This document shows positions 1 to 64,000 of a DNA stretch of 64,000 nucleotides, piece by piece. The stretch is taken from positions 1,009-65,008 of the forward strand of contig DASRFY010000063.1 in the NCBI GenBank assembly GCA_035651315.1. The letters are read 5' to 3'. The number at the start of each line of letters is the position of its first letter. The stretch's first letter is position 1. Made by a program: the position numbers and the translations under genes. Origin of the DNA: Burkholderiales bacterium (GTDB lineage: Bacteria; Pseudomonadota; Gammaproteobacteria; Burkholderiales; Eutrophovitaceae). Below the pieces are notes generated by a model. That model saw nothing but the letters and a program-made list of their open reading frames with translations. It had not been told where the DNA came from and ran no database searches.

Positions 1-2667
1 GGAGCGGTGCTGCCTTTCCCGTACGGGGGCAAATTCCGCCAGGTGATGGTCGACATCGACAGCCGCGCGCTGCAGGCCAAAGGGCTCTCGCCACTAGACG
101 TCGTCAACGCGGTCAACGCCCAGAACCTGATCCTTCCCACCGGGACGGCGAAGATCGGCACGCTCGAATACGACGTCGCGTTGAACGGCAGCCCGAAAAC
201 GGTGGCCGAGCTCAACGACCTGCCGATCAGGACCGGGCCGGCGGGCACAATCTACATCCGCGACGTCGCGCACGTGCGCGACGGCTTCCAGCCGCAGACC
301 AATATCGTGCGCCACGACGGACACCGGGCGGTGCTGTTGACCATTCTGAAATACGGCAAAGCCTCCACCCTGGACATCGTGGACCGGGTGCGTGCCGAGC
401 TGCCGCGCATCAAGGCGGGCCTGCCGCCCGAACTCGAGATGGAGACCGCGCTCGACCAGTCTCTGTTCGTGCGCGCCGCGGTGGACGGCGTGATTCGCGA
501 GGCGGTGCTCGCCGGCTGCCTGACGGCGCTCATGATTTTGCTGTTTCTCGGCAGCTGGCGCAGCACGCTGATCATCGCCGTGTCGATACCGCTCGCGATC
601 CTGACTTCTCTGACCGTGCTCTCCGCGCTGGGCGAGACGATCAACATCATGACGCTGGGCGGTCTCGCGCTCGCGGTCGGCATCCTGGTCGACGATGCGA
701 CGGTGGCGATCGAGAACATCAGCCAGCATCTGGAGCAGGGCAAGGCGCTGGACGAGGCGATCCTGGACGGCGCGCAGCAGATCGCGATTCCAACCTTCGT
801 ATCGACGCTGAGCATCTGCATCGTGTTCGTCCCGATGTTCCTGTTGACCGGCGTGGCGCGCTATCTTTTCGTGCCGATGGCGGAGGCGGTGGTCTTCGCC
901 ATGCTAGCCTCCTATTTCTTCTCGCGCACGCTGGTGCCCACGCTAGCCAAGTACATGCTGCGGATCGGCGTACTGGAGCACGGTCATCCCAGGCTCAGCC
1001 GCAATCCCTTCGTGCGGTTTCACCACTCCTTCGAGCATCGTTTCGAGGCGGCGCGCAACCGTTATCGGGATCTTCTCCAGCGCTCCATGCGCCACCAGAA
1101 GTTCTTCATCCTCCTGTTCCTGATCGGCTGTGTGGCTTCGGCCGCGCTGCTGCCTTGGGTCGGCCGCGACTTTTTCCCGTCCGTCGATACCGGCCAGTTC
1201 ACGCTGCACGTGCGCGCCAAGACCGGGACGCGTATCGAGGAAACCGCGCGCCTGTGCGACCTCGTCGAAATCGAGATTCGCAAGCTGATACCGCCCGCCG
1301 AGCTGCGAACGATCCTTGACAACATCGGGCTGCCCTCGAGCGGCACCAACCTGTCGTACAACAACTCCGGCACCACCGGGCCTGCCGACGCCGACATCAT
1401 CGTCTCGCTCAACAAGGGGCACCGTCCGACGGACGAATACGTGCGCCTGCTGCGGCAGAAGCTGCCGGAGCTGTTTCCCGGCACTACCTTGTATTTCCTG
1501 CCTGCGGACATCGTCAGCCAGATCTTGAACTTCGGTCTGCCGGCTCCGATCGACATCCAGGTCATCGGCCGCAACGTCCAAGGCAACCGCCAGTTCACGC
1601 TCAAACTGCTCGAACGGCTGAAGCAGATCCCCGGCATCGCCGATCTGCGCGTGCAGCAGGCTTTCGATCAGCCGCGCCTGGACGTCGCCGTCGATCGAAC
1701 CAGGGCGCAGCAGGCCGGGTATTCCCAGCACGACGTGGCGAGCAGCCTTTTGATCGCGCTGAGCGGAAGTTTCCAGACCAGCCCGAACTTCTGGCTCAAT
1801 CCGATCAACGGCGTGAGCTACAACATCATCACTCAGGCGCCCCAGTACCGGATCGATTCGCTGCAGGCGCTCGCCAATATTCCGCTCACCGCGTCCTCGG
1901 GCGCGGCGCAGCCCCAGATCCTCGGCAACCTGGCCACGATCGGCCGCAGCGCGGAGCGCGCGGTGATCAGCCACTGGAACGTGCAGCCCACACTGGACAT
2001 CTTCGGCTCCGTCCAGGGCCGCGACCTCGGCGGCGTGGCCGACGAGATCAACCGGATCGTCGGCACCAGCCTCAAGGAGCTGCCGAAAGGCTCGCGGCTG
2101 ATCATGCGCGGCCAGATCGAGACCATGCAGTCCTCCTTCGACGGCCTGCTCTTCGGCCTGATCTTCGCCATCGTGCTCGTTTATCTGTTGATGGTCGTGA
2201 ACTTCCAGTCGTGGCTGGATCCTTTCATCATCATTACCGCGCTGCCGGCCGCGCTTGCCGGCATCGTCTGGATGTTGTTCGCGACCGCCACGACGATGAG
2301 CGTGCCAGCGCTGACCGGCGCGATCATGGCGATGGGCATCGCCACCGCGAACAGCATTCTGGTGGTCAGTTTCGCGCGGCAGCAACTTCGCGCCGGAGCC
2401 GATTCGGCGAGCGCGGCGGTGGAGGCGGGCTTCAGCCGGTTCCGCCCGGTGCTAATGACCGCGCTGGCGATGGTCATCGGCATGGTGCCGATGGCCTTGG
2501 GCATGGGCGAGGGCGGAGAGCAGAACGCTCCGCTGGGCAGGGCGGTGATCGGAGGACTCGTGTTCGCAACCGGAGCGACGCTGTTCTTCGTGCCGGTGGT
2601 GTTTGCCCTGATCCACGGCTGGCTTGCGCGGGGTCGCCCCGCCGGGCAAGCGCCGCAGAGTGCGTAG
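1..2667 (+). CDS. RND efflux permease (AcrB/HAE1-type), 5'-partial at window edge
   Basis: The 886-aa frame is open from nt 1. It has multi-TM plus large periplasmic loop architecture and is paralogous to the full-length RND gene at 29468-32599. It is followed by adaptor and outer-membrane-factor genes. Confidence 0.9.
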   Translation, partial: GAVLPFPYGGKFRQVMVDIDSRALQAKGLSPLDVVNAVNAQNLILPTGTAKIGTLEYDVALNGSPKTVAELNDLPIRTGPAGTIYIRDVAHVRDGFQPQTNIVRHDGHRAVLLTILKYGKASTLDIVDRVRAELPRIKAGLPPELEMETALDQSLFVRAAVDGVIREAVLAGCLTALMILLFLGSWRSTLIIAVSIPLAILTSLTVLSALGETINIMTLGGLALAVGILVDDATVAIENISQHLEQGKALDEAILDGAQQIAIPTFVSTLSICIVFVPMFLLTGVARYLFVPMAEAVVFAMLASYFFSRTLVPTLAKYMLRIGVLEHGHPRLSRNPFVRFHHSFEHRFEAARNRYRDLLQRSMRHQKFFILLFLIGCVASAALLPWVGRDFFPSVDTGQFTLHVRAKTGTRIEETARLCDLVEIEIRKLIPPAELRTILDNIGLPSSGTNLSYNNSGTTGPADADIIVSLNKGHRPTDEYVRLLRQKLPELFPGTTLYFLPADIVSQILNFGLPAPIDIQVIGRNVQGNRQFTLKLLERLKQIPGIADLRVQQAFDQPRLDVAVDRTRAQQAGYSQHDVASSLLIALSGSFQTSPNFWLNPINGVSYNIITQAPQYRIDSLQALANIPLTASSGAAQPQILGNLATIGRSAERAVISHWNVQPTLDIFGSVQGRDLGGVADEINRIVGTSLKELPKGSRLIMRGQIETMQSSFDGLLFGLIFAIVLVYLLMVVNFQSWLDPFIIITALPAALAGIVWMLFATATTMSVPALTGAIMAMGIATANSILVVSFARQQLRAGADSASAAVEAGFSRFRPVLMTALAMVIGMVPMALGMGEGGEQNAPLGRAVIGGLVFATGATLFFVPVVFALIHGWLARGRPAGQAPQSA

Positions 2668-2686
2668 CCCGCTGGGAGAACATGGA

Positions 2687-3880
2687 ATGAAAAACAATCG
2701 GCCCGCGTCCGTTTCCGACGGATCCCCAAGCCGTCTTTCGCGCCGCTGGCTGGTGGCGGGTGTGTTGCTCGTCATCGCCGCGATAACCGTGGTCTTCGGC
2801 ATCCTGCCCCGGCTGGATGCGAGGGCCTCGCTCAAGAAGGAAACCGCCGATCTCAACGTGCTCAACGTTTCGGTGATGCATCCGAAGGTCGCCGATGCGG
2901 CGCAGGAGATCGTGCTGCCGGGCAACATGCAGGCCTACCTCGACACGCCGATATACGCCCGTACCAACGGCTACCTGAAGCGCTGGTATTTCGACATCGG
3001 CGCGCGGGTCAGGCAAGGCCAGCTGCTCGCCGACATCGATACACCCGAGGTCGACGATCAGCTGCAGCAGGCACGGGCCGATCTCGCGACCGCGACCGCC
3101 AACTATGCGCTCGCGGAAAAGACCTCCGAGCGCTGGATCGAGCTGCTGAAGACCAATTCCGTCTCGAAGCAGGAAACCGACGAGAAGCTGGGCGACCGCG
3201 ACGCGAAGAAGGCCGCGCTAGCCGCCGCGAAGTTCAATGTCGCCCGGCTGGAGAAGCTGCAGTCCTTCAAGAGAATCTATGCGCCGTTCACCGGCGTGAT
3301 TACCGCGCGCAACATCGACGTCGGGGCGCTGATCGACGCCGGCAGCGGCGGCGGCCCTGGCAAGGAACTGTTTCATCTGTCGTCCACCGATCGATTGCGC
3401 GTGTACGTGAACGTGCCGCAGGCTTACTCGCGCGAAGCGGTGCCGGGCGTGGCGGCGGAGCTGACTCTGGCCGAATTCCCCGGCCGCCGCTTCGCCGGCA
3501 AGCTGGTGCGCACCGCGCAGGCGATTGACGCGGTGTCGCGCACGCTGCTCGCCGAAGTCGCGGTGGACAATCCCACCGGCGAGCTGCTTCCGGGAGCCTA
3601 CGCCGAAGTGCACCTGAAGCTCTCGGCGGGCAAGCCGGCGCTCGTCGTGCCGGTCAATACGCTGCTGTTCCGCGCGGAGGGGATGCAGGTCGCGGTGGTC
3701 AAGCCCGATCAGACCGTCGCGCTGACCAAGGTCCAGCTCGGGCGCGATTTCGGGACGAGCGTGGAAGTCGTCTCGGGCCTGGACGCCGGCGCCGAGGTCG
3801 TCGTGAATCCGACCGACTCGATATCCGACGGCGCGCGGGTGCGGGTCGTGAAGCAGGCGGAAGACAAAGCGGCGAAATAA
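2687..3880 (+). CDS. RND efflux periplasmic adaptor (membrane fusion protein, HlyD family)
   Basis: ATG at 2687 is preceded by GGGAGAA. The protein has an N-terminal TM anchor, a coiled-coil and a beta-barrel adaptor pattern. The longer 2624 start overlaps the RND 3' end and lacks an RBS. Confidence 0.85.
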   Translation: MKNNRPASVSDGSPSRLSRRWLVAGVLLVIAAITVVFGILPRLDARASLKKETADLNVLNVSVMHPKVADAAQEIVLPGNMQAYLDTPIYARTNGYLKRWYFDIGARVRQGQLLADIDTPEVDDQLQQARADLATATANYALAEKTSERWIELLKTNSVSKQETDEKLGDRDAKKAALAAAKFNVARLEKLQSFKRIYAPFTGVITARNIDVGALIDAGSGGGPGKELFHLSSTDRLRVYVNVPQAYSREAVPGVAAELTLAEFPGRRFAGKLVRTAQAIDAVSRTLLAEVAVDNPTGELLPGAYAEVHLKLSAGKPALVVPVNTLLFRAEGMQVAVVKPDQTVALTKVQLGRDFGTSVEVVSGLDAGAEVVVNPTDSISDGARVRVVKQAEDKAAK

Positions 3881-3883
3881 TCC

Positions 3884-5398
3884 ATGCGTCCGTTATCCGA
3901 TCCGCAGCGATCGCGTGTCCTTCCGCCGGCCGGTGCCGCCGCCGCGGTCATCATTCTCGGTTTGCTCAACGCGTGCACGGTCGGCCCGGATTACGTGCGC
4001 CCGCGCGTCGACATCCCCGCCGCCTTCAAGGAGGCCGCCGGCAACGACGAGTGGAAGGTCGGGCGTCCGAGCGACGAGGCCGCGCGCGGAAAGTGGTGGG
4101 CGGTATTCCGCGATCCCCGGCTCGATGCGCTCGAAAGCCAGGTCGACCTCTCCAATCAGAATATAGTCGCGGCAGCGGCCCAGTACCGCCAGGCGGTGGC
4201 GCTGGTGCAGGCCACCCGCGCCGGATTTTTCCCGACCGTGACCGCCGGCGCGACGGCAGCGCGCCGGCGCGGATCGGCGAGCACGCCGATCTCCTCGCCC
4301 GCGATCGTGGGCCCCAACAACGACTTCATTCTGCCGCTGCAGGTTTCCTGGGAGGCGGACGTGTGGGGGCGCATCCGCCGCTCGGTGGAGTCCAGCCGGG
4401 CGAACGCGCAGGCCTTCGCCGCGGACCTCGAGAACGTGCGCTTGTCGGTGCAGGCGGAGCTCGCGCTCGCCTATTTCGAGCTGCGCGGCGTGGACGCGGA
4501 TCGCGCGCTGCTCGACAAGACCATCGCCGCGTACCAGGACGCGCTTGCTCTCACGCGCAATCGCTTCGAGATCGGCATTGCATCGCTCACCGACGTCGCG
4601 CAGGCGCAGACCCAGCTCAAGACCACCCAGGCGCAGGCGATCGACCTCGGCGTGCAGCGCGCGCAGCTCGAGCACGCGATCGCGGTGCTGCTGGGCAAGG
4701 CGCCGGCGGCGTTTTCCATGCCGGCGGCACCGCTGGATGCGACCCCGCCGGCCGTGCCGCCGGGCCTGCCCTCTGCCCTGCTGGAGCGCCGACCCGACGT
4801 TGCCGCGGCGGAGCGGCTGGTCGCCGCGGCCAATGCCCAGATCGGCGTCGCGCAGGCCGCCTTCTACCCGACGGTTACGTTGTCCGGCGTGGCGGGATTC
4901 GAGAGCTCCAGCGCTTCCAACTGGCTGAGCTGGCCAAGCCGCCTGTGGGCGGTTGGGCCGGCCATTTCGCAGATCCTGTTCGACGGCGGATTGCGCCAGG
5001 CGCTCACCGACGAGGCGCGCGCGGCGTACGACGCAAATGTCGCCTCCTACCGGAACACCGTGCTCGTCGCATTCCGCGACGTCGAGGACAATCTCGCCGC
5101 GCTGCATGTCCTTGCCGAGGAGGCGCAGACGCAGAACGAGGCGGTCAAGGCGGCGCAGCGCTCGCTTGAACTCACCACCAATCGCTATCAGGCGGGCGCG
5201 GTGAGTTATCTGGACGTGGTCACGGCCCAGACGATCGCGCTGTCGAACGAGCGCACCGCGCTCGACATCGCGCGCCGCCGGATGTCGGCCAGCGTGCGGC
5301 TGGTCAAGGCGCTGGGCGGGGACTGGCGGATCTCGGATCTGCCGCGCGACGAAGATCTCGCCGCGGGCGGCTCCACGCAGCCGACGTCCGCGCGCTGA
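3884..5398 (+). CDS. RND efflux outer membrane factor lipoprotein (NodT family)
   Basis: Lipobox-like 'LLNACTVGPDYVRP', tandem TolC-like repeats, and a start 4 nt after the adaptor stop. Confidence 0.9.
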   Translation: MRPLSDPQRSRVLPPAGAAAAVIILGLLNACTVGPDYVRPRVDIPAAFKEAAGNDEWKVGRPSDEAARGKWWAVFRDPRLDALESQVDLSNQNIVAAAAQYRQAVALVQATRAGFFPTVTAGATAARRRGSASTPISSPAIVGPNNDFILPLQVSWEADVWGRIRRSVESSRANAQAFAADLENVRLSVQAELALAYFELRGVDADRALLDKTIAAYQDALALTRNRFEIGIASLTDVAQAQTQLKTTQAQAIDLGVQRAQLEHAIAVLLGKAPAAFSMPAAPLDATPPAVPPGLPSALLERRPDVAAAERLVAAANAQIGVAQAAFYPTVTLSGVAGFESSSASNWLSWPSRLWAVGPAISQILFDGGLRQALTDEARAAYDANVASYRNTVLVAFRDVEDNLAALHVLAEEAQTQNEAVKAAQRSLELTTNRYQAGAVSYLDVVTAQTIALSNERTALDIARRRMSASVRLVKALGGDWRISDLPRDEDLAAGGSTQPTSAR

Positions 5399-5431
5399 TT
5401 CCGCCGCGAAGCCGCCTTTTTCCACGATCTT

Positions 5432-5965
5432 CTAATGATCGAGCCGGATTTCGCCGCGCGCCTCGCCCTGGTTGCTCTCCGCGCCGGGGTCGAGAATCAG
5501 GCGCACGTGTATCGTGCCGCGGGCGCCGGCGAATGCCCCGTCGCCGCCGATCAGCTCGATGTCGCCCTCGACGTCGAAATGCCGCGAGCCGTCGGGCCAG
5601 CGATGCGACTTGCGCGTTCCGGCATACCTGCCGTAGATCCGGTTTCCGTCCTCCAGCAGGAAAGTCACGTACCCCGACTCGGTGCCGTTCTCGTCGACGG
5701 TGTCGGCAATCCCCTGCTGCAGCATGTCGGTCGCGCGCACCCCGGCGAATGCCGGCGCACGGCCGGTAAAGGTCTGGCGCAGCTCGTAGAGGCGCAGGAG
5801 GTGCGCCGGCGCGTCCTGCAGCGCGACGCGGTAATCGTGCATGACCCGGGTCTGCACCGCCGCGGGATCGTAGGACACGGCGTGCACGCTCGCGGCATGC
5901 GCGACGACCGCTGCCGACATCAGGGAGATGACAAGGAGCAGCGTCGCGATCGGCCGTGCGGTCAT
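5432..5965 (-). CDS. secreted hypothetical protein
   Basis: Sec signal peptide 'LLLVISLMSAAVVAHA' and a clean 177-aa frame. No family recognised. Confidence 0.6.
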   Translation of the reverse strand: MTARPIATLLLVISLMSAAVVAHAASVHAVSYDPAAVQTRVMHDYRVALQDAPAHLLRLYELRQTFTGRAPAFAGVRATDMLQQGIADTVDENGTESGYVTFLLEDGNRIYGRYAGTRKSHRWPDGSRHFDVEGDIELIGGDGAFAGARGTIHVRLILDPGAESNQGEARGEIRLDH

Positions 5966-6084
5966 TCCAGTGGTCCGCGGCCGGGATTGTCTCTGCGCTT
6001 CGCCCGGGCGGCGAGACGGAGTTTGTTGACGCGAAAAGCGGAGCCGGGCAAGTTAGCCGTCGCCAACCGCGAGGGAGGTCTTCC

Positions 6085-7071
6085 GTGTCGCTCGTCGAGA
6101 AGCTGAAAAGCCGGATGTCGCTGCCCGTGATCGGCGCGCCGATGTTCATTGTGTCCAATCCAGCGCTGGTGATCGAGCAGTGCGCCGCCGGCATCATCGG
6201 CGCCTTCCCGGCGCTCAACGCCCGCCCCGCCGAGCGGCTCGAGGAATGGATAGCGAGCATCGAGACGGCGCTTGAGAGCCGCCGCCTCGCGCGGCCGCAG
6301 GCGCGGATCGCTCCGTTCGCGGTGAACCAGATCATCCATCAGTCCAACGACCGTCTCGATCGCGATCTCGACGTGTGTATCCGCCACCGGGTGCCGGTGA
6401 TCATCACCAGCCTGCGCGCGCCGCACGACGTGGTGAAGACGGTGCACGGGTACGGCGGCGCGGTGTTCCACGACGTCATCAGCATCCGGCACGCGGAAAA
6501 GGCGCTGGAGGCGGGAGTGGACGGCCTGGTGCTGGTATGCGCCGGCGCCGGCGGCCATGCCGGCACCTTGAGCCCGTTCGCGTTGGTGCGCGAGGTGCGG
6601 CGCTTCTTCGCCGGGCCGATCGCGCTCTCCGGCGCGATCACCGACGGCGCCGGGATCGTCGCCGCCGAGGCGATCGGCGCGGATTTCGCCTATATCGGCA
6701 CGCGCTTCATCGCCACCCGGGAGGCGAACGCAGGCGACGCGTACAAGCAGATGATCGTGGACAGTCGCGCGGCCGACATCGTGTACACGCCCTACTTCAG
6801 CGGCGTGCACGGCAACTATCTGAAAAAGAGCATCGCCGCCGCCGGACTCGACCCGGACAAGCTGCCGGTCGCCGACAAATCGGTGATGAACTTCGGTTCC
6901 AACCGGGACAAGCCGAAGGCGTGGAAAGACATCTGGGGCGCCGGGCAGGGCGTGGGCAACATCGAGGACGTGCCTCCGGCATGCGAGCTCGTGGAACGGC
7001 TGCGTCGCGAGTACGCCGCGGCTAGGAAACGTCTGCGGCTCGACGGGGAAGCTGCGCTTGCGGCAGGTTGA
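6085..7071 (+). CDS. nitronate monooxygenase (2-nitropropane dioxygenase family)
   Basis: 'PVIGAPMF...' N-terminus and FMN TIM-barrel motifs. GTG at 6085 lies 6 nt after GAGGGAGG. Confidence 0.8.
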   Translation: MSLVEKLKSRMSLPVIGAPMFIVSNPALVIEQCAAGIIGAFPALNARPAERLEEWIASIETALESRRLARPQARIAPFAVNQIIHQSNDRLDRDLDVCIRHRVPVIITSLRAPHDVVKTVHGYGGAVFHDVISIRHAEKALEAGVDGLVLVCAGAGGHAGTLSPFALVREVRRFFAGPIALSGAITDGAGIVAAEAIGADFAYIGTRFIATREANAGDAYKQMIVDSRAADIVYTPYFSGVHGNYLKKSIAAAGLDPDKLPVADKSVMNFGSNRDKPKAWKDIWGAGQGVGNIEDVPPACELVERLRREYAAARKRLRLDGEAALAAG

Positions 7072-7086
7072 TGCGTGCGCCCGCGC

Positions 7087-7677
7087 CTACGGCCGGCAGG
7101 TATCGCGATAGATCGAATTTTTCGGAAACGAAAACACCCGGCGCAGCATCGGCTCGAAAAATCCGAGCGGCGCGCACTCCATGTCGGGATCGAAGGCGGG
7201 GTTGTCGTACAGCTCGCAGAAACGCGCCGTGCGCTCGAAATGGGGATGGCCGCGATACTGCTCGCGCATGTTGCGGTCCATGCCGATGTGATGGAAGAAG
7301 TAGTAGCCCTGGAAGATGCCGTGCTTTTCCACCATCCAGTGATTCTCTTCGGAGACGAACGGCTTCAGAATCGCGGCGGACACGTCCGGATGATTCCACG
7401 ACCCGAGCATGTCGCCGGCGTCGTGCAGCAGCGCGCACACGACGTATTCCTCGTCTTCCCCCGCCTTGTGCGCCAGGGTCGCGGTCAGCAGCGAGTGCTG
7501 CAGGCGGTCGACGGCGAAGCCGCCGGAGTCTCCGCCGAGCAGTTTCAGATGCGCGAGCACGCGATCGGGCAGCTCGCGCGCGAACGGCTGATAGCGCGCG
7601 ACGATGATGTCCCAGTCCGCCTTCGTGCTTTCCCGCATCGACTTGAAGCCAGCGCGCTGTTCGGTCATGTCGCCCAT
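7087..7677 (-). CDS. HD-domain protein (COG4341/PhnZ-like metal-dependent hydrolase/oxygenase family)
   Basis: 'LQHSLLTATLA...ALLHDAGD' HD motif, about 195 aa. The start is ATG 7677 or 7668, downstream of GGAGGA. Confidence 0.65.
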   Translation of the reverse strand: MGDMTEQRAGFKSMRESTKADWDIIVARYQPFARELPDRVLAHLKLLGGDSGGFAVDRLQHSLLTATLAHKAGEDEEYVVCALLHDAGDMLGSWNHPDVSAAILKPFVSEENHWMVEKHGIFQGYYFFHHIGMDRNMREQYRGHPHFERTARFCELYDNPAFDPDMECAPLGFFEPMLRRVFSFPKNSIYRDTCRP

Positions 7678-7878
7678 TGCATCCTCCGGTCTTCTCGGCA
7701 AGTAGCGCGAGTATAGCGCTGCCGGCTCGAGATCGCCGTCCGCGTCCTGTGCGGTGTCGCCCCGAGGCAACACCGCGGGAACCGGATCGCAGCCGAAAAC
7801 GTCGCGCCCGTTGCCGCACAGGAACTTTTCCCCGTCGTGGAAATCATGACAGGCTGCGATTCATGTCGTGAAAATCGG

Positions 7879-7893
7879 TGGCACGCAAATTGC
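7879..7893 (+). promoter_or_regulatory. candidate sigma-54 (-24/-12) promoter TGGCACgcaaaTTGC
   Basis: Exact TGGCAC-N5-TTGC spacing. It ends 65 nt upstream of the ATG at 7959 on the same strand. Confidence 0.5.
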
Positions 7894-7958
7894 GAAACGC
7901 TTTGCGGGCGAAGTTCCGCCTCCCGCATGCAGTTGTCGGCTTCAAAGGGAAAGTTGCA

Positions 7959-8879
7959 ATGCTCAAACATCAAGAGACGAACGTCCTGTCCTGGATCGGC
8001 GCCGTGCTCTCGCATGGCATCATCACGCTGCTCGCCATCGGCATCGCCTTTACGCTGCCGGTCGCGGCGCAGTACATCCTTTATCAGTGGTGGCCGCGGG
8101 TCGAAACCGATTCCCACCTGCTGCTGACGACCGAGACCGTGGTCGCGTCCATGCTGGTGGTCCTGTTCAACCTGGCCAAGGTTTCCTGGGACAACCGGCG
8201 CTTCGTCGGCAGCGCGAGGGTCGCCTCGCTGGTCCATGCCAGGAGCAACGAAAGCTGGCTGTCCCGGTGGCGTAGCGCATCGCTGTTCCGCAGGCTGCCC
8301 GCCGCGCGCGACGCCTACGTCATGACGGTCACCGGTTACGATACCTTCATCGACAGGCGCAGCCTGTTTCGCGCACCGCTGGCGACCGCCTGCGAAATCC
8401 GCGTCATGCTGCTCAATCCGGCGAGCGACGGCGCGCGCCGGCGCATCGACTCGCTTCCCGGGAAGAATGCGACGGCGCAGACCTTCGCCAGGGAGATCGA
8501 GGCAAGCATCGGCTATCTCGGCGCGCTTCGCAAAGCGGGCAAGAAGGTGACGCTGCGGTTCTATAATCATCCGCCGTTCTGGAAGCTCGTCGTGCTGGGC
8601 GATCACGTCTGGGTGCAGTACTGCCACGCCGGCTGCGAAATCAGACGCTCGCCGGAATACGTGTTCGCCATGCATCGCCGCCATCCCAGGCGCGGACTGT
8701 TCGTTCCCTTTTTCATGTACTTTCTCGAGAAATGGAGCGAGGCGCATCACCCCGAGTTCGACTTCGACACCCGCCAGCTCGTCTATCGCGACCGCGAGGG
8801 CAGGGAGCTGAAGCGCTTGCCGTTCGTCAATCCGCTCGAGCGGGCGAATGCCGCCGAAGACGTGCGGCGCGCGGCCTGA
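7959..8879 (+). CDS. membrane protein with C-terminal PLD-like/DUF5919-like soluble domain (function unknown)
   Basis: Two to three N-terminal TM helices followed by a ~220-aa domain ('IRVMLLNPAS...RFYNHPPFWKLVVLGDHVWVQYC'). ATG 7959 follows AGGGAAAG. The GTG 7878 start would overlap the sigma-54 box. Confidence 0.65.
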   Translation: MLKHQETNVLSWIGAVLSHGIITLLAIGIAFTLPVAAQYILYQWWPRVETDSHLLLTTETVVASMLVVLFNLAKVSWDNRRFVGSARVASLVHARSNESWLSRWRSASLFRRLPAARDAYVMTVTGYDTFIDRRSLFRAPLATACEIRVMLLNPASDGARRRIDSLPGKNATAQTFAREIEASIGYLGALRKAGKKVTLRFYNHPPFWKLVVLGDHVWVQYCHAGCEIRRSPEYVFAMHRRHPRRGLFVPFFMYFLEKWSEAHHPEFDFDTRQLVYRDREGRELKRLPFVNPLERANAAEDVRRAA

Positions 8880-8988
8880 AAAGCGGGAACGCGGCGAAGA
8901 ATCCGATACGGCGGAAAACACCGGAGCGACGGGGCGCGGAACGAGCTAGGAATACAGAACGACCTTACCGTTCGATCCGGCCCGACCG

Positions 8989-10542
8989 ATGACGCCGCTC
9001 GCCACCCTCGTCGAGGTCTCGCGACGCGTCGCGGAGACCTCGAGCCGTCTCGCCAAGATCGATGCGCTGGCGGCGTGCCTGCGCGCGCTGGCGCCGGACG
9101 AGATCGCAATCGCGGTGCCGTTTCTGTCCGGAGAAACGCGCCAAGGCAGGCTCGGGATCGGGGACGCCGCGTTGCAGGAAGCGCGCACCGGCGCGGCTTC
9201 GCAGCCGATGCTCACGCTCGCGGAAACGGATTCCGTGCTGGGGCACGTGGCTGCCGTCAGCGGCAAGGGCGCAGTAGCCGAACGCGGCAGGCTGCTCGGC
9301 GAGCTGTTCCGTCGCGCGACGCCAGCCGAGCAGGACTTTCTGCTGCGGCTTCTGGTGGGCGAGCTGCGCCAGGGCGCGCTGGAAGGAGTGATGCTCGAAG
9401 CGGTTGCGCGGGCGGCGGCGGTGCCGATCGCCGAAGTGCGACGCGCGGCGATGCTGGCCGGCGACATCGCGCAGGTCGCCCGCGCGGCATTTGCCGGCGG
9501 CCTGCGGGCGGTGCGCGGCTTTTCCCTGCGCGTGCTGCAGCCCGTGCAGCCGATGCTGGCGCAGACCGCGGAAGACGTCGGCGACGCGCTGACGCGGCTC
9601 GGCGCCGCGGCGTTCGAATGGAAACTCGACGGCGCGCGAGTCCAGGTGCACAAGGCGGGCGACGAAGTGCGCGTCTTCACCCGCAGCCTCAACGACGTCA
9701 CCGCCGCCGTGCCGGAAGTGGTCGAGGCGGTGCGCAGCGCGGCCGCACGCGACCTCGTCCTCGACGGGGAGACGATCGCGCTCGCGCCGGGCGGCGCGCC
9801 GCAGCCGTTTCAGGTCACCATGCGCCGCTTCGGACGCAGACTCGACGTCGACGCGATGCGGCAGACGCTTCCGCTGTCGGTGTTCTTCTTCGACTGCCTG
9901 CACCGGGACGGCGAAGCGCTTGCCGATCATCCGGCGCAGGAACGCTTCGGGGCGCTGGGCGAGGTCGTGCCGCGCGCGCTGCTGGTTCCGCGGCTGCTGA
10001 CCCGGGACCCTGCCGGCGCGCAAGCTTTTTTCGAGCAGGCGCTGCAGCACGGCCACGAGGGCGTGATGGCGAAGGCGCTCGATGCGCCCTACGAGGCGGG
10101 CAGCCGCGGCGCGAGCTGGCTGAAGATCAAGCGTGCGCACACCCTGGACCTCGTGGTGCTGGCGGCAGAGTGGGGACACGGACGGCGCAGAGGATGGTTG
10201 TCGAACCTGCACCTCGGCGCGCGCGATTCGTCCTCCGGAGGCTTCGTCATGCTCGGCAAGACCTTCAAGGGCCTGACCGACGAGACGCTGCAATGGCAGA
10301 CGCGCGAGCTGCTGGCGCGGGAAATCGGGCGCGACGCCTACACGGTGCACGTGCGCCCGGAGCTCGTCGTCGAGATCGCGTTCAACGAATTGCAGGCGAG
10401 CCCGCATTATCCGGGCGGCCTGGCGTTGCGCTTTGCGCGCGTCAAGGGCTACCGGCCCGACAAGAAGCCGGAGGAAGCCGACACGATCGACACCGTGCGC
10501 GCGATCTACGGAGCGCAGATCGAGCGGGCGCGGGGTCCCTGA
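8989..10542 (+). CDS. ATP-dependent DNA ligase (LigB/Lig1-like, with N-terminal DNA-binding domain)
   Basis: Motif I 'EWKLDGARV', 'EGVMAK', 'WLKIK', and an OB-fold tail. 517 aa. Confidence 0.9.
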   Translation: MTPLATLVEVSRRVAETSSRLAKIDALAACLRALAPDEIAIAVPFLSGETRQGRLGIGDAALQEARTGAASQPMLTLAETDSVLGHVAAVSGKGAVAERGRLLGELFRRATPAEQDFLLRLLVGELRQGALEGVMLEAVARAAAVPIAEVRRAAMLAGDIAQVARAAFAGGLRAVRGFSLRVLQPVQPMLAQTAEDVGDALTRLGAAAFEWKLDGARVQVHKAGDEVRVFTRSLNDVTAAVPEVVEAVRSAAARDLVLDGETIALAPGGAPQPFQVTMRRFGRRLDVDAMRQTLPLSVFFFDCLHRDGEALADHPAQERFGALGEVVPRALLVPRLLTRDPAGAQAFFEQALQHGHEGVMAKALDAPYEAGSRGASWLKIKRAHTLDLVVLAAEWGHGRRRGWLSNLHLGARDSSSGGFVMLGKTFKGLTDETLQWQTRELLAREIGRDAYTVHVRPELVVEIAFNELQASPHYPGGLALRFARVKGYRPDKKPEEADTIDTVRAIYGAQIERARGP

Positions 10543-10606
10543 TCGGCGCCGTCCTTGCGCTCGACGCCGCCGAGGAGGAACTCGCCGTGGCGTTGCCCCT
10601 GAGAAG

Positions 10607-10640
10607 AAAAAAACGGGAACGCCGCGTGGCGTCCCCTTTT
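10607..10640. terminator. bidirectional intrinsic terminator between convergent genes
   Basis: A7-GGGAACGCC-gcgt-GGCGTCCCC-TTTT hairpin between the ligase (+) and the Cys-rich peptide gene (-). Confidence 0.55.
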
Positions 10641-10656
10641 GCGCTGCGACCGGCGA

Positions 10657-10908
10657 TCAGCCGCGGCCGAGCCTGTCGACGCAGGCCTTCTCGGTCATCT
10701 TCACGAAGCCCTGGCCCTTGCAGGTGTTGTGGCCCTTGCATGAGTTCATGGATGTCTTGCACTCGGCCTGGCCCTTGCAGGCGTTCGCCCCGTAACACTT
10801 CACCATCACTTCTTCCGCCGAGGTGGTGCTCACCGTTCCCACCGCGAACAGCGTCGCGGCCGCAGTGGCGAGCGCCACGCCGATCAGTTTGCGCCGATTC
10901 AGTTCCAT
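10657..10908 (-). CDS. secreted six-Cys peptide, BufA2/bufferin-like RiPP precursor candidate
   Basis: Strong RBS AAGGAGAG and a Sec signal ending TSA-EE. The core is 'KCYGANACKGQAECKTSMNSCKGHNTCKGQGF...KAC' with a repeated N-x-C-K-G motif. Confidence 0.75.
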   Translation of the reverse strand: MELNRRKLIGVALATAAATLFAVGTVSTTSAEEVMVKCYGANACKGQAECKTSMNSCKGHNTCKGQGFVKMTEKACVDRLGRG

Positions 10909-11112
10909 CTCCAGCTCTCCTTGTTGTCGCGATTGATCACAGGGCGGAGGTCCGGTCCCGAATTCACCGATCGGTACCGTGGTCCGCCCGTCATTCGCGG
11001 CGGTTCGACGCGCCGCGCGAACCCCGCCGCCGGGTGAGGTCCCCGGCTGCGGCGTTCGTCGCTAGATACGCGCGAGCCTTACGGGTGGATGCGCCGGCGC
11101 CGCGGCTGCGGT

Positions 11113-12069
11113 TTACTCCAATCCCAGGAGACGGGCGGGATTGCGGCGCATCATCCGGTCCAGCTCGGCATCGCCGATGCCTTCCTGCTTGAGCCCCTGC
11201 ACCAGCAGCAGGTAGCCGTCGGGATGCGTCGGGTTGCCGGTCTGGCCGAGGTCGGTGGCGAGCACCATGTGCTCGGCGCCGACCTCCCGGATCGCCCGCG
11301 CCATGTCCTTGATCGAGACGCGATGCCAGGGGCGCATCCAGGGCAGGTGCGCCTCCGGCCCCATCAGATGATTGATGAAATCGAGCTCGAGATAGCCGCC
11401 CAGCCTTGCCACCTCCTTCATCTGCCCGGTCGACATGTTCGGCACCTGCGCCATGGCGTGCGTGACCAGCATGTTCTTCACGCCCAGCTCGGCGCCGCGC
11501 CGGATTACCGCGAGGCATTCGTCGGCGGCGAGGTGGCCGGTCTCCAGCACCAGATTCTCGCGCGCCACGATCTTGAGCACCGCCTCGGTCTCCGGCGTCA
11601 CCTTGCCGTCGACCGCCGCGCGGATGCCGCTGCCCGGCTCGTGGAAGGTCTTCATGTGGTTGTCCGCGTCGATGGTGGGCAGCCACACGACTTTCCCGTA
11701 GCGGCCGGACATGCGCGCCATCCGTTCCACGGCCGCCGGGTTGATTCCGCCCACCGCCTGGTTCAGCACGATGCCGCCGAATACCTCGATGCCGGGCACG
11801 ACTTCGCGCACGAGCGCGGCGCGATCGGCGGTGCCGGTGACGTGGTTCTTGAGCACGATCGCGCGCAGCCCCATCCGCTTGGCGAGCGTGGCGGCCTCGA
11901 TGTCCGTCACGCTGCGGCCGAAGACGTCCGGCGCCGAATGGACGTGGAAGTCGATGGCGCCTTCGATCGGGCTCTTGACCGGCGGCGGCGGCGGAAACAC
12001 CCGCAGGTCCTGCGCGCCGGCAAGCGGCGCCATCGCGAGCAGCAAGACGAGCAGCCTTCCGATCCTCAT
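11113..12069 (-). CDS. exported amidohydrolase-fold (DUF6282-like) TIM-barrel protein
   Basis: Signal peptide 'LLVLLLAMAPLAGAQD', metal motif 'IDFHVHSAPD', 'MGLRAIVLKNH'. RBS GGGGAGGAA. Confidence 0.75.
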   Translation of the reverse strand: MRIGRLLVLLLAMAPLAGAQDLRVFPPPPPVKSPIEGAIDFHVHSAPDVFGRSVTDIEAATLAKRMGLRAIVLKNHVTGTADRAALVREVVPGIEVFGGIVLNQAVGGINPAAVERMARMSGRYGKVVWLPTIDADNHMKTFHEPGSGIRAAVDGKVTPETEAVLKIVARENLVLETGHLAADECLAVIRRGAELGVKNMLVTHAMAQVPNMSTGQMKEVARLGGYLELDFINHLMGPEAHLPWMRPWHRVSIKDMARAIREVGAEHMVLATDLGQTGNPTHPDGYLLLVQGLKQEGIGDAELDRMMRRNPARLLGLE

Positions 12070-12129
12070 GTCGTTTCCTCCCCTGTTGCGATGTTTTCCG
12101 GCGCCGGTCGATATCCCGGCCGCCGCGCC

Positions 12130-12426
12130 TCAGATCAGCCGCTCGCGGTCGAAGAACGCCTTGCGCCAGCGGGTGACGGTGACCTGCTCGAACAATCCCG
12201 CCTTGGTGAACGGGTCCTCGGCGACGAAGCGCTCGGCTTGCGCGCGGTCGTCGGTGTCCACCAGCAGAATCCCGCCGTGGCCGCCGCTGCCGTCGTCGTC
12301 GATCAGCGCGCCGGCGGCGAGCAGCAGGTGCTTGTTCGCGGTCAGGTAGTCGATGTGCGCCTGGCGGTTGGCGGCGCGGATCGCGCCCGCGCCCGGCTTG
12401 TCGCGGGTCTGGATGGCGTAGGGCAT
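12130..12426 (-). CDS. YciI family protein
   Basis: 98 aa with 'HIDYL...DPF..AGLF' YciI pattern. RBS GGAGGAGGAAAG. Confidence 0.85.
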   Translation of the reverse strand: MPYAIQTRDKPGAGAIRAANRQAHIDYLTANKHLLLAAGALIDDDGSGGHGGILLVDTDDRAQAERFVAEDPFTKAGLFEQVTVTRWRKAFFDRERLI

Positions 12427-12535
12427 CGTGGCTTTCCTCCTCCGTGCCGCGGATGATAGCCGAGCGGAGGCGTGCCTTGGCGCGCCGCTTCGCGCATAAT
12501 TGCGCGCTTTCCGATTTCCGGCGACCAGGACTCCA

Positions 12536-14197
<1,662 letters not shown>

Positions 14198-14277
14198 ACT
14201 GCGCGGGGCGCCCGGGCGTCCGCGCCCTCTGCAATATCGCTGTCATGTTGGCGTGGTCTCATGCGCGCCAGCATGAC

Positions 14278-14772
14278 ATGGCGAATTCCCGTCTGGACCT
14301 GAGCGACAACCCCGGGGCCCGGGTGAACCGCTACCGGTCCATCTGGATCTCCGACATCCACCTGGGCACGCCCGGCTGCCAGGCCGCATTCCCCCTCGAC
14401 TTTCTCCGCCACAACGAGTCGGACCACCTCTATCTCGTCGGCGACGTCATCGACGGCTGGCAACTGAAGCGCCGCTGGTACTGGACGCAGGCGCACAACG
14501 ACGTGGTGCAGAAGGTCCTGCGCAAGGCGCGCAAGGGCACCCGGGTCACCTACATCGCCGGCAACCACGACGAGGCACTGCGCCAGTTCATCCACAAGCC
14601 CCAGATCAAGACCATCGACGGGGTGGTCTACTGCAACGACGGCGACTGGGTGGAAAGCCTCTCGGCGCTGGTGGAAACTTTCGAGGGCGAACTCAGGATC
14701 GTGCAGTGGCGCCGGCAGCTTCGCGCGCCCGCCGCGCAACGCGTCGAGCTCGAAGAAGAGGCGCATACATGA
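14278..14772 (+). pseudogene. LpxH-like (UDP-2,3-diacylglucosamine diphosphatase family) metallophosphoesterase with apparent in-frame internal deletion
   Basis: Motifs 'SDIHLG', 'GDVIDG' and 'GNHDE' are present. The sequence then jumps directly to 'IHKPQIKTIDGVVYCNDGDWVES'. The HGD motif and the GH of the GHxH motif are missing. The product is 164 aa versus the ~270 aa expected. Confidence 0.6.
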
Positions 14773-15767
14773 AGGTCATGATCGTCACCGACGCCTGGTC
14801 GCCGCAGGTCAACGGCGTGGTCACCACGCTGGGCAAGATCGGCGACGGGCTGCGCGATCTGGGGCACGAAGCGCGCTTCCTGACGCCGCAAGGGTTCAGG
14901 TCGATTCCCTGCCCGACCTACCCGGAGATCCGCCTGAGCCTGCTGCCCTTCGCCGGCGTCAGCCAGGAGATCGAGGCCTTCGCGCCCGACGCCGTTCACA
15001 TCGCCACCGAGGGCCCGCTCGGCATGGCGGCGCGTCGCTACTGCCTGGCGCGCAAACTCGCCTTCACCACCGCTTTCCATACGCGCTTTGCCGAGTACGT
15101 CCATGCCCGCATCCGCATCCCGGTCGATTGGACGTACCGATGGCTGCGCGGCTTTCACGCGCCGTCGCGCGCGGTGATGGTGCCCACGCCCAGCGTCCGG
15201 CGCGACCTTCAGGCGCGCGGCTTTGCCAATACCGTGGACTGGACCCGGGGCGTGGACACCGAGACGTTCTGCCCGGGCGAGCGCGACCACCTGACCGACA
15301 CCCCTCCGATCTTTCTCTATGTCGGCCGCGTCGCGGTGGAAAAGAACCTCGAGGCCTTCCTCGAGCTCGATCTGCCCGGGTCGAAGTGGGTGGTCGGCGA
15401 AGGGCCGCTCCGCGCCGCGCTCGAGCGCAAATACCCCGGCGTGCGCTTCGAAGGCATCAAGACGCCCGCCGAGCTCGCGCGCTACTACCGCGCCGCGGAC
15501 GTGTTCGTGTTTCCAAGCCTGACCGACACGTTCGGCCTAGTCATGCTCGAAGCGCTGGCCTGCGGCACGCCGGTTGCGGCCTTCCCGGTTCCCGGCCCGC
15601 TCGATGTTATCGGCGACAGCGGCGCCGGCGTACTCCACGAGGATCTGGCCTTCGCCTGCCTCGGCGCGCTGAACATCTCCCGCGACAAAGCCCGACGTTA
15701 TGCGGAGCAATTCTCCTGGTGCGCATCGGTGGAGCAGTTCGTCCGCAACCTGACGCCCATCCGCTGA
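14769..15767 (+). CDS. glycosyltransferase family 4 (GT-B, GT1-type)
   Basis: 'MKVMIVTDAWSPQVNGVV' start and an 'E..G....EA.A.G.PV' C-terminal motif. ATGA overlap with the upstream stop. Confidence 0.85.
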   Translation: MKVMIVTDAWSPQVNGVVTTLGKIGDGLRDLGHEARFLTPQGFRSIPCPTYPEIRLSLLPFAGVSQEIEAFAPDAVHIATEGPLGMAARRYCLARKLAFTTAFHTRFAEYVHARIRIPVDWTYRWLRGFHAPSRAVMVPTPSVRRDLQARGFANTVDWTRGVDTETFCPGERDHLTDTPPIFLYVGRVAVEKNLEAFLELDLPGSKWVVGEGPLRAALERKYPGVRFEGIKTPAELARYYRAADVFVFPSLTDTFGLVMLEALACGTPVAAFPVPGPLDVIGDSGAGVLHEDLAFACLGALNISRDKARRYAEQFSWCASVEQFVRNLTPIR

Positions 15768-15770
15768 GCG

Positions 15771-16121
15771 CTACAACAGCCGGAACAGCCGGTGCCGGCG
15801 GTTGCGGGTATAGGGCCTGACCTGGGCCGGCCAGCGACCGGCCTCGACGGCCCGCGCCCACGCCTCGCTGAGCAGCACCTCCGCGCTCTCCAGCTCGTAG
15901 ACCGCGCTGTAACGCGGCTCGCCCTGGGCGGCGATCGTTTTCCTCTCGCCGCCGATCATCATGGTCAGCGGCTCCGCCGTGTAGCGCCGGGCCGATAGCA
16001 CGCCCGGCACCTTGAGCAGGTTCGGGATGTGCTCGCGATCGTAGACCTCGTTGAACAGCTGTTCCTTGTCGGCATCGACATCCATGCTGGCGATGAACAG
16101 GTAGCGCGCGCGGGAAGCCAT
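15771..16121 (-). CDS. hypothetical protein (small alpha/beta-barrel-like, family uncertain)
   Basis: 116-aa frame starting 2 nt after the SDR stop. Only the 3' third of track ORF 15771-16565 looks protein-like. Confidence 0.55.
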   Translation of the reverse strand: MASRARYLFIASMDVDADKEQLFNEVYDREHIPNLLKVPGVLSARRYTAEPLTMMIGGERKTIAAQGEPRYSAVYELESAEVLLSEAWARAVEAGRWPAQVRPYTRNRRHRLFRLL

Positions 16122-16123
16122 GC

Positions 16124-16882
16124 TCAGCCCCTCCCCACGAAAGGCATCTTGGTCGCCATGATGGTGAGGAACTGCATGTTCACGTCCGGCGGCAGGTTTG
16201 CCATGTGCAGCACCGCGTCGGCAACGTGCTGTACGTCCATCGTGGGCTCGACGCGGGTCGAGCCGTCCGCCTGCGGCACGCCCTTGGTCATCCTGGCCGC
16301 CATCTCGGTGAGCGCGTTGCCGATGTCGATCTGGCACACCGCGATATCGTACTTGCGCCCGTCGAGCGAGCCCGACTTGGTGAGCCCGGTGACGCCGTGC
16401 TTGGTCGAGGTGTAGGGCGCGGAATTGGGGCGCGGCGCGTGCGCCGAGATCGAGCCGTTGTTGATGATGCGCCCGCCGCGCGGGTTCTGCTCCTTCATGA
16501 TCCGGAACGCCTCCTGCATGCACAGGAACATCCCGGTCAGGTTGATGTCCACCACGTTCTTCCACTGCTCGAACGTGAGGTCCTCGAGCGGGACGCCGGG
16601 CGCATTGACGCCGGCGTTGTTGAAAAGCACGTCCAGCCGGCCGAATTGCCGCTTCGCCGCCGCGAACAGCGCCTTCACCGAATCCGGCTTGCTCACGTCG
16701 GTGGGTACCGCCAGCGCCCGCGAGCCGGCCGCGCCCGCGTCCTTCGCCGTCTGTTCCAGCGCGTCCTTACGCCGGCCCGCTAGCGCGACGCGATAGCCGT
16801 CCTTGAGCAGCGCCAGCGCCACGGCCTTGCCGATGCCGCTGCCCGCGCCGGTGACGATGGCGACTTTGTCGTGCGAATTCAT
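16124..16882 (-). CDS. SDR family oxidoreductase
   Basis: '[14 protein letters not shown]' Rossmann motif and 'NNAG'. ATG 16882 follows GGGAGA. Confidence 0.9.
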
Positions 16883-17002
16883 TGTGCGGTCTCCCGTAGA
16901 TGCAGTTGACGTTGCGGTACGTTGCATGGATGATGCGCCGCGCTCGACCCGTTGGAGCGAATGTTAACCCACGCGAGACCTGCCTGAACCGGAGCCGCAC
17001 CG

Positions 17003-17422
17003 ATGCCGCAACTGCCGCCCTTCCACCTTGCCTTCCCCGTCACCAGCCTCGCCAAGGCGCGCGAATTCTACGGCGGGCTGCTCGGCTGCCCCGAGGGGCG
17101 TTCCTCGGAGCAGTGGGTGGATTTCAATTTCTACGGCCACCAGATCGTCGCGCACCTGTCGCCCGAAGCGGGTCACCGCGACACGAATCGGGTGGACGGG
17201 GACAACGTGCCGGTGCGCCACTTCGGCGTCGTGCTGCCGATGGCGCAGTGGAAGAGCCTCGCGAACCGGCTCGCGCACGCGGGCGTGCGCTTCATCATCC
17301 AGCCCCACGTGCGCTTCCGGGGGCAGGCTGGCGAGCAGGCCACGATGTTCCTTCTCGACCCCTGCGGCAACGCGCTCGAGTTCAAGGCCTTCGAGGATCC
17401 CGGGCGGTTGTTCGCGAAATAG
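17003..17422 (+). CDS. VOC family protein (glyoxalase/bleomycin resistance/dioxygenase fold)
   Basis: 'FHLAFPV..L..A..FY...LG' N-terminus. 139 aa. Confidence 0.85.
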
Positions 17423-17460
17423 CCGCACCGGAAAAATTCTTCAGGGCGAGAACCGGGATC

Positions 17461-17534
17461 AACCACCAAGGCACCGAGACTCCAAGAAAACCGCTTGCCC
17501 CGGATTTTCTTGGTGCCTTTGTGCCTTGGTGGTT
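17461..17534. repeat. 74-nt nested palindrome (outer 14-bp stem, inner 9-12-bp stem) in convergent intergenic region
   Basis: AACCACCAAGGCAC (17461-17474) pairs with GTGCCTTGGTGGTT (17521-17534). CCAAGAAAA (17482-17490) pairs with TTTTCTTGG (17505-17513). Confidence 0.7.
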
Positions 17535-17545
17535 CACTAGGGTTT

Positions 17546-18106
17546 TTAATCCTGCTTTTTGCTTTGCCCCGGCTTGAGTTCGCCGCAATCCGAGCCCAGC
17601 CAGCTTGCGGTCATTTCGCTGCGCACCCTGAACTCCTTGCCCTGGTCGCGTCGGACCATCGTGAATTTGCCGGTGACGCGCTGGTCGCCGTCGGCGTGAA
17701 TCGAGATTTCACCGGTTCGCTTGCCGTCCTCGCAGGTGAGCGTTGCCTTCTGGTCGCGCGCGGTGCTCTGCAGGATCTTATGCTGGCACTGCTTCTGCTC
17801 GGCTTCCGACTCGGAAAACAGCGTCTGCTTCCGGATCTGCTCCTCGGTCACGCAGCTCCGGAAGACGTGCGTCACCGGTTTGCCGCTGCGCGCGGCGAGC
17901 ATTTTTTCGATCTGCGCGCGCTTCTCCGGCGGAAGCCGGCTCAAGTCGGGCATGGCCGCGACCGCGTCTCCCTGCTGCACCGAGATGGCGGTTGTTTCCC
18001 ACAATCCGGGCTTGACGTTCAGCGGCTCGCCGGCCGCGCGCCCGGCGGCACCCAGACAGACCGCAAACGCACAGATTGCCGTCCGGCGGCGGAGTTCTCT
18101 ATTCAT
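17546..18106 (-). CDS. DUF3617-like secreted/lipoprotein
   Basis: Signal peptide, a 'PGLWE' start of the mature region, and conserved Cys pairs. ATG 18106 follows CAGGAGGG. Confidence 0.7.
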   Translation of the reverse strand: MNRELRRRTAICAFAVCLGAAGRAAGEPLNVKPGLWETTAISVQQGDAVAAMPDLSRLPPEKRAQIEKMLAARSGKPVTHVFRSCVTEEQIRKQTLFSESEAEQKQCQHKILQSTARDQKATLTCEDGKRTGEISIHADGDQRVTGKFTMVRRDQGKEFRVRSEMTASWLGSDCGELKPGQSKKQD

Positions 18107-18195
18107 CGGGCCCTCCTGTTCGAAAACGATGCGAAGCCGCGGCGGCGAAACGGTCTGCGCCCGCCCGCGGCGATCGCCGTTGCCTTCCCGCGCCG

Positions 18196-19428
18196 CTAAA
18201 GGAGCTGGGCGGCGCCCTTGCCCTGCTGGATCGCTGGCACGTAGCTGTCGAGTTCCGCCAGCAGCGCCTTGTCGGTCAGATCGATGCACCTGCGCCGCTC
18301 GGCCGCGAGGTAGCTTGCCATCACCAGGCGCTGGATCTCCAGGCCGTACTCCCAGGACAGCATGGCGTCGCGCCCGGCGGCGAACGATTCCATCATGTCG
18401 CGGTTCTCGTCGGTGTAGCCGTACAGGTCCGCTTCGTTGTACTGCACCGCGAGCAGTCCGCGGCTGGCGGTGGCCTTCTCGAGCGCGCCTTCCTGGTCGG
18501 CGATCGTGTCCGCCGCCTCATCGCCGATGAACACGTTGAGCGGCGACTCCAGCGTGTCGATCTCGAAGGCGTAGCCCGGCCCCATGCCGTCCATGAACAG
18601 CCGCAGGCCCTGCTTCTCGAACATCCAGGAGTCGGTGAACTGCGCCTTCACGCGCTGCCCGATCTCGCTATTCCAGTACGTGATCATGCCGGTGGCGAAA
18701 TCTTCCGCAGGGGTGAGGGCGTAGTCCACGCCCCGCTCCTTGAGCAGCTTCACGCGCCACTTGGGCTGGCCCCACTTGAGCAGACCGATGTCCGCGGTGA
18801 CCATTCGCGGTTGCAGGTACAGCAGGTCCTTGTCGGGCGGGGTGAGTACGTAGCGCCCCACGGCGATGCTGTGGCAGCCCATGTCGAGCAGCACGCCGCC
18901 GCCCTGGCGCGTGGGGTCCCAGAACCAGGGCTCGTGCGGCCCGCCGTGCTCCTCGGCGGAGCGGGTGAGCGTGAGCGGGCCCATGGAGCGCATGACCGGC
19001 AGGAGCTGCTCGCGCTGGGTGCGGATCGCCTTCATGAAGATCTGGTTCTCGAAATAGGCGGTATGCAATCCTGCTCCGCGGGCCAGCTCGACCATCCGGC
19101 GGGCCTCCTTCATGTTGCGCGCGAGCGGCTTTTCCACGATCACGCCCCGGACGCGCGCGCCCGCGCGGCAGGCCGCCGCGATTTCCTCCATGATCTCGAC
19201 GCGCGCGTAATTGGGAGCGTAGATCGCGATCGCGTCGACCTGCTTCGCCATTTCCTCGATGGAATCGTAGATCTTCGCCTCGCCCAGGCGGTGGTTGCGG
19301 CAGTAGGCGGCGAGAGTCGCGGCGCCGCTTCTTGCGAGAATGCCGGCGATTTCCAGCCCGCGCACCTGGTGCACGGCGATTGCCTGAAAGCGGGCGACGA
19401 AGCCCGCGCCGACGAATCCGAGTTTCAT
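18196..19428 (-). CDS. Gfo/Idh/MocA family oxidoreductase
   Basis: 'MKLGFVGAGFVARF' Rossmann N-terminus. 410 aa. Confidence 0.85.
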   Translation of the reverse strand: MKLGFVGAGFVARFQAIAVHQVRGLEIAGILARSGAATLAAYCRNHRLGEAKIYDSIEEMAKQVDAIAIYAPNYARVEIMEEIAAACRAGARVRGVIVEKPLARNMKEARRMVELARGAGLHTAYFENQIFMKAIRTQREQLLPVMRSMGPLTLTRSAEEHGGPHEPWFWDPTRQGGGVLLDMGCHSIAVGRYVLTPPDKDLLYLQPRMVTADIGLLKWGQPKWRVKLLKERGVDYALTPAEDFATGMITYWNSEIGQRVKAQFTDSWMFEKQGLRLFMDGMGPGYAFEIDTLESPLNVFIGDEAADTIADQEGALEKATASRGLLAVQYNEADLYGYTDENRDMMESFAAGRDAMLSWEYGLEIQRLVMASYLAAERRRCIDLTDKALLAELDSYVPAIQQGKGAAQLL

Positions 19429-19638
19429 GACTCCTCCTGCATGGCGGACCCAACGCCGCCTCGACGCGGCGCGATTCCGCGCGACCGGGCGTCTGGTTAT
19501 CGTTTGTCCTGCCGGCCGCGCGACGTGCGGGATCGAGGAGATGATACGCGAAGCGCGGCCGCGAGGCCTGCGTGCCGCCAGGAAGGCGGATCGGGTTCCC
19601 GGCGAACTGCAGCGGAAAATTTCCGCCGCGCGACGCGT

Positions 19639-20544
19639 TCAGAACGTCACGCGCGCGGTGCCGAGCCAGGCCCGGTCATAGGTCGTGAACGCGGTTGCCT
19701 GGCTGGTCTGATAGCCCAGGCCGAGGATGAGCTTGGAGCGGCCGCCGAGGGGAATGCGGCCGTAGACCAGCCCGTAGGTCACGATCAACTGGTTCTTGCC
19801 GTCGTTCGGCCCGTCTTTCCAGTGCGTGTAGCTGAATTCGATTTCGGGCCAGAAGCGCTGGAAGATGTGCGCCTGCAACGTGGTGTTCCAGACGGTCGGC
19901 ACGCCGACCTTTCCCTGGTCGCCGTCCGGAAAGCTGATGCCGAGCGTGCTCTGGATGTCGAAACCTTCGTCGCGCGAGCCCCAGCCTTTGCCGGCGGCGA
20001 GCGTGGGCGTGACGATGGTGTGGTGGGTGGTGAAGGCTTCGTCTCCGGTCGGCACGCTCAGTCCGAGAAATCCGGTGACGATGTAGTTTCCGTTCTCCTC
20101 GTTCGCCGACAGCATCCGGTACTTGAGCAGCAGCGATTCGTCCGCCCAGCCCCGTTCGGCCGGCTTGTCCGGCCGGTCGAGCGTCTGGTACGCGGGCACG
20201 TTGATGATCAGCTCGGTGCGCTCGGTCGGGATCAGCTCCAGCCCCTTGCCGCCGCCGTAGCTCGTGAAGTTCGCGCCCTTCGGCCGGTCCTGGTAGATCT
20301 GGTCGTAGCGGAATTCCTGCTCCAGCCTCGGCGTGACGGTGGCGAGCGGCGTGATCCAGTGCGGCTGCGATTCCTGCGCCCGATCGACCCGCTCGAACCA
20401 GTTCGCGAAATACCCGTCGTCTGCCGCAGGGGCGCTTTCCGGCGAATCGGCCGCCGCATGGGCCGGGCCGTGGACGAGGGATGCGGCGAACAGCGGCGCC
20501 GAGAGGAAGGCGCGAACGACGCGATGCAGTTCATGCTGCTTCAA
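19639..20544 (-). CDS. outer membrane beta-barrel protein (MetA-pathway/phenol-degradation-like transporter family)
   Basis: TTG start after AGGGAGA, signal peptide '...LVHGPAHA', alternating beta-strand pattern and a C-terminal Phe. Confidence 0.7.
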   Translation of the reverse strand: MKQHELHRVVRAFLSAPLFAASLVHGPAHAAADSPESAPAADDGYFANWFERVDRAQESQPHWITPLATVTPRLEQEFRYDQIYQDRPKGANFTSYGGGKGLELIPTERTELIINVPAYQTLDRPDKPAERGWADESLLLKYRMLSANEENGNYIVTGFLGLSVPTGDEAFTTHHTIVTPTLAAGKGWGSRDEGFDIQSTLGISFPDGDQGKVGVPTVWNTTLQAHIFQRFWPEIEFSYTHWKDGPNDGKNQLIVTYGLVYGRIPLGGRSKLILGLGYQTSQATAFTTYDRAWLGTARVTF

Positions 20545-20755
20545 TTTTTGTAATCTCCCTGTGGCGATTGGTAAAGCCCGGCGCCTGCTTGCCGGGATGG
20601 CGCGCCGTCGCGGCCGTTCGTTATGTTCAACAAGATACATCGCGATCGTTATATTTGTAAAGATATAGCCACAGGTTTTTACAGAGCGGCGATGTCGCCG
20701 GCGCCGCAAGGATCGGGGTTTCGATGCGCGGCTCGCCCGCGCAGGAGGGCCGGCT

Positions 20756-21172
20756 CTAGCCGGCGAGATATGCTTCGATGCGCGGCCGCAGATCGGCGGG
20801 AACCGGGATCGCCGCTCCGGTTTCGAGCGACATGAAGGCGATGGTCTGCGAGATCCTGAAGTGCTCCGCGGCGTCCTTCCTGCCGCTGTAGACGAGCCGG
20901 ACGGAGGCGTTGCCGAGCTTCGCCACGCGCAGCTCGAACCGGAGCCAGTCGCCCATCCTGAGCGGCTTCAGGAATTCGCCCTGGATGGTCACCGTGGGCG
21001 TGCCGATGCGGCGCTCGCGAATGAGGCTCGCGAGCGGTCGCTCGAGGCCGCGCAGGAACCATTCCTCCATGGCGGCGTGCGCCATGTCGAACAGGCGCGG
21101 GAAATAGACGATCGCCGCCGGATCGCAGTGCGAGAAGCGCACCAGTTGCTCGTGGACGAAGACCTGGTTCAC
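20756..21172 (-). CDS. acyl-CoA thioesterase (4HBT/YbgC-like hotdog fold)
   Basis: 'VRFSHCDPAAIVYFPRLFD' hotdog signature. GTG at 21172 lies just downstream of the aldolase stop. Confidence 0.75.
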   Translation of the reverse strand: MNQVFVHEQLVRFSHCDPAAIVYFPRLFDMAHAAMEEWFLRGLERPLASLIRERRIGTPTVTIQGEFLKPLRMGDWLRFELRVAKLGNASVRLVYSGRKDAAEHFRISQTIAFMSLETGAAIPVPADLRPRIEAYLAG

Positions 21173-21186
21173 CGGCCGCTTCGCGC

Positions 21187-21969
21187 TCAGGCGCAGCCGC
21201 GCACGAACTTCGCCTGCTCGGTGGCCGCACCCACCAGCAGGCTCAGGTCGTTGCCGGCCAGGACCATGCGTATGCCGCGCGCGAGGTACTGCTTGAGCAG
21301 GTCCCGCGTGTAGACGCCGCCGAGCGCCGGCCATTTGCCGTGCTTCCGGCACGCGCCGATGACCGTGTCGATCGCGGCCGCCACCCTGGGATGATCGAGC
21401 TGGCCCGGGATGCCCATCTCGAGGCACAAGTCGTTGGTGCCCATCAGCAGCGCGTCGATGCCGGGCACGGCGGCGATCCTCTCCGCGTTCTCCACCGCGC
21501 GCGGCGTTTCCACCATCGCCACCACGACGCTCGCGTCGTTGAGCGCCGCGACCGCCTCTTTCGCCGGCACCGCGGCGAAGCCGAATTGGGGATAGCCGCC
21601 GCCGATCGAGCGATGTCCCTGCGGCGCGAAGCGGAATGCGTCCGTGATCGCGCGCGCCTCTTCCGGCGTGTCGACGTGCGGGACGACGATGCCGAGCGCG
21701 CCGGCGTCCAGGCAGCGCGTGCCGAGCTTGAGCTCCATGTGCGGCACGCGCACGAAGGGCGCGATGCCGGCGTCGAGCGCGGCCACCGAGATCGAGTAGG
21801 CGGTCTCCACCGAGGTCGCGCCGTGCTCGAGGTCGATGAACAGGAAATCGAAGCCCGCGGTCTTCATCGCGCGGGCAATCTCGACCCCGCGCACGCCGCG
21901 CACGCCGATCCCGATCGCGATCCCGCCCTTGGCGATGATTTCCTTTACCGGGTTGATCAGTGCTTGCAT
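21187..21969 (-). CDS. HpcH/HpaI family aldolase
   Basis: 'GFDFLFIDLEHG', 'MVETP.AVEN...I..V.GID'. ATG 21969 follows GGAGAGGGC. Confidence 0.85.
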   Translation of the reverse strand: MQALINPVKEIIAKGGIAIGIGVRGVRGVEIARAMKTAGFDFLFIDLEHGATSVETAYSISVAALDAGIAPFVRVPHMELKLGTRCLDAGALGIVVPHVDTPEEARAITDAFRFAPQGHRSIGGGYPQFGFAAVPAKEAVAALNDASVVVAMVETPRAVENAERIAAVPGIDALLMGTNDLCLEMGIPGQLDHPRVAAAIDTVIGACRKHGKWPALGGVYTRDLLKQYLARGIRMVLAGNDLSLLVGAATEQAKFVRGCA

Positions 21970-22049
21970 GAGCCCTCTCCCCTCTCTCGCCGCGCGGTCT
22001 TTCGGTCCGGACGCGCCGCGTTTTCCCGCCACTCGCGCCCGTTCGCCCG

Positions 22050-23048
22050 TTACACCTGCTCCCATCTGCCGCTGCCTTCGGAGCGGAACAGCGCATCGAT
22101 GATGCGCATGCCGAGCACCGCGTTGTCCACGCCGTAGGGCAGCTCGATCTCGCCGCGGATCGCGCGCGAGAACGCCTCGCCCTGCAACTGGTACTGGTCG
22201 CTCTCGGCGATCGTCTCGGTGCGGATGCCGGCGCCTTCCAGGGACGAGCCGTCGTCGACGAAGAGCCTGGTCTTCGCGCCTTGCGCCGGGTTGACCGGAA
22301 CGTGGATCTCGATCCGCCCCTTCGATCCGCACAACTGGATCCGCTGGTAGGGCGCGCACTGGGTCGAGACGGTGAAGTCCAGGTGGCGTCCGCCGCCGAA
22401 ATCCACCAGCGCGCTCGTCAGCCGGTCGGTGCGGAACGCGGGGTCGCGGTCGACGAGCGCGATTCCTCGCCGGGGCTCGGCCTCGAAGAAGAATCGCCCG
22501 GCGGTGATCGGATAGCAGCCGATGTCGTAGAGCGCGCCGCCGCCGATGTCGGGCCTGTTGCGAATGTTGTCCGGATCGGTGTTGTGATAGGAAAAGAACA
22601 TCTGCACCGCGCGCAGCGCGCCGATCGCGCCTTCCCGGACCAGCTCGCGCGCGCGCAGCCACTGCGGATGGAAGCGCACCATGAAGGCTTCCATGATGAG
22701 CGCCTTGCCCGCCGCGGCGCGAAGCCGCTCGGCCTCCGCGGCGTTGAGCGCGATCGGTTTTTCGCACAGCACGTGCTTGCCCGCGCGCGCCGCCTCGAGC
22801 GTCAGCGGCACGTGCAGGTGATTGGGCAGCGGGTTGTAGATCGCCTCGATCTCGGGATCGGCGAGCAGCGCCTCGTACGACCCGTACGCCTTCGGAATGC
22901 CGAGGTCGTGCGCCGCCTTGCGCGCCGCGTCCGCCGAGCGCGACGCGATGGCGCGCAGTTCGATGAGCGGGCTCTTGCGCATTCCCGGCAGCACCCGCTG
23001 CAAGCCGATCCTGGCGGTGCCGAGAACACCCCAGACGACTTTCTTCAT
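22050..23048 (-). CDS. Gfo/Idh/MocA family oxidoreductase
   Basis: 'KVVWGVLGTARIG' and 'EKP' motifs. ATG 23048 follows GGAGGAGAAG. Confidence 0.85.
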   Translation of the reverse strand: MKKVVWGVLGTARIGLQRVLPGMRKSPLIELRAIASRSADAARKAAHDLGIPKAYGSYEALLADPEIEAIYNPLPNHLHVPLTLEAARAGKHVLCEKPIALNAAEAERLRAAAGKALIMEAFMVRFHPQWLRARELVREGAIGALRAVQMFFSYHNTDPDNIRNRPDIGGGALYDIGCYPITAGRFFFEAEPRRGIALVDRDPAFRTDRLTSALVDFGGGRHLDFTVSTQCAPYQRIQLCGSKGRIEIHVPVNPAQGAKTRLFVDDGSSLEGAGIRTETIAESDQYQLQGEAFSRAIRGEIELPYGVDNAVLGMRIIDALFRSEGSGRWEQV

Positions 23049-23265
23049 TTTTCTTCTCCTCCGAACGTGCTGGCCCGGAGTGTACCTCAGGGGCCGCCGG
23101 GGGATGCGGCGCGCGTCGCCTCGCGACGACCGGATCCCGGCTCGCCGAAGGAAACTTTGCCGCCCGTGCCGCGGTCCTTTCTTTATTCGCGAGTCGCTCG
23201 TGCGCGGACCGCGGTGCGGTCCGGGACGGAGCGCAATCTCGGCAAGGCAGACGAAGGAGGACAGG

Positions 23266-23538
23266 ATGTCGGCGACACGAAATGCGGCGGCAGCATTGGG
23301 TGCCGTTGCAGCGATGCTCTGCGCCGCAGCGGCGGGCGCAGCGGACGATCCTGCGGACGGTGCGGCAACCATGCCGATCCAGAACGCCCAGGACCGGGTC
23401 CAGAGCCTGCAGGACGTTCAGCAGATGACGGAGAAGAAGGATCAGGCGGGCCGGGAGCATGCCGAGGAGAGTCTGAAGCGGAACGCGCAGCAGCACGGGC
23501 AGAAGCGGCCGAGCCGGCCGGGTTATCCGGAAAGATAG
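23266..23538 (+). CDS. small secreted hypothetical protein (90 aa)
   Basis: GAAGGAGGA RBS 5 nt upstream of the ATG. Signal peptide 'LGAVAAMLCAAAAGA'. Low-complexity charged tail. Confidence 0.45.
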   Translation: MSATRNAAAALGAVAAMLCAAAAGAADDPADGAATMPIQNAQDRVQSLQDVQQMTEKKDQAGREHAEESLKRNAQQHGQKRPSRPGYPER

Positions 23539-23584
23539 CGCGCCGTAGCGCGCACCCGCAGTCGCCGCCTGCGCGACACCCGCG

Positions 23585-24854
23585 TCAATCCGGCTCGGGC
23601 AGTGGGCGTTCCGGATGCATGTGGAAGGCGAGCGCCACGCCGAGCAGCATCAGGATCGTCGAGCCCACGAACGGCAGGCTCCAGTCCCCGGTGCGGTCGA
23701 TCACCCAGCCTGCGGCGACCGGTGACACGATCGCCGCCAGCGCCGAGCCCACGTTCATCAGCCCGCTTGCCGTCCCCGAGTAGCGCGGCGCGACGTCCAT
23801 CGGGATCGCCCACATCGGACCGATGGTGAGTTCGGCGAAGAAAAATCCCAGGCTCAGGCAGAAGGCGGCGGCGGCGAAGTCCTGCACGAACGGCACCGGC
23901 AGCAATGCGAGCACGGCGCCCGACATGCCGATCACCACCAGGTTGCGGCGCGCGACCTCGCGGCGGCCGGTCCTGCGCAGCCACCGGTCGCTCAGGATGC
24001 CTCCCAGCGTATCGCCGACGACGCCGGCGAAGAACACACCGGGCGAACAGCGCCGAATGCTTCAGGTCCATGCCGTGGCGATGCAGGAAGTACATCGGGA
24101 TCCAGCTCAGGAACAGCCATAGCGTCCAGCCGTAGCAGAAGTACACCGCGATGATCGGGGCCATGCGCAACGCGAGCCTGCGCCACGGCAGCGGCGGCTG
24201 CGCGCGGCCATGGGAGTAGGCCGGCAGGCCGGCCTGCTCCTCCTTCGTGACGGCGGGGTGCTGCCCGGGATCGTCGCGAAAGTAGAGCGCCCAGGCCAGC
24301 GCCCAGGCGAGACTCGCGACGCCGAGAACCACGAACGAACCGCGCCAGGTGAGCGCCAGCATCAGCGAGGCCACGAGCGGCGGCGTGACCGCATTGCCGA
24401 TGCGCGCGAAAGCGTGCGTGAGGCCTTGCGCGACGCCGCGCTGCGAAGCGGGCGTCCAGTGGGACATGGCGCGGGTGGCGGCCGGGAACGTGGCGCCTTC
24501 TCCCAGACCGAGCAGCACCCGCGCCGCGAGCATCGACGCGAGTCCGCCGGCGAGGCCGGTCAGGATCGTCGCGCCGGACCACACCAGCGCGCAGAGCAGC
24601 AGGGTGCGGCGCGCGCCGAAGCGGTCGCCGAGCCAGCCGCCGATGATCTGGAACACGAGATAGGGATAGGCGAAGGCGGAAAACACCAGGCCCACCTGGG
24701 TGTTGCTGAGCGCGAGTTCGCGCTGGAACGCGGCGGCCGCCGTGCCGACGTTGACGCGGTCCACGTAGGTGATGAAGTACATCAGGCACAGCAGCGCGAG
24801 CACTTTCCAGCTCGCCCTGATTCGCGAGTGCATTGGAGTCCGGGAAGAAGACAC
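23585..24854 (-). pseudogene. MFS transporter (ACS/anion-cation symporter type) interrupted by a 1-nt frameshift
   Basis: The N-terminal ~270 aa lie in the frame of ORF 23523-24854. The C-terminal 150 aa ('FFAGVVGDTLGGILSDRW...') lie in the frame of ORF 23585-24037. The junction is near 24038-24046. Confidence 0.75.
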
Positions 24855-24960
24855 GAGACCAGATCAGCCGATGCCGCGGAACCGGCGGCGCGGTCGCGGC
24901 GCCTGGAACCGATTGCAGCGGTTCACGGTGCAGAGCCCCCGGGGCTGTGCCGGGGCATCC

Positions 24961-25650
24961 TTACTTGACGCGGTCCGACGCCGCGAACGCCTCGCGCAGC
25001 CTGGTCATGTCGAATCCCGGCTGCTTGGCCGCGTCGAGGATCACCTTCTCCCGCCGCGCCATGAGATCGATCGCCGCGGGAAGCTTCTCGAGCAGATCGG
25101 CGGGGATTGCGATCGCCCCGTGCCGGTCCGCATGCACGATATCGCCGTCGGATACGGCCAGCCCGAGCACATCCACCGGCTTGCCGAAATCCGCCACCTG
25201 CACCCAGGCGTGGCTGGGCGAGAGCGCGGCCGCCAGGCACTGGAACTGCGGGTGCATCGCGTCCAGGTCGCGCATCGATCCGTCGGTGACCGCGCCGACG
25301 CAGCCCAGCCCCCAGTGCACGTGGGTGTTGACCTCGCCCCAGAACGCGCCCAGGCCGCGCCGGCTGTCGACGTCCTGCACCACGGCCACCGTCGGCCCGT
25401 TCGCCTGCGCGAGGTATTCGTAGTAGGCGAGCTGCTTCTGCCTGCGCAGCGCCGGGTCGAACGGCGTGGAGCAGCGGATGGTCGCCGTTTTTGCGAACCC
25501 GACCACGGGCGGCAGCTTCGGATGGGACGCGATGAAGGTCCGGCGCGTGAAGCCGTGCGCGGAGCGCGCGCCGCGCGCGATTTCCAGCGCGTTGGCGATC
25601 GTCGGGGTGTCGAACTGTCGCAGTTGCTCGAACAGCGGGCGGATATTCAT
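24961..25650 (-). CDS. RraA family protein (HMG/CHA aldolase-oxaloacetate decarboxylase-like)
   Basis: 229 aa with 'FDTPTIANAL' and 'GAVTDGSMRD' motifs. RBS GGAGGAG. Confidence 0.85.
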   Translation of the reverse strand: MNIRPLFEQLRQFDTPTIANALEIARGARSAHGFTRRTFIASHPKLPPVVGFAKTATIRCSTPFDPALRRQKQLAYYEYLAQANGPTVAVVQDVDSRRGLGAFWGEVNTHVHWGLGCVGAVTDGSMRDLDAMHPQFQCLAAALSPSHAWVQVADFGKPVDVLGLAVSDGDIVHADRHGAIAIPADLLEKLPAAIDLMARREKVILDAAKQPGFDMTRLREAFAASDRVK

Positions 25651-25784
25651 TCGTTATCTCCTCCGGTTCCCAATGTCGCGGGTTTTTCCTGTAGCCTAGT
25701 GTCGATATGCAATGCGGATTGTCTGGGCGCCGGCCGGGAAAGTCCACCCGGCCGGCGCGTTCGTGGGATCGGTGGGAGGGACGG

Positions 25785-26414
25785 ATGACGCTCGTCAACA
25801 GCTATGTCGTCGATCAGTTGCTGATTCCCTTTGTGGCTCTTGCCTTTTTCGTGCTTGCGATCGGCGCCCTTGCGGCGGGCCTGGGGCTGATCGTCGACGC
25901 CCGCCGAACCTTTCGTGTCTTCGGCGTGCTGAATCGCTGGGTGTCGACGCGTCGAAGCCTGGAGCCGCTCGAGAGGCCGCACGACATCGAACGCACCGTG
26001 CAGCATCATCGGCGATGGTTCGGCGCCGCCTTCGTCGCCGGCGGCGCGTTCTCGATCTACGGCCTGGTCGCGAGGCTGCGCGAAGCCGCCGTGGTTTCGC
26101 TGCTCGACGGCCGCCTGCCGCATCCGTTCGTCGCCTGGATGGTCGGCAGCGCGCGATGGTTTCTCGTCGCCGGGGCCGCCGCTGCGGTGGTCATCGGCGT
26201 CCTGCTCATCGCGGCGCCGCGGGCGCTGAGCGCGGCGGAGTCGCGCCTTGACCATTGGTACTCGTCGCGCCGCTTTGCGGAAGGCGCCGATGCGGTCCAT
26301 CTGCCGCTCGATCGATGGGTGGAGAAGCATCCGCGCGTGACGGGCTGGACGGTCCTGCTGGGCGCGCTCGCGGTGGTGGCCGGCACCTGGGTGCTGCTGT
26401 TCGCGCGGCACTGA
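25785..26414 (+). CDS. hypothetical membrane protein (about 4 TM)
   Basis: ATG 25785 follows GGGAGGGA. Four hydrophobic helices. No family recognised. Confidence 0.6.
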   Translation: MTLVNSYVVDQLLIPFVALAFFVLAIGALAAGLGLIVDARRTFRVFGVLNRWVSTRRSLEPLERPHDIERTVQHHRRWFGAAFVAGGAFSIYGLVARLREAAVVSLLDGRLPHPFVAWMVGSARWFLVAGAAAAVVIGVLLIAAPRALSAAESRLDHWYSSRRFAEGADAVHLPLDRWVEKHPRVTGWTVLLGALAVVAGTWVLLFARH

Positions 26415-26491
26415 GCGCGGCGATGGATCGCGTGCGCACGCCTGCGGCGTCGATCTTTTTCCTGCAGGTTTGCGGCGCCGGGCGCTGAGCC

Positions 26492-26734
26492 GTGGCACGC
26501 CGGAAGAAACCCAAGCCGCTCGGCGTGTGCAACGTGTGCGGCGCGTTTACCGACCAGATCGAGCAGGTCAACCAGCGCTGCACGGCGGTGGTCTACGGCC
26601 GCCGCTGCGCCGGCCAGTTCAGGAGCGAGCTGTCGCACGTCTGGGCGGAATGCGAGGTGTGCGGCGCGACCGGCGTTGTCGGCACGCAGAGGTGCGACAA
26701 TTGCGCCGGCTTCGGCTGGCGGCTGATCGCATGA
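26492..26734 (+). CDS. small Cys-rich zinc-ribbon protein (DnaJ-type CxxCxGxG-like knuckles)
   Basis: 80 aa with 8 Cys, including CNVC, CEVCGATG and CDNCAGFG. GTG start. Confidence 0.5.
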   Translation: MARRKKPKPLGVCNVCGAFTDQIEQVNQRCTAVVYGRRCAGQFRSELSHVWAECEVCGATGVVGTQRCDNCAGFGWRLIA

Positions 26735-26795
26735 GCGGCGCGAAAAGCTCCGCGCTGCACGATTCGGCTCTCGCGATCCTTTCGCCGATCGCCGT

Positions 26796-28046
26796 TCACG
26801 GCCTCTCCGGCCGCTCCATCGTGCACTTGACGGGCGGAATGTTGTCTTTCGCCTCGACCAGCACTTCGGTTTTCCAGCCGTAGCCGGTGCCTTCCACGTC
26901 GTGCGGCGCGCCGGGCTGCCCCGCTTTGACGAGACTCAGCACGTAGAGCGGGTCGATGAGCTGGTGGTCCTCCGCGCGCATCCACGATTCGCCGCTCGGC
27001 CCGGTATGCCTCATGCCTTCCAGCGCGAACGCCACTTTCAGCGGATCGGCGGAGCCGGCCTTGTCGACCGCGGCGGCGAACATCTCGACCACGCGGTAAG
27101 GCGGCATGTAGTCCAGGTTCGACACCGCCTTGAGCCTGGTCCGGTATTCGAGCAATCGCGCCTCCCACTCCTGGTCGGCGGCATTGATGTGCCAGGTATC
27201 CACCGTCCGCACGCGATAGGTGCCGGAGGCGGGCACCGCCGCCCAGGTCCCCGGCAGCCCGCCGAGGATGGCGTAGTAGGTTGCCGTAAGTCCCGCCTCG
27301 CTGCTTGCCTTGACGAGCAGCGACAGATCGTTGCCGGAGTTGCTGGTGACGATGCCGTCGGCGCCGGTGGCGCGGATCTTCGCCACGTAGGGCGAGAAGT
27401 CCTTCACTTTCCCGAGCGGCACCAGATCGTCGCCCACGATGCGGATATCCGGTCGCTTCGCGCTCAGCATCTCCCGGGCGGCGCGGCGCACCGCGTGGCC
27501 GAACGCGTAGTCCTGGTTGAGCAGATACACCTTGCGTATCGAGGGCAGCTTCGCCATGTAGTCGGTCAGCACGTTCACCTGCATGTCGGCGTGGGACTGG
27601 AAGCGGAAGTGCCAGAAGTTGCACTTGGATTCGGTCAGCGCGGGGTCGAGCGCGCCGTAGTCGAGAAACAGAACCAGCCGGTCCGGATTGCGCGCGTTGT
27701 GCTTGACGACCGCGTCGCTGATGGCGTGCGCGGTGCTCGACAGGGTGGAGGTGACGTAATGGAAATCCTGGTCGATCGCCCGCCGCAGCACGATCAGCGT
27801 CTCGCGCGGGTCGAGCTTGTTGTCGAAGGCGGCCATCTCGATTTTCCTGCCGCCGAGTACGCCGCCGCGGGAATTGACGATGTCGGCGGCGGCGAGGAAG
27901 GTCTTGAAGCGCTCCTGGTTCTGCAGCGCATAGGGGCCGCTCATATCGCCGATGAAGGCGATCTTCACGGTGTCGGCCGCGCCCGCGCCTGCGATGCAGA
28001 GCCAGGCCGCGGCCCACAACGATGCGCGCGACAGGCAAGACATCAT
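26796..28046 (-). CDS. ABC transporter substrate-binding protein (LivJ/branched-chain amino acid type)
   Basis: Signal peptide, 'VKIAFIGDMSGPYA' and the Peripla_BP_6 pattern. Confidence 0.9.
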   Translation of the reverse strand: MMSCLSRASLWAAAWLCIAGAGAADTVKIAFIGDMSGPYALQNQERFKTFLAAADIVNSRGGVLGGRKIEMAAFDNKLDPRETLIVLRRAIDQDFHYVTSTLSSTAHAISDAVVKHNARNPDRLVLFLDYGALDPALTESKCNFWHFRFQSHADMQVNVLTDYMAKLPSIRKVYLLNQDYAFGHAVRRAAREMLSAKRPDIRIVGDDLVPLGKVKDFSPYVAKIRATGADGIVTSNSGNDLSLLVKASSEAGLTATYYAILGGLPGTWAAVPASGTYRVRTVDTWHINAADQEWEARLLEYRTRLKAVSNLDYMPPYRVVEMFAAAVDKAGSADPLKVAFALEGMRHTGPSGESWMRAEDHQLIDPLYVLSLVKAGQPGAPHDVEGTGYGWKTEVLVEAKDNIPPVKCTMERPERP

Positions 28047-28270
28047 TTCCGGCTCCTCGGGCTCGCGCGAAACGGCGGCAAGCCGCTGTGCGTGGAAGGG
28101 GCGCGGCGTCGGCGGCGTTGCCCGCTCGGGAGCAGTCTGCGACGGCGCCGCGGTTCCCCTGCCTTATAGGCGGCGGCCCGTGCTTTGGCAAGCGGGCAGT
28201 CGGGACACGATCACAGCGCCGGAATCGCGGCGCAGGATCCGTGTGTTCTTGCGCGCCGTGAAGGCGGCGC

Positions 28271-29458
28271 TCAGCGCGCCTGCGTGCCGCGCGGAATCAC
28301 CCTGGTGCCGGGCCGCAGCTCGTCGGTTCCGCGCAACGCCACCTGATCGCCCGCGTGCAGATCGCCGAACACCTCTACCTTGCCGGGCAGCGCCAGGCCG
28401 CGGGTCACCTCCACCCATTCGGCGATGCCGTTGCGGATGCGCACCACGAAGGTCTTTTCGGTCGTCGTCGCCACTGCCGAGGGCGGCACCATGAGCGAGG
28501 GCTCGGCGCGGCTCACCGGCCATTCCACCTCGGCGTACATCCCCGGCGCCAGCGCGCCGTTCGCGTTGCGCACGTCCAGCTCCACCGGCATCGTTCGCGT
28601 GCGGGTGTCCAGCGCGTGCGCGATCCTGCGCAACTCGCCGTCGAAGGTCCTGCCGGGAAACGCCGCCACCTTGAAGCGAATTCGAGCGCCCGGCTTCATC
28701 GCGCCGACGTCCTGTTCCGGCACCGGAATGACCAGGCGCAGCGGGTCGATCTGATGCAGGCGCAGCATCGGCGGGTTCAACGGGCCAGGCGTCGGGCCGG
28801 CGAGCGTGCCGCGGTGCGCGTTGCGCTCGATGATCACGCCGCGAAACGGCGAAGTCACGTACAAGTAGCCTTCGATCGCGCGCAGCGAACGCGCGAAATC
28901 CTGCGCCGCCCGCTCGCTGTCCGCGAGCGCCTTGACCCTTGCCTTGTCCGCCTCGACCGATTTTTCGGCGAGGTCCAGGTCGTTTTCCACCACCGCGCCG
29001 GGATATTGTTCGTAGGTGGTGCGCAGGCGGCGGTACGTCACGCCGTCCGCGTCGAGCTTGGATTGCGCCTCCAGCATTTGCGCATGGGCCTGTTGCGCGG
29101 CGGCCTCGGCCTGGCGTTGCTGGGACACGATCTCGGGCGCGACCAGGCGCACGAGCAATTGTCCCGGGCGCACGAAGGAGCCGCGATCGACTGGAATCTC
29201 CTCGACGAAACCCTGCACCTTGGGATAGACGGCAACTTCCTGGTAGGCACGCAACTCGCCCGGCAGCGCGATGTTCCTCTGTACGCGCTCGGACTCGACC
29301 GTCACCACCGTCACCGGCTGCGGCGCGGCATCCGCCGGCGCATTCTGCACCGGGCCGGCCGCGAGCGCGGATGCCGCGAACGACAGCGCTGCCGATGCCA
29401 GACCGATGCCGGCGCGCAGCCGTTGCCTTCGGTGCCGATTCACGCCGCTGTCTCTCAT
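28271..29458 (-). CDS. RND efflux periplasmic adaptor (membrane fusion protein)
   Basis: Signal/anchor, lipoyl, coiled-coil and beta-barrel pattern. Starts 10 nt after the RND stop. Confidence 0.85.
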   Translation of the reverse strand: MRDSGVNRHRRQRLRAGIGLASAALSFAASALAAGPVQNAPADAAPQPVTVVTVESERVQRNIALPGELRAYQEVAVYPKVQGFVEEIPVDRGSFVRPGQLLVRLVAPEIVSQQRQAEAAAQQAHAQMLEAQSKLDADGVTYRRLRTTYEQYPGAVVENDLDLAEKSVEADKARVKALADSERAAQDFARSLRAIEGYLYVTSPFRGVIIERNAHRGTLAGPTPGPLNPPMLRLHQIDPLRLVIPVPEQDVGAMKPGARIRFKVAAFPGRTFDGELRRIAHALDTRTRTMPVELDVRNANGALAPGMYAEVEWPVSRAEPSLMVPPSAVATTTEKTFVVRIRNGIAEWVEVTRGLALPGKVEVFGDLHAGDQVALRGTDELRPGTRVIPRGTQAR

Positions 29459-29467
29459 CGTCCGCGC

Positions 29468-32400
29468 CTATGCAGTCGTCGATGCGGCATCGTCGGGGTG
29501 CAGCGACGCGCGTCCGCCGGCGCCGCGCAGCCGCGCGAAGATCGCCGGCAGCACCAGCAGCACCGCGGCGGTCGAGCCGAGCAGCCCGCCGATCACCGCG
29601 CGCCCGAGCGGCGCCGCCTGCTCGCCGCCTTCGCCCAGGCCGAGCGCGATCGGCAGCATGCCCGCCACCATCGCGGCAGTGGTCATGAGGATGGGCCGCA
29701 GCCTGCGCCGCGCCGCATGCAGGGCGGCCTGTTGCGCGTCGCCGCCGCCATTGCGCGCCGCTTCGGCGAGCGCGATCAGCAGCACCGCATTTGCCGTGGA
29801 TACGCCCGCCGCGGTGATCGCGCCGAGGTAGGACTGGATGTTGAGCGTCGTACCGGTGACCCACAGCATGAGCAGCACGCCCAGCAGCGCGCCGGGTGCG
29901 GCCAGCAGCACGACGAGCGCGACCGCGAACGACTGGAAGTACGCCGCCAGCAGCAGAAAGATCGCCGCCAGCGCGAGCAGCAGCCCGTTCTCCAGTCCCG
30001 AGACGGTCTGCGCCAGCGCCGGCAACTGGCCGCGCAGCGCGATGTTGACGCCGCGCGGCGGTTGCCCGACACGCTGGACCGCCTCGCTCACCGCGCGGGC
30101 CGCGCTGCCGAGATCCATGCCGAAGACGTTGGCGCTGATGCCGATGGTGCGCTGCTGGTTGTAGCGGTCGAATTCGCCCAGCATGCGGCCGAATCCCAGT
30201 TGCGCCACGTCGCCGATCAGCGGGCCGACGCCGTCCGCGCCGGAGGCGGGCAGCGTCAGCAGATCCTCCGCCGAGGCCACGCGCGCCTGCGGCAGCTCGA
30301 CTTGCACCTGGTAGGCGATACCGCTGCCCGGGTCCCGCCAGTAGATCGGCTCGATGTAGCGCGAGGACGAGGTCGCCGCCGCGAGCGCGCGGCCGACCTG
30401 CGACACCGTGACGCCCAACTGCCCCGCGCGCTCGCGATCCAGCTTCACTTCCAGCGTCGGATAATCGAGCGGCTGCTCGAAGGTGAGATCGCGCAGCCCA
30501 GCGAGGCCGCGCAACGCCTGCATGATCTTTTCCGCGAAAGCGCGGTCGGCGGCGAGGTTCGGTCCGCTCACCGCCACCTCGATCGGCGTGGACGCGCCGA
30601 AACTCAGGATCTGGCTGACGATGTCGCCCGCCTCGAAGGAAACCGAGGTGCCCGGAAGCGTCTCCGCCAGCCGTTTGCGCAGCCGCTCCTTGAACGGCTC
30701 GAGCCGGATTCCCGATCCCGGGCGCAGCGCGACCTGCAGCACGGCTTCGTGCGGTCCGCCGGTCCACAGGAAGATGCTGTTGATCGGATAGTTCGGCGTC
30801 TGCATGCCGACGAACCCCAGCGTCACGGCGACATTGCCGGCGCCCGCCTCGGCGCCGATCGTCTCCAGCGCCTTGCGCGCGATCACTTCGGTGCGCTCCA
30901 CCCGCGTGCCGGTCGGCGCGCGCAGCCGGATTTGGATCTGTCCCTGGTCGGAGGGCGGGAACAGATCGAGGCCCGCGTAGGCCGTGAGCAGGGGGATCAG
31001 GATGAGGGCGGATAACACGTAGACGGCCGGAAACAACCAGCCGTGCGCCACGATTCGGCCGAGGACGCGCTCATATCCCTGGTGCGCGAGGGCGAGCCAT
31101 CGCGGCGGCGCGGCGTGCGAGCGGTGCCTGCGCAGCCACCAGGCCGAGAGCACAGGCAGCAGGGTGCTCGACAGCAGGTAGGAAGCCGCCACGGCGAAGC
31201 CGACCGCGAGCGCGAGCGGAACGAACAACGAGCGGGCGATGCCCGCCATGAACAGCGCCGGCACGAACACCGCGATGATGGCGAGCATCGACAGCAGCCG
31301 CGGCACGGCCGTTTCGCGAATGCCGTCGAGCACCGCGCGCTCCAGCGGCGCGCCCTGCGCGAGATGCGCGTGGATGTTCTCGATCGCCACGGTCGCTTCG
31401 TCGACCAGGATGCCTACCGCCAGCGCGAGGCCGCCGAGCGTCATGATGTTGAGCGTCTGGCCCGTCATCCACAGCCCGAGCACGGCGCCGAAGAGCGCGA
31501 ACGGGATCGTGACCACGACGATCGCCGCGCTGCGCGGCTCGCGCAGAAAGAGCAGCACCATGAGGCCGGTGAGCAGCGCGCCGGCGAACCCCTCGATGGC
31601 GAGATTGCGCACCGCGTTGGTCACCGTGGGCGACTGGTCGAACTCGTAGCTCACCCGGATGTCCTCGGGAATCGCCGCCTGCATGCGCGGCAGTGCGGCC
31701 TTGACGCGGTTGACGACGTCCAGCGTCGAGGCCTCCGCGTGCTTGGTGACCGGGATGTAGACGGTGCGCTTGCCGTTGACCAGCCCGTAGCCGGTGAGGA
31801 TGTCGGCGCCGTTTTCCACCGTGCCGAGATCGCGCAGGAACACGGTCGGCCCGGAGCCGATGCGGATCGGCAGTCCGGCGAGCTCCTGGATGCCGGTCAC
31901 CACGGAATTGATCGGGGACAGGTAGTCGATGTCGCCGATGCGCACCTCGCCCGCGGGCAAGATGGCGTTGCCCGTCGCGACCGCGCGAGTGACGTCGTCC
32001 GCGGACAGGTGATAGGCGCGCAGGCGATCCGGATCCACCCGGATGACGACCGTGCGCTGGCTGCTGCCGAAGGGCGGCGGCGCCGACACGCCGGGCAGCG
32101 TGGCAAGGATGGGGCGCGCGCGGAACAGCGCCAGGTCCTGGATGTCGGCGACGGTGCGCGTGTCGCTGGAAAACACGAGTTGCCCGACCGGCACGCTCCC
32201 CGCGTCGAAGCGCACCACGAAGGGCGCCACGGTGCCGGGCGGCATGAAGGCGCGCGCTCGCTCGACGTACGACACCGTCTGCGCGAGCGCCTGGGCCATG
32301 TCGGTGCCGCGGTGGAAATACAATTTGATGAGGCCCATGTTCTGCACCGATTTCGACTCCACGTGCTCGATGCCGGTGATATAGAGGAAGTGGTACTCGT

Positions 32401-32599
32401 AATAGGAGACCAGGTAGCCTTCCATCTGCGACGGGTCCATGCCGCCGTAGGGCTGGGCGACGTAGATCACCGGCAGGTTGAGGTTGGGAAAGATGTCGAC
32501 CGGGATGCGAAGCAGCGCGAGCACCGCGGTGAGCGACAGCGCAGCCGCCGCCACGAGTACGGTGACGGGGCGGCGTAGCGCGGCATCGATGAGCTGCAT
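29468..32599 (-). CDS. RND efflux permease (AcrB family), full length
   Basis: 1043 aa with 12-TM/2-loop architecture. Colinear with the partial paralog at 1-2667. Confidence 0.92.
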
Positions 32600-32704
32600 G
32601 CTGGATACCCGGGTGGGAGTTCCCGGCGTGGGTCGAACGGACCCGCGGGCGGTCGCAAAGATGTTGTGATAGATACTACATCACGTAGAATACGTTACGA
32701 GAAA

Positions 32705-33703
32705 ATGAAGCGCAACGCAACCCTTCGGGAAGACGGGCCCGGCGCGCCGGCGGCGGGCTGGCTGCTGATCGTGGTGAGCCTCTCCGGCGAGCAGGGGACG
32801 CTGCGCATGCGTCTGTGGCGCGCGCTCAAGGCGTTCGGCGCCGCGGTCCTGCGCGACGGCGTCTATCTGCTGCCCGCCCTGCCGCCGCTGCGGGAGAACC
32901 TGCGACGCGCGCTCGCGGAGGCGGGCGTGTCGGAGGCGGTGGCGCTGCTGACCGAGCTGCCGAACCAGGGCGCGGAGCAGGACGCGGCCTTCGCCGCGCT
33001 TTTCGATCGCAGCGACGCGTACGCCGATCTGCTCTCCGCGCTGCGCGCGTTCCTGGATCGAGTGAAGAGTCTTCCCGAGCCTGAAGCGCGCCGCGAGCTG
33101 CGCCAGTTGAACAAGAGCTTCGAGTCGATCCGCTCGACCGACTATTTCCCGGGCCGGCAGCGCGCCGACGCGGAGAAGGCGCTGCAGCGCGCCCATACCG
33201 CCTATCTGCGCCGCTTTTCTCCCGGCGAACCGGAAGCGGTGCACGCGCCGATTCCGAAGCGCGACGTCAAGCAATATCAGGGACGGCAGTGGGCGACGCG
33301 CAAACGGCCGTGGGTGGATCGGCTCGCCAGCGCCTGGCTCATCAGGCGGTTCGTCGATCGCCGCGCGCGTTTCCTCTGGCTCAAGCAGCCGCGCGATTGT
33401 CCGCGCGAAGCGGTCGGCTTCGATTTCGACGGCGCCGAGTTCACGCACGTGGAGGAGAACGTCACCTTCGAAGTGCTGCTGACGAGCTTCGGGCTGGAGA
33501 CGGATGCCGTCCTGCAGCGCCTGGCAGCGATCGTGCATTATCTGGACGTGGGCGGCGTGCCGGCGCCGGAAGCGCAGGGGCTGGAAAAACTCCTCGCCGG
33601 CCTGAAACGCAGCGAGCCCGACGACGACAAATTCCTGCAGCAGGCGTGCAGGATCTTCGACTGGCTCTACGCCGGCTTCGAGGCCGAAGCCGCCGCCGAT
33701 TAA
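32705..33703 (+). CDS. chrB: chromate resistance protein ChrB family
   Basis: 'WLLIVVSL...LRMRLWRALKAFGAAVLRDGVYLLP' N-domain and 'WATRKRPWVDRLASAWLIRRFVD' C-domain. ATG at 32705. Confidence 0.8.
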   Translation: MKRNATLREDGPGAPAAGWLLIVVSLSGEQGTLRMRLWRALKAFGAAVLRDGVYLLPALPPLRENLRRALAEAGVSEAVALLTELPNQGAEQDAAFAALFDRSDAYADLLSALRAFLDRVKSLPEPEARRELRQLNKSFESIRSTDYFPGRQRADAEKALQRAHTAYLRRFSPGEPEAVHAPIPKRDVKQYQGRQWATRKRPWVDRLASAWLIRRFVDRRARFLWLKQPRDCPREAVGFDFDGAEFTHVEENVTFEVLLTSFGLETDAVLQRLAAIVHYLDVGGVPAPEAQGLEKLLAGLKRSEPDDDKFLQQACRIFDWLYAGFEAEAAAD

Positions 33704-33710
33704 GCGCGAA

Positions 33711-34812
33711 TTACCGCGCGCCCGGCAGACAGCGAGGCAGCGCCTCGTAGCCGTCCTTCATCAGTGCGGCGACGGTCGCCGGCCGGCCGTCTTGCCGCGA
33801 CAGTTCTTCCACGTAGGCCAGCAACTGCTCGAATTCCTCGCTCCCCGACCACCGGTGCATCGTCGTGCCGAGTTCCGGCAGCGCCGTCGCCGGCGGCATC
33901 GGCGATTTGACGCGCTGCTCGACGGGCGTACGCCATGCCGAGAGCCGGACCAGCATACGGGGCGCACATTGGCGCAGATTGTCCGCGACTTGCGTCGCGT
34001 TGCCCGAGAGGAAGTTCGGAGGGAACTGCTCGGGGGTGAAATGACACAGGGCGCAGTACCGGAAGAAGGGCTGCCACTCGCGCTTCTCGATTGCGCTTGC
34101 ACTTACCTCCACCGCATCGAGCCGCGCAGGGGGCATATCTGCGTCATCGACACAACCAGTGATCCTTGCGTGGCGAGCAAGCGGTCGACGGCCTGGCGTA
34201 CGAGAGCGAAATCATCGAGCACGACGACCTCGACGCGCGCCGCGGCCGGCTCCGATGCGTTGGCCTGCGCGGCTGCGGCTGGCCAACGGCCCGGCAGCGC
34301 CGGGACTGCGCGCGATCGTGCGCATCCGAGCACCCTTGCCGCCATACCTTCTGCAGCGTCACCAGGGTGTTGGCGTGCACCGTCGATTTATCGATGTCGT
34401 CGGGGAAATCGATATTGGCTTGCGCCGACGAGCTGAAGTCCGCCCTCTGTGCGCGCAGCAACGCCGCCACAAGGCCGTTGGCATTGGTCTCGCCCCAGAT
34501 GGCCCGGGAGAAAATCGGCGCGTGGTTCTGATGGCAGGAAATGCAGATCGCCCGGTTGGCGTAGAAGACTTTCGGCTGCGCGCCGGCACGGTGGTCCTTG
34601 ACCAGTTGGAATTCGAAACGGCCCGCGGCCTCGTTGTAGCTGATGACTTCGAGGATGCCGGTTTTCTCGAGGTAGCCCACGTAGAGCCGGTCTTTTAGCA
34701 ACATGCCGCCATCGTGCCCGCCGGCAGCGGGTTCCCCCGTGACAGTATAGACGATGCGCGGGTACTTGAAGAAGTCGGGAGCCGCTGCGCTGTAAGGGAC
34801 GCCCCATCGGGA
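33711..34812 (-). pseudogene. di-heme cytochrome c-like protein gene, 5'-truncated and carrying two frameshifts
   Basis: Three consecutive minus-strand frames carry protein-like sequence: 34812-34330, about 34330-34140, and 34136-33711. Two CxxCH motifs are present ('CISCH', 'CALCH'). Coding signal extends upstream of the first possible start codon. Confidence 0.5.
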
Positions 34813-34917
34813 TCATCGCGACCCGCGCGCCCGCGAGACGACAGCCCCAACTTCATCGAAGCATCTTATCCCATGCCCGACGCTGTCTACGACATGGGAC
34901 CGAATTTTCGCTTTCTC

Positions 34918-35010
34918 CAGCCTGAAGCGCAGAGAGCCTGAGGATGACAAGCTGCTGCAGCGGGCGTCGCGGATCTTCGACTGGCTCTACGCCTGTTTCG
35001 AGGCCGAAGC
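34918..35010 (+). pseudogene. remnant of a second chrB 3' end
   Basis: About 85% nucleotide identity to 33598-33700. It encodes 'LKRREPEDDKLLQRASRIFDWLYACFEAEAAA' versus 'LKRSEPDDDKFLQQACRIFDWLYAGFEAEAAA'. Confidence 0.65.
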
Positions 35011-35177
35011 CGCGGCCGAGGAGGCGCGAGTCTTCGGGTGCCTTGCGAGCTCGTGGGCGACGTTTACACAGGTACAGTTGCGCATTCCGCATGCACCCAG
35101 GCAAAAGACAAGGCCTGACCCTGGACCTGCTCGCTCGCACACCACACCAAACACCTTGCGCCTTAAGGTAGCGCCAT

Positions 35178-35196
35178 GGGGGTGCGTCCCCTTTTA
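35178..35196 (+). repeat. REP-like hairpin copy 1 (GGGGG-TGCGT-CCCC-TTTT)
   Basis: Same core and loop as copy 2, with a weaker A-arm. Confidence 0.6.
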
Positions 35197-35306
35197 TTCT
35201 CCCCAAGAAAACGGTCTCGCGGCGATTGCCGCGCTGGATGACGTGGTGCGGAATCCCGGCAAAGGTCGGTCGGGCGAGCCTCGGCGTGCGCCAAGCATAT
35301 TCAGAC

Positions 35307-35327
35307 AAAAGGGGTGCGTCCCCTTTT
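35307..35327 (+). repeat. REP-like hairpin copy 2 (AAAAGGGG-TGCGT-CCCCTTTT); likely also the terminator of the FRG gene
   Basis: Perfect 8-bp stem with a 5-nt loop, 55 nt downstream of the FRG gene stop on the minus strand. Confidence 0.65.
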
Positions 35328-35381
35328 ACTCTTCTTTTACTCTTGACCCTGGACCTGTGCACGAACCGGCGCTGGTTTCGA

Positions 35382-36497
35382 CTAACCGAAAAAGCGATCT
35401 CGTAGGCCCTTGCATATCCCGTCTAGACCGGGAAAGAGTGATGCCTCAGTTATTCCCATCATACGCAGTTCGGCTAGGGCCCCCTTCGCCGACACTTTCG
35501 GCAAGTCTATCTTTGTCAGGTAGCGCTTGTGAGTCTGCTCTTCGACTTTGGTAACGAATACCTCGATCTCCACGACGTTTGAAAGGAGAAATACAGACTG
35601 TTGAGGGAGCGCTCGGTTGTGATCGCGGGCGGCGGCGCGGACGGGATACAGGCTTAGAAACGGGGTTTCGAGTGCCCCGCTTCCGGCCCCGCTATCGCAC
35701 TGCAGTTCGTCGATGTTAAGTGCGTAAACTCGGCATGCCCCATTGCCAACGGAAACTAGAGCACGAAATCCGAAGTATGCCGCTATGTAAGGCGACTCCG
35801 TCCAGTCTAGCAACAGGGTTGGATATCCATGGTGCTGAGCTACGCTCAGGAGATTGTTGTAGTCATGGAAGTCGTTCAGTCGGTACGCGCGCCCAGTGAC
35901 CCCGCTCACGTAGCCTGCTAGTACAGGAAGGTCCTCTTGCCTGTAGCGAATCAGATCTCGCCTTCCCGTGCGATGAAGGCTCGTCTTCAAGCGATAGGTG
36001 GCCTTCTCTTGTCCGCGAAAAATCAACGGACAGTTTTCGAGCGGGAGACTGGAGCCCCATTCTTTGAATTCAGACCAACCGAAAGTATGGTCGGCTACGG
36101 ACGGTGCATCGGTTTCAACGCATCCAATAACGATCTCACCGTTTGTACCTGGGGGTCCTTTCGGAGTCCTCAGCGTGACCCGCAGTTCGTTGCCGTCAAT
36201 CGTGCCACAGACGACGCCCGCAAATACCTCTTTGGGCTCGGACTGCTGCTGTTCATCATGCGGAAGATCGAATGGATAGGGAGAGAACTCCACGGAACCC
36301 GTGACGGATGAGCCAGTGACTGAGACGTTCTTCAGTGTGGCGTGTCTCCAGTGCGTAGCCTCTTTGAGCGAGAAGAGCAGCAACCGCCCAGAGTTGGGCC
36401 GATCGCGGTCAATGTTCAACACGGCATGCCATTGATGCCCAGCGTCAATCAGTTGTCCGGTCCACTGCCCCCACATACTTCGGTTCGCTTGGCTCAA
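35382..36497 (-). CDS. FRG domain-containing protein with unassigned ~150-aa N-terminal domain
   Basis: 'LIFRGQ' (F160-R161-G162), 'SVAQHHGYPTLLLDWTESPYIAAYFGF' and 'HNRALPQQSVFLLSN'. The start is TTG 36497 or ATG 36476, neither with a clear SD. GC is markedly lower than in the flanks. Confidence 0.8.
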   Translation of the reverse strand: MSQANRSMWGQWTGQLIDAGHQWHAVLNIDRDRPNSGRLLLFSLKEATHWRHATLKNVSVTGSSVTGSVEFSPYPFDLPHDEQQQSEPKEVFAGVVCGTIDGNELRVTLRTPKGPPGTNGEIVIGCVETDAPSVADHTFGWSEFKEWGSSLPLENCPLIFRGQEKATYRLKTSLHRTGRRDLIRYRQEDLPVLAGYVSGVTGRAYRLNDFHDYNNLLSVAQHHGYPTLLLDWTESPYIAAYFGFRALVSVGNGACRVYALNIDELQCDSGAGSGALETPFLSLYPVRAAARDHNRALPQQSVFLLSNVVEIEVFVTKVEEQTHKRYLTKIDLPKVSAKGALAELRMMGITEASLFPGLDGICKGLRDRFFG

Positions 36498-36552
36498 GAG
36501 TCGCCCAAAGTGGGCCGAGGGACGCCTGGTCCTGCAACCTCACGAAAAAAGC

Positions 36553-36577
36553 AAAAAAAAGGGGACGCACACCTTTT
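36553..36577 (-). repeat. REP-like hairpin copy 3 (inverted relative to copies 1 and 2); likely terminator of the serine hydrolase gene
   Basis: The plus strand reads A8-GGGG-ACGCA-CACC-TTTT. On the minus strand this is a hairpin followed by T8, 105 nt after the stop of the 36683-37996 gene. Confidence 0.6.
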
Positions 36578-36682
36578 CGTAAAATCGGCGACCTTTTCCC
36601 GTTGGCGCTCTGTGATATATCGAGCGACGGCGGTCTCGGATTTCGGATTTCGATCGCCTCGACAAACAACCTCCGATCGTAT

Positions 36683-37996
36683 TCAGTCGACGATCGCGGC
36701 GTAGACGAGCTGCTTGAACAGCTTGCGATAGTAGGCGCGGATCGGGCTCGGCGCCTGGGTCATGTAGACGGCGGCGATCTCTTCCTTGGGGTCGACCCAG
36801 AAATAGGTGCCGGCGTAGCCCGCCCACATGAATTCGCCGGCGCTGCCGGGCACACCGGCCACGCCTGCGCCCTGTCGCACGGCGAAGCCGAGGCCGAAGG
36901 TGTAGCCCGGCGTGCCGAGCAGCAGCTCGCCCGGCGTAACCGGCGCATGGATGCGCGTGCCGAGATGATCGGAAGTCATCAGCGCCACGGTGCTGCGGCT
37001 GAGCACGCGCGCGCCGTCGAGCTGGCCGCCGTTCAGCAGCATCTGCACGAAGCGCAGATAGTCCGCCGCAGTGGACACGCCGCCCGCGCCGCCGGAATCG
37101 TTGTTCGGCACGATGGAGACGTCGACGAGCTTGTTGGGCTTGCCCGTTGCCTGATCGACCGGCAGCGGCTCGGCGAGACGAGAGAGCTTTTCCTTCGGCA
37201 CCCAGAATCCCGAGTCGCTCATCTTGAGCGGCCTGAACAGGCGCTGCTCGAGAAAGGTCGCGAGCCGCTCGCCGGAGGCGGCTTCCACCACGCGCCCGAG
37301 CATGTCGACCGCGAGGCTGTACTCCCACACCGTGCCAGGCTGGTGCGCAAGCGGCGCCTTTGCCATGCGCTCCACTTCTTCCGCCGGCGTAAGGTCGCGC
37401 GCATCGTAGTCGATGCTCGGCTTGTACACGCCGGCCTTGGCGTACGCCTCCTTCACCGGGGCGTTCTGCGTGATCTCGCCGTAGGCGAGCCCGGCGGTAT
37501 GACGCAGCAGATCCTGCACGGTCGGCTCGCGCTCCGCCGGCACCAGCGTGTACGTCGTCTTTGCGAACTCGGGATCGGCCTTCGCCACGCTGACCTGGAG
37601 GTTCTTCATCGCCGGCAGAAACTTGGAGACCGGATCGGTGAGCTGGATCTTGCCGTCCTCGACCAGCATCATCGCCGCCACCGACACCAAGGGCTTGGTC
37701 ATCGAATAGATGCGGAAGATCGCGTCCTTCGTCATCGGCTTGCCGGCTTCCTTGTTCTGGAAGCCGATCGCGTCCGCGTACACGAGCTTGCCCTTTCGGG
37801 CGACCATCACCACCACGCCCGGCAGCTTGCCCTGGTCGATTTCGTGCTTGTAGGCTTCGCCGATGCGGCCGAGCCGCTGCGCCGACATGCCGACCGATTC
37901 GGCGGGCGCGGGCGGCAGCGCCTGCGGCCACGCGAACGCCGGCGGCAAGAAGGCGAGGACGCAAAGAAGCAGGGCGGCGAATTTTCTTGTTCTCAC
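36683..37996 (-). CDS. serine hydrolase (beta-lactamase/class C esterase family)
   Basis: 'IYSMTKP' S-x-x-K motif and a signal peptide. GTG 37996 follows GGAGGAG. The track start, TTG 38014, is less likely. Confidence 0.85.
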   Translation of the reverse strand: MRTRKFAALLLCVLAFLPPAFAWPQALPPAPAESVGMSAQRLGRIGEAYKHEIDQGKLPGVVVMVARKGKLVYADAIGFQNKEAGKPMTKDAIFRIYSMTKPLVSVAAMMLVEDGKIQLTDPVSKFLPAMKNLQVSVAKADPEFAKTTYTLVPAEREPTVQDLLRHTAGLAYGEITQNAPVKEAYAKAGVYKPSIDYDARDLTPAEEVERMAKAPLAHQPGTVWEYSLAVDMLGRVVEAASGERLATFLEQRLFRPLKMSDSGFWVPKEKLSRLAEPLPVDQATGKPNKLVDVSIVPNNDSGGAGGVSTAADYLRFVQMLLNGGQLDGARVLSRSTVALMTSDHLGTRIHAPVTPGELLLGTPGYTFGLGFAVRQGAGVAGVPGSAGEFMWAGYAGTYFWVDPKEEIAAVYMTQAPSPIRAYYRKLFKQLVYAAIVD

Positions 37997-38249
37997 GGCG
38001 GTCTCCTCCGGCAAATGATCTGCTGCGGCGGACGTTACGGCGAGCCGCCGTCCGGTGTCAATTCGTTGAATCGAAAGGGGGCGCCCGCCGCGAGTTCCGT
38101 GGACAGAAATTTTTCCATTTGTTTCCGGCGCGTCCCGCGCCCTCTCGTCGCTCGCCGGACGGTTGGCGCGGGCGGAATCGAGGCGTATCCTAAAAATGCA
38201 ACTTCAACCGCCGGTCTCCCCGGCCGGCACAACATGGAGGTGAGCGCCC

Positions 38250-38495
38250 ATGCAGATCTTGCCGCACGATGTCGATCACGAGTTCCCGGAGTTCCGGCCG
38301 CTGATTCACGAGCTGAAGAGCCGCGATGAACGCCTCGCGGAACTCATCGAAGAATACGAGCGGGTGAACGCGGCGATCGTAGACATCGAGGAAAACGACA
38401 AGCCTTTTCAGGACTTTGAGTTTGAGGCGATGAAAAAAATGCGCCTCAAACTGAAGGACGAAATCTACCTCATCCTGCGCAACCACCACCACTAG
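38250..38495 (+). CDS. YdcH/DUF465 family protein
   Basis: 81 aa with a 'FRPLIHELK..D..L.ELIEEY' coiled-coil pattern. RBS GGAGGTGAG. Confidence 0.8.
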   Translation: MQILPHDVDHEFPEFRPLIHELKSRDERLAELIEEYERVNAAIVDIEENDKPFQDFEFEAMKKMRLKLKDEIYLILRNHHH

Positions 38496-38783
38496 GCGCA
38501 GCGGTTTTCTGATTTCCTGATTGCGCCGACGCTCCCGGCGTCGGTGCGCGGCGGCGCGCAATTCTATTTCGCGCTGCCTTCCTCGCTACGGCGGATCGGG
38601 CGCGAGCGCACGCCGAGCGATGGCGTCGCCGCCCGGCAGCCGGCGCTCACCGCGGGAGCGGCAGCCGAGCCCACTTGTCCATGTCTTGTCGCCTCAGAGA
38701 GAGGCGCGATCTCGCGCGCCGCGCCGCCAGCAAACCTGCGAGCGGGCTCTCCCCCGATTGCAAGTTCGCGATGGCGGGATCGA

Positions 38784-39701
38784 TCAGCGCGGGACCTCGC
38801 CGAGAATCGTGCAGCGGCGGATGACGCGACGCTGCGTGGCGGGGTCGTAGGGCGTCGCGCGGTGCAGGACGCAGCGGTTGTCCCAGACGATCAGCTCGCC
38901 CGGGCGCCAATGGTGCTCGTAGCTGAGGTCGGGATGGATGATCAGCGCGTTCAGTTCCTCGATCAGCGCGCGGCCCTCGTCGTAGTCCATGCCGACCACG
39001 TATTCGGCGTGATCGCCGAGGAAGATGCACCTGCGTCCGGTCTCGGGGTGGGTGCGCACGATGGGATGATCCACCGGCGGCACCGCGTTGCGCTGCGCCT
39101 CGGTCATCGGCTGCTCGCCGTGACGCCGATTGCGCGAGAAGTCCAGGTTGTGCACCGCGCGCAGATTCGCGACGCGCTTTTTCCAAGCCGGGCTCAGGCG
39201 TTCGTAGGCGCCGTACATGTCGCAGAAATGCGTCTCGCCGCCCGACTCCGGCACGATCTCGGAATAGATGATCGTGGCCTGGCCGGTGACGCGCTGCCAG
39301 GAGCCGTCGGTATGCCAGGCGAGCGTGCCCTTGTCCGGGTGATGGCCGGTGGGGTTGCCGTTCTCGTCGAGGTTGGACAGACGATAGAGCTCGGGATAGC
39401 CGTCGGCGTGGTACTGGTTCATCACGTGGATCTGCACTTCGCCGAAGCGGCGGGCGAATTCGACCTGTCTGCCCGGCGGCAGGTCCTGGGCGCCGAACAG
39501 CAGCACCTGGTGGCGCAGGAACGCCTGGTAGATCGCGCGGAACAAGGCATCGTCCACGCCACGGGCGAGATCGACGCCGGCGATTTCGGCGCCGAGATGC
39601 GGGCCGAGCGGCCTGACGTCGAACGGAAAGCGGGTCGGCGCGGCGTCCGGCGCAGCCGGTTTCAAGCGCCGATCGGAATGCGAAGTTCGGTTTTCGTTCA
39701 T
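38784..39701 (-). CDS. TauD/TfdA family Fe(II)/2-oxoglutarate dioxygenase
   Basis: 'WHTDGSW', 'HRATPYD' and 'R.IRR' motifs. 305 aa. Confidence 0.9.
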   Translation of the reverse strand: MNENRTSHSDRRLKPAAPDAAPTRFPFDVRPLGPHLGAEIAGVDLARGVDDALFRAIYQAFLRHQVLLFGAQDLPPGRQVEFARRFGEVQIHVMNQYHADGYPELYRLSNLDENGNPTGHHPDKGTLAWHTDGSWQRVTGQATIIYSEIVPESGGETHFCDMYGAYERLSPAWKKRVANLRAVHNLDFSRNRRHGEQPMTEAQRNAVPPVDHPIVRTHPETGRRCIFLGDHAEYVVGMDYDEGRALIEELNALIIHPDLSYEHHWRPGELIVWDNRCVLHRATPYDPATQRRVIRRCTILGEVPR

Positions 39702-39843
39702 GCCTGTGGCTCGTATTGTATTTTCCGGTCGACGGCCGCCGCAAGGCGGTGTCGCATTTTGCGCGCCTGCGCGGCATCCCGGATGCCGAGCGCAGGCGAC
39801 CCTGCATTCGCTATCGGGGATCTCCTGCGGCGGGGCATGGCAC

Positions 39844-40158
39844 TCACCCCTCGGGATCCGGTATCTCGAGCGAGAGGATCGCGGAGGCGAGGCACTTGCC
39901 GTGCGCGTCGAGCGCGAGCGAGCGCGTCACGCCGCCGGAGAGCGCGCCGCGCAGGACGAAGTTGAGGGCGCCGATTTCGGGCAGCGTATAGCGCACCACC
40001 TCGCCGCGAGCGAAGTCCGCGAAATGCGCCTTGACGCGCTCGGCGCCGAGGTGGCGCTCGAGCAGCGGAAAGTCTTCCGCACGATAGGCGATCACCGAGA
40101 TGTTGGACGTGTCGCCCTTGTCGCCGGTCCGCGAGTGGGCGATCTCGCGCAGTTTCAT
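39844..40158 (-). CDS. AtuA-associated small subunit-like protein
   Basis: 104 aa with 'AHSRTGDKGDTSNISVIA'. Starts 1 nt after the DUF1446 gene stop. Confidence 0.7.
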   Translation of the reverse strand: MKLREIAHSRTGDKGDTSNISVIAYRAEDFPLLERHLGAERVKAHFADFARGEVVRYTLPEIGALNFVLRGALSGGVTRSLALDAHGKCLASAILSLEIPDPEG

Positions 40159-40159
40159 G

Positions 40160-41497
40160 TCAGCTCTCCAGGAAATTCACCGCCGTCTTCACCAGTTCGC
40201 GCGGCAGCAGCACCGAGCCCATCGCCACGATCTCCTTTGCCGACTTGGCGACGCCGCCGCCGCATGCCGGGCCGTTGGTGTAGAGCGCCTCGACTTCGTT
40301 GCCGATGCGGATCGCGTTCCTCAGGTCGTCGGTGCGCGCCGCCACCCGCACGCGCACCTCGTAGGGCTCGAAGCCGGCGGAAAGCCGCGGGCCATGGATC
40401 GCATCCACGCCGATCAGCTCGCAGCGGATCTCGCGGAACTTCACGCCGGTCAGCGCCAGCCGCTCGCGCACGATCTCGATCGCGAGCCGTCCGCGCTGCA
40501 CCGCGCCGTCGCCTGCGTAGGAGATCTGGCCCTCGCCGATCCAGCCGTCGAGATAGCCGACCGAGGCCTTGAGCGTGGGCGGCCGCGGGCTGCCCGCGCC
40601 GCCCTCGACGCGCACCCGGTCGGGACCGATTTCCGTAATGCGCACGCGTGTGAAATCCGCCGTCACATCCGGCTGCAGGTAGCGCGCCGGATCGTCGATC
40701 TCGTACAGCAACTGTTCCTTGCAGGTGGCCGCGCTCACCCTGCCCCCCGAACCGGCGACCTTGGTGATGACCGCGCCGCCTTCGCTGTCCACTTCCGCGA
40801 TCGGGAAGCCGAGACGCGCGAGGCCGGCGACGTCCTTGTATCCCGGGTCGGCGAAGTAGCCGCCGGTGATCTGGCCGGCGCACTCCAGGAGGTGTCCCAC
40901 GACAGTGCCGCGGCCGAGCCGCGCCCAGTCGTCCATCGCCCAGCCGAACTCGTGCACCAGCGGCGCGAGGAACAGCGCGGGATCGGCCACCCGCCCGGTG
41001 ATGACCACTTGCGCGCCGCCGGCGAGCGCCTCGACCAGCGGCTGCGCGCCGAGATACGCGTTCGCGGAGACAAGCCTGCCGGCGAGCGCGGAGACCGGTT
41101 CGCCGGTGTCGATCAGCGCGCAGTTCGCGCGCTGCACCGCCTCGAGCACGTCGTCGCCGCTCACCGCCGCGATGCGCAGCCCGCGCAGGCCGAGCGAACG
41201 CGCGATCTCGCGCACCTTCTCCGCCGCCGCGAACGGATTCGCCGCGCCCATGTTGGTGACGATGCGCACGCCCCGCTCGACGCAGGGCCGCAGCACCGCT
41301 TCCATGCGCTCGGCGAGCAGCGGATCGTAGCCGAGGGCGGGGTTCTGGCGCCGCGCCTGCTGCGCGATGGCGATGGTGCGCTCGGCGAGACACTCGAACA
41401 CCAGGTAGCCGATGTCAGCCTTCTGCGCCAGCTCCAGCGCGGGCTCGATGCGATCGCCGGAGTAACCCGCGCCGCCGCCCAGCCTTACCGTCTTCAT
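40160..41497 (-). CDS. acyclic terpene utilisation AtuA family protein (DUF1446)
   Basis: 'VRLGGGAGYSGDRIEPALELA' N-terminus. 445 aa. Confidence 0.85.
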   Translation of the reverse strand: MKTVRLGGGAGYSGDRIEPALELAQKADIGYLVFECLAERTIAIAQQARRQNPALGYDPLLAERMEAVLRPCVERGVRIVTNMGAANPFAAAEKVREIARSLGLRGLRIAAVSGDDVLEAVQRANCALIDTGEPVSALAGRLVSANAYLGAQPLVEALAGGAQVVITGRVADPALFLAPLVHEFGWAMDDWARLGRGTVVGHLLECAGQITGGYFADPGYKDVAGLARLGFPIAEVDSEGGAVITKVAGSGGRVSAATCKEQLLYEIDDPARYLQPDVTADFTRVRITEIGPDRVRVEGGAGSPRPPTLKASVGYLDGWIGEGQISYAGDGAVQRGRLAIEIVRERLALTGVKFREIRCELIGVDAIHGPRLSAGFEPYEVRVRVAARTDDLRNAIRIGNEVEALYTNGPACGGGVAKSAKEIVAMGSVLLPRELVKTAVNFLES

Positions 41498-41510
41498 GTT
41501 CCGTGAGCCG

Positions 41511-42431
41511 TCATGCGTGCGAGTACATCGCCTTTCCCGGCACGTCCAGCTCCGCCCTGAGAATCGTGCCGCTCTCCGACTCGGTGATGTAGAGCGTCTT
41601 GCGGTCCGGCCAGCCGAAGGCGACGTTGGTGGTGTGCGTGCCCATGCACGACCTGATGCGGTACACCGGCTCGCCGATGCGGTCGAACACCCATACCGAG
41701 CCCATCGCCACGTGCGCGATCGCGAGCCTGCCCTCGTCGTCGAGCGCCAGACCGTCGGGACCGCCGCCGCCGGAGAGCTGGATGAACATTCCCACCTTGG
41801 CGACGCCTCCGCCGCGGGTGAACGGCACGCGCCAGATGCAGTTGCCGCGCGTCACCGCCACGTAGAGCGCGGTCTCGTCCTTGTTCATCACCAGGCCGTT
41901 CGGACTCGGCACGTTGTCGAGCAGGCAGCTCACTTCGCCGTTCGGTCGCACGCGGAACACCCGGCCGGTCGGATCGTGCAGGCCGGTCAATCCCTGGTCG
42001 GTGAAGTAGAGGTCGCCATTGGAGGCGAAGAACAGGTCGTTCACCGCCTTGAAGCGCTCGAGATTCGCGCGCACGAGATACGGCGTCACCTTGCCGTTGA
42101 CCGGGTCGAGCAGCATGATCCCATTCTTGTAGTCGGCGACGAAGATGCGGCCGTCCTTGTGGATCTTGAGCCCGTTCGGCCAGCCGTCGTACTCTGCGAC
42201 GATGTGGAAGCTGCCTTCGCGCGAAACCCGGTAGATCCGGCCCGTCACGATGTCCACGCAATAGAAGTTGCCGTCCCTGTCGAAGGAGGGGCCCTCGAGC
42301 AGCGACCGCGCCGGCGTGCCGAGCGGCTGGCCGTCCGCCCATTCGTTCTTCTGCCCGGGCTTCAATTTCAACTCATCGGGCAGGCGGGCGAAGACCGTGG
42401 TCTCGATAGTCCTGGGCGGAGCGAACAGCAT
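41511..42431 (-). CDS. SMP-30/gluconolactonase/LRE family protein
   Basis: Six-bladed propeller repeats, 'EGPSFDRDGNFY' and 'PDGLALDDEGRL'. Confidence 0.85.
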   Translation of the reverse strand: MLFAPPRTIETTVFARLPDELKLKPGQKNEWADGQPLGTPARSLLEGPSFDRDGNFYCVDIVTGRIYRVSREGSFHIVAEYDGWPNGLKIHKDGRIFVADYKNGIMLLDPVNGKVTPYLVRANLERFKAVNDLFFASNGDLYFTDQGLTGLHDPTGRVFRVRPNGEVSCLLDNVPSPNGLVMNKDETALYVAVTRGNCIWRVPFTRGGGVAKVGMFIQLSGGGGPDGLALDDEGRLAIAHVAMGSVWVFDRIGEPVYRIRSCMGTHTTNVAFGWPDRKTLYITESESGTILRAELDVPGKAMYSHA

Positions 42432-42444
42432 GGCGCTTCTTTCC

Positions 42445-43740
42445 TCAGACGGCCTGCGAGTGCGACGCCGGGCGCGAATCGACGGGAATTTCGATCGGCG
42501 TCCGCGTCATGGTAAGCGAGATCGTCGCGCCCGCGATCAGCAGCAGCCCCGCGATGCCGAACGCCCAGTCGTAGCTGCCGGTGCCGGCGATGACGTAGCC
42601 GGTGACGATCGGGGCGACGATGCCGAACGCGTTTCCGCCCACGATCAGGATGCTCATCGCCTTGCCGCTGTCCTGCGGATTGCGCAGCAGGTCGTTCACA
42701 AGCGCGAAGTTGAGCGAGATCGCGGTGGCCATCCCGGTCAGCGACAGCGTGAACAGCGCGAGGATCAGCCGGATGTCCTCGACGAAGGGGGTGAGCATGA
42801 TGACCGCCGAGCCGAGCAGCATCGCCACCACCATGTTGCGGCGGCGACCGGTGCTGACGCCTTCTTTGCTGAGCAGCCGGTCGCTGAAGCGGCCGAGCGC
42901 GATGCCGAGCAGGATCGCCGCGGCGTACGGCACCGCGGTGAATGCGCCGGTCTTCAGGATCGTCAGATTGCGCGTCGACTGCAGATAGCTGGGCAGCCAG
43001 GTGAGGAACAGGTACTGCGTATAGACCGCGCAGCCTTCCGACAGCGCGAGGCCCCACATCGAGCGCGTGCGCAGCAGGTCGAAGACGCGCGAAGCCCCCG
43101 TCTTCTGCTCCAGGGCCCGCGTTTCCGCGCTGCGCTCGCGCAGGATTCTGGCGCGCTCTTCCCCGCCCAGCCAGGAGGCGCGCTCCGGCTGGTCGAACCA
43201 GACCAGCCAGGCGAGGAGCCAGAGCCCGCCCGCCGCGCCGACGACGAGGAACGAGCCGCGCCATCCGATCATGCTGACGATGGAGGCGACGAGGAGCGCG
43301 CCGATCGCCGGTCCCGCCTGCGTCCCGCCCAGGAAGACCGCGTTGGTCACGCCGCGTTCGCCGGCGGGAATCCATTCGCGCACCACGCGCCCGCCCGCGG
43401 GAAACGTCGTCGACTCTCCGACTCCCATCGCGAGCCTGGTGGCGACCAGCGAGGCGTAGCTCCAGGCGCCGCCGGTCGCCATCGTCGCCAGCGACCACAG
43501 CGCGATTCCGGCCGCGTTGACGATCTTCGTGCCCAGCCGGTCGACCAGGATGCCCATCGGGATGAGGCAGACCAGGTAGGTCCACAGGAATGACGAGAAC
43601 AGATAACCCATTTGCACCGGCGACAGGCCGAACTCCGCGGCCACCGGCTTGGCGGCGACCGACAGCGCCACGCGATCGACGTAATTGATCATCGCCAGCG
43701 TGAACAGAAACACGCTGATCCAGGCGCGGCGACAGGCCAT
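42445..43740 (-). CDS. MFS transporter (ACS family)
   Basis: 12 TM, 'YVDRVALSVA' and 'LVDRLGTK' motifs. RBS GGGAGGA. Confidence 0.9.
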   Translation of the reverse strand: MACRRAWISVFLFTLAMINYVDRVALSVAAKPVAAEFGLSPVQMGYLFSSFLWTYLVCLIPMGILVDRLGTKIVNAAGIALWSLATMATGGAWSYASLVATRLAMGVGESTTFPAGGRVVREWIPAGERGVTNAVFLGGTQAGPAIGALLVASIVSMIGWRGSFLVVGAAGGLWLLAWLVWFDQPERASWLGGEERARILRERSAETRALEQKTGASRVFDLLRTRSMWGLALSEGCAVYTQYLFLTWLPSYLQSTRNLTILKTGAFTAVPYAAAILLGIALGRFSDRLLSKEGVSTGRRRNMVVAMLLGSAVIMLTPFVEDIRLILALFTLSLTGMATAISLNFALVNDLLRNPQDSGKAMSILIVGGNAFGIVAPIVTGYVIAGTGSYDWAFGIAGLLLIAGATISLTMTRTPIEIPVDSRPASHSQAV

Positions 43741-43964
43741 CGGCGTCCTCCCGTGACGGCGAGCGGATTGTGTTTTTGCATCCCGCGAAACATTCGGCGC
43801 GCGGGACTCGCCGTCCGCTCAGGCGCTGCATCGTTTCACGGCGCGGTCGCGCGCGTCAAGACGAGCGAGCCGGTCGAAGAGGAAAGAAGCCGCGGGCGAG
43901 GTCTTGAGAAGACGGCGCGGGTGGCCTAACCTCTGTCGCCTTCACATTTTCATGGGAGGCGGCG

Positions 43965-44840
43965 ATGAACGACGTCAACCGGCTTCTCGGCGCCGAGCTG
44001 CGCAGCCTGGCGCCGAAAACGGACTGGACGCGGCGCGAATTCTTCGTCTCCGCGCTCGCGAGCGGCTTCGCGCTGGCGGTGCAGCCGGTCAGCGCGCAGA
44101 CGATCGTCACCGACGCCCGGGGCCTTACCGCGGGAGAGGTGAAGGTCCCGGTGAAGGACGGCGAGATCCCCGCCTATCGCGCGATGCCGGCGGAGGGCAG
44201 GAATTTCCCGCTCGTGCTGGTGGTGCAGGAAATCTTCGGCGTGCACGAGCACATCCGCGACATCTGCCGGCGGCTCGCCAAGCTGGGATACATGGCGGTC
44301 GCGCCGGAGCTGTACACGCGCGAGGGCGACGTCTCGAAGCTCAGCGACATGAAGGAGATCTTCGCCGTCGTCGAAAAGGTTCCCGACGCGCAGGTGATGA
44401 GCGATCTCGATGCGGCGGTCGGTTGGGCGCGGCACAACGGCGCGCACCCCGCGAAGCTCGGCGTTACCGGATTCTGCTGGGGTGGGCGCATCGTCTGGCT
44501 GTACTGCGCGCACAATCCGTCGGTCGCCGCCGGCGTGGCTTGGTACGGACGGCTGGTCGGTCAGCCGAGCGAGCTGCGCCCGACTTACCCGATCGACGTC
44601 GCGCCGACGTTGAAAGTTCCGGTGCTCGGGCTGTACGGCGGCGCCGACGCCGGCATTCCCGTCGAGAGCGTCGAGCAGATGCGCGCTGCGCTGAAGAAAG
44701 CGGGCAACGCGTCGGAGATCGTCGTCTATCCGGACACACCGCACGCCTTCTTCGCCGATTACCGGCCGAGCTATCGCAAGGAGCAGGCGCAGGACGGCTG
44801 GAAGAGGCTGCAGGCGTGGTTCAGGAAGTACGAACTCTAG
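43965..44840 (+). CDS. dienelactone hydrolase family protein with Tat-type signal
   Basis: '[17 protein letters not shown]' twin-arginine signal, 'VVQEIFGV' and 'GFCWGG' nucleophile elbow. Confidence 0.85.
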
Positions 44841-45061
44841 GAAAATCTCCGCGAAAGTCCCGACGCCACGCCGTGAGGTCATCCGCGGCGCAGGCTTGCA
44901 TGCGGCGCGCAACCGTCGCCGGCGCACGATCCGGAACGCCGCTCAGATCGGGTGACGCTCGCCGAAAACTGTTTTGCACACTGTCCGGGCCATCGGCTAC
45001 CATCTGACGCACCCGGTACGGCCGGCGGGCGAACCGTGCACGGCCGATTGCGAGAACATCC

Positions 45062-45910
45062 ATGCATGAAACCAGAGAGACCCTGCTCGTGCGGCTGGAA
45101 TCGGAAGCCCGCCGCATCCGGCGCAACGTATGGCGCGCGCTTCGCGCCGGCGGAGGGGGGCACGCCGGCGGCTCCTGCTCCGCGGCCGACATCCTGGCCG
45201 CGCTCTACTTCCATCGCTTGCGCATACGCCCAAGCGAGCCGGACTGGCCGGAGCGCGACCGGTTCGTGCTGTCCAAGGGCCACGCGAACGCCGCGCTCGG
45301 CGCGGTGCTGGCGCAGGCGGGCTTCATCGACGACGAGGTCCTCGACCGTTTCTACGCCTTCGAGTCGCCGTTCGGCATGCACCCCGACATCAAGGTGCCC
45401 GGCGTGGAGATGTGCACCGGAGCGCTCGGCCACGGGCTCGCGGTGGCGATGGGCATGGCGCTCGGCGCGCGCATCCAGAAGCAGGATTTCCACACCTTCG
45501 TCATGCTGGGCGACGGGGAACTGCACGAAGGCTCCAACTGGGAAGCGGCCATGGCCGCGGCCCATTATCGACTGGCCAATCTCACCGCCATCGTCGACTT
45601 CAACAAGATCTCGCAGAGCGGCCGGGTGGCCGAGATCGTCGGCATCGATCCGCTCCCCGACAAGTGGCGCGCCTTCGGCTGGGAGGTGCGCGAGATCGAC
45701 GGCCACGACATGGCGCAAGTCGTCGACGCGCTCGACTCGCTGCCCCTCGATCCAGATCGGCCCACCGCGATCCTTGCACACACGGTGAAAGGCAAGGGCG
45801 TGAGCTTCGCGGAGAACACCTACGTCTGGCACAGCAATTCGGTGAACGACGAGGTCTACGCCCGCGCGCTCGGAGAACTGGCCGAACCCCACGAACGGGA
45901 GGCGCCATGA
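45062..45910 (+). CDS. transketolase, N-terminal subunit
   Basis: 'GGHAGGSCSAADILAALYF', 'SKGHA' and 'GDGELHEGSNWEA' ThDP motif. Confidence 0.9.
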   Translation: MHETRETLLVRLESEARRIRRNVWRALRAGGGGHAGGSCSAADILAALYFHRLRIRPSEPDWPERDRFVLSKGHANAALGAVLAQAGFIDDEVLDRFYAFESPFGMHPDIKVPGVEMCTGALGHGLAVAMGMALGARIQKQDFHTFVMLGDGELHEGSNWEAAMAAAHYRLANLTAIVDFNKISQSGRVAEIVGIDPLPDKWRAFGWEVREIDGHDMAQVVDALDSLPLDPDRPTAILAHTVKGKGVSFAENTYVWHSNSVNDEVYARALGELAEPHEREAP

Positions 45911-46878
45911 ACAGCGCCGTCCCGGCCGCCTCAGACTGGCGCGCCCGGTCGGCGAATCAGACGCGACTCGCCTTCGGCCAGGCCTTGCTGGAGATCGGCG
46001 CGCGGGAGCCGCGCGCGGTGGTGGTGTCCGCCGACACCCAGGATCTGCTCGGCATCCGTACTTTCATCGAGCGTCATCGCGAACGTTTCATCGAGGTGGG
46101 CATCGCCGAGCAGAACGCGATCGGCGCCGCCGCCGGGCTCGCGACCACCGGGCTGCATCCCTACGTGTGCGCCTACGCGCCGTTCATCACCGCGCGCAGC
46201 ATGGAGCAGGTGCGAAACGACGTCGCCTACGCGAACCAGCGCGTGGTGATCGGCGCCGCCGCAAGCGGCATCTCGCTGGGCGTGGCCGGCGGCACGCATC
46301 ACGCGCTGGAAGATCTCGCGTTGATGCGCAGCCTGCCGAACATGACCGTGATCGTCCCCGCCGACGTGGACGAGGCCTACAAGGCGACGCTGGCGACGCT
46401 CGACATCGACGGGCCGGTGTACCTGCGCCTCGGCGGCCGCACCGAGGAGCCGTCTGTCAGCGATCCCGAAGCGCCGTTTCGTCTCGGCCGGGCGGTGCAG
46501 TTGCGGCCGGGGAACGACGTCGCGGTCATCGCCTGCGGCGCGCTGGTCGAAATGGCGCTGCGGGCGTCGGATGCGTTGAAGCGGGAAGGCATCGACGCCC
46601 GCGTGCTCAACATGCACACGATCAAGCCATTCGATCGCGACGCGGTGCTCGCCGCCGCGGCGGAAACCCGCGGCATCGTCACCGCGGAGGAACACCATCT
46701 CACGGGCGGCCTGGGCGGGGCGGTGGCGGAACTGCTCGCCGTCGAACGGCCGACGCGCATGCGCATGGTCGGCATGCCCGATACCTTCGCCATGGTGGGG
46801 CCCACGGGGCCGCTGCGCGCGAAGTACGGCATGAGCGCGGAGGCGATCATGGACGCGTGCCGCGCGCTTCTGCGCTAG
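45907..46878 (+). CDS. transketolase, C-terminal subunit
   Basis: ATGA overlap with the N-subunit stop. 'FIEVGIAEQNAIGAAAGLA' pyrimidine-binding domain. Confidence 0.9.
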   Translation: MNSAVPAASDWRARSANQTRLAFGQALLEIGAREPRAVVVSADTQDLLGIRTFIERHRERFIEVGIAEQNAIGAAAGLATTGLHPYVCAYAPFITARSMEQVRNDVAYANQRVVIGAAASGISLGVAGGTHHALEDLALMRSLPNMTVIVPADVDEAYKATLATLDIDGPVYLRLGGRTEEPSVSDPEAPFRLGRAVQLRPGNDVAVIACGALVEMALRASDALKREGIDARVLNMHTIKPFDRDAVLAAAAETRGIVTAEEHHLTGGLGGAVAELLAVERPTRMRMVGMPDTFAMVGPTGPLRAKYGMSAEAIMDACRALLR

Positions 46879-46926
46879 CCCGTCGCCGCGTTCCACGTCG
46901 TGCGTCGTCCTTTCCCGGCGCGGGTC

Positions 46927-47898
46927 CTATTCGCGCGCTGTCGGCGCGTTCGCGCTTCGAAGCGCAAGCTCCCAGGTCTGTCCGACGAGATCGCGCCCGA
47001 AGCTGTGATGCGGTTCCTCGGCGAGGAGCCGGAAGCCCGCTTCCTCGTAGATCCGGCGCGCCGCGCGCAGAACGCTGTTGGTCCACAACGTGACTTTTCG
47101 ATAGCCCGCGTGCCGCGCAAAGCGAATGCACTCGTCGACCAGGCGGGTGCCGATGCCGAGTCCGCGCGCCGAGGGCTCGACCAGAAGCAGGCGCAGCTTG
47201 GCAACGGTGGCCGAGTGCGCCACCAGGAAGACGCAGCCGACGTTTTCGTGATTGCGCTCGGCGATCCAGCAGCGCTCGCGCGACGGGTCGTGGCTGCGCA
47301 GGAAACGCCCGGCGATGTCGGCCACGAATCCCTCGAAGGTTTCGTCCCAGCCATACTCCTGCGCGTACAGCACGCCGTGGCGCTGCACGACCCAGCCGAT
47401 GTCGCCGGGTCGATGCGGCCTGAGCAAGTACGAGCGGTCGCCTTCCGGCCGGTTCTCGAGCACTGCCTCGATGGCCTGCATCGCGCCGAGCAGCCGGTGC
47501 TGCTCGCCGGCGGAGCGATCGGCGAGGAGTGAAGCGATCTGCTCGCGCGCTTCCCGGTCTAGCGAAGCGAAGGCGCGCCGGCCCCTGGCCGTGAGCGAAA
47601 AGTGACTCCGGCGGGCGTCGTTCGGGGAGGGCGCGCGGGTGATAAGGCCGCGGCGCTCGAATGCGCCGAGAATCCGGCTCAGGTAACCGGCGTCGAGGTC
47701 CAGTTCCCGCCGCAATTCGCCGGCGGAGGGCGCGGCCCGGTGTGCCAGCTCGTAGAGAACGCGCGCCTCGGTGAGCGAGAACGCGCTGTCTAGCAGCCGT
47801 GGCCGGAGGACGCCGATGCGCTGGGTATAGAAGCGATTGAAGCGGCGGATGGCCTCGATGCGCTCATCGGCCCGGCCGGCGCCGCGCGTTGTCGACAT
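46927..47898 (-). CDS. MarR-type HTH fused to GNAT N-acetyltransferase
   Basis: The N-terminal wHTH has 'LTEARVLYEL'. The C-terminal GNAT has 'LLVEPSARGLGIGTRLV'. Confidence 0.85.
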   Translation of the reverse strand: MSTTRGAGRADERIEAIRRFNRFYTQRIGVLRPRLLDSAFSLTEARVLYELAHRAAPSAGELRRELDLDAGYLSRILGAFERRGLITRAPSPNDARRSHFSLTARGRRAFASLDREAREQIASLLADRSAGEQHRLLGAMQAIEAVLENRPEGDRSYLLRPHRPGDIGWVVQRHGVLYAQEYGWDETFEGFVADIAGRFLRSHDPSRERCWIAERNHENVGCVFLVAHSATVAKLRLLLVEPSARGLGIGTRLVDECIRFARHAGYRKVTLWTNSVLRAARRIYEEAGFRLLAEEPHHSFGRDLVGQTWELALRSANAPTARE

Positions 47899-47919
47899 GC
47901 TGACAGCGTCCAACAACTT

Positions 47920-47934
47920 CTTGACGCAGTCAAG
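47920..47934. promoter_or_regulatory. perfect 6-3-6 palindrome CTTGAC-GCA-GTCAAG, candidate MarR autoregulatory operator
   Basis: Lies 22 nt upstream of the MarR-GNAT start codon, in the divergent promoter region shared with the NIPSNAP gene. Confidence 0.4.
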
Positions 47935-48167
47935 TACCCGGAAAGGATCCCGGTTCCGGCCGGATCCCCCATCGGACGACGCAGGCAATTCGCCGGCCGG
48001 GACGGGTCGCATCCAGCCCGCGCTTGCTTGGGAAGCGTCGATGCCTCTGCATGGCGGACCGGGGTCCATTGCCCCGCTTCCGCATTCGGATGCAAAAATG
48101 CGACTAAACTCGCAAACCCGCAGCCGGCCGTTGCCTGCTGGGCAAGCGTTTTCTTCAGGAGGAAGAC

Positions 48168-48491
48168 ATGTTGTTCGACGTTCGCACCTACACCTGCCGT
48201 CCCGGAACGATCAGGAAGCACCTCGCGCTGTACGAGAAAATGGGCAAGGGGCCGCAGACCCGCCATCTCGGCCAGCCCTTCGCCTACCTCGTGACCGAGA
48301 CCGGCAACGTCAACCAGTACATCCACATCTGGGCGTACGAAAACGCCGCGGATCGCGAACGACGCCGCGCCGCCATGATGGCCGACCCGGAGTGGCTGGC
48401 CTTTCTCGAGGAGAGCGCCAAGCTCGGCGCGCTGGAGCATCAGCAGAACGCGCTGATGACGCCGGTGTCCTTCTTTCCGATCAAGCGCTGA
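48168..48491 (+). CDS. NIPSNAP family protein
   Basis: 107 aa, 'MLFDVRTYT..PG' and 'N.YIHIWAYE' pattern. RBS CAGGAGGAAG. Confidence 0.85.
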   Translation: MLFDVRTYTCRPGTIRKHLALYEKMGKGPQTRHLGQPFAYLVTETGNVNQYIHIWAYENAADRERRRAAMMADPEWLAFLEESAKLGALEHQQNALMTPVSFFPIKR

Positions 48492-48504
48492 CGCGGCTCA
48501 CGTC

Positions 48505-48537
48505 AAAAAAAACGGGCACCGATCGGTGCCCGATTTC
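48505..48537. terminator. bidirectional intrinsic terminator
   Basis: A8-CGGGCACC-GATC-GGTGCCCG-ATTT between the convergent NIPSNAP and OsmC genes. Confidence 0.6.
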
Positions 48538-48627
48538 CTGCCGGGGAGGAAGACACGCCTTCGGCGGTCATCGAGCGACCCCCGAAGACGCGGAGTGAAT
48601 CAGGTCAGGGATCGAGGCGTCCGTGCG

Positions 48628-49155
48628 TCAGGCGGCCGCCCGTTCCTCGGCGCTCCCGCCTTGGGCGATCGCGATCTGCACCGGCGTGGCGTTGCGGAAC
48701 AGGTCCAGCACCGGGCAGTGGGCGTCGACCGCCGCCTTGAGCTTCGCAAGCTGCTCCGGAGAGGCCGGGCTGTCGAACTCGACGGTGCCTCGAATCCGCT
48801 GGTAGCCCGGGCGCACGCCCTCCGCGGCGTTGAAGAAGCCGCGCAGGTCGATCTCGCCTTCCAGCCTCACCGACACGTCGTTGAGCGGAATCCCGAGGGC
48901 ATCGGCGTGCAGGCGATACGTGATCTCCTGGCAGGTGGCGAGCGCCGCGAGCGCGTATTCGACCGGGTTGGGGGCGGCGTCGGTGCCGCCGAGGGCGGGC
49001 GGTTCGTCCACCTCTACGTGGAAGTTGCGGATCTTCACTTCTCGGTAAAGACCGTCCTTGCCGCGGCTCTCCACGCTGAACTTGGCGATGGCCTGCTCGG
49101 GATTCCCGGCGAGGAAGGACTGGGTATCGGTGAAAAGCTGGGTATAGCGTGACAT
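48628..49155 (-). CDS. OsmC family peroxiredoxin-like protein
   Basis: 'GGTDAAPNPVEYALAALATC' and '...AHCPV' OsmC Cys motifs. ATG 49155 follows GAGGAG. Confidence 0.85.
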   Translation of the reverse strand: MSRYTQLFTDTQSFLAGNPEQAIAKFSVESRGKDGLYREVKIRNFHVEVDEPPALGGTDAAPNPVEYALAALATCQEITYRLHADALGIPLNDVSVRLEGEIDLRGFFNAAEGVRPGYQRIRGTVEFDSPASPEQLAKLKAAVDAHCPVLDLFRNATPVQIAIAQGGSAEERAAA

Positions 49156-49449
49156 CGGTGCGCTCCTCAGGTTCGGACCAGGGCCCGCGGAGACGATCCG
49201 CGGCGCTTTAGCGGTGATTTTTGCGTGGTCGCAAGCTGCCCGATCAAATCCCACGGGTTCGAAATCTCGCCGCTCGAACCAGGCGGTGGCAGTCCTTGTT
49301 CCCGAAGGACTTCGGACGTTGTCTCGCGCCCCGCGTAGGGCGCGCAACGAAACTCTAGCGCCGTGCCTTATGCCGCGTTCGAATAATTTGGAATTTCCTT
49401 ATGCACCGGGTGCTGCCCGCTCCCCGCCGCGAACGCCGTCCCGCCCTGC

Positions 49450-49602
49450 GGCGCGCCGAGCGGCGTGGCTCTCGGCGACTCGCATGGCGCGGTGTTCCGC
49501 TGTCGTTCGATCATGAGCTGCACCGAGGTCTGCCCGAAGGGACTGAGCCCTTCGCGCGCCATCGAACAGATCCGCCCGAAGATCGTCAGTTGCTCGACCT
49601 GA
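49450..49602 (+). pseudogene. C-terminal fragment of a succinate dehydrogenase/fumarate reductase Fe-S subunit (SdhB/FrdB-like)
   Basis: It encodes '...AVFRCRSIMSCTEVCPKGLSPSRAIEQIRPKI', matching the SdhB 'FRCHSIMNC..VCPKGLNP.RAI..IK' tail. There is no start codon, upstream domain or sdh partner. Confidence 0.5.
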
Positions 49603-49764
49603 GCGCAGCGGCTCGCCCCGGACGAGGCGATGTCGATGCGAAGACGGTGCCCGCGGACGGTGACGCAAGAGCTCTTCTCAACTAAAAATGGGAGTTTATC
49701 CCTAGTTGTGCACGACGACAGCGCATAGCGTGGCGCTTACCGTTAGGCTTGTTTGTCAGTGCCG

Positions 49765-49917
49765 ATGGTTTTCAGCGGGTTTCCGCCGCAACTGAAGACT
49801 TTGTTCCTCACGATCCTCCCCCCGGTAGTCGCTTTCTGCTGCATCGTGGTCGTGGTGGCCCTGGTCGTATGGGTCCGGGGTGCGCTGCGCGAGCGGCTTC
49901 ACGCATTTAGGCGATGA
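49765..49917 (+). CDS. possible 50-aa single-TM small protein (very tentative)
   Basis: ATG-initiated ORF 'MVFSGFPPQLKTLFLTILPPVVAFCCIVVVVALVVWVRGALRERLHAFRR'. No SD. It lies in an otherwise non-coding 1-kb gap. Confidence 0.2.
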   Translation: MVFSGFPPQLKTLFLTILPPVVAFCCIVVVVALVVWVRGALRERLHAFRR

Positions 49918-50154
49918 GAACGGCGACATATGTCATATCTCTCAGGCATCGATAAGACGGGAATTTTTCCCAGGCTTGAACGGGAGGCGCGCCTGCTGCC
50001 GGTGGCGCCGCAGCTCCGGATAATCCAAAGCTCGCTGCAGCGGCTGACTCGGCTGCGAGATGGCCGATTCCACGCGTCGTAGCGTAAACGGGGAACGGCC
50101 CTCATGCCGTTTCGCCGCAACGAGAGAACAAGAAGGAAAGGGAGGAATCAGCAA

Positions 50155-52455
50155 ATGTCTTGCTCAAGTCTTACGCCGCGCGCGGGACTCGGCCTTGCCG
50201 TTGTCGCCGCAATTGCCACAGGCGCGACCTACGCGGCGGAAAACCCGGCGACCGAGTTGGAAGCCCCGAGCGTCGAAGTCATCGGCACCACACCGCTTCC
50301 CGAGATCGGCATCCCGGTCGGCCAGGTGCCGGCAAACGTACAGGCTGCTACCGCCAAGGACATCTCGAAGCAGATATCCCCGAGCCTGTCCGATTACCTG
50401 ACGCAGAACCTGGGCAGCATGAGCGTCACCGACAGCAGCGTGAACCCGTTCCAGCCGGACGTAAACTTCCGCGGCTTCACCGCCTCGCCACTGCTCGGAA
50501 TTCCGCAGGGCTTGTCGGTCTTCCAGGACGGCGTACGGATCAACGAAGCCTTCGGCGATACCGTGAATTGGGACTTCATTCCGCAGTCGGCCATCTCCAG
50601 CGTTACCCTGATCCCCGGCTCGAACCCGGTGTTCGGCCTCAACACCCTGGGCGGGGCGCTGTCCATCCAGACCAAGAGCGGTTTCGACTACCCGGGGACC
50701 TCGCTGCAGACTTATGGCGGATCCTTCGGACGCCGCGCCTTCGAGATCGAGAGCGGCGGGCACGGCGACAAGGTCGATTACTTCGTCACCGGCAACGCCT
50801 TTCAAGAAGACGGCTGGCGGGACCATTCTCCCAGCCGCGTGAACCAGGTCTTCGCCAAGACCGGCTACCAGGATAGCGCCACCGACGTCGATCTCAGCTT
50901 CACCGGCGCGAACAACGCGCTGCAGGGCACGCAGGCGCTACCGCTTTCCATGCTCGACAGCCCCCAGCAGGCCTATACCTGGCCGGACATCAACGACAAC
51001 CGGCTGGCGTTCCTCAATCTGAAGGCCAGCCACTTCCTGTCGGAGAGCGCGCTGCTCGCCGGCGATCTCTATTACCGCAAGGTCGACCTGTTCTCGTTCA
51101 ACAGCAACGTCAACGACAATTTCGACCCGCTGAACCCGACCGGTCCCGGTACCACGCCCGCACAGAACATCCTTGCGGACACGCACCAGGTCGGCAAAGG
51201 CGGCACGGTGCAGATGACGCTGCTCGGGGACCTGGCCGGGCACAAGAATAATTTCGTCGCCGGCTTGAGCCTCGACCACGGTGAGACGGATTTCACACAG
51301 TTCACCCAGGACGCCAGCTTTTCGCCCGACCGCGGCACGCTGTCGAGTGCGCCGATCAACCTGACCACCCAAGTCATCGGCACCAACAACTACTACGGCG
51401 CCTACCTGACCGACACGTTTGCCATGCGCGACAACCTGCATCTCACGGCATCGGGACGCTACAACTATGCGTCGGTCAAGCTCGCCGATCAGCTCGGCAC
51501 CGCGCTGAGCGGCGACCATTCGTTCTCACGCTTCAACCCGGCGGCGGGCGTGACCTACGAGCCGATGCGGGCTATCAATACCTACGTCACCTACAACCAG
51601 GGCATGCGCGTGCCGACGCCCGTCGAGCTGACCTGCGCCGACCCCAACGCGCCCTGCAGCCTGCCCAATGCGTTTGTGGCCGACCCGTCGCTCAAGCCGG
51701 TGATCTCGAAGACCTGGGAGGCGGGCCTGCGCGGAAGACCCGCGGAAACCATCAACTGGAGCGCGGCGGTGTTCCGCACCGATCTGCACGACGACATCCA
51801 GTTCGTCAGCAGCGGCGGCGGGGCGATCAGCTCGGGATTCTTCCAGAACGTCGGCGAAACGCAGCGCCAGGGCATCGAGTTGGGACTGAACGCCGCGCTC
51901 GGCAAGCTGCTCCTGACGTCCCACTACAGCTTCATCGATGCGACGTTCCAGAGCCCCCTGGTAATCAACAGCCCGAACAACTCGACGGCGCAGCCGATCA
52001 CCTGCGCCACCTGCACGGACATCCGGGTCAATCCCGGCGACCGCATTCCAGGCATTCCGCGGCATCAGTTCAACCTGCGCGCCGAATACGGTTTCACCGA
52101 AAAGTTCTCTGCGGCTGCCAGCCTGATAGCGGCCTCGGACCAATTCGCCCGCGGCGACGAGAACAATCAGGACGTGCACGGCACAGTGCCGGGATACGCC
52201 CTGGTCAACCTCGATGCGCGCTACCAGATGGACGCGCGCTGGCAGTTCTTCGGCCGCATCGAGAACTTGTTCAACCGGCGCTATCAGACATTGGGGTTGT
52301 TGGGCGAGAACGTCTTCACCGGGCCTGGCGGCACGTTCAACAATTCGGGCGGCGGGGTGGCCGAGCAGTTCCGATCGCCCGGCGCGCCCTTCGGCATCTG
52401 GGCCGGAGTCGTCTATGCCTTTGATGCGCCGAAAGCCCTGAAGCGCACCGATTAG
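50155..52455 (+). CDS. TonB-dependent receptor
   Basis: AAGGGAGGA RBS, signal peptide, plug domain ('VEVIGT', 'RGF'), 22-strand barrel pattern and a C-terminal '...GVVYAF' region. Confidence 0.9.
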   Translation: MSCSSLTPRAGLGLAVVAAIATGATYAAENPATELEAPSVEVIGTTPLPEIGIPVGQVPANVQAATAKDISKQISPSLSDYLTQNLGSMSVTDSSVNPFQPDVNFRGFTASPLLGIPQGLSVFQDGVRINEAFGDTVNWDFIPQSAISSVTLIPGSNPVFGLNTLGGALSIQTKSGFDYPGTSLQTYGGSFGRRAFEIESGGHGDKVDYFVTGNAFQEDGWRDHSPSRVNQVFAKTGYQDSATDVDLSFTGANNALQGTQALPLSMLDSPQQAYTWPDINDNRLAFLNLKASHFLSESALLAGDLYYRKVDLFSFNSNVNDNFDPLNPTGPGTTPAQNILADTHQVGKGGTVQMTLLGDLAGHKNNFVAGLSLDHGETDFTQFTQDASFSPDRGTLSSAPINLTTQVIGTNNYYGAYLTDTFAMRDNLHLTASGRYNYASVKLADQLGTALSGDHSFSRFNPAAGVTYEPMRAINTYVTYNQGMRVPTPVELTCADPNAPCSLPNAFVADPSLKPVISKTWEAGLRGRPAETINWSAAVFRTDLHDDIQFVSSGGGAISSGFFQNVGETQRQGIELGLNAALGKLLLTSHYSFIDATFQSPLVINSPNNSTAQPITCATCTDIRVNPGDRIPGIPRHQFNLRAEYGFTEKFSAAASLIAASDQFARGDENNQDVHGTVPGYALVNLDARYQMDARWQFFGRIENLFNRRYQTLGLLGENVFTGPGGTFNNSGGGVAEQFRSPGAPFGIWAGVVYAFDAPKALKRTD

Positions 52456-52859
52456 CAGATCACGCCGCGCGCGGCAAGGACGGCGTGCAACTGCTTCACG
52501 CGGTGCCGGTTGACGCCGAAGTCCGAATACCCGAGGCGGGAGGCGGAGCGCACCGCGATGATGCCCTCGCCGGCGCGAAGCTGCAGCTCCAGGTCGTCGA
52601 TAAAGCGGAACACCGCGCTCGTGCATTCCGCATGCAGGTATTCCGCGCTCTCGGTGACGATGCGCGTACGCGGCATGCTTGCCACCGCCGCGCACGCCGC
52701 CTCCCATGCCTGCGCGGCCGGCACCGCGAGGCGAAACGGCGCGATGGCGTGCGCCTTGTCGGGCGCGTCGCTGCACACGCAGTTCGGGGAATCGGGGCAG
52801 GGCTCGAGGCGTGAGCCCGGACCGCTAAGGCGGGTGGGATTCCGGCGCAGCAAGGGCAT
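52452..52859 (-). CDS. DUF1499 domain-containing protein
   Basis: 'CPDSPNCVCS', 'FIDDLELQL' and 'SASRLGYSDFGVNR' motifs. Confidence 0.8.
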   Translation of the reverse strand: MPLLRRNPTRLSGPGSRLEPCPDSPNCVCSDAPDKAHAIAPFRLAVPAAQAWEAACAAVASMPRTRIVTESAEYLHAECTSAVFRFIDDLELQLRAGEGIIAVRSASRLGYSDFGVNRHRVKQLHAVLAARGVIC

Positions 52860-53182
52860 GACGGCGACTCCTGTCCGGCGCGGGCGGGCCCGCTCGCGGG
52901 CAATCTTACATGCGCTGCCGGAGCGGCAGGCCGGGCGCGCGCAGATCATTCTCGCGTGCCTTGCAAATTAGAACCGACTTTTCCAAATTGCAAGCCATGT
53001 TTCCGCGCCTTCGCAACGTCGGCAAGCGGCCCGTGAATGCGCCCAAGGTCTAGAGTCGGCTAGAGTCGGGTCGGACCACCGCAAGCATCTGATCCGGTGG
53101 CGCAAGTCCGTAATATTGGCGCGTTCCAGGCGCTTAGAGACTCCTTTTTCCCGTCAATATCAGCGCTCTTGGGGGAGAAGCG

Positions 53183-53383
53183 ATGCCGCGTGCCAACCGC
53201 CATTTCTTGCCTAGCCTGATCTGGCACCTCGCACATTGCTGCCACGAGCGCAGCTTTCTCCTGAAATTTTCCCGTGACAGGACCACTCACTTGCGCTGGC
53301 TGTATGAGGCGCCCAAGCGATTCGGGCTCTGCGTGCTCAACTACATGGTCACGTCCAACCACATCCACTTGCTGGTCAAAAAA
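53183..53383 (+). pseudogene. N-terminal fragment of an IS200-like/RAYT-type Y1 transposase (COG1943)
   Basis: 'MPRANRHFLPSLIWHLAHCCHERSFLLKF...GLCVLNYMVTSNHIHLLV' (HUH motif present). It is cut after about 66 aa, so the catalytic Tyr region is absent. Confidence 0.6.
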
Positions 53384-53608
53384 ATGCGTGCCGAATACGA
53401 CTTTGACTATTCGAAGGCGGTGCGCGGAAAGTATTACAAGCGCATTCTGAAGGAAGGCGCCAACATCGTCGTCCTGGAACCCGACATCGCTAAGGCGTTC
53501 CCGGATTCTGCCGCCGTGAATGATGCGCTCCGCGTCATTCTCAAAGCCAGTCGATCAGCCAAGCGTCTAACTACCGGCTCAACGGCAACCGGGAACCTCA
53601 TCCGATAA
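53384..53608 (+). CDS. antitoxin-like small ORF (type II TA antitoxin-like, orphan), in frame with the transposase fragment
   Basis: 'MRAEYDFDYSKAVRGKYYKRILKEGANIVVLEPDIAKAFPDSAAVNDALRVIL' resembles short TA antitoxins of the 'EYDFS..(K/R)G(K)Y...VVL.PDVA..FPDS..VN.ALR' type. This is from my recollection and is not verified. Confidence 0.4.
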   Translation: MRAEYDFDYSKAVRGKYYKRILKEGANIVVLEPDIAKAFPDSAAVNDALRVILKASRSAKRLTTGSTATGNLIR

Positions 53609-53644
53609 AGTGGACACCTCGACCTAACGGTAGAGGAGGTTCAA

Positions 53645-53825
53645 ATGGCAGCACCGGTGGGTCCTAAGAAGGTTCATCGCTACACACTGGAGTTCAAGAT
53701 TCAGGCGGTGAGGTTGGCGAATCACCCGGATATCCAGACGCAGGACGTGGCTCACGCCCTGGATATCCACCCGTTCATGCTCTCGAAGTGGAAGAAGGAC
53801 TACCGGGAAGGCAGGCTCAAGCTGG
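53645..53825 (+). pseudogene. IS3-family transposase OrfA N-terminal stub
   Basis: GAGGAGG RBS. 'YTLEFKIQAVRLANHPDIQTQDVAHALDIHPFMLSKWKKDYREG' HTH. It is truncated where GC rises into the MFS gene 3' end. Confidence 0.65.
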
Positions 53826-53863
53826 CGGCCGAGGCCGCCGGACCGCCGCCCATGCCTGATCGC

Positions 53864-55207
53864 TCATGCCGCCGACTTCACCTCGCCACGAACCCCCTTC
53901 GCCTCACCGGCTTGCCGCGCTTCCGCTTCGTTCGTCGCCCGCACCGCAAAATACGTAATCATCCCCGATAGCAGCGCACACCCCGCAAGAAAATACAGCC
54001 CCATCTCGAAGCTCCTGGTGCTGTCCTTGATCCAGCCGACGACGAAGGGTCCGACGTAGCCGCCGAGGTTGCCGATGGAATTGATGAGCGCGATGCCGGC
54101 GGCGGCTGCCGCACCGGTCAAGAAGAACGAAGGCATCGGCCAGAAGCAGGGGCGGGAGCCGTAGATGCCGACGGTGGCGACGCACATCGCGAGGACCGCC
54201 CACCAGGATGCGCCCAGCCAGCCGGCGCCGATCAGGCCGAATGCCGATACGGTCGTGGCGACGACCAGGTGCCAGCGGCGCTCCTTGCGCCGGTCGGACG
54301 AATAGCCCCAGAGCACGAGGCCGATGGCGCCGACGATGTAAGGGACCGATGCGACGAGGCCGGTCATCGTGTTCGACAGGCCCAGGCCTTTCACGATCTG
54401 CGGCATGAAGAAGGTGATGCCGTAGTTGGCGGTGACGGTGAAGAAGTAGATCAGCGACAGCGTGAGCACGCGCTTGTCGGTGAGCGACTGCCACAGGGTG
54501 AGCCGCCCGGCGCCTTCCACCTTCCTGCGCTCGGCTTCCAGCTCGGATTCGAGCCATTCGCGCTCCTCGGCGCCGAGCCACTTCGCGGCGGCGGGGCGGT
54601 CGGTCATCTGCTTCAGCACGACGAGGGCGAGCGCGATCGCCGGGATCGCCTCTACGATGAACACCCACTGCCAGCCCTTGACGCCGAGAATGCCGTCCAT
54701 CCCCAGCACCGCGCCCGAGACCGCCGAGGCGATCGCGTTCGACACCGGCAGCGCGAGGTACATCGTGGAGATCACCCGCCCGCGGTACTCGGCCGGATAC
54801 CAGTAGGTGAGATAGAGGATGATGCCGGGGAAGAACCCGGCTTCCGCCACGCCGAGCAGGAAGCGCAGCACCAGGAAGCTGATCGGCCCGGTGGTAGCGG
54901 CCATCAGGCCCGAGATGATTCCCCACGTGAGCATGATGCGGGCAATCCATCGCCGCGCGCCGACCCGCTCGAGGATCACGTTGCTCGGCACCTCGAACAG
55001 CGCGTAGCCGAGGAAGAAGATTCCCGCGCCCCAGCCGTACAGGTACGCGCTGATGCCGAGTTCCTTGTTCATGGTGAGCGCGGCGAAGGCGACGTTGGTG
55101 CGGTCGATGTATGCCACCAGATAGCTCACCACGATGAGCGGAAGCAGCCGCCACGAAACCTTCAGAATCGTTCTTCGCCGGCGTTCGGGCGCGAATCCTG
55201 TGTGCAT
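53864..55207 (-). CDS. MFS transporter (ACS family)
   Basis: 12 TM, 'YIDRTNVAFAALTM' and 'ERVGARRW'. ATG 55207 lies 8 nt after GGGGGAGG. Confidence 0.9.
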   Translation of the reverse strand: MHTGFAPERRRRTILKVSWRLLPLIVVSYLVAYIDRTNVAFAALTMNKELGISAYLYGWGAGIFFLGYALFEVPSNVILERVGARRWIARIMLTWGIISGLMAATTGPISFLVLRFLLGVAEAGFFPGIILYLTYWYPAEYRGRVISTMYLALPVSNAIASAVSGAVLGMDGILGVKGWQWVFIVEAIPAIALALVVLKQMTDRPAAAKWLGAEEREWLESELEAERRKVEGAGRLTLWQSLTDKRVLTLSLIYFFTVTANYGITFFMPQIVKGLGLSNTMTGLVASVPYIVGAIGLVLWGYSSDRRKERRWHLVVATTVSAFGLIGAGWLGASWWAVLAMCVATVGIYGSRPCFWPMPSFFLTGAAAAAGIALINSIGNLGGYVGPFVVGWIKDSTRSFEMGLYFLAGCALLSGMITYFAVRATNEAEARQAGEAKGVRGEVKSAA

Positions 55208-55357
55208 CCTGGCGGCCTCCCCCATTCGACGATCATCCCGTCCCGGCGCTCGACGCCGGTGTGGTTCGTGTGCGCCGCGCAGCGGTCGCGCGGGTTCTCG
55301 AACCGTGCGGAATACTACTCCGACGGCTGCGACATTACTCGAGGGTCATGGGTCGAG

Positions 55358-56365
55358 TCAGATCACCCACGCCGGCGGCTGCAGCCCCTTCGACAGCAGG
55401 TATTCGCGGTTGAAGAGCCGGCTCTTGTAGCGCATACCCGAGTCGCAGAGCAGGGTGACGACCGTGTGGCCGGGACCGAGATGGCGCGCGAGGCGAATCG
55501 CGCCCGCGACGTTGATGCCGCTGGAGCCGCCGAGGCAGAGGCCCTCCTGCACGATGAGGTCGTAGACGATCGGGATCGCCTCGGCGTCGGGAATCTGGAA
55601 CGCGATGTCGACCGGCGCGCCTTCGAAGTTCTTCGTGATACGGCTGGTGCCGATCCCCTCGGTGATGGAGCTGCCCGCGAGCTTCAGTTCGCCGTGCATG
55701 ACGTAGTTGTACAGCGCGGAGCCGTCGGGATCGGCGAGGCCGATGCAGATCCGCGGTTTCTGTTTCTTGAGATAGGCCGCGATTCCCGCGAGCGAGCCGC
55801 CGGTTCCGACGGCGCACACGAAGCCGTCCAACTCGCCGCCGGTCTGGCGCCAGATCTCCGGGCCGGTGGTGGCGAAATGAAAATCGCGGTTGGCGACGTT
55901 GTCGAACTGGTTGGCCCAGATCGCGCCCTTTGGATCCGATCGATTCAGTTCCTGCGCCAGCCGGCCTGAGACCTTGATGAAGTGATTGTCGTCGCGGTAG
56001 GGAACCGGCTTCACGAAGCGCACTTCCGCGCCGAGCGCGCGCAGCGCGTCGACTTTCTCCTGGCTCTGGTTGTCCGGCATGACGATCACGGTGCGGTAGC
56101 CGAGCGCGTTGCCGACCAGCGCGAGGCCGATGCCGGTATTGCCGGCGGTGCCTTCGACCACGATGCCGCCGGCACGCAGCGCACCGTTTTTCTCGGCGGC
56201 GCGGACGATGCCGAGCGCGGCGCGGTCCTTCACCGAGCCGCCGGGGTTCATGAACTCGGCCTTGCCCAGGATCTCGCAGCCGGTCAGCTCGGAGGCGCGC
56301 TTCAGCCGCACCAGCGGCGTGTCGCCGATGCAGTCGATGATGCTGGCGCGTTTACCGGTGCGCAT
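55358..56365 (-). CDS. PLP-dependent cysteine synthase/cystathionine beta-synthase family protein
   Basis: 'NPGGSVKDRAAL' lysine motif, 'GTAGNTGIGLA' and 'GTGGSLAG'. Confidence 0.85.
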   Translation of the reverse strand: MRTGKRASIIDCIGDTPLVRLKRASELTGCEILGKAEFMNPGGSVKDRAALGIVRAAEKNGALRAGGIVVEGTAGNTGIGLALVGNALGYRTVIVMPDNQSQEKVDALRALGAEVRFVKPVPYRDDNHFIKVSGRLAQELNRSDPKGAIWANQFDNVANRDFHFATTGPEIWRQTGGELDGFVCAVGTGGSLAGIAAYLKKQKPRICIGLADPDGSALYNYVMHGELKLAGSSITEGIGTSRITKNFEGAPVDIAFQIPDAEAIPIVYDLIVQEGLCLGGSSGINVAGAIRLARHLGPGHTVVTLLCDSGMRYKSRLFNREYLLSKGLQPPAWVI

Positions 56366-56394
56366 GGGTCGGCGCGCGCGGGCGGCTGGCCGAT

Positions 56395-56820
56395 TCATTC
56401 CGGGCAGGGATACGCCTCGCGCAAGGCGGCGTCGAGCAGTTGTCCCGCGTTCCACGCGAGGCTGTCGCGATGCGCCTCGAGGTGGCGGACGTAGATCTTC
56501 GCCATCTCGGTGCGGTTCATTTCCTTCGGGACGCAAAGGCGGCCGTAGATCTCGTCCATCTTCTCGTTGCGGTGATGGAAATAGTGCCAGGTGGTGGCGA
56601 CGAAGTGGCCGGCCATGAAGCCGTCGATGAAGCCGAAGCACATGCCCTTCTCGAAATCCTTCATCGGGTCGGCGAGCGCATCCTTGCAGAAACCGAGCAT
56701 GTCCTTGCCGGTGAGATTGCCCCGGAACGGCTCCGCAGCCATGCCGCAGCGGCCGCCGAAGGCAAGCGTCAGGGACAGCGCCACGCACACCGTCGTCAAG
56801 GTGAAGGGAGAGGCGTTCAT
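56395..56820 (-). CDS. periplasmic Rap1a/Tai4-like domain protein
   Basis: Signal peptide, 'GKDMLGFCKD', 'GMCFGFIDGF', 'LCVPKEMNRTEMAKIYVRHLEAH' and a terminal 'AYPCP'. This matches the Rap1a immunity-domain pattern as I recall it. Confidence 0.5.
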   Translation of the reverse strand: MNASPFTLTTVCVALSLTLAFGGRCGMAAEPFRGNLTGKDMLGFCKDALADPMKDFEKGMCFGFIDGFMAGHFVATTWHYFHHRNEKMDEIYGRLCVPKEMNRTEMAKIYVRHLEAHRDSLAWNAGQLLDAALREAYPCPE

Positions 56821-56896
56821 CGCGGTTCGGCGTCTCCGGTCCGGTTGCAGGGCGACGGGCGGGCGCGGCGCGAGGTCGGGATGGCGGCGCCCGATG

Positions 56897-57673
56897 TCAC
56901 GGGCAGGCGGCCTTCAGCACCGCGACCGGATAGGCGTATTCGATCCGATCGCCCTCCCGGCGCAGCGGGATGCCGAGCCGGTCGTCGCTTACCGAGGCGG
57001 CGAACAGGGCGCGGATCCTGTCGCCGTCGCCGGGATTCGGAAACGAGCGCGCGAGCAGGTTCTCCAGCTCGTCGCGCAGCTCGTAGGACGTTTCCTCCGG
57101 CTGCGGCAGACCGGCGGCGGCGAACATGGACTTCAGCTCGGAGACCGGCATCGCGCGGACGTGCGACGGGTCGCGCAGCTTTTCCATGCGGTTGAACTCG
57201 GACGCCTTCGCGGAATCGGCGGAAGCCTCGACATCCACCACCACGACCCGGCCGCGGGGCGCGCAGACCCGCGCCATTTCCTTGAGCACGGAGAGCGGGT
57301 CGAGAAAGTGATGGAAGGTGAAGCGGGATACGACGATGGTGAACGAACGGTCCGGATAGGGCAGCGCGCCGACATCGCCCAGCCTCCAGCTCACGTTGTC
57401 GACACCTTTTTCCCGGGCGAGCGCGCGGGCGCGGTCCAGCATCGCCGGCGTGACGTCGATCCCGGTGGCATGACTCACGACCTGCGCGAATGCGCAGACT
57501 ACCAGCCCGCCGCCGCAGGCGACGTCGAGCACCGTGTCCTCGGGACCGGCGCCGCTGAACTCGACCAGCAGCCGCAGCGCGTTCTCGTCGGCGATGGGCT
57601 TCGCGGCCGAAAACACCGTCGCCTGGCGCGTGAACTGATCGACAATCAAGTCTTCGTGACGCGGAGTGGTCAT
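56897..57673 (-). CDS. class I SAM-dependent methyltransferase
   Basis: 'VLDVACGGG' motif I and 'FTIVVSRFTFHH'. Confidence 0.85.
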   Translation of the reverse strand: MTTPRHEDLIVDQFTRQATVFSAAKPIADENALRLLVEFSGAGPEDTVLDVACGGGLVVCAFAQVVSHATGIDVTPAMLDRARALAREKGVDNVSWRLGDVGALPYPDRSFTIVVSRFTFHHFLDPLSVLKEMARVCAPRGRVVVVDVEASADSAKASEFNRMEKLRDPSHVRAMPVSELKSMFAAAGLPQPEETSYELRDELENLLARSFPNPGDGDRIRALFAASVSDDRLGIPLRREGDRIEYAYPVAVLKAACP

Positions 57674-57781
57674 CGTCTGCCCCCGATTCACGCCGCGCGG
57701 CGAGCCGCCGGCTGCCAGCCCGAACATGCAGCGGAGCGAGAAGCATGATCCTCCCACTCTTTGGGCGGGCAGGGAAGGCAT

Positions 57782-58609
57782 TCAGCGCGCCGATACCTTG
57801 CGCTTCCACAGCTCCCAGGCGCGTTCGTAGCCGCCGATGCCGCGCAGCTTCTGCACTTCCTCCGGAGCGAGGTAGGTGATCTTGCCGCCCAGCGCCATCG
57901 CCTGCGCCTGCAGCCGGGCGTTCATCTGCAGGTAAATGCTGCGGCCCACCGCCTCGGGCAGCGACGTTCCCACCACCACCGCCCCGTGCCCGCGCATCAG
58001 CACCGCCGGCTTGTCGCCCAGCGTGCGCGCGAGGGCGCGCCCCAGTTCGGGCGTGCGCACCAGCATGTCGGTCATGCCGCCCGCATCGCGGATCTCGAAT
58101 ACCGGCACCCCCAGTCCGATGAAGGAGGACATGTGGTACACGGGCCGCAACGGCACCCCGGTCACGCCGAACGGGATGACGGCCGGCGAGTGGTGATGCA
58201 CCACCGCCTTGACGTCGGGACGCACGCGGTAGATCTCGCCGTGGATGAAGCGCTCGAGGTAGAGCTTGCGCCCGCGCGCGTCCACCGGATTGCTGTCGAG
58301 GTCGAACTCGAGGATATCCTCCGCGGTGACCAGCTCCGGCGCGACGGAGCGGGCGAGCAGGTAGCGACTGGGATCCTTGTCGTGTCGCGCGCTCACGTGA
58401 CCGTAGCCGTCGACGACCCCCTGGTCGGCGAGAATATGATTTGCGGCCACCAGATCCTCGATCAGCCCCGGGTCGGCCAGCCCCGCGGATGCGGGCGCGG
58501 CGCGTGCGCGCCCCGCGGCGCCGAGCAGTGCGCCCGCGGCGAGGAAGGTGCAGGCAGTCAGAAATTGGCGGCGTTCAGGTCGGACGCCGATCTTGTGCGC
58601 AATGTGCAT
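57782..58609 (-). CDS. class II aldolase/adducin family protein with Tat-type signal
   Basis: 'ERRQFLTACTFLAAGALLGAAGRARA' signal, 'GHVSAR', 'VVHHHSP' and 'MRGHG' motifs. ATG 58609 follows GAGGAGG. Confidence 0.85.
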   Translation of the reverse strand: MHIAHKIGVRPERRQFLTACTFLAAGALLGAAGRARAAPASAGLADPGLIEDLVAANHILADQGVVDGYGHVSARHDKDPSRYLLARSVAPELVTAEDILEFDLDSNPVDARGRKLYLERFIHGEIYRVRPDVKAVVHHHSPAVIPFGVTGVPLRPVYHMSSFIGLGVPVFEIRDAGGMTDMLVRTPELGRALARTLGDKPAVLMRGHGAVVVGTSLPEAVGRSIYLQMNARLQAQAMALGGKITYLAPEEVQKLRGIGGYERAWELWKRKVSAR

Positions 58610-58879
58610 GGCCGCCTCCTCGGAAAGATCGCAGAAGAGCATTCCCCGACGCGAAGTCAGTCGCCTGCAGGCCCGGTGCGGGTCCGGGGCGCGTTTCGAA
58701 TCGCCGGGGCGCGAGCGCAGAACGTCCGGGGGTGGCCGCGGGTTGACGGCTCGCGCTTTGCGCTCGGACGAATGATCCGATTGGAACCGGATCGGCAATC
58801 GATGTCGCGCTTCGCGGACGTTCTCGCGCGCTCACATCCTGCGGCCCCTGGTCTTGCGCGCTGCCAGTGCGGCGACGAG

Positions 58880-59200
58880 AGCGACCGCAGCCAAGGAGGA
58901 AGTACAGCACGATCGGCCTGCCGAAATGCCGGAAGGCCTCCAGCATCGGAACGGAGACGATCTCGCGATGTGCGGCGACAGCGGCGAAGCCCGCGGATTC
59001 CTCGACCTTGAGCCGCTTGCGGCGGTCGCGGCGCCCATCAGGGTCAGGGTGACAAGCAAAATCGACTTGCGGCCGACCCTCCAAGCCGGGCACGTGCAGC
59101 CGGACGATCGGGCGCTCCACAGCGGCGGAGTGTACTTCAGCGCATTGGAGAACAAATTGACGGCGAGAAAGCCCGGAAGGACTTGCCTGCCGGTTCGGGC
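58880..59200 (-). pseudogene. possible histidine kinase HATPase_c remnant
   Basis: The minus strand at 59133-59168 encodes 'NLFSNALKYTPP' (N-box). Downstream similarity is degraded and out of frame. There is no HisKA domain and no start. Confidence 0.35.
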
Positions 59201-59240
59201 GTGCTATAGATGAATCAGGCATATCCGAAAGGAGGGGATC

Positions 59241-59651
59241 ATGGACGAACTGCGCAAGCTGGATTACTTCTCCATGGAGGTCGCGAACAAGGCGGGCGAG
59301 GGTGCGGCCTGTCTGAAGGCGCTCAAGGACGCGGGGGTGAATCTGCTCGCGTTCACCGGCTTCCCGTCCGGGCGCAAGGCCCAGGTCGATTTCATCCCGG
59401 AAGACGCCGCGCAGCTCAAGGCCGTGGCGAAGAAGAACAAGTGGAAGCTTTCGGCGCGCAAGACCGTGTTCCTGGTCCAGGGCGAGGACCGGCTCGGGGC
59501 GATCTACGATGTCATCGGCAAGCTCGCCGAAGCCAAGGTCAGCATCACCGCGCTGGACGCGATGTCCGCCGGCAGCGGGCGCTACGGCGCGATGTTCTGG
59601 GTCAAGCCGCAGGACGTGGCGAAGGCGTCGAGGATCCTGGGCGTCAAATAG
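59241..59651 (+). CDS. hypothetical protein (tandem ACT-like repeats, tentative)
   Basis: AAAGGAGGGG RBS. 136 aa in two similar ~65-aa halves. Confidence 0.6.
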   Translation: MDELRKLDYFSMEVANKAGEGAACLKALKDAGVNLLAFTGFPSGRKAQVDFIPEDAAQLKAVAKKNKWKLSARKTVFLVQGEDRLGAIYDVIGKLAEAKVSITALDAMSAGSGRYGAMFWVKPQDVAKASRILGVK

Positions 59652-59673
59652 CGGCACCGGCGGCGAGTGCCGC

Positions 59674-60036
59674 TCAGAACAGCTGGCTCCAGCCCGCCGA
59701 CACCACCCGGTTTGCGTTGAGCTGCGTGCCGTTCACGTATTGGTACAGCGGCAGCTGCACGAAGCCGTAGACATGCGCCTTCGGACTGGCGGCGTAACTC
59801 AGGCCAGGGGAGAGCCACACCGTCTTGCTGCCGGATTCTTCCGGCTCGCCCTGCAGTCCGCTTTCGTGGTCCTGGTAATTGAGGTTGAGCTGCAGCAGAC
59901 CTTGCAGCGCGTTCGGCTGGGTAAGTCCCAGATCGAGGTTGATCTGCTCGGATTGGAAGGCGCGTATTGTAAGGACTGGGCCGAGGTATCCGATGCGACC
60001 AAATGATCGCGTCGTAAGCGAATCTCGACCGGGCAA
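59674..60036 (-). pseudogene. C-terminal fragment of an outer membrane beta-barrel (MetA-pathway-like) protein
   Basis: Ends in '...VVSAGWSQLF' with beta-strand alternation. No signal peptide. The N-terminal half is absent because the upstream gene stops at 60067. Confidence 0.5.
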
Positions 60037-60066
60037 GAGGTCGGCTGGCGCGCCCTGCCCGAACGT

Positions 60067-61350
60067 TCACGCCTCTCCGTGGGAGAGTTCCGCGGCGCGC
60101 GCGAGCAGCGTGTACCTGGCAACGAGGCCGGCGCCGAAATCACCCGGCGCCTCGCCGCTGTCGATGCAGGCGAGGAATTGGTCCAGCACCCTGGCAAAGT
60201 GCTGCTCATGCGTGGTGCGCAGCATCTCCGGAATCGTGATCCGGAACGCACCGCCCGAGGGCCGCAGGCCGAGGCCGGGGAACTCATCCTGCAAGGACGC
60301 GATCGCGTCCGCGAGCATGCCGGCGAACTTCGCGCCGCTCTCGACCGGTCGCACGCTGAGCGCGGTGACGAATTCCGTACTCGCGTCCTGTTCGACAAGG
60401 AGGTCCGCTCCGCTTCCGCGCAACATGGCGCAGTGCGTGTCCCCGCCGCCTTCCGGCGGCGCGGGTGCCCACAACGACTCCACACGCACCGGGACGCCGT
60501 GCAGCCGGAAGTCGATGCAGGCGTTGCACAGGTAGAGCAGCGCGCCGCCGACCACGCGATCGCGCAGCCCTTCGGGGAAATCCCGCACCCCGGTAATGCG
60601 CCGGAACAGCTCGCGCGGCACCTGCGTCGGCCACTGGCGTGCGGAAACGAGCTCGATGTCCCGCTCGTAGTCGAACGCCCGGTCGCCGCCCGTCATCCAC
60701 TGGGCAAGATCGACCAGGTGGGTGGTGACGTCGACGATGCCCTCACCCTGCACCGCGACGTCGAAGAACCACGATGGGCGCACGAGTGGCCTGCCGCCGA
60801 CCGTCTTGTACAGGTGGTGGACGCTGCGCAGGGCGATCCCGGGCCCGTCGCCATCCGTGCGCAGGCGCCCGAATATCTGCGGCCGTTCGACGAGCGCTTT
60901 CTGGACCCGGTTCGCGATTTCGTAGCGCTCGGTCATGATGTCCATTGCCAGCGGCGGCGATTCGGCCGCCTCTTTCAGCATGTCGAGCTGCCGGGCGCCG
61001 ATGATCCACGGCTTGTCGCCGAGGACGAAGAAACCCGCCGCGTGCAGGCGGAGGATCGAGGACATCTTCGTGTCGTTTCTCCCCGCGACGACCGCCACGT
61101 CGCCGGGGCGTTCCGCACACAGCCGCTGCAGGCAATCCGCGCCGCGGTAGACGTGGAGATTCCAGCATGTGGGCGCCGCGGCGCGTTCGTTGAACGAGCG
61201 CACCAGGCGCAGGAAGCTCTCCAGCTCCGGCCCGTCCTCGGCGTAGACGTAGACGTCGTCGCGCAGACGCGGATGGCGTTCGCGCAGGGTGAGCGCGGCG
61301 TGAAAGTGTCCGGGATTCAGTACGACAAGGGCGTGCTTGCCTGCGGCCAA
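60067..61350 (-). CDS. putative oxidoreductase (Gfo/Idh/MocA-like N-domain plus 'putative oxidoreductase C-terminal' domain)
   Basis: 427-aa clean frame. 'ALVVLNPGHFHAAL' start. TTG start 4 nt after GGAGAG. Confidence 0.7.
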   Translation of the reverse strand: MAAGKHALVVLNPGHFHAALTLRERHPRLRDDVYVYAEDGPELESFLRLVRSFNERAAAPTCWNLHVYRGADCLQRLCAERPGDVAVVAGRNDTKMSSILRLHAAGFFVLGDKPWIIGARQLDMLKEAAESPPLAMDIMTERYEIANRVQKALVERPQIFGRLRTDGDGPGIALRSVHHLYKTVGGRPLVRPSWFFDVAVQGEGIVDVTTHLVDLAQWMTGGDRAFDYERDIELVSARQWPTQVPRELFRRITGVRDFPEGLRDRVVGGALLYLCNACIDFRLHGVPVRVESLWAPAPPEGGGDTHCAMLRGSGADLLVEQDASTEFVTALSVRPVESGAKFAGMLADAIASLQDEFPGLGLRPSGGAFRITIPEMLRTTHEQHFARVLDQFLACIDSGEAPGDFGAGLVARYTLLARAAELSHGEA

Positions 61351-61468
61351 GGTTCTCTCCGCGCGGTCGCGAGCTTGGACCGGAAAAAATGAGCGGCAGG
61401 CGCGGCGGATTCAGCGGTCGATCCGGCGCGTGGAATTCTGCCCGATTCCGCAGAATAATACGCTGCGT

Positions 61469-62794
61469 ATGCCGGCACTTTCTCTGCGTACCCGCTTCGT
61501 CCTCGGGCTCGGCGCCGTCCTGCTGCCCTTTCTTCTCGCCGGCGCGGTGGGCCTGTTCTATCTGCTTCCGCGCCTGATCGATCCCTTGGAGGACGTCGTG
61601 CGGGAGGTGACGGAGGAAATCCATCCCGCGACGCGCCTCCAGGTGAAGCTGCTGGTGGCCGAGACGCCGGTCAGCGACTACCTGATCTACGGCGATCACG
61701 ACGAGCGGCAGCGGTTCGCTCAGCTGCGCCGCGAGGTGGACGAGGCCTTTGCGGCGATCGCGCAGGAACCATTTACCTTGAAGGAGCAGGAAAGTCTGAT
61801 CGCCTCCGCCGGCAAGCAGTGGCAGCAAAGCCTGCCGTTCGCCGAGGCGATCCTGCGACAGCGCCATCCCGTCGGCAACCCCTCGGCGGTGCGCATGATG
61901 GAGACATTCGACGCGCATATCGACCGCGCCGTGGCGCTGCTCGATCAGGTGCAGGCCGTGGCGGATCGCGAGATCGGCCGGGCCCGGGCGGTCGCGCAGG
62001 CGGCGCGCACGAGAAGCGAGTGGATCACGTTCGGCGCGTTTGCGGCGGCGCTCGCGATATCGCTGCTCGCCAGCGCCGTGCTGGCCCGCTCCTTACTGAG
62101 CGGAGTGGATGTGCTGCGCGCCGGCGCGGCCCGGTTGGCCGACGGCGAGCTTTCCCACCGCGTGAGGCTGGCGCGCGAGGACGAGCTCGGCGAGCTCGCG
62201 GCGGTGTTCGACGCCATGGCGGAACGACTGGAGAAAAGCCGCGCCGCGCTCACCGAGCTCGCCACCCGCGACAGCCTGACGGGGCTGTTGAACCGCCGCG
62301 AATTCATGGTGCGCCTGTCCGAGGAGCTGGAACGTTCGCGGCGTTACCGCCATTCCTGCGCGCTGCTGCTGCTGGACCTCGACCACTTCAAGGCCGTGAA
62401 CGATTCGCACGGACACGTCTCCGGGGACGAGGTGCTGCGCATCTTCGCCGACCGGGTCCGGCAGACGCTGCGCCCGGCGGACCAGCCGGCCCGATACGGC
62501 GGCGAGGAATTCGCGGTGATTCTTCCCGAAACGGGGTCCGAAAGCGCCCTGGCCGTTGCCGAACGCATTCGTGGCGCCATTGCCGCCCGAGCGTTCGCTC
62601 TCGCGGCGGGCCGGGCGATCGAACTCACCGTGAGCGTCGGCGTCGCGGCCTTCCCGGACGACGCGCAGACGGTGCACTCGCTCATCGCCGCCGCCGATCG
62701 GGCGCTGTACGCGGCGAAGCAGGCCGGCCGCAACCGGGTGTGCCGGACCGGGACCGCTGCTCCGGGCGAGCCGCAGCCGGGCGGGCGCGCGTGA
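61469..62794 (+). CDS. diguanylate cyclase (2-TM sensor, HAMP, GGDEF)
   Basis: 'RYGGEEFAVIL' active site with an RxxD I-site ('RPAD') 5 residues upstream. HAMP motif 'LADGELSHRV'. Confidence 0.9.
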   Translation: MPALSLRTRFVLGLGAVLLPFLLAGAVGLFYLLPRLIDPLEDVVREVTEEIHPATRLQVKLLVAETPVSDYLIYGDHDERQRFAQLRREVDEAFAAIAQEPFTLKEQESLIASAGKQWQQSLPFAEAILRQRHPVGNPSAVRMMETFDAHIDRAVALLDQVQAVADREIGRARAVAQAARTRSEWITFGAFAAALAISLLASAVLARSLLSGVDVLRAGAARLADGELSHRVRLAREDELGELAAVFDAMAERLEKSRAALTELATRDSLTGLLNRREFMVRLSEELERSRRYRHSCALLLLDLDHFKAVNDSHGHVSGDEVLRIFADRVRQTLRPADQPARYGGEEFAVILPETGSESALAVAERIRGAIAARAFALAAGRAIELTVSVGVAAFPDDAQTVHSLIAAADRALYAAKQAGRNRVCRTGTAAPGEPQPGGRA

Positions 62795-62834
62795 TGCCGG
62801 CGCGTTGAAGTAGCCTGCACCGCGCTTCGCGACA

Positions 62835-63725
62835 TCATTGCGCGTCGCGGGCAGGCGCGCCAGACGGCGCCGACGGTTTGACGCTTCTCGCGACCAGGCG
62901 CCCGCCGCCGAGCTTGCCTTCGCCGAACAGCCCGACGAAGAACGCGTAGGCGCTGTCCCATTTGCGAAAATGCGCCTCCCCGAACCGGCGCACCGTTTCC
63001 TCCTTCAGCCCGCGGTACATCGCCAGCCGCTGCACCAGGATGCCCGACCATTGCCCGCTCAGGTCGTCGCGCGATTCGATCTTGCATCCCTGCCGCTCCA
63101 GCAGCGCGCCATAGCCGTCCAGGGTTTCCAGCGTCGGGAAGGTCATTTCCCGCCTGAGCCGATCCAGTTCCCGCGCGGAGAGCTTTTCCGTGCGCAGGAT
63201 GTCGGTGAAGGCGATGGCGCCGCCGTGCCTGGCCACGCGCGCGCACTCCGCGATGAGCCGCGGCTTGTCGGGCACATGGCACCAGGCTTCCTGGCCGATG
63301 ACGACATCGAAGCTCGCGTCCGCGAACGGCATGTCGAGCGCGTTGCCGAGGCGGAAGTCGACCAGTTGATCCAGGCCGACCAGCTTGGTGAGCCGCTGCG
63401 CGCCGCGATGGCGGCTCTCGGTGAAGTCGAGTCCGGTCACGCGGCAGCCGAGGCGATGCGCGAGGTAGCGCGCCGGGCCGCCCATGCCGCTGCATACGTC
63501 GAGTACCGCGTGTTCGCGCCGGATGCCGGCCTTGGCGAACAGGACGTCGTTCGCCTCGGTGCCGCCGAAGTGGTCCTGGTCGTACTCCTGGAGAATCTCC
63601 TCGGTGAGGCCGGCCTGCGCAACGCCCCTGGCCTGAAGCGCGCGGAGGATCTGCTCCTCGTTGATCGGATGCGCGTCGTAGAAGGCGACGACGCCCGAGA
63701 CCTGCTGCGCGACGAGGTCAGTCAT
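62835..63725 (-). CDS. class I SAM-dependent methyltransferase
   Basis: 'VLDVCSGMGGPARYLA' motif I. Confidence 0.85.
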   Translation of the reverse strand: MTDLVAQQVSGVVAFYDAHPINEEQILRALQARGVAQAGLTEEILQEYDQDHFGGTEANDVLFAKAGIRREHAVLDVCSGMGGPARYLAHRLGCRVTGLDFTESRHRGAQRLTKLVGLDQLVDFRLGNALDMPFADASFDVVIGQEAWCHVPDKPRLIAECARVARHGGAIAFTDILRTEKLSARELDRLRREMTFPTLETLDGYGALLERQGCKIESRDDLSGQWSGILVQRLAMYRGLKEETVRRFGEAHFRKWDSAYAFFVGLFGEGKLGGGRLVARSVKPSAPSGAPARDAQ

Positions 63726-63807
63726 GCGGGAATTTCCTGCTCCGGCCCGTAGCGCGCTGTCCTGTCCACTGTGTGATCGGGAGCGGAAACGCTCGCAGTC
63801 GGGATCC

Positions 63808-63835
63808 AAAAAAAACGGCGGCCCGAAGGCCGCCG
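63808..63835 (-). terminator. intrinsic terminator
   Basis: On the minus strand: CGGCGGCC-TTCG-GGCCGCCG followed by T8, 23 nt after the stop at 63858. Confidence 0.6.
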
Positions 63836-63857
63836 CCGCGTTACCACTGCCAGCCGC

Positions 63858-64000
63858 TTACGCCGAAAGATCGGTCTTGGAGATCGGCAGCTCGAGAATG
63901 CGCTTGCCGGTAGCGGCGAAGATCGCATTGGTGAGCGCCGGCGCGAACGGCGGAGTACCCGGTTCGCCGATGCCTCCCGGCGGATAGTTGCTGTCGGCAT
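63858..64000 (-). CDS. molybdopterin-binding oxidoreductase subunit (xanthine dehydrogenase/IorB-like), 3' end only
   Basis: The C-terminal peptide '[34 protein letters not shown]' is typical of Mo-hydroxylase large subunits. The gene continues beyond the window edge. Confidence 0.7.

Follow-up and report, generated by a model that had tools for sequence, protein, structure and literature searches.

A stand-alone BufA2-type bufferin precursor gene in a Burkholderiales genome and its possible maturation in trans

How a bufferin precursor might be matured when none of its usual enzymes is encoded beside it is the question raised by a small gene in the window, as we call the whole stretch of 64,000 nucleotides analysed here. 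Bufferins, which protect bacteria from copper stress, make up the largest group of MNIO-modified RiPPs known. For thiooxazoles to form on BufA1, BufB and BufC are both necessary and sufficient; the signal peptide of BufA1 has been found to be dispensable and its core to be involved in recognition (PMC11626156). In the Buf2 system of Caulobacter, it is the four central Cys residues that undergo modification, and a disulfide joins the first to the last (PMC11626156).

Stand-alone bufferin precursor genes have already been described and accepted as family members in a recent survey (PMC12452194, Microb Genom 2025), according to which such precursors may either depend on an MNIO encoded at another locus or stay unmodified. 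The same two alternatives, trans or unmodified, apply to the window gene. That survey also raised the question of whether the many stand-alone precursors really undergo maturation in trans, and within the accessible text of the bufferin literature no experimental demonstration of trans modification of a stand-alone precursor was found for any organism. The genome to which the window belongs (G000) is a MAG of the Burkholderiales, and the sequencing runs that match it best come from mine metagenomes; it is ~68% complete, and absences elsewhere in it are therefore provisional, so that it may contain further bufBC pairs or a cis-encoded bufA2.

The window gene and its product

The gene occupies 10657..10908 on the reverse strand (83 codons and a stop), a call supported by the reading frame itself, by a family-model match and by dN/dS, and its translation is a protein of 83 aa, MELNRRKLIGVALATAAATLFAVGTVSTTSAEEVMVKCYGANACKGQAECKTSMNSCKGHNTCKGQGFVKMTEKACVDRLGRG. 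The ATG lies 7 nt downstream of a Shine-Dalgarno sequence, AAGGAGA (10916..10922, reverse strand), so that the 83-aa ORF and ribosome-binding site described in a first-pass annotation of the window were both recovered. Residues 1-31 (10816..10908, reverse strand) constitute a predicted signal peptide, MELNRRK followed by LIGVALATAAATLFAVGTV and then STTSA, in which one can recognise by eye an n-region with basic residues, an h-region rich in Ala and Thr, and the T-S-A preceding E32. Signal peptidase I is predicted to cut after this T-S-A, leaving a core of 52 aa (10660..10815, reverse strand), which holds 7 Lys, 7 Gly and, exactly where the first-pass annotation had placed them, six Cys at positions 38, 44, 50, 57, 63 and 76 in a repeat of C-x5-C-K-G type. 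Unlike the operon-encoded BufA2 proteins of relatives, the window protein has no lipobox.

The first-pass annotation had taken the peptide for a BufA2 (BUF_6/12Cys) precursor, and a profile search bears this out: the protein matches the NCBIfam model NF050166 (Cu_RiPP_BufA2, in full "BufA2 family periplasmic bufferin-type metallophore") with 85.8 bits against a cut-off of 60 (E 1.8e-24), residues 10-81 aligning with positions 1-76 of the 79 in the profile. A Pfam search of the protein gave no significant match. Across the 49 homologues, which take in operon-encoded copies and span both of the subtypes described below, the six Cys, K45, G46, K51, K58, G59, N61, K64 and G67 are invariant. Judged by its profile score and its core, the window gene is a genuine BufA2-type bufferin precursor. 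It has the six-Cys pattern of the BufA2 protein CCNA_03001 of Caulobacter vibrioides and, as predicted by eye, likewise an N-terminal signal peptide (PMC11626156). Bufferins run in the order strand, Cys-rich loop, strand, helix, with the last Cys on the short helix, and a low-confidence AlphaFold2 model of the window protein (mean pLDDT 53) tentatively shows this order as well (strands at 33-37 and 68-72, helix at 73-80). BufA1 proteins (DUF2282, gig operons) are likewise secreted Cys-containing RiPP precursors matured by an MNIO and a DUF2063 protein, but they carry four Cys and have a family model of their own; membership of that family was ruled out by the absence of PF10048 (DUF2282) from the window protein's Pfam matches at E<=1 and by its six Cys instead of four.

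Export by the Tat system was considered, as suggested by the NRRKLIG start and a weak match to TAT_signal (PF10518, 14.3 bits against a cut-off of 22.7), and was rejected. The Tat signal model TIGR01409 gave no match to the protein, and many close homologues have RK, SK, RV or RN where the window protein has RR. With the RR unconserved and every Tat model below its cut-off, export by Sec is more likely.

Downstream, and convergent with bufA2 as the first-pass annotation had also noted, lies a gene resembling those of ATP-dependent DNA ligases (517 aa, 8989..10542, forward strand); its product is 71% identical to a protein with DNA_ligase_A_N/M/C domains from an orthologous locus, and it stands outside the bufferin system. 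An intrinsic-terminator-like hairpin with a T-run (10615..10636, reverse strand) starts 21 nt past the bufA2 stop codon, between the two genes; it is flanked by an A-run opposite its T-run and may serve both of them. Upstream lies a gene for a secreted DUF6282/phosphotriesterase-like protein (11113..12069, reverse strand; PF19799, 220 bits), which was rejected as a partner enzyme because orthologous loci have other neighbours. A haem-oxygenase-like PF14518 gene was also set aside as a partner, as it adjoins the orthologue in one relative and does not adjoin the window gene. At that orthologous locus, on a JGI metagenome contig (L064:8213-12421), the bufA2 orthologue and a 286-aa PF14518 gene have undergone a recent segmental duplication in which the two PF14518 copies are identical; in the window's own genome just an N-terminal fragment of the PF14518 gene turns up, where contig C106 starts, beside a PAS-GGDEF-EAL gene. 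Between the HD-domain and ligase genes of the window, a 333-aa ORF (7878-8879, forward strand) has a coding-like composition and no match in Pfam or NCBIfam. A sigma-70 promoter was sought in 10300-12600 and none was found there, and the sole Rfam match obtained with the long 5' region of the gene was a sub-threshold sRNA located outside that region. The window locus was recovered with 0 differences in Logan contigs from runs of two different studies.

Comparison with six orthologues gave dN/dS values of 0.12-0.57 with synonymous sites near saturation, which indicates that the gene is under purifying selection. Four soil/sediment metatranscriptomes yielded assembled contigs that cover the gene together with its 5' region (10642-11082) at 92-97% identity; none of them reaches into the flanking genes, where homology may simply end. 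From these contigs, which can contain DNA, the copies of close relatives, as distinct from that of the window's own strain, appear to be transcribed. A 33-nt stretch at 10708-10740, which covers the C-K-G-x-x-x-C region, attracts many unrelated metatranscriptome contigs, with a summed depth of ~111-124 in two of the four runs, and BufA2-like transcripts appear to be abundant and diverse in those soil/sediment samples.

Buf genes elsewhere in the genome

The first-pass annotation had found no DUF692- or DUF2063-like ORF in the window and had called the gene an orphan. When the entire genome was searched in six frames with PF05114 (MNIO) and PF09836 (DUF2063), nothing was returned on contig C63, the 66.6-kb contig that holds the window, so the term is apt locally, the gene having no adjoining bufB or bufC; it does not hold genome-wide, as MNIO and DUF2063 genes are present on other contigs. 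The scan for bufBC pairs and further bufA copies, proposed in that annotation as a check, yielded two MNIO loci (on C84 and C153), a bufA1 and two further bufA2 genes.

The first MNIO locus, on C84, is a complete buf1 operon of bufA1 (DUF2282, 89 bits), bufB1, bufC1 and doxX. The second is cut short, contig C153 stopping within the MNIO gene, which is preceded by genes for an ECF sigma factor and a short zf-HC2 anti-sigma factor. The complete bufB2 locus is found on public contigs whose anti-sigma protein is the same and which agree with C153 at every position over 2239 bp. Read across both (C153:6724-8327, completed by L076:795-3444), the operon runs sigma, anti-sigma, bufB2, bufC2. It encodes an ECF sigma factor of 202 aa (TIGR02943), a zf-HC2 (ZAS) anti-sigma factor of 63 aa, a BufB2 of 302 aa (L076:1757-2665) that scores 402.5 bits against NF050167 (MNIO_BufB, cut-off 310) and a BufC2 of 260 aa (L076:2662-3444) with a PF09836 match. 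A PCuAC-like (PF04314) copper-chaperone gene lies downstream of bufC2 in convergent orientation. We take the sigma/anti-sigma system to resemble the sigmaE/MseR system of Neisseria and the RpoQ system of Cupriavidus; a literature search gave no usable ECF group assignment or published promoter for this sigma factor.

What this operon does not contain is a precursor gene. In a genome of the same genus (G001), the syntenic locus, recognisable by its argB, HAD, slmA and thiF neighbours, has a bufA2 of lipoprotein type (88 aa) inserted between the gene for the anti-sigma factor and bufB2; about 306 bp containing this gene are missing at the G000 locus, and no bufA2 remnant was found in the three forward frames between the two genes there. 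The bufA2-less junction was recovered with 0 differences in contigs from the runs of two studies. As far as its sequence tells, the bufB2C2 operon of G000 is intact and has lost its own bufA2. The depths of the contigs carrying the window locus and the bufB2C2 locus track each other across three runs, and this parallel supports the presence of both loci in a single genome.

A search of the genome with the BufA2 model gave three copies in total, the window gene and one each on C105 and C211. The C105 copy (92 aa, NF050166 94.8 bits) belongs to a different lineage and begins 129 nt past a cusCBA-like efflux operon. The region C105:1534-8195 holds, in order, a 122-aa secreted Cys-containing ORF, cusC-, cusB- and cusA-like genes and the bufA2. 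From this order, the bufferin precursor may be the last gene of the efflux operon. The C211 copy (78121-78363, reverse strand; NF050166 76.7 bits) is a dispersed bufA2 with five Cys, the equivalent of Cys57 having been deleted, and adjoins merR-merT-merP-merA. MerC-Buf2 fusions are recorded in mercury clusters in the survey (PMC12452194).

Two subtypes and a shared promoter-like motif

In 40 relatives, BufA2 matches are found mostly ~100 bp upstream of an MNIO gene, and dispersed copies recur. Two subtypes were distinguished in the CYGAN-core clade, from the 21 closest loci of species-representative genomes and, in addition, metagenome contigs. The lipoprotein type has a lipobox (LF-x-AGC), a length of 86-89 aa and the sequence KTAMN, and 10 of its 11 members directly precede bufB2. 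The signal-peptidase-I (SPI) type, to which the window gene belongs, is 81-84 aa long with KTSMN, and none of its 14 members occupies that slot: 10 are dispersed, two lie past bufC2 and two are divergent from the operon. At L070 and L071 the order is bufA2(lipo)-bufB2-bufC2-bufA2(SPI), with the SPI copy 220-230 bp after bufC2, and at L050 and L052 the divergent SPI copy is 0.6-0.8 kb from bufB2. A Fisher 2x2 test of subtype against slot gives ~3e-6, a value computed on phylogenetically dependent rows that are better read as one event; in a maximum-likelihood tree of the core only, all 14 SPI-type copies fall in one clade (89/78) within the CYGAN clade (99/98).

The two types are otherwise close. 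Lipoprotein-type proteins such as that encoded on G001 contig C100 have a core ~70-75% identical to that of the window protein, with the same invariant Cys, Lys and Gly residues and the same motif upstream, and differ from it in the lipobox (LFIAGC in the operon copy), a longer linker and KTAMN in place of KTSMN. About 16% of Buf2 precursors are given as lipoproteins in the survey (PMC12452194). The bufA2-bufB2-bufC2 operon is also present in all five checkable genomes that have a dispersed copy, and the BufB2-type neighbours of the SPI paralogue in relatives are 66-78% identical to the BufB2 of G001, compared with ~46% for the BufB1 type. The dispersed locus itself has been kept across species, as a 76%-identical orthologue sits, like the window gene, among EttA, YciI, NMO, ligase and HD genes, and another orthologue sits between NMO and HD genes.

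An ECF-type promoter-like motif, GCATCC-N16-CGTAT, is located at 11066..11092 (reverse strand), 158-184 nt upstream of the ATG of the window gene and just past the end of the DUF6282 coding sequence that lies upstream. Transcription is predicted to start about 150 nt ahead of the ATG. When the upstream regions of orthologues are aligned, conservation is low overall and a TGAATCC/GCATCC box stays fixed 16 nt from CGTA. The motif was first noticed on the very sequences later scored, and the counts that follow are to be read with this in mind. The strict form occurs five times in G000, against a mean of 1.0 for forty shuffled-box controls, and three of the five sites are upstream of the window bufA2, bufB2 and bufA1. 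A looser form, G[AC]ATCC-N16-CGTA, has 11 sites in the genome, of which about three are clearly intragenic and two doubtful (one on C102 with no nearby ORF, one on C173); the 64-kb window contains one, with 0.23 expected. GAATCC-N16-CGTA is found 145 nt upstream of the C211 bufA2, and a looser-motif site lies 36 nt before the 122-aa ORF that opens the cus-like operon ending in the C105 bufA2. Three other looser sites precede genes of different kinds: one upstream of an msrP/yedY-like molybdoenzyme gene (Oxidored_molyb match) with msrQ (C187:10500, reverse strand), one at the start of a radical-SAM/DUF3641 gene (C175:10486, forward strand) and one 450 nt before a DsbD/ScsB-like gene (C173:12225, forward strand). 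By this placement the three genes are candidate members of the same regulon.

Beyond this genome, the motif is present in 26 of 52 regions of 300 nt upstream of the bufA2 genes of relatives, compared with 0.025 for shuffles, 0 for reversed sequences and 4 on the opposite strand. The carriers include nearly all of the CYGAN clade, operon-encoded and dispersed copies alike, and yield a cross-species consensus of T-G-C/A-A-T-C-C-R-N15-C-G-T-A-T in which the spacers are unrelated. The 10-base pattern is unspecific on its own in G001, where most of its 18 sites are antisense and intragenic; the intergenic ones, about four, include those of both bufA2 genes. The arrangement mirrors the sigmaF regulon of Caulobacter, whose promoter is GTAACC-N16-CGAA, in its architecture of a hexamer, 16 nt and a tetramer and in its yedY-like, buf1 and buf2 targets (PMC3511200). 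We infer that the motif is read by the ECF sigma factor encoded next to bufB2. The region upstream of the sigma gene on C153 lacks the motif and looks sigma-70-like.

Proposed maturation in trans and its alternatives

The reading that best explains these observations, to which we give a probability of roughly 0.65, is that the window peptide is a Sec-exported precursor, belongs to an ECF stress regulon and is matured in trans by BufB2C2. The window bufA2 would be transcribed alone from an ECF-sigma-type promoter, GCATCC-N16-CGTAT, and the same motif would bring about co-expression of bufB2-bufC2, bufA1BCD, cusCBA-bufA2, another dispersed bufA2 and the msrP-like gene. In the cytoplasm, BufB2 (the MNIO) and BufC2 (the DUF2063 protein) would convert the four central Cys of the core to 5-thiooxazoles, after which the modified peptide would be exported by Sec and its signal peptide removed after TSA. 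With a disulfide between Cys38 and Cys76, the 52-aa product would buffer excess periplasmic copper and possibly other soft metals. A role in copper is suggested indirectly, by the motif in common with the buf operons, the cus-like operon and the msrP-like gene and by the mine origin of the metagenome. The reading of the motif by the sigma factor, the modification in trans, the chemistry and the metal are all elements that we infer.

Since the signal peptide of BufA1 is dispensable and recognition involves its core (PMC11626156), a conserved core would in principle be enough. The invariant core, the intact precursor-less bufB2C2 operon, the physical association of the paralogue with bufB2C2 in relatives and the shared motif agree with a route in which BufB2C2 first matures the peptide and Sec then exports it. 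The first-pass annotation had left three options for the peptide, namely modification by a distant bufBC pair, maturation by a different route and function as an unmodified disulfide or metal-binding peptide, and the evidence favours the first of them because the bufB2C2 operon is intact and precursor-less, shares its motif with the window gene and, in relatives, has the SPI paralogue beside it.

In an alternative that we regard as unlikely, only the operon-encoded paralogues are MNIO substrates, and the window peptide reaches the periplasm without modification, to serve there as a Cys-thiolate or disulfide-rich peptide with a metal-binding or redox function. The lack of an enzyme in cis would fit this, as would the C211 copy, which has lost one of its central Cys and has nonetheless been kept, beside a mer operon. 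Such a role would, however, leave unexplained why dispersed and operon-encoded copies agree without exception in the residues that surround the four central Cys, why the window gene and the maturase operon have a promoter motif in common and why an intact bufB2C2 has been retained with no substrate in cis. It also sits poorly with Table 3 of the survey, in which 0 of 864 complete genomes with Buf2 genes are without an MNIO (PMC12452194).

Modification in trans by BufB1C1 rather than BufB2C2 is more doubtful still. The buf1 operon on C84 is complete and carries GCATCC-N16-CGTAT as well, from which co-expression with the window gene would follow, but BufA1 already serves as the substrate of these enzymes, the paralogue in relatives adjoins genes of BufB2C2 type and not of BufB1 type, and the Buf1- and Buf2-associated MNIOs, which lie in one large cluster of the MNIO similarity network, are coloured there as separate groups (PMC11626156). 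We consider it very improbable that the window gene is a duplicate now silent or in decay and devoid of function. Its position outside any cluster and the existence of three such copies, one of them short of a Cys, might suggest as much, but its frame is intact, it is accompanied by a ribosome-binding site, a conserved promoter motif and a terminator, and dN/dS is 0.12-0.57 against orthologues with near-saturated synonymous sites. Orthologues in other species have much the same genes around them (EttA, YciI, NMO, ligase, HD), and transcripts were found for close relatives.

A wider picture can also be drawn, for and against which we see equal odds. The Buf2 pathway of this lineage would be a regulon rather than a gene cluster, in which a maturase-only operon serves several dispersed precursors that have each acquired the same ECF promoter. 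The precursors would be specialised, the operon-encoded one (lost here) as an anchored lipoprotein and the others as soluble forms beside cus-like, mer and stand-alone loci. The genome offers a clean natural test case for the point raised by the survey, combining a precursor-less bufB2C2, three dispersed bufA2 genes as candidate substrates and a shared motif that predicts co-expression. At stake are whether RiPP genome mining based on adjacency undercounts bufferin products and whether soluble and lipid-anchored bufferins divide labour; the known chemistry and concept of bufferins are left unchanged by this case.

Stand-alone bufferin genes and the idea of their modification in trans are already known in general terms from the survey (PMC12452194). 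Measured against the accessible text of that source, and as far as found, four points go beyond it: the dispersed copies form one non-lipoprotein lineage and the operon slot is held by the lipoprotein type; TGCATCC-N16-CGTAT is conserved upstream of maturase operons as well as of dispersed precursors; one such operon has lost its precursor; and an ECF sigma/ZAS anti-sigma pair precedes a Buf2 operon. On the last of these, the accessible text reports sigma/anti-sigma genes for Buf1 clusters and not for Buf2 clusters (PMC12452194), whereas the bufB2C2 operon of G000 is preceded by such a pair. A Buf1 unit with regulators of its own is seen in G001 (L096, contig C96:22000-25200), where the buf1 operon follows its own ECF sigma gene and a gene for a 242-aa anti-sigma factor, and a GCATCC-N17-CGTA box stands directly before the likely start of the sigma gene. 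This placement suggests that the G001 buf1 unit is autoregulated, unlike the buf2 arrangement.
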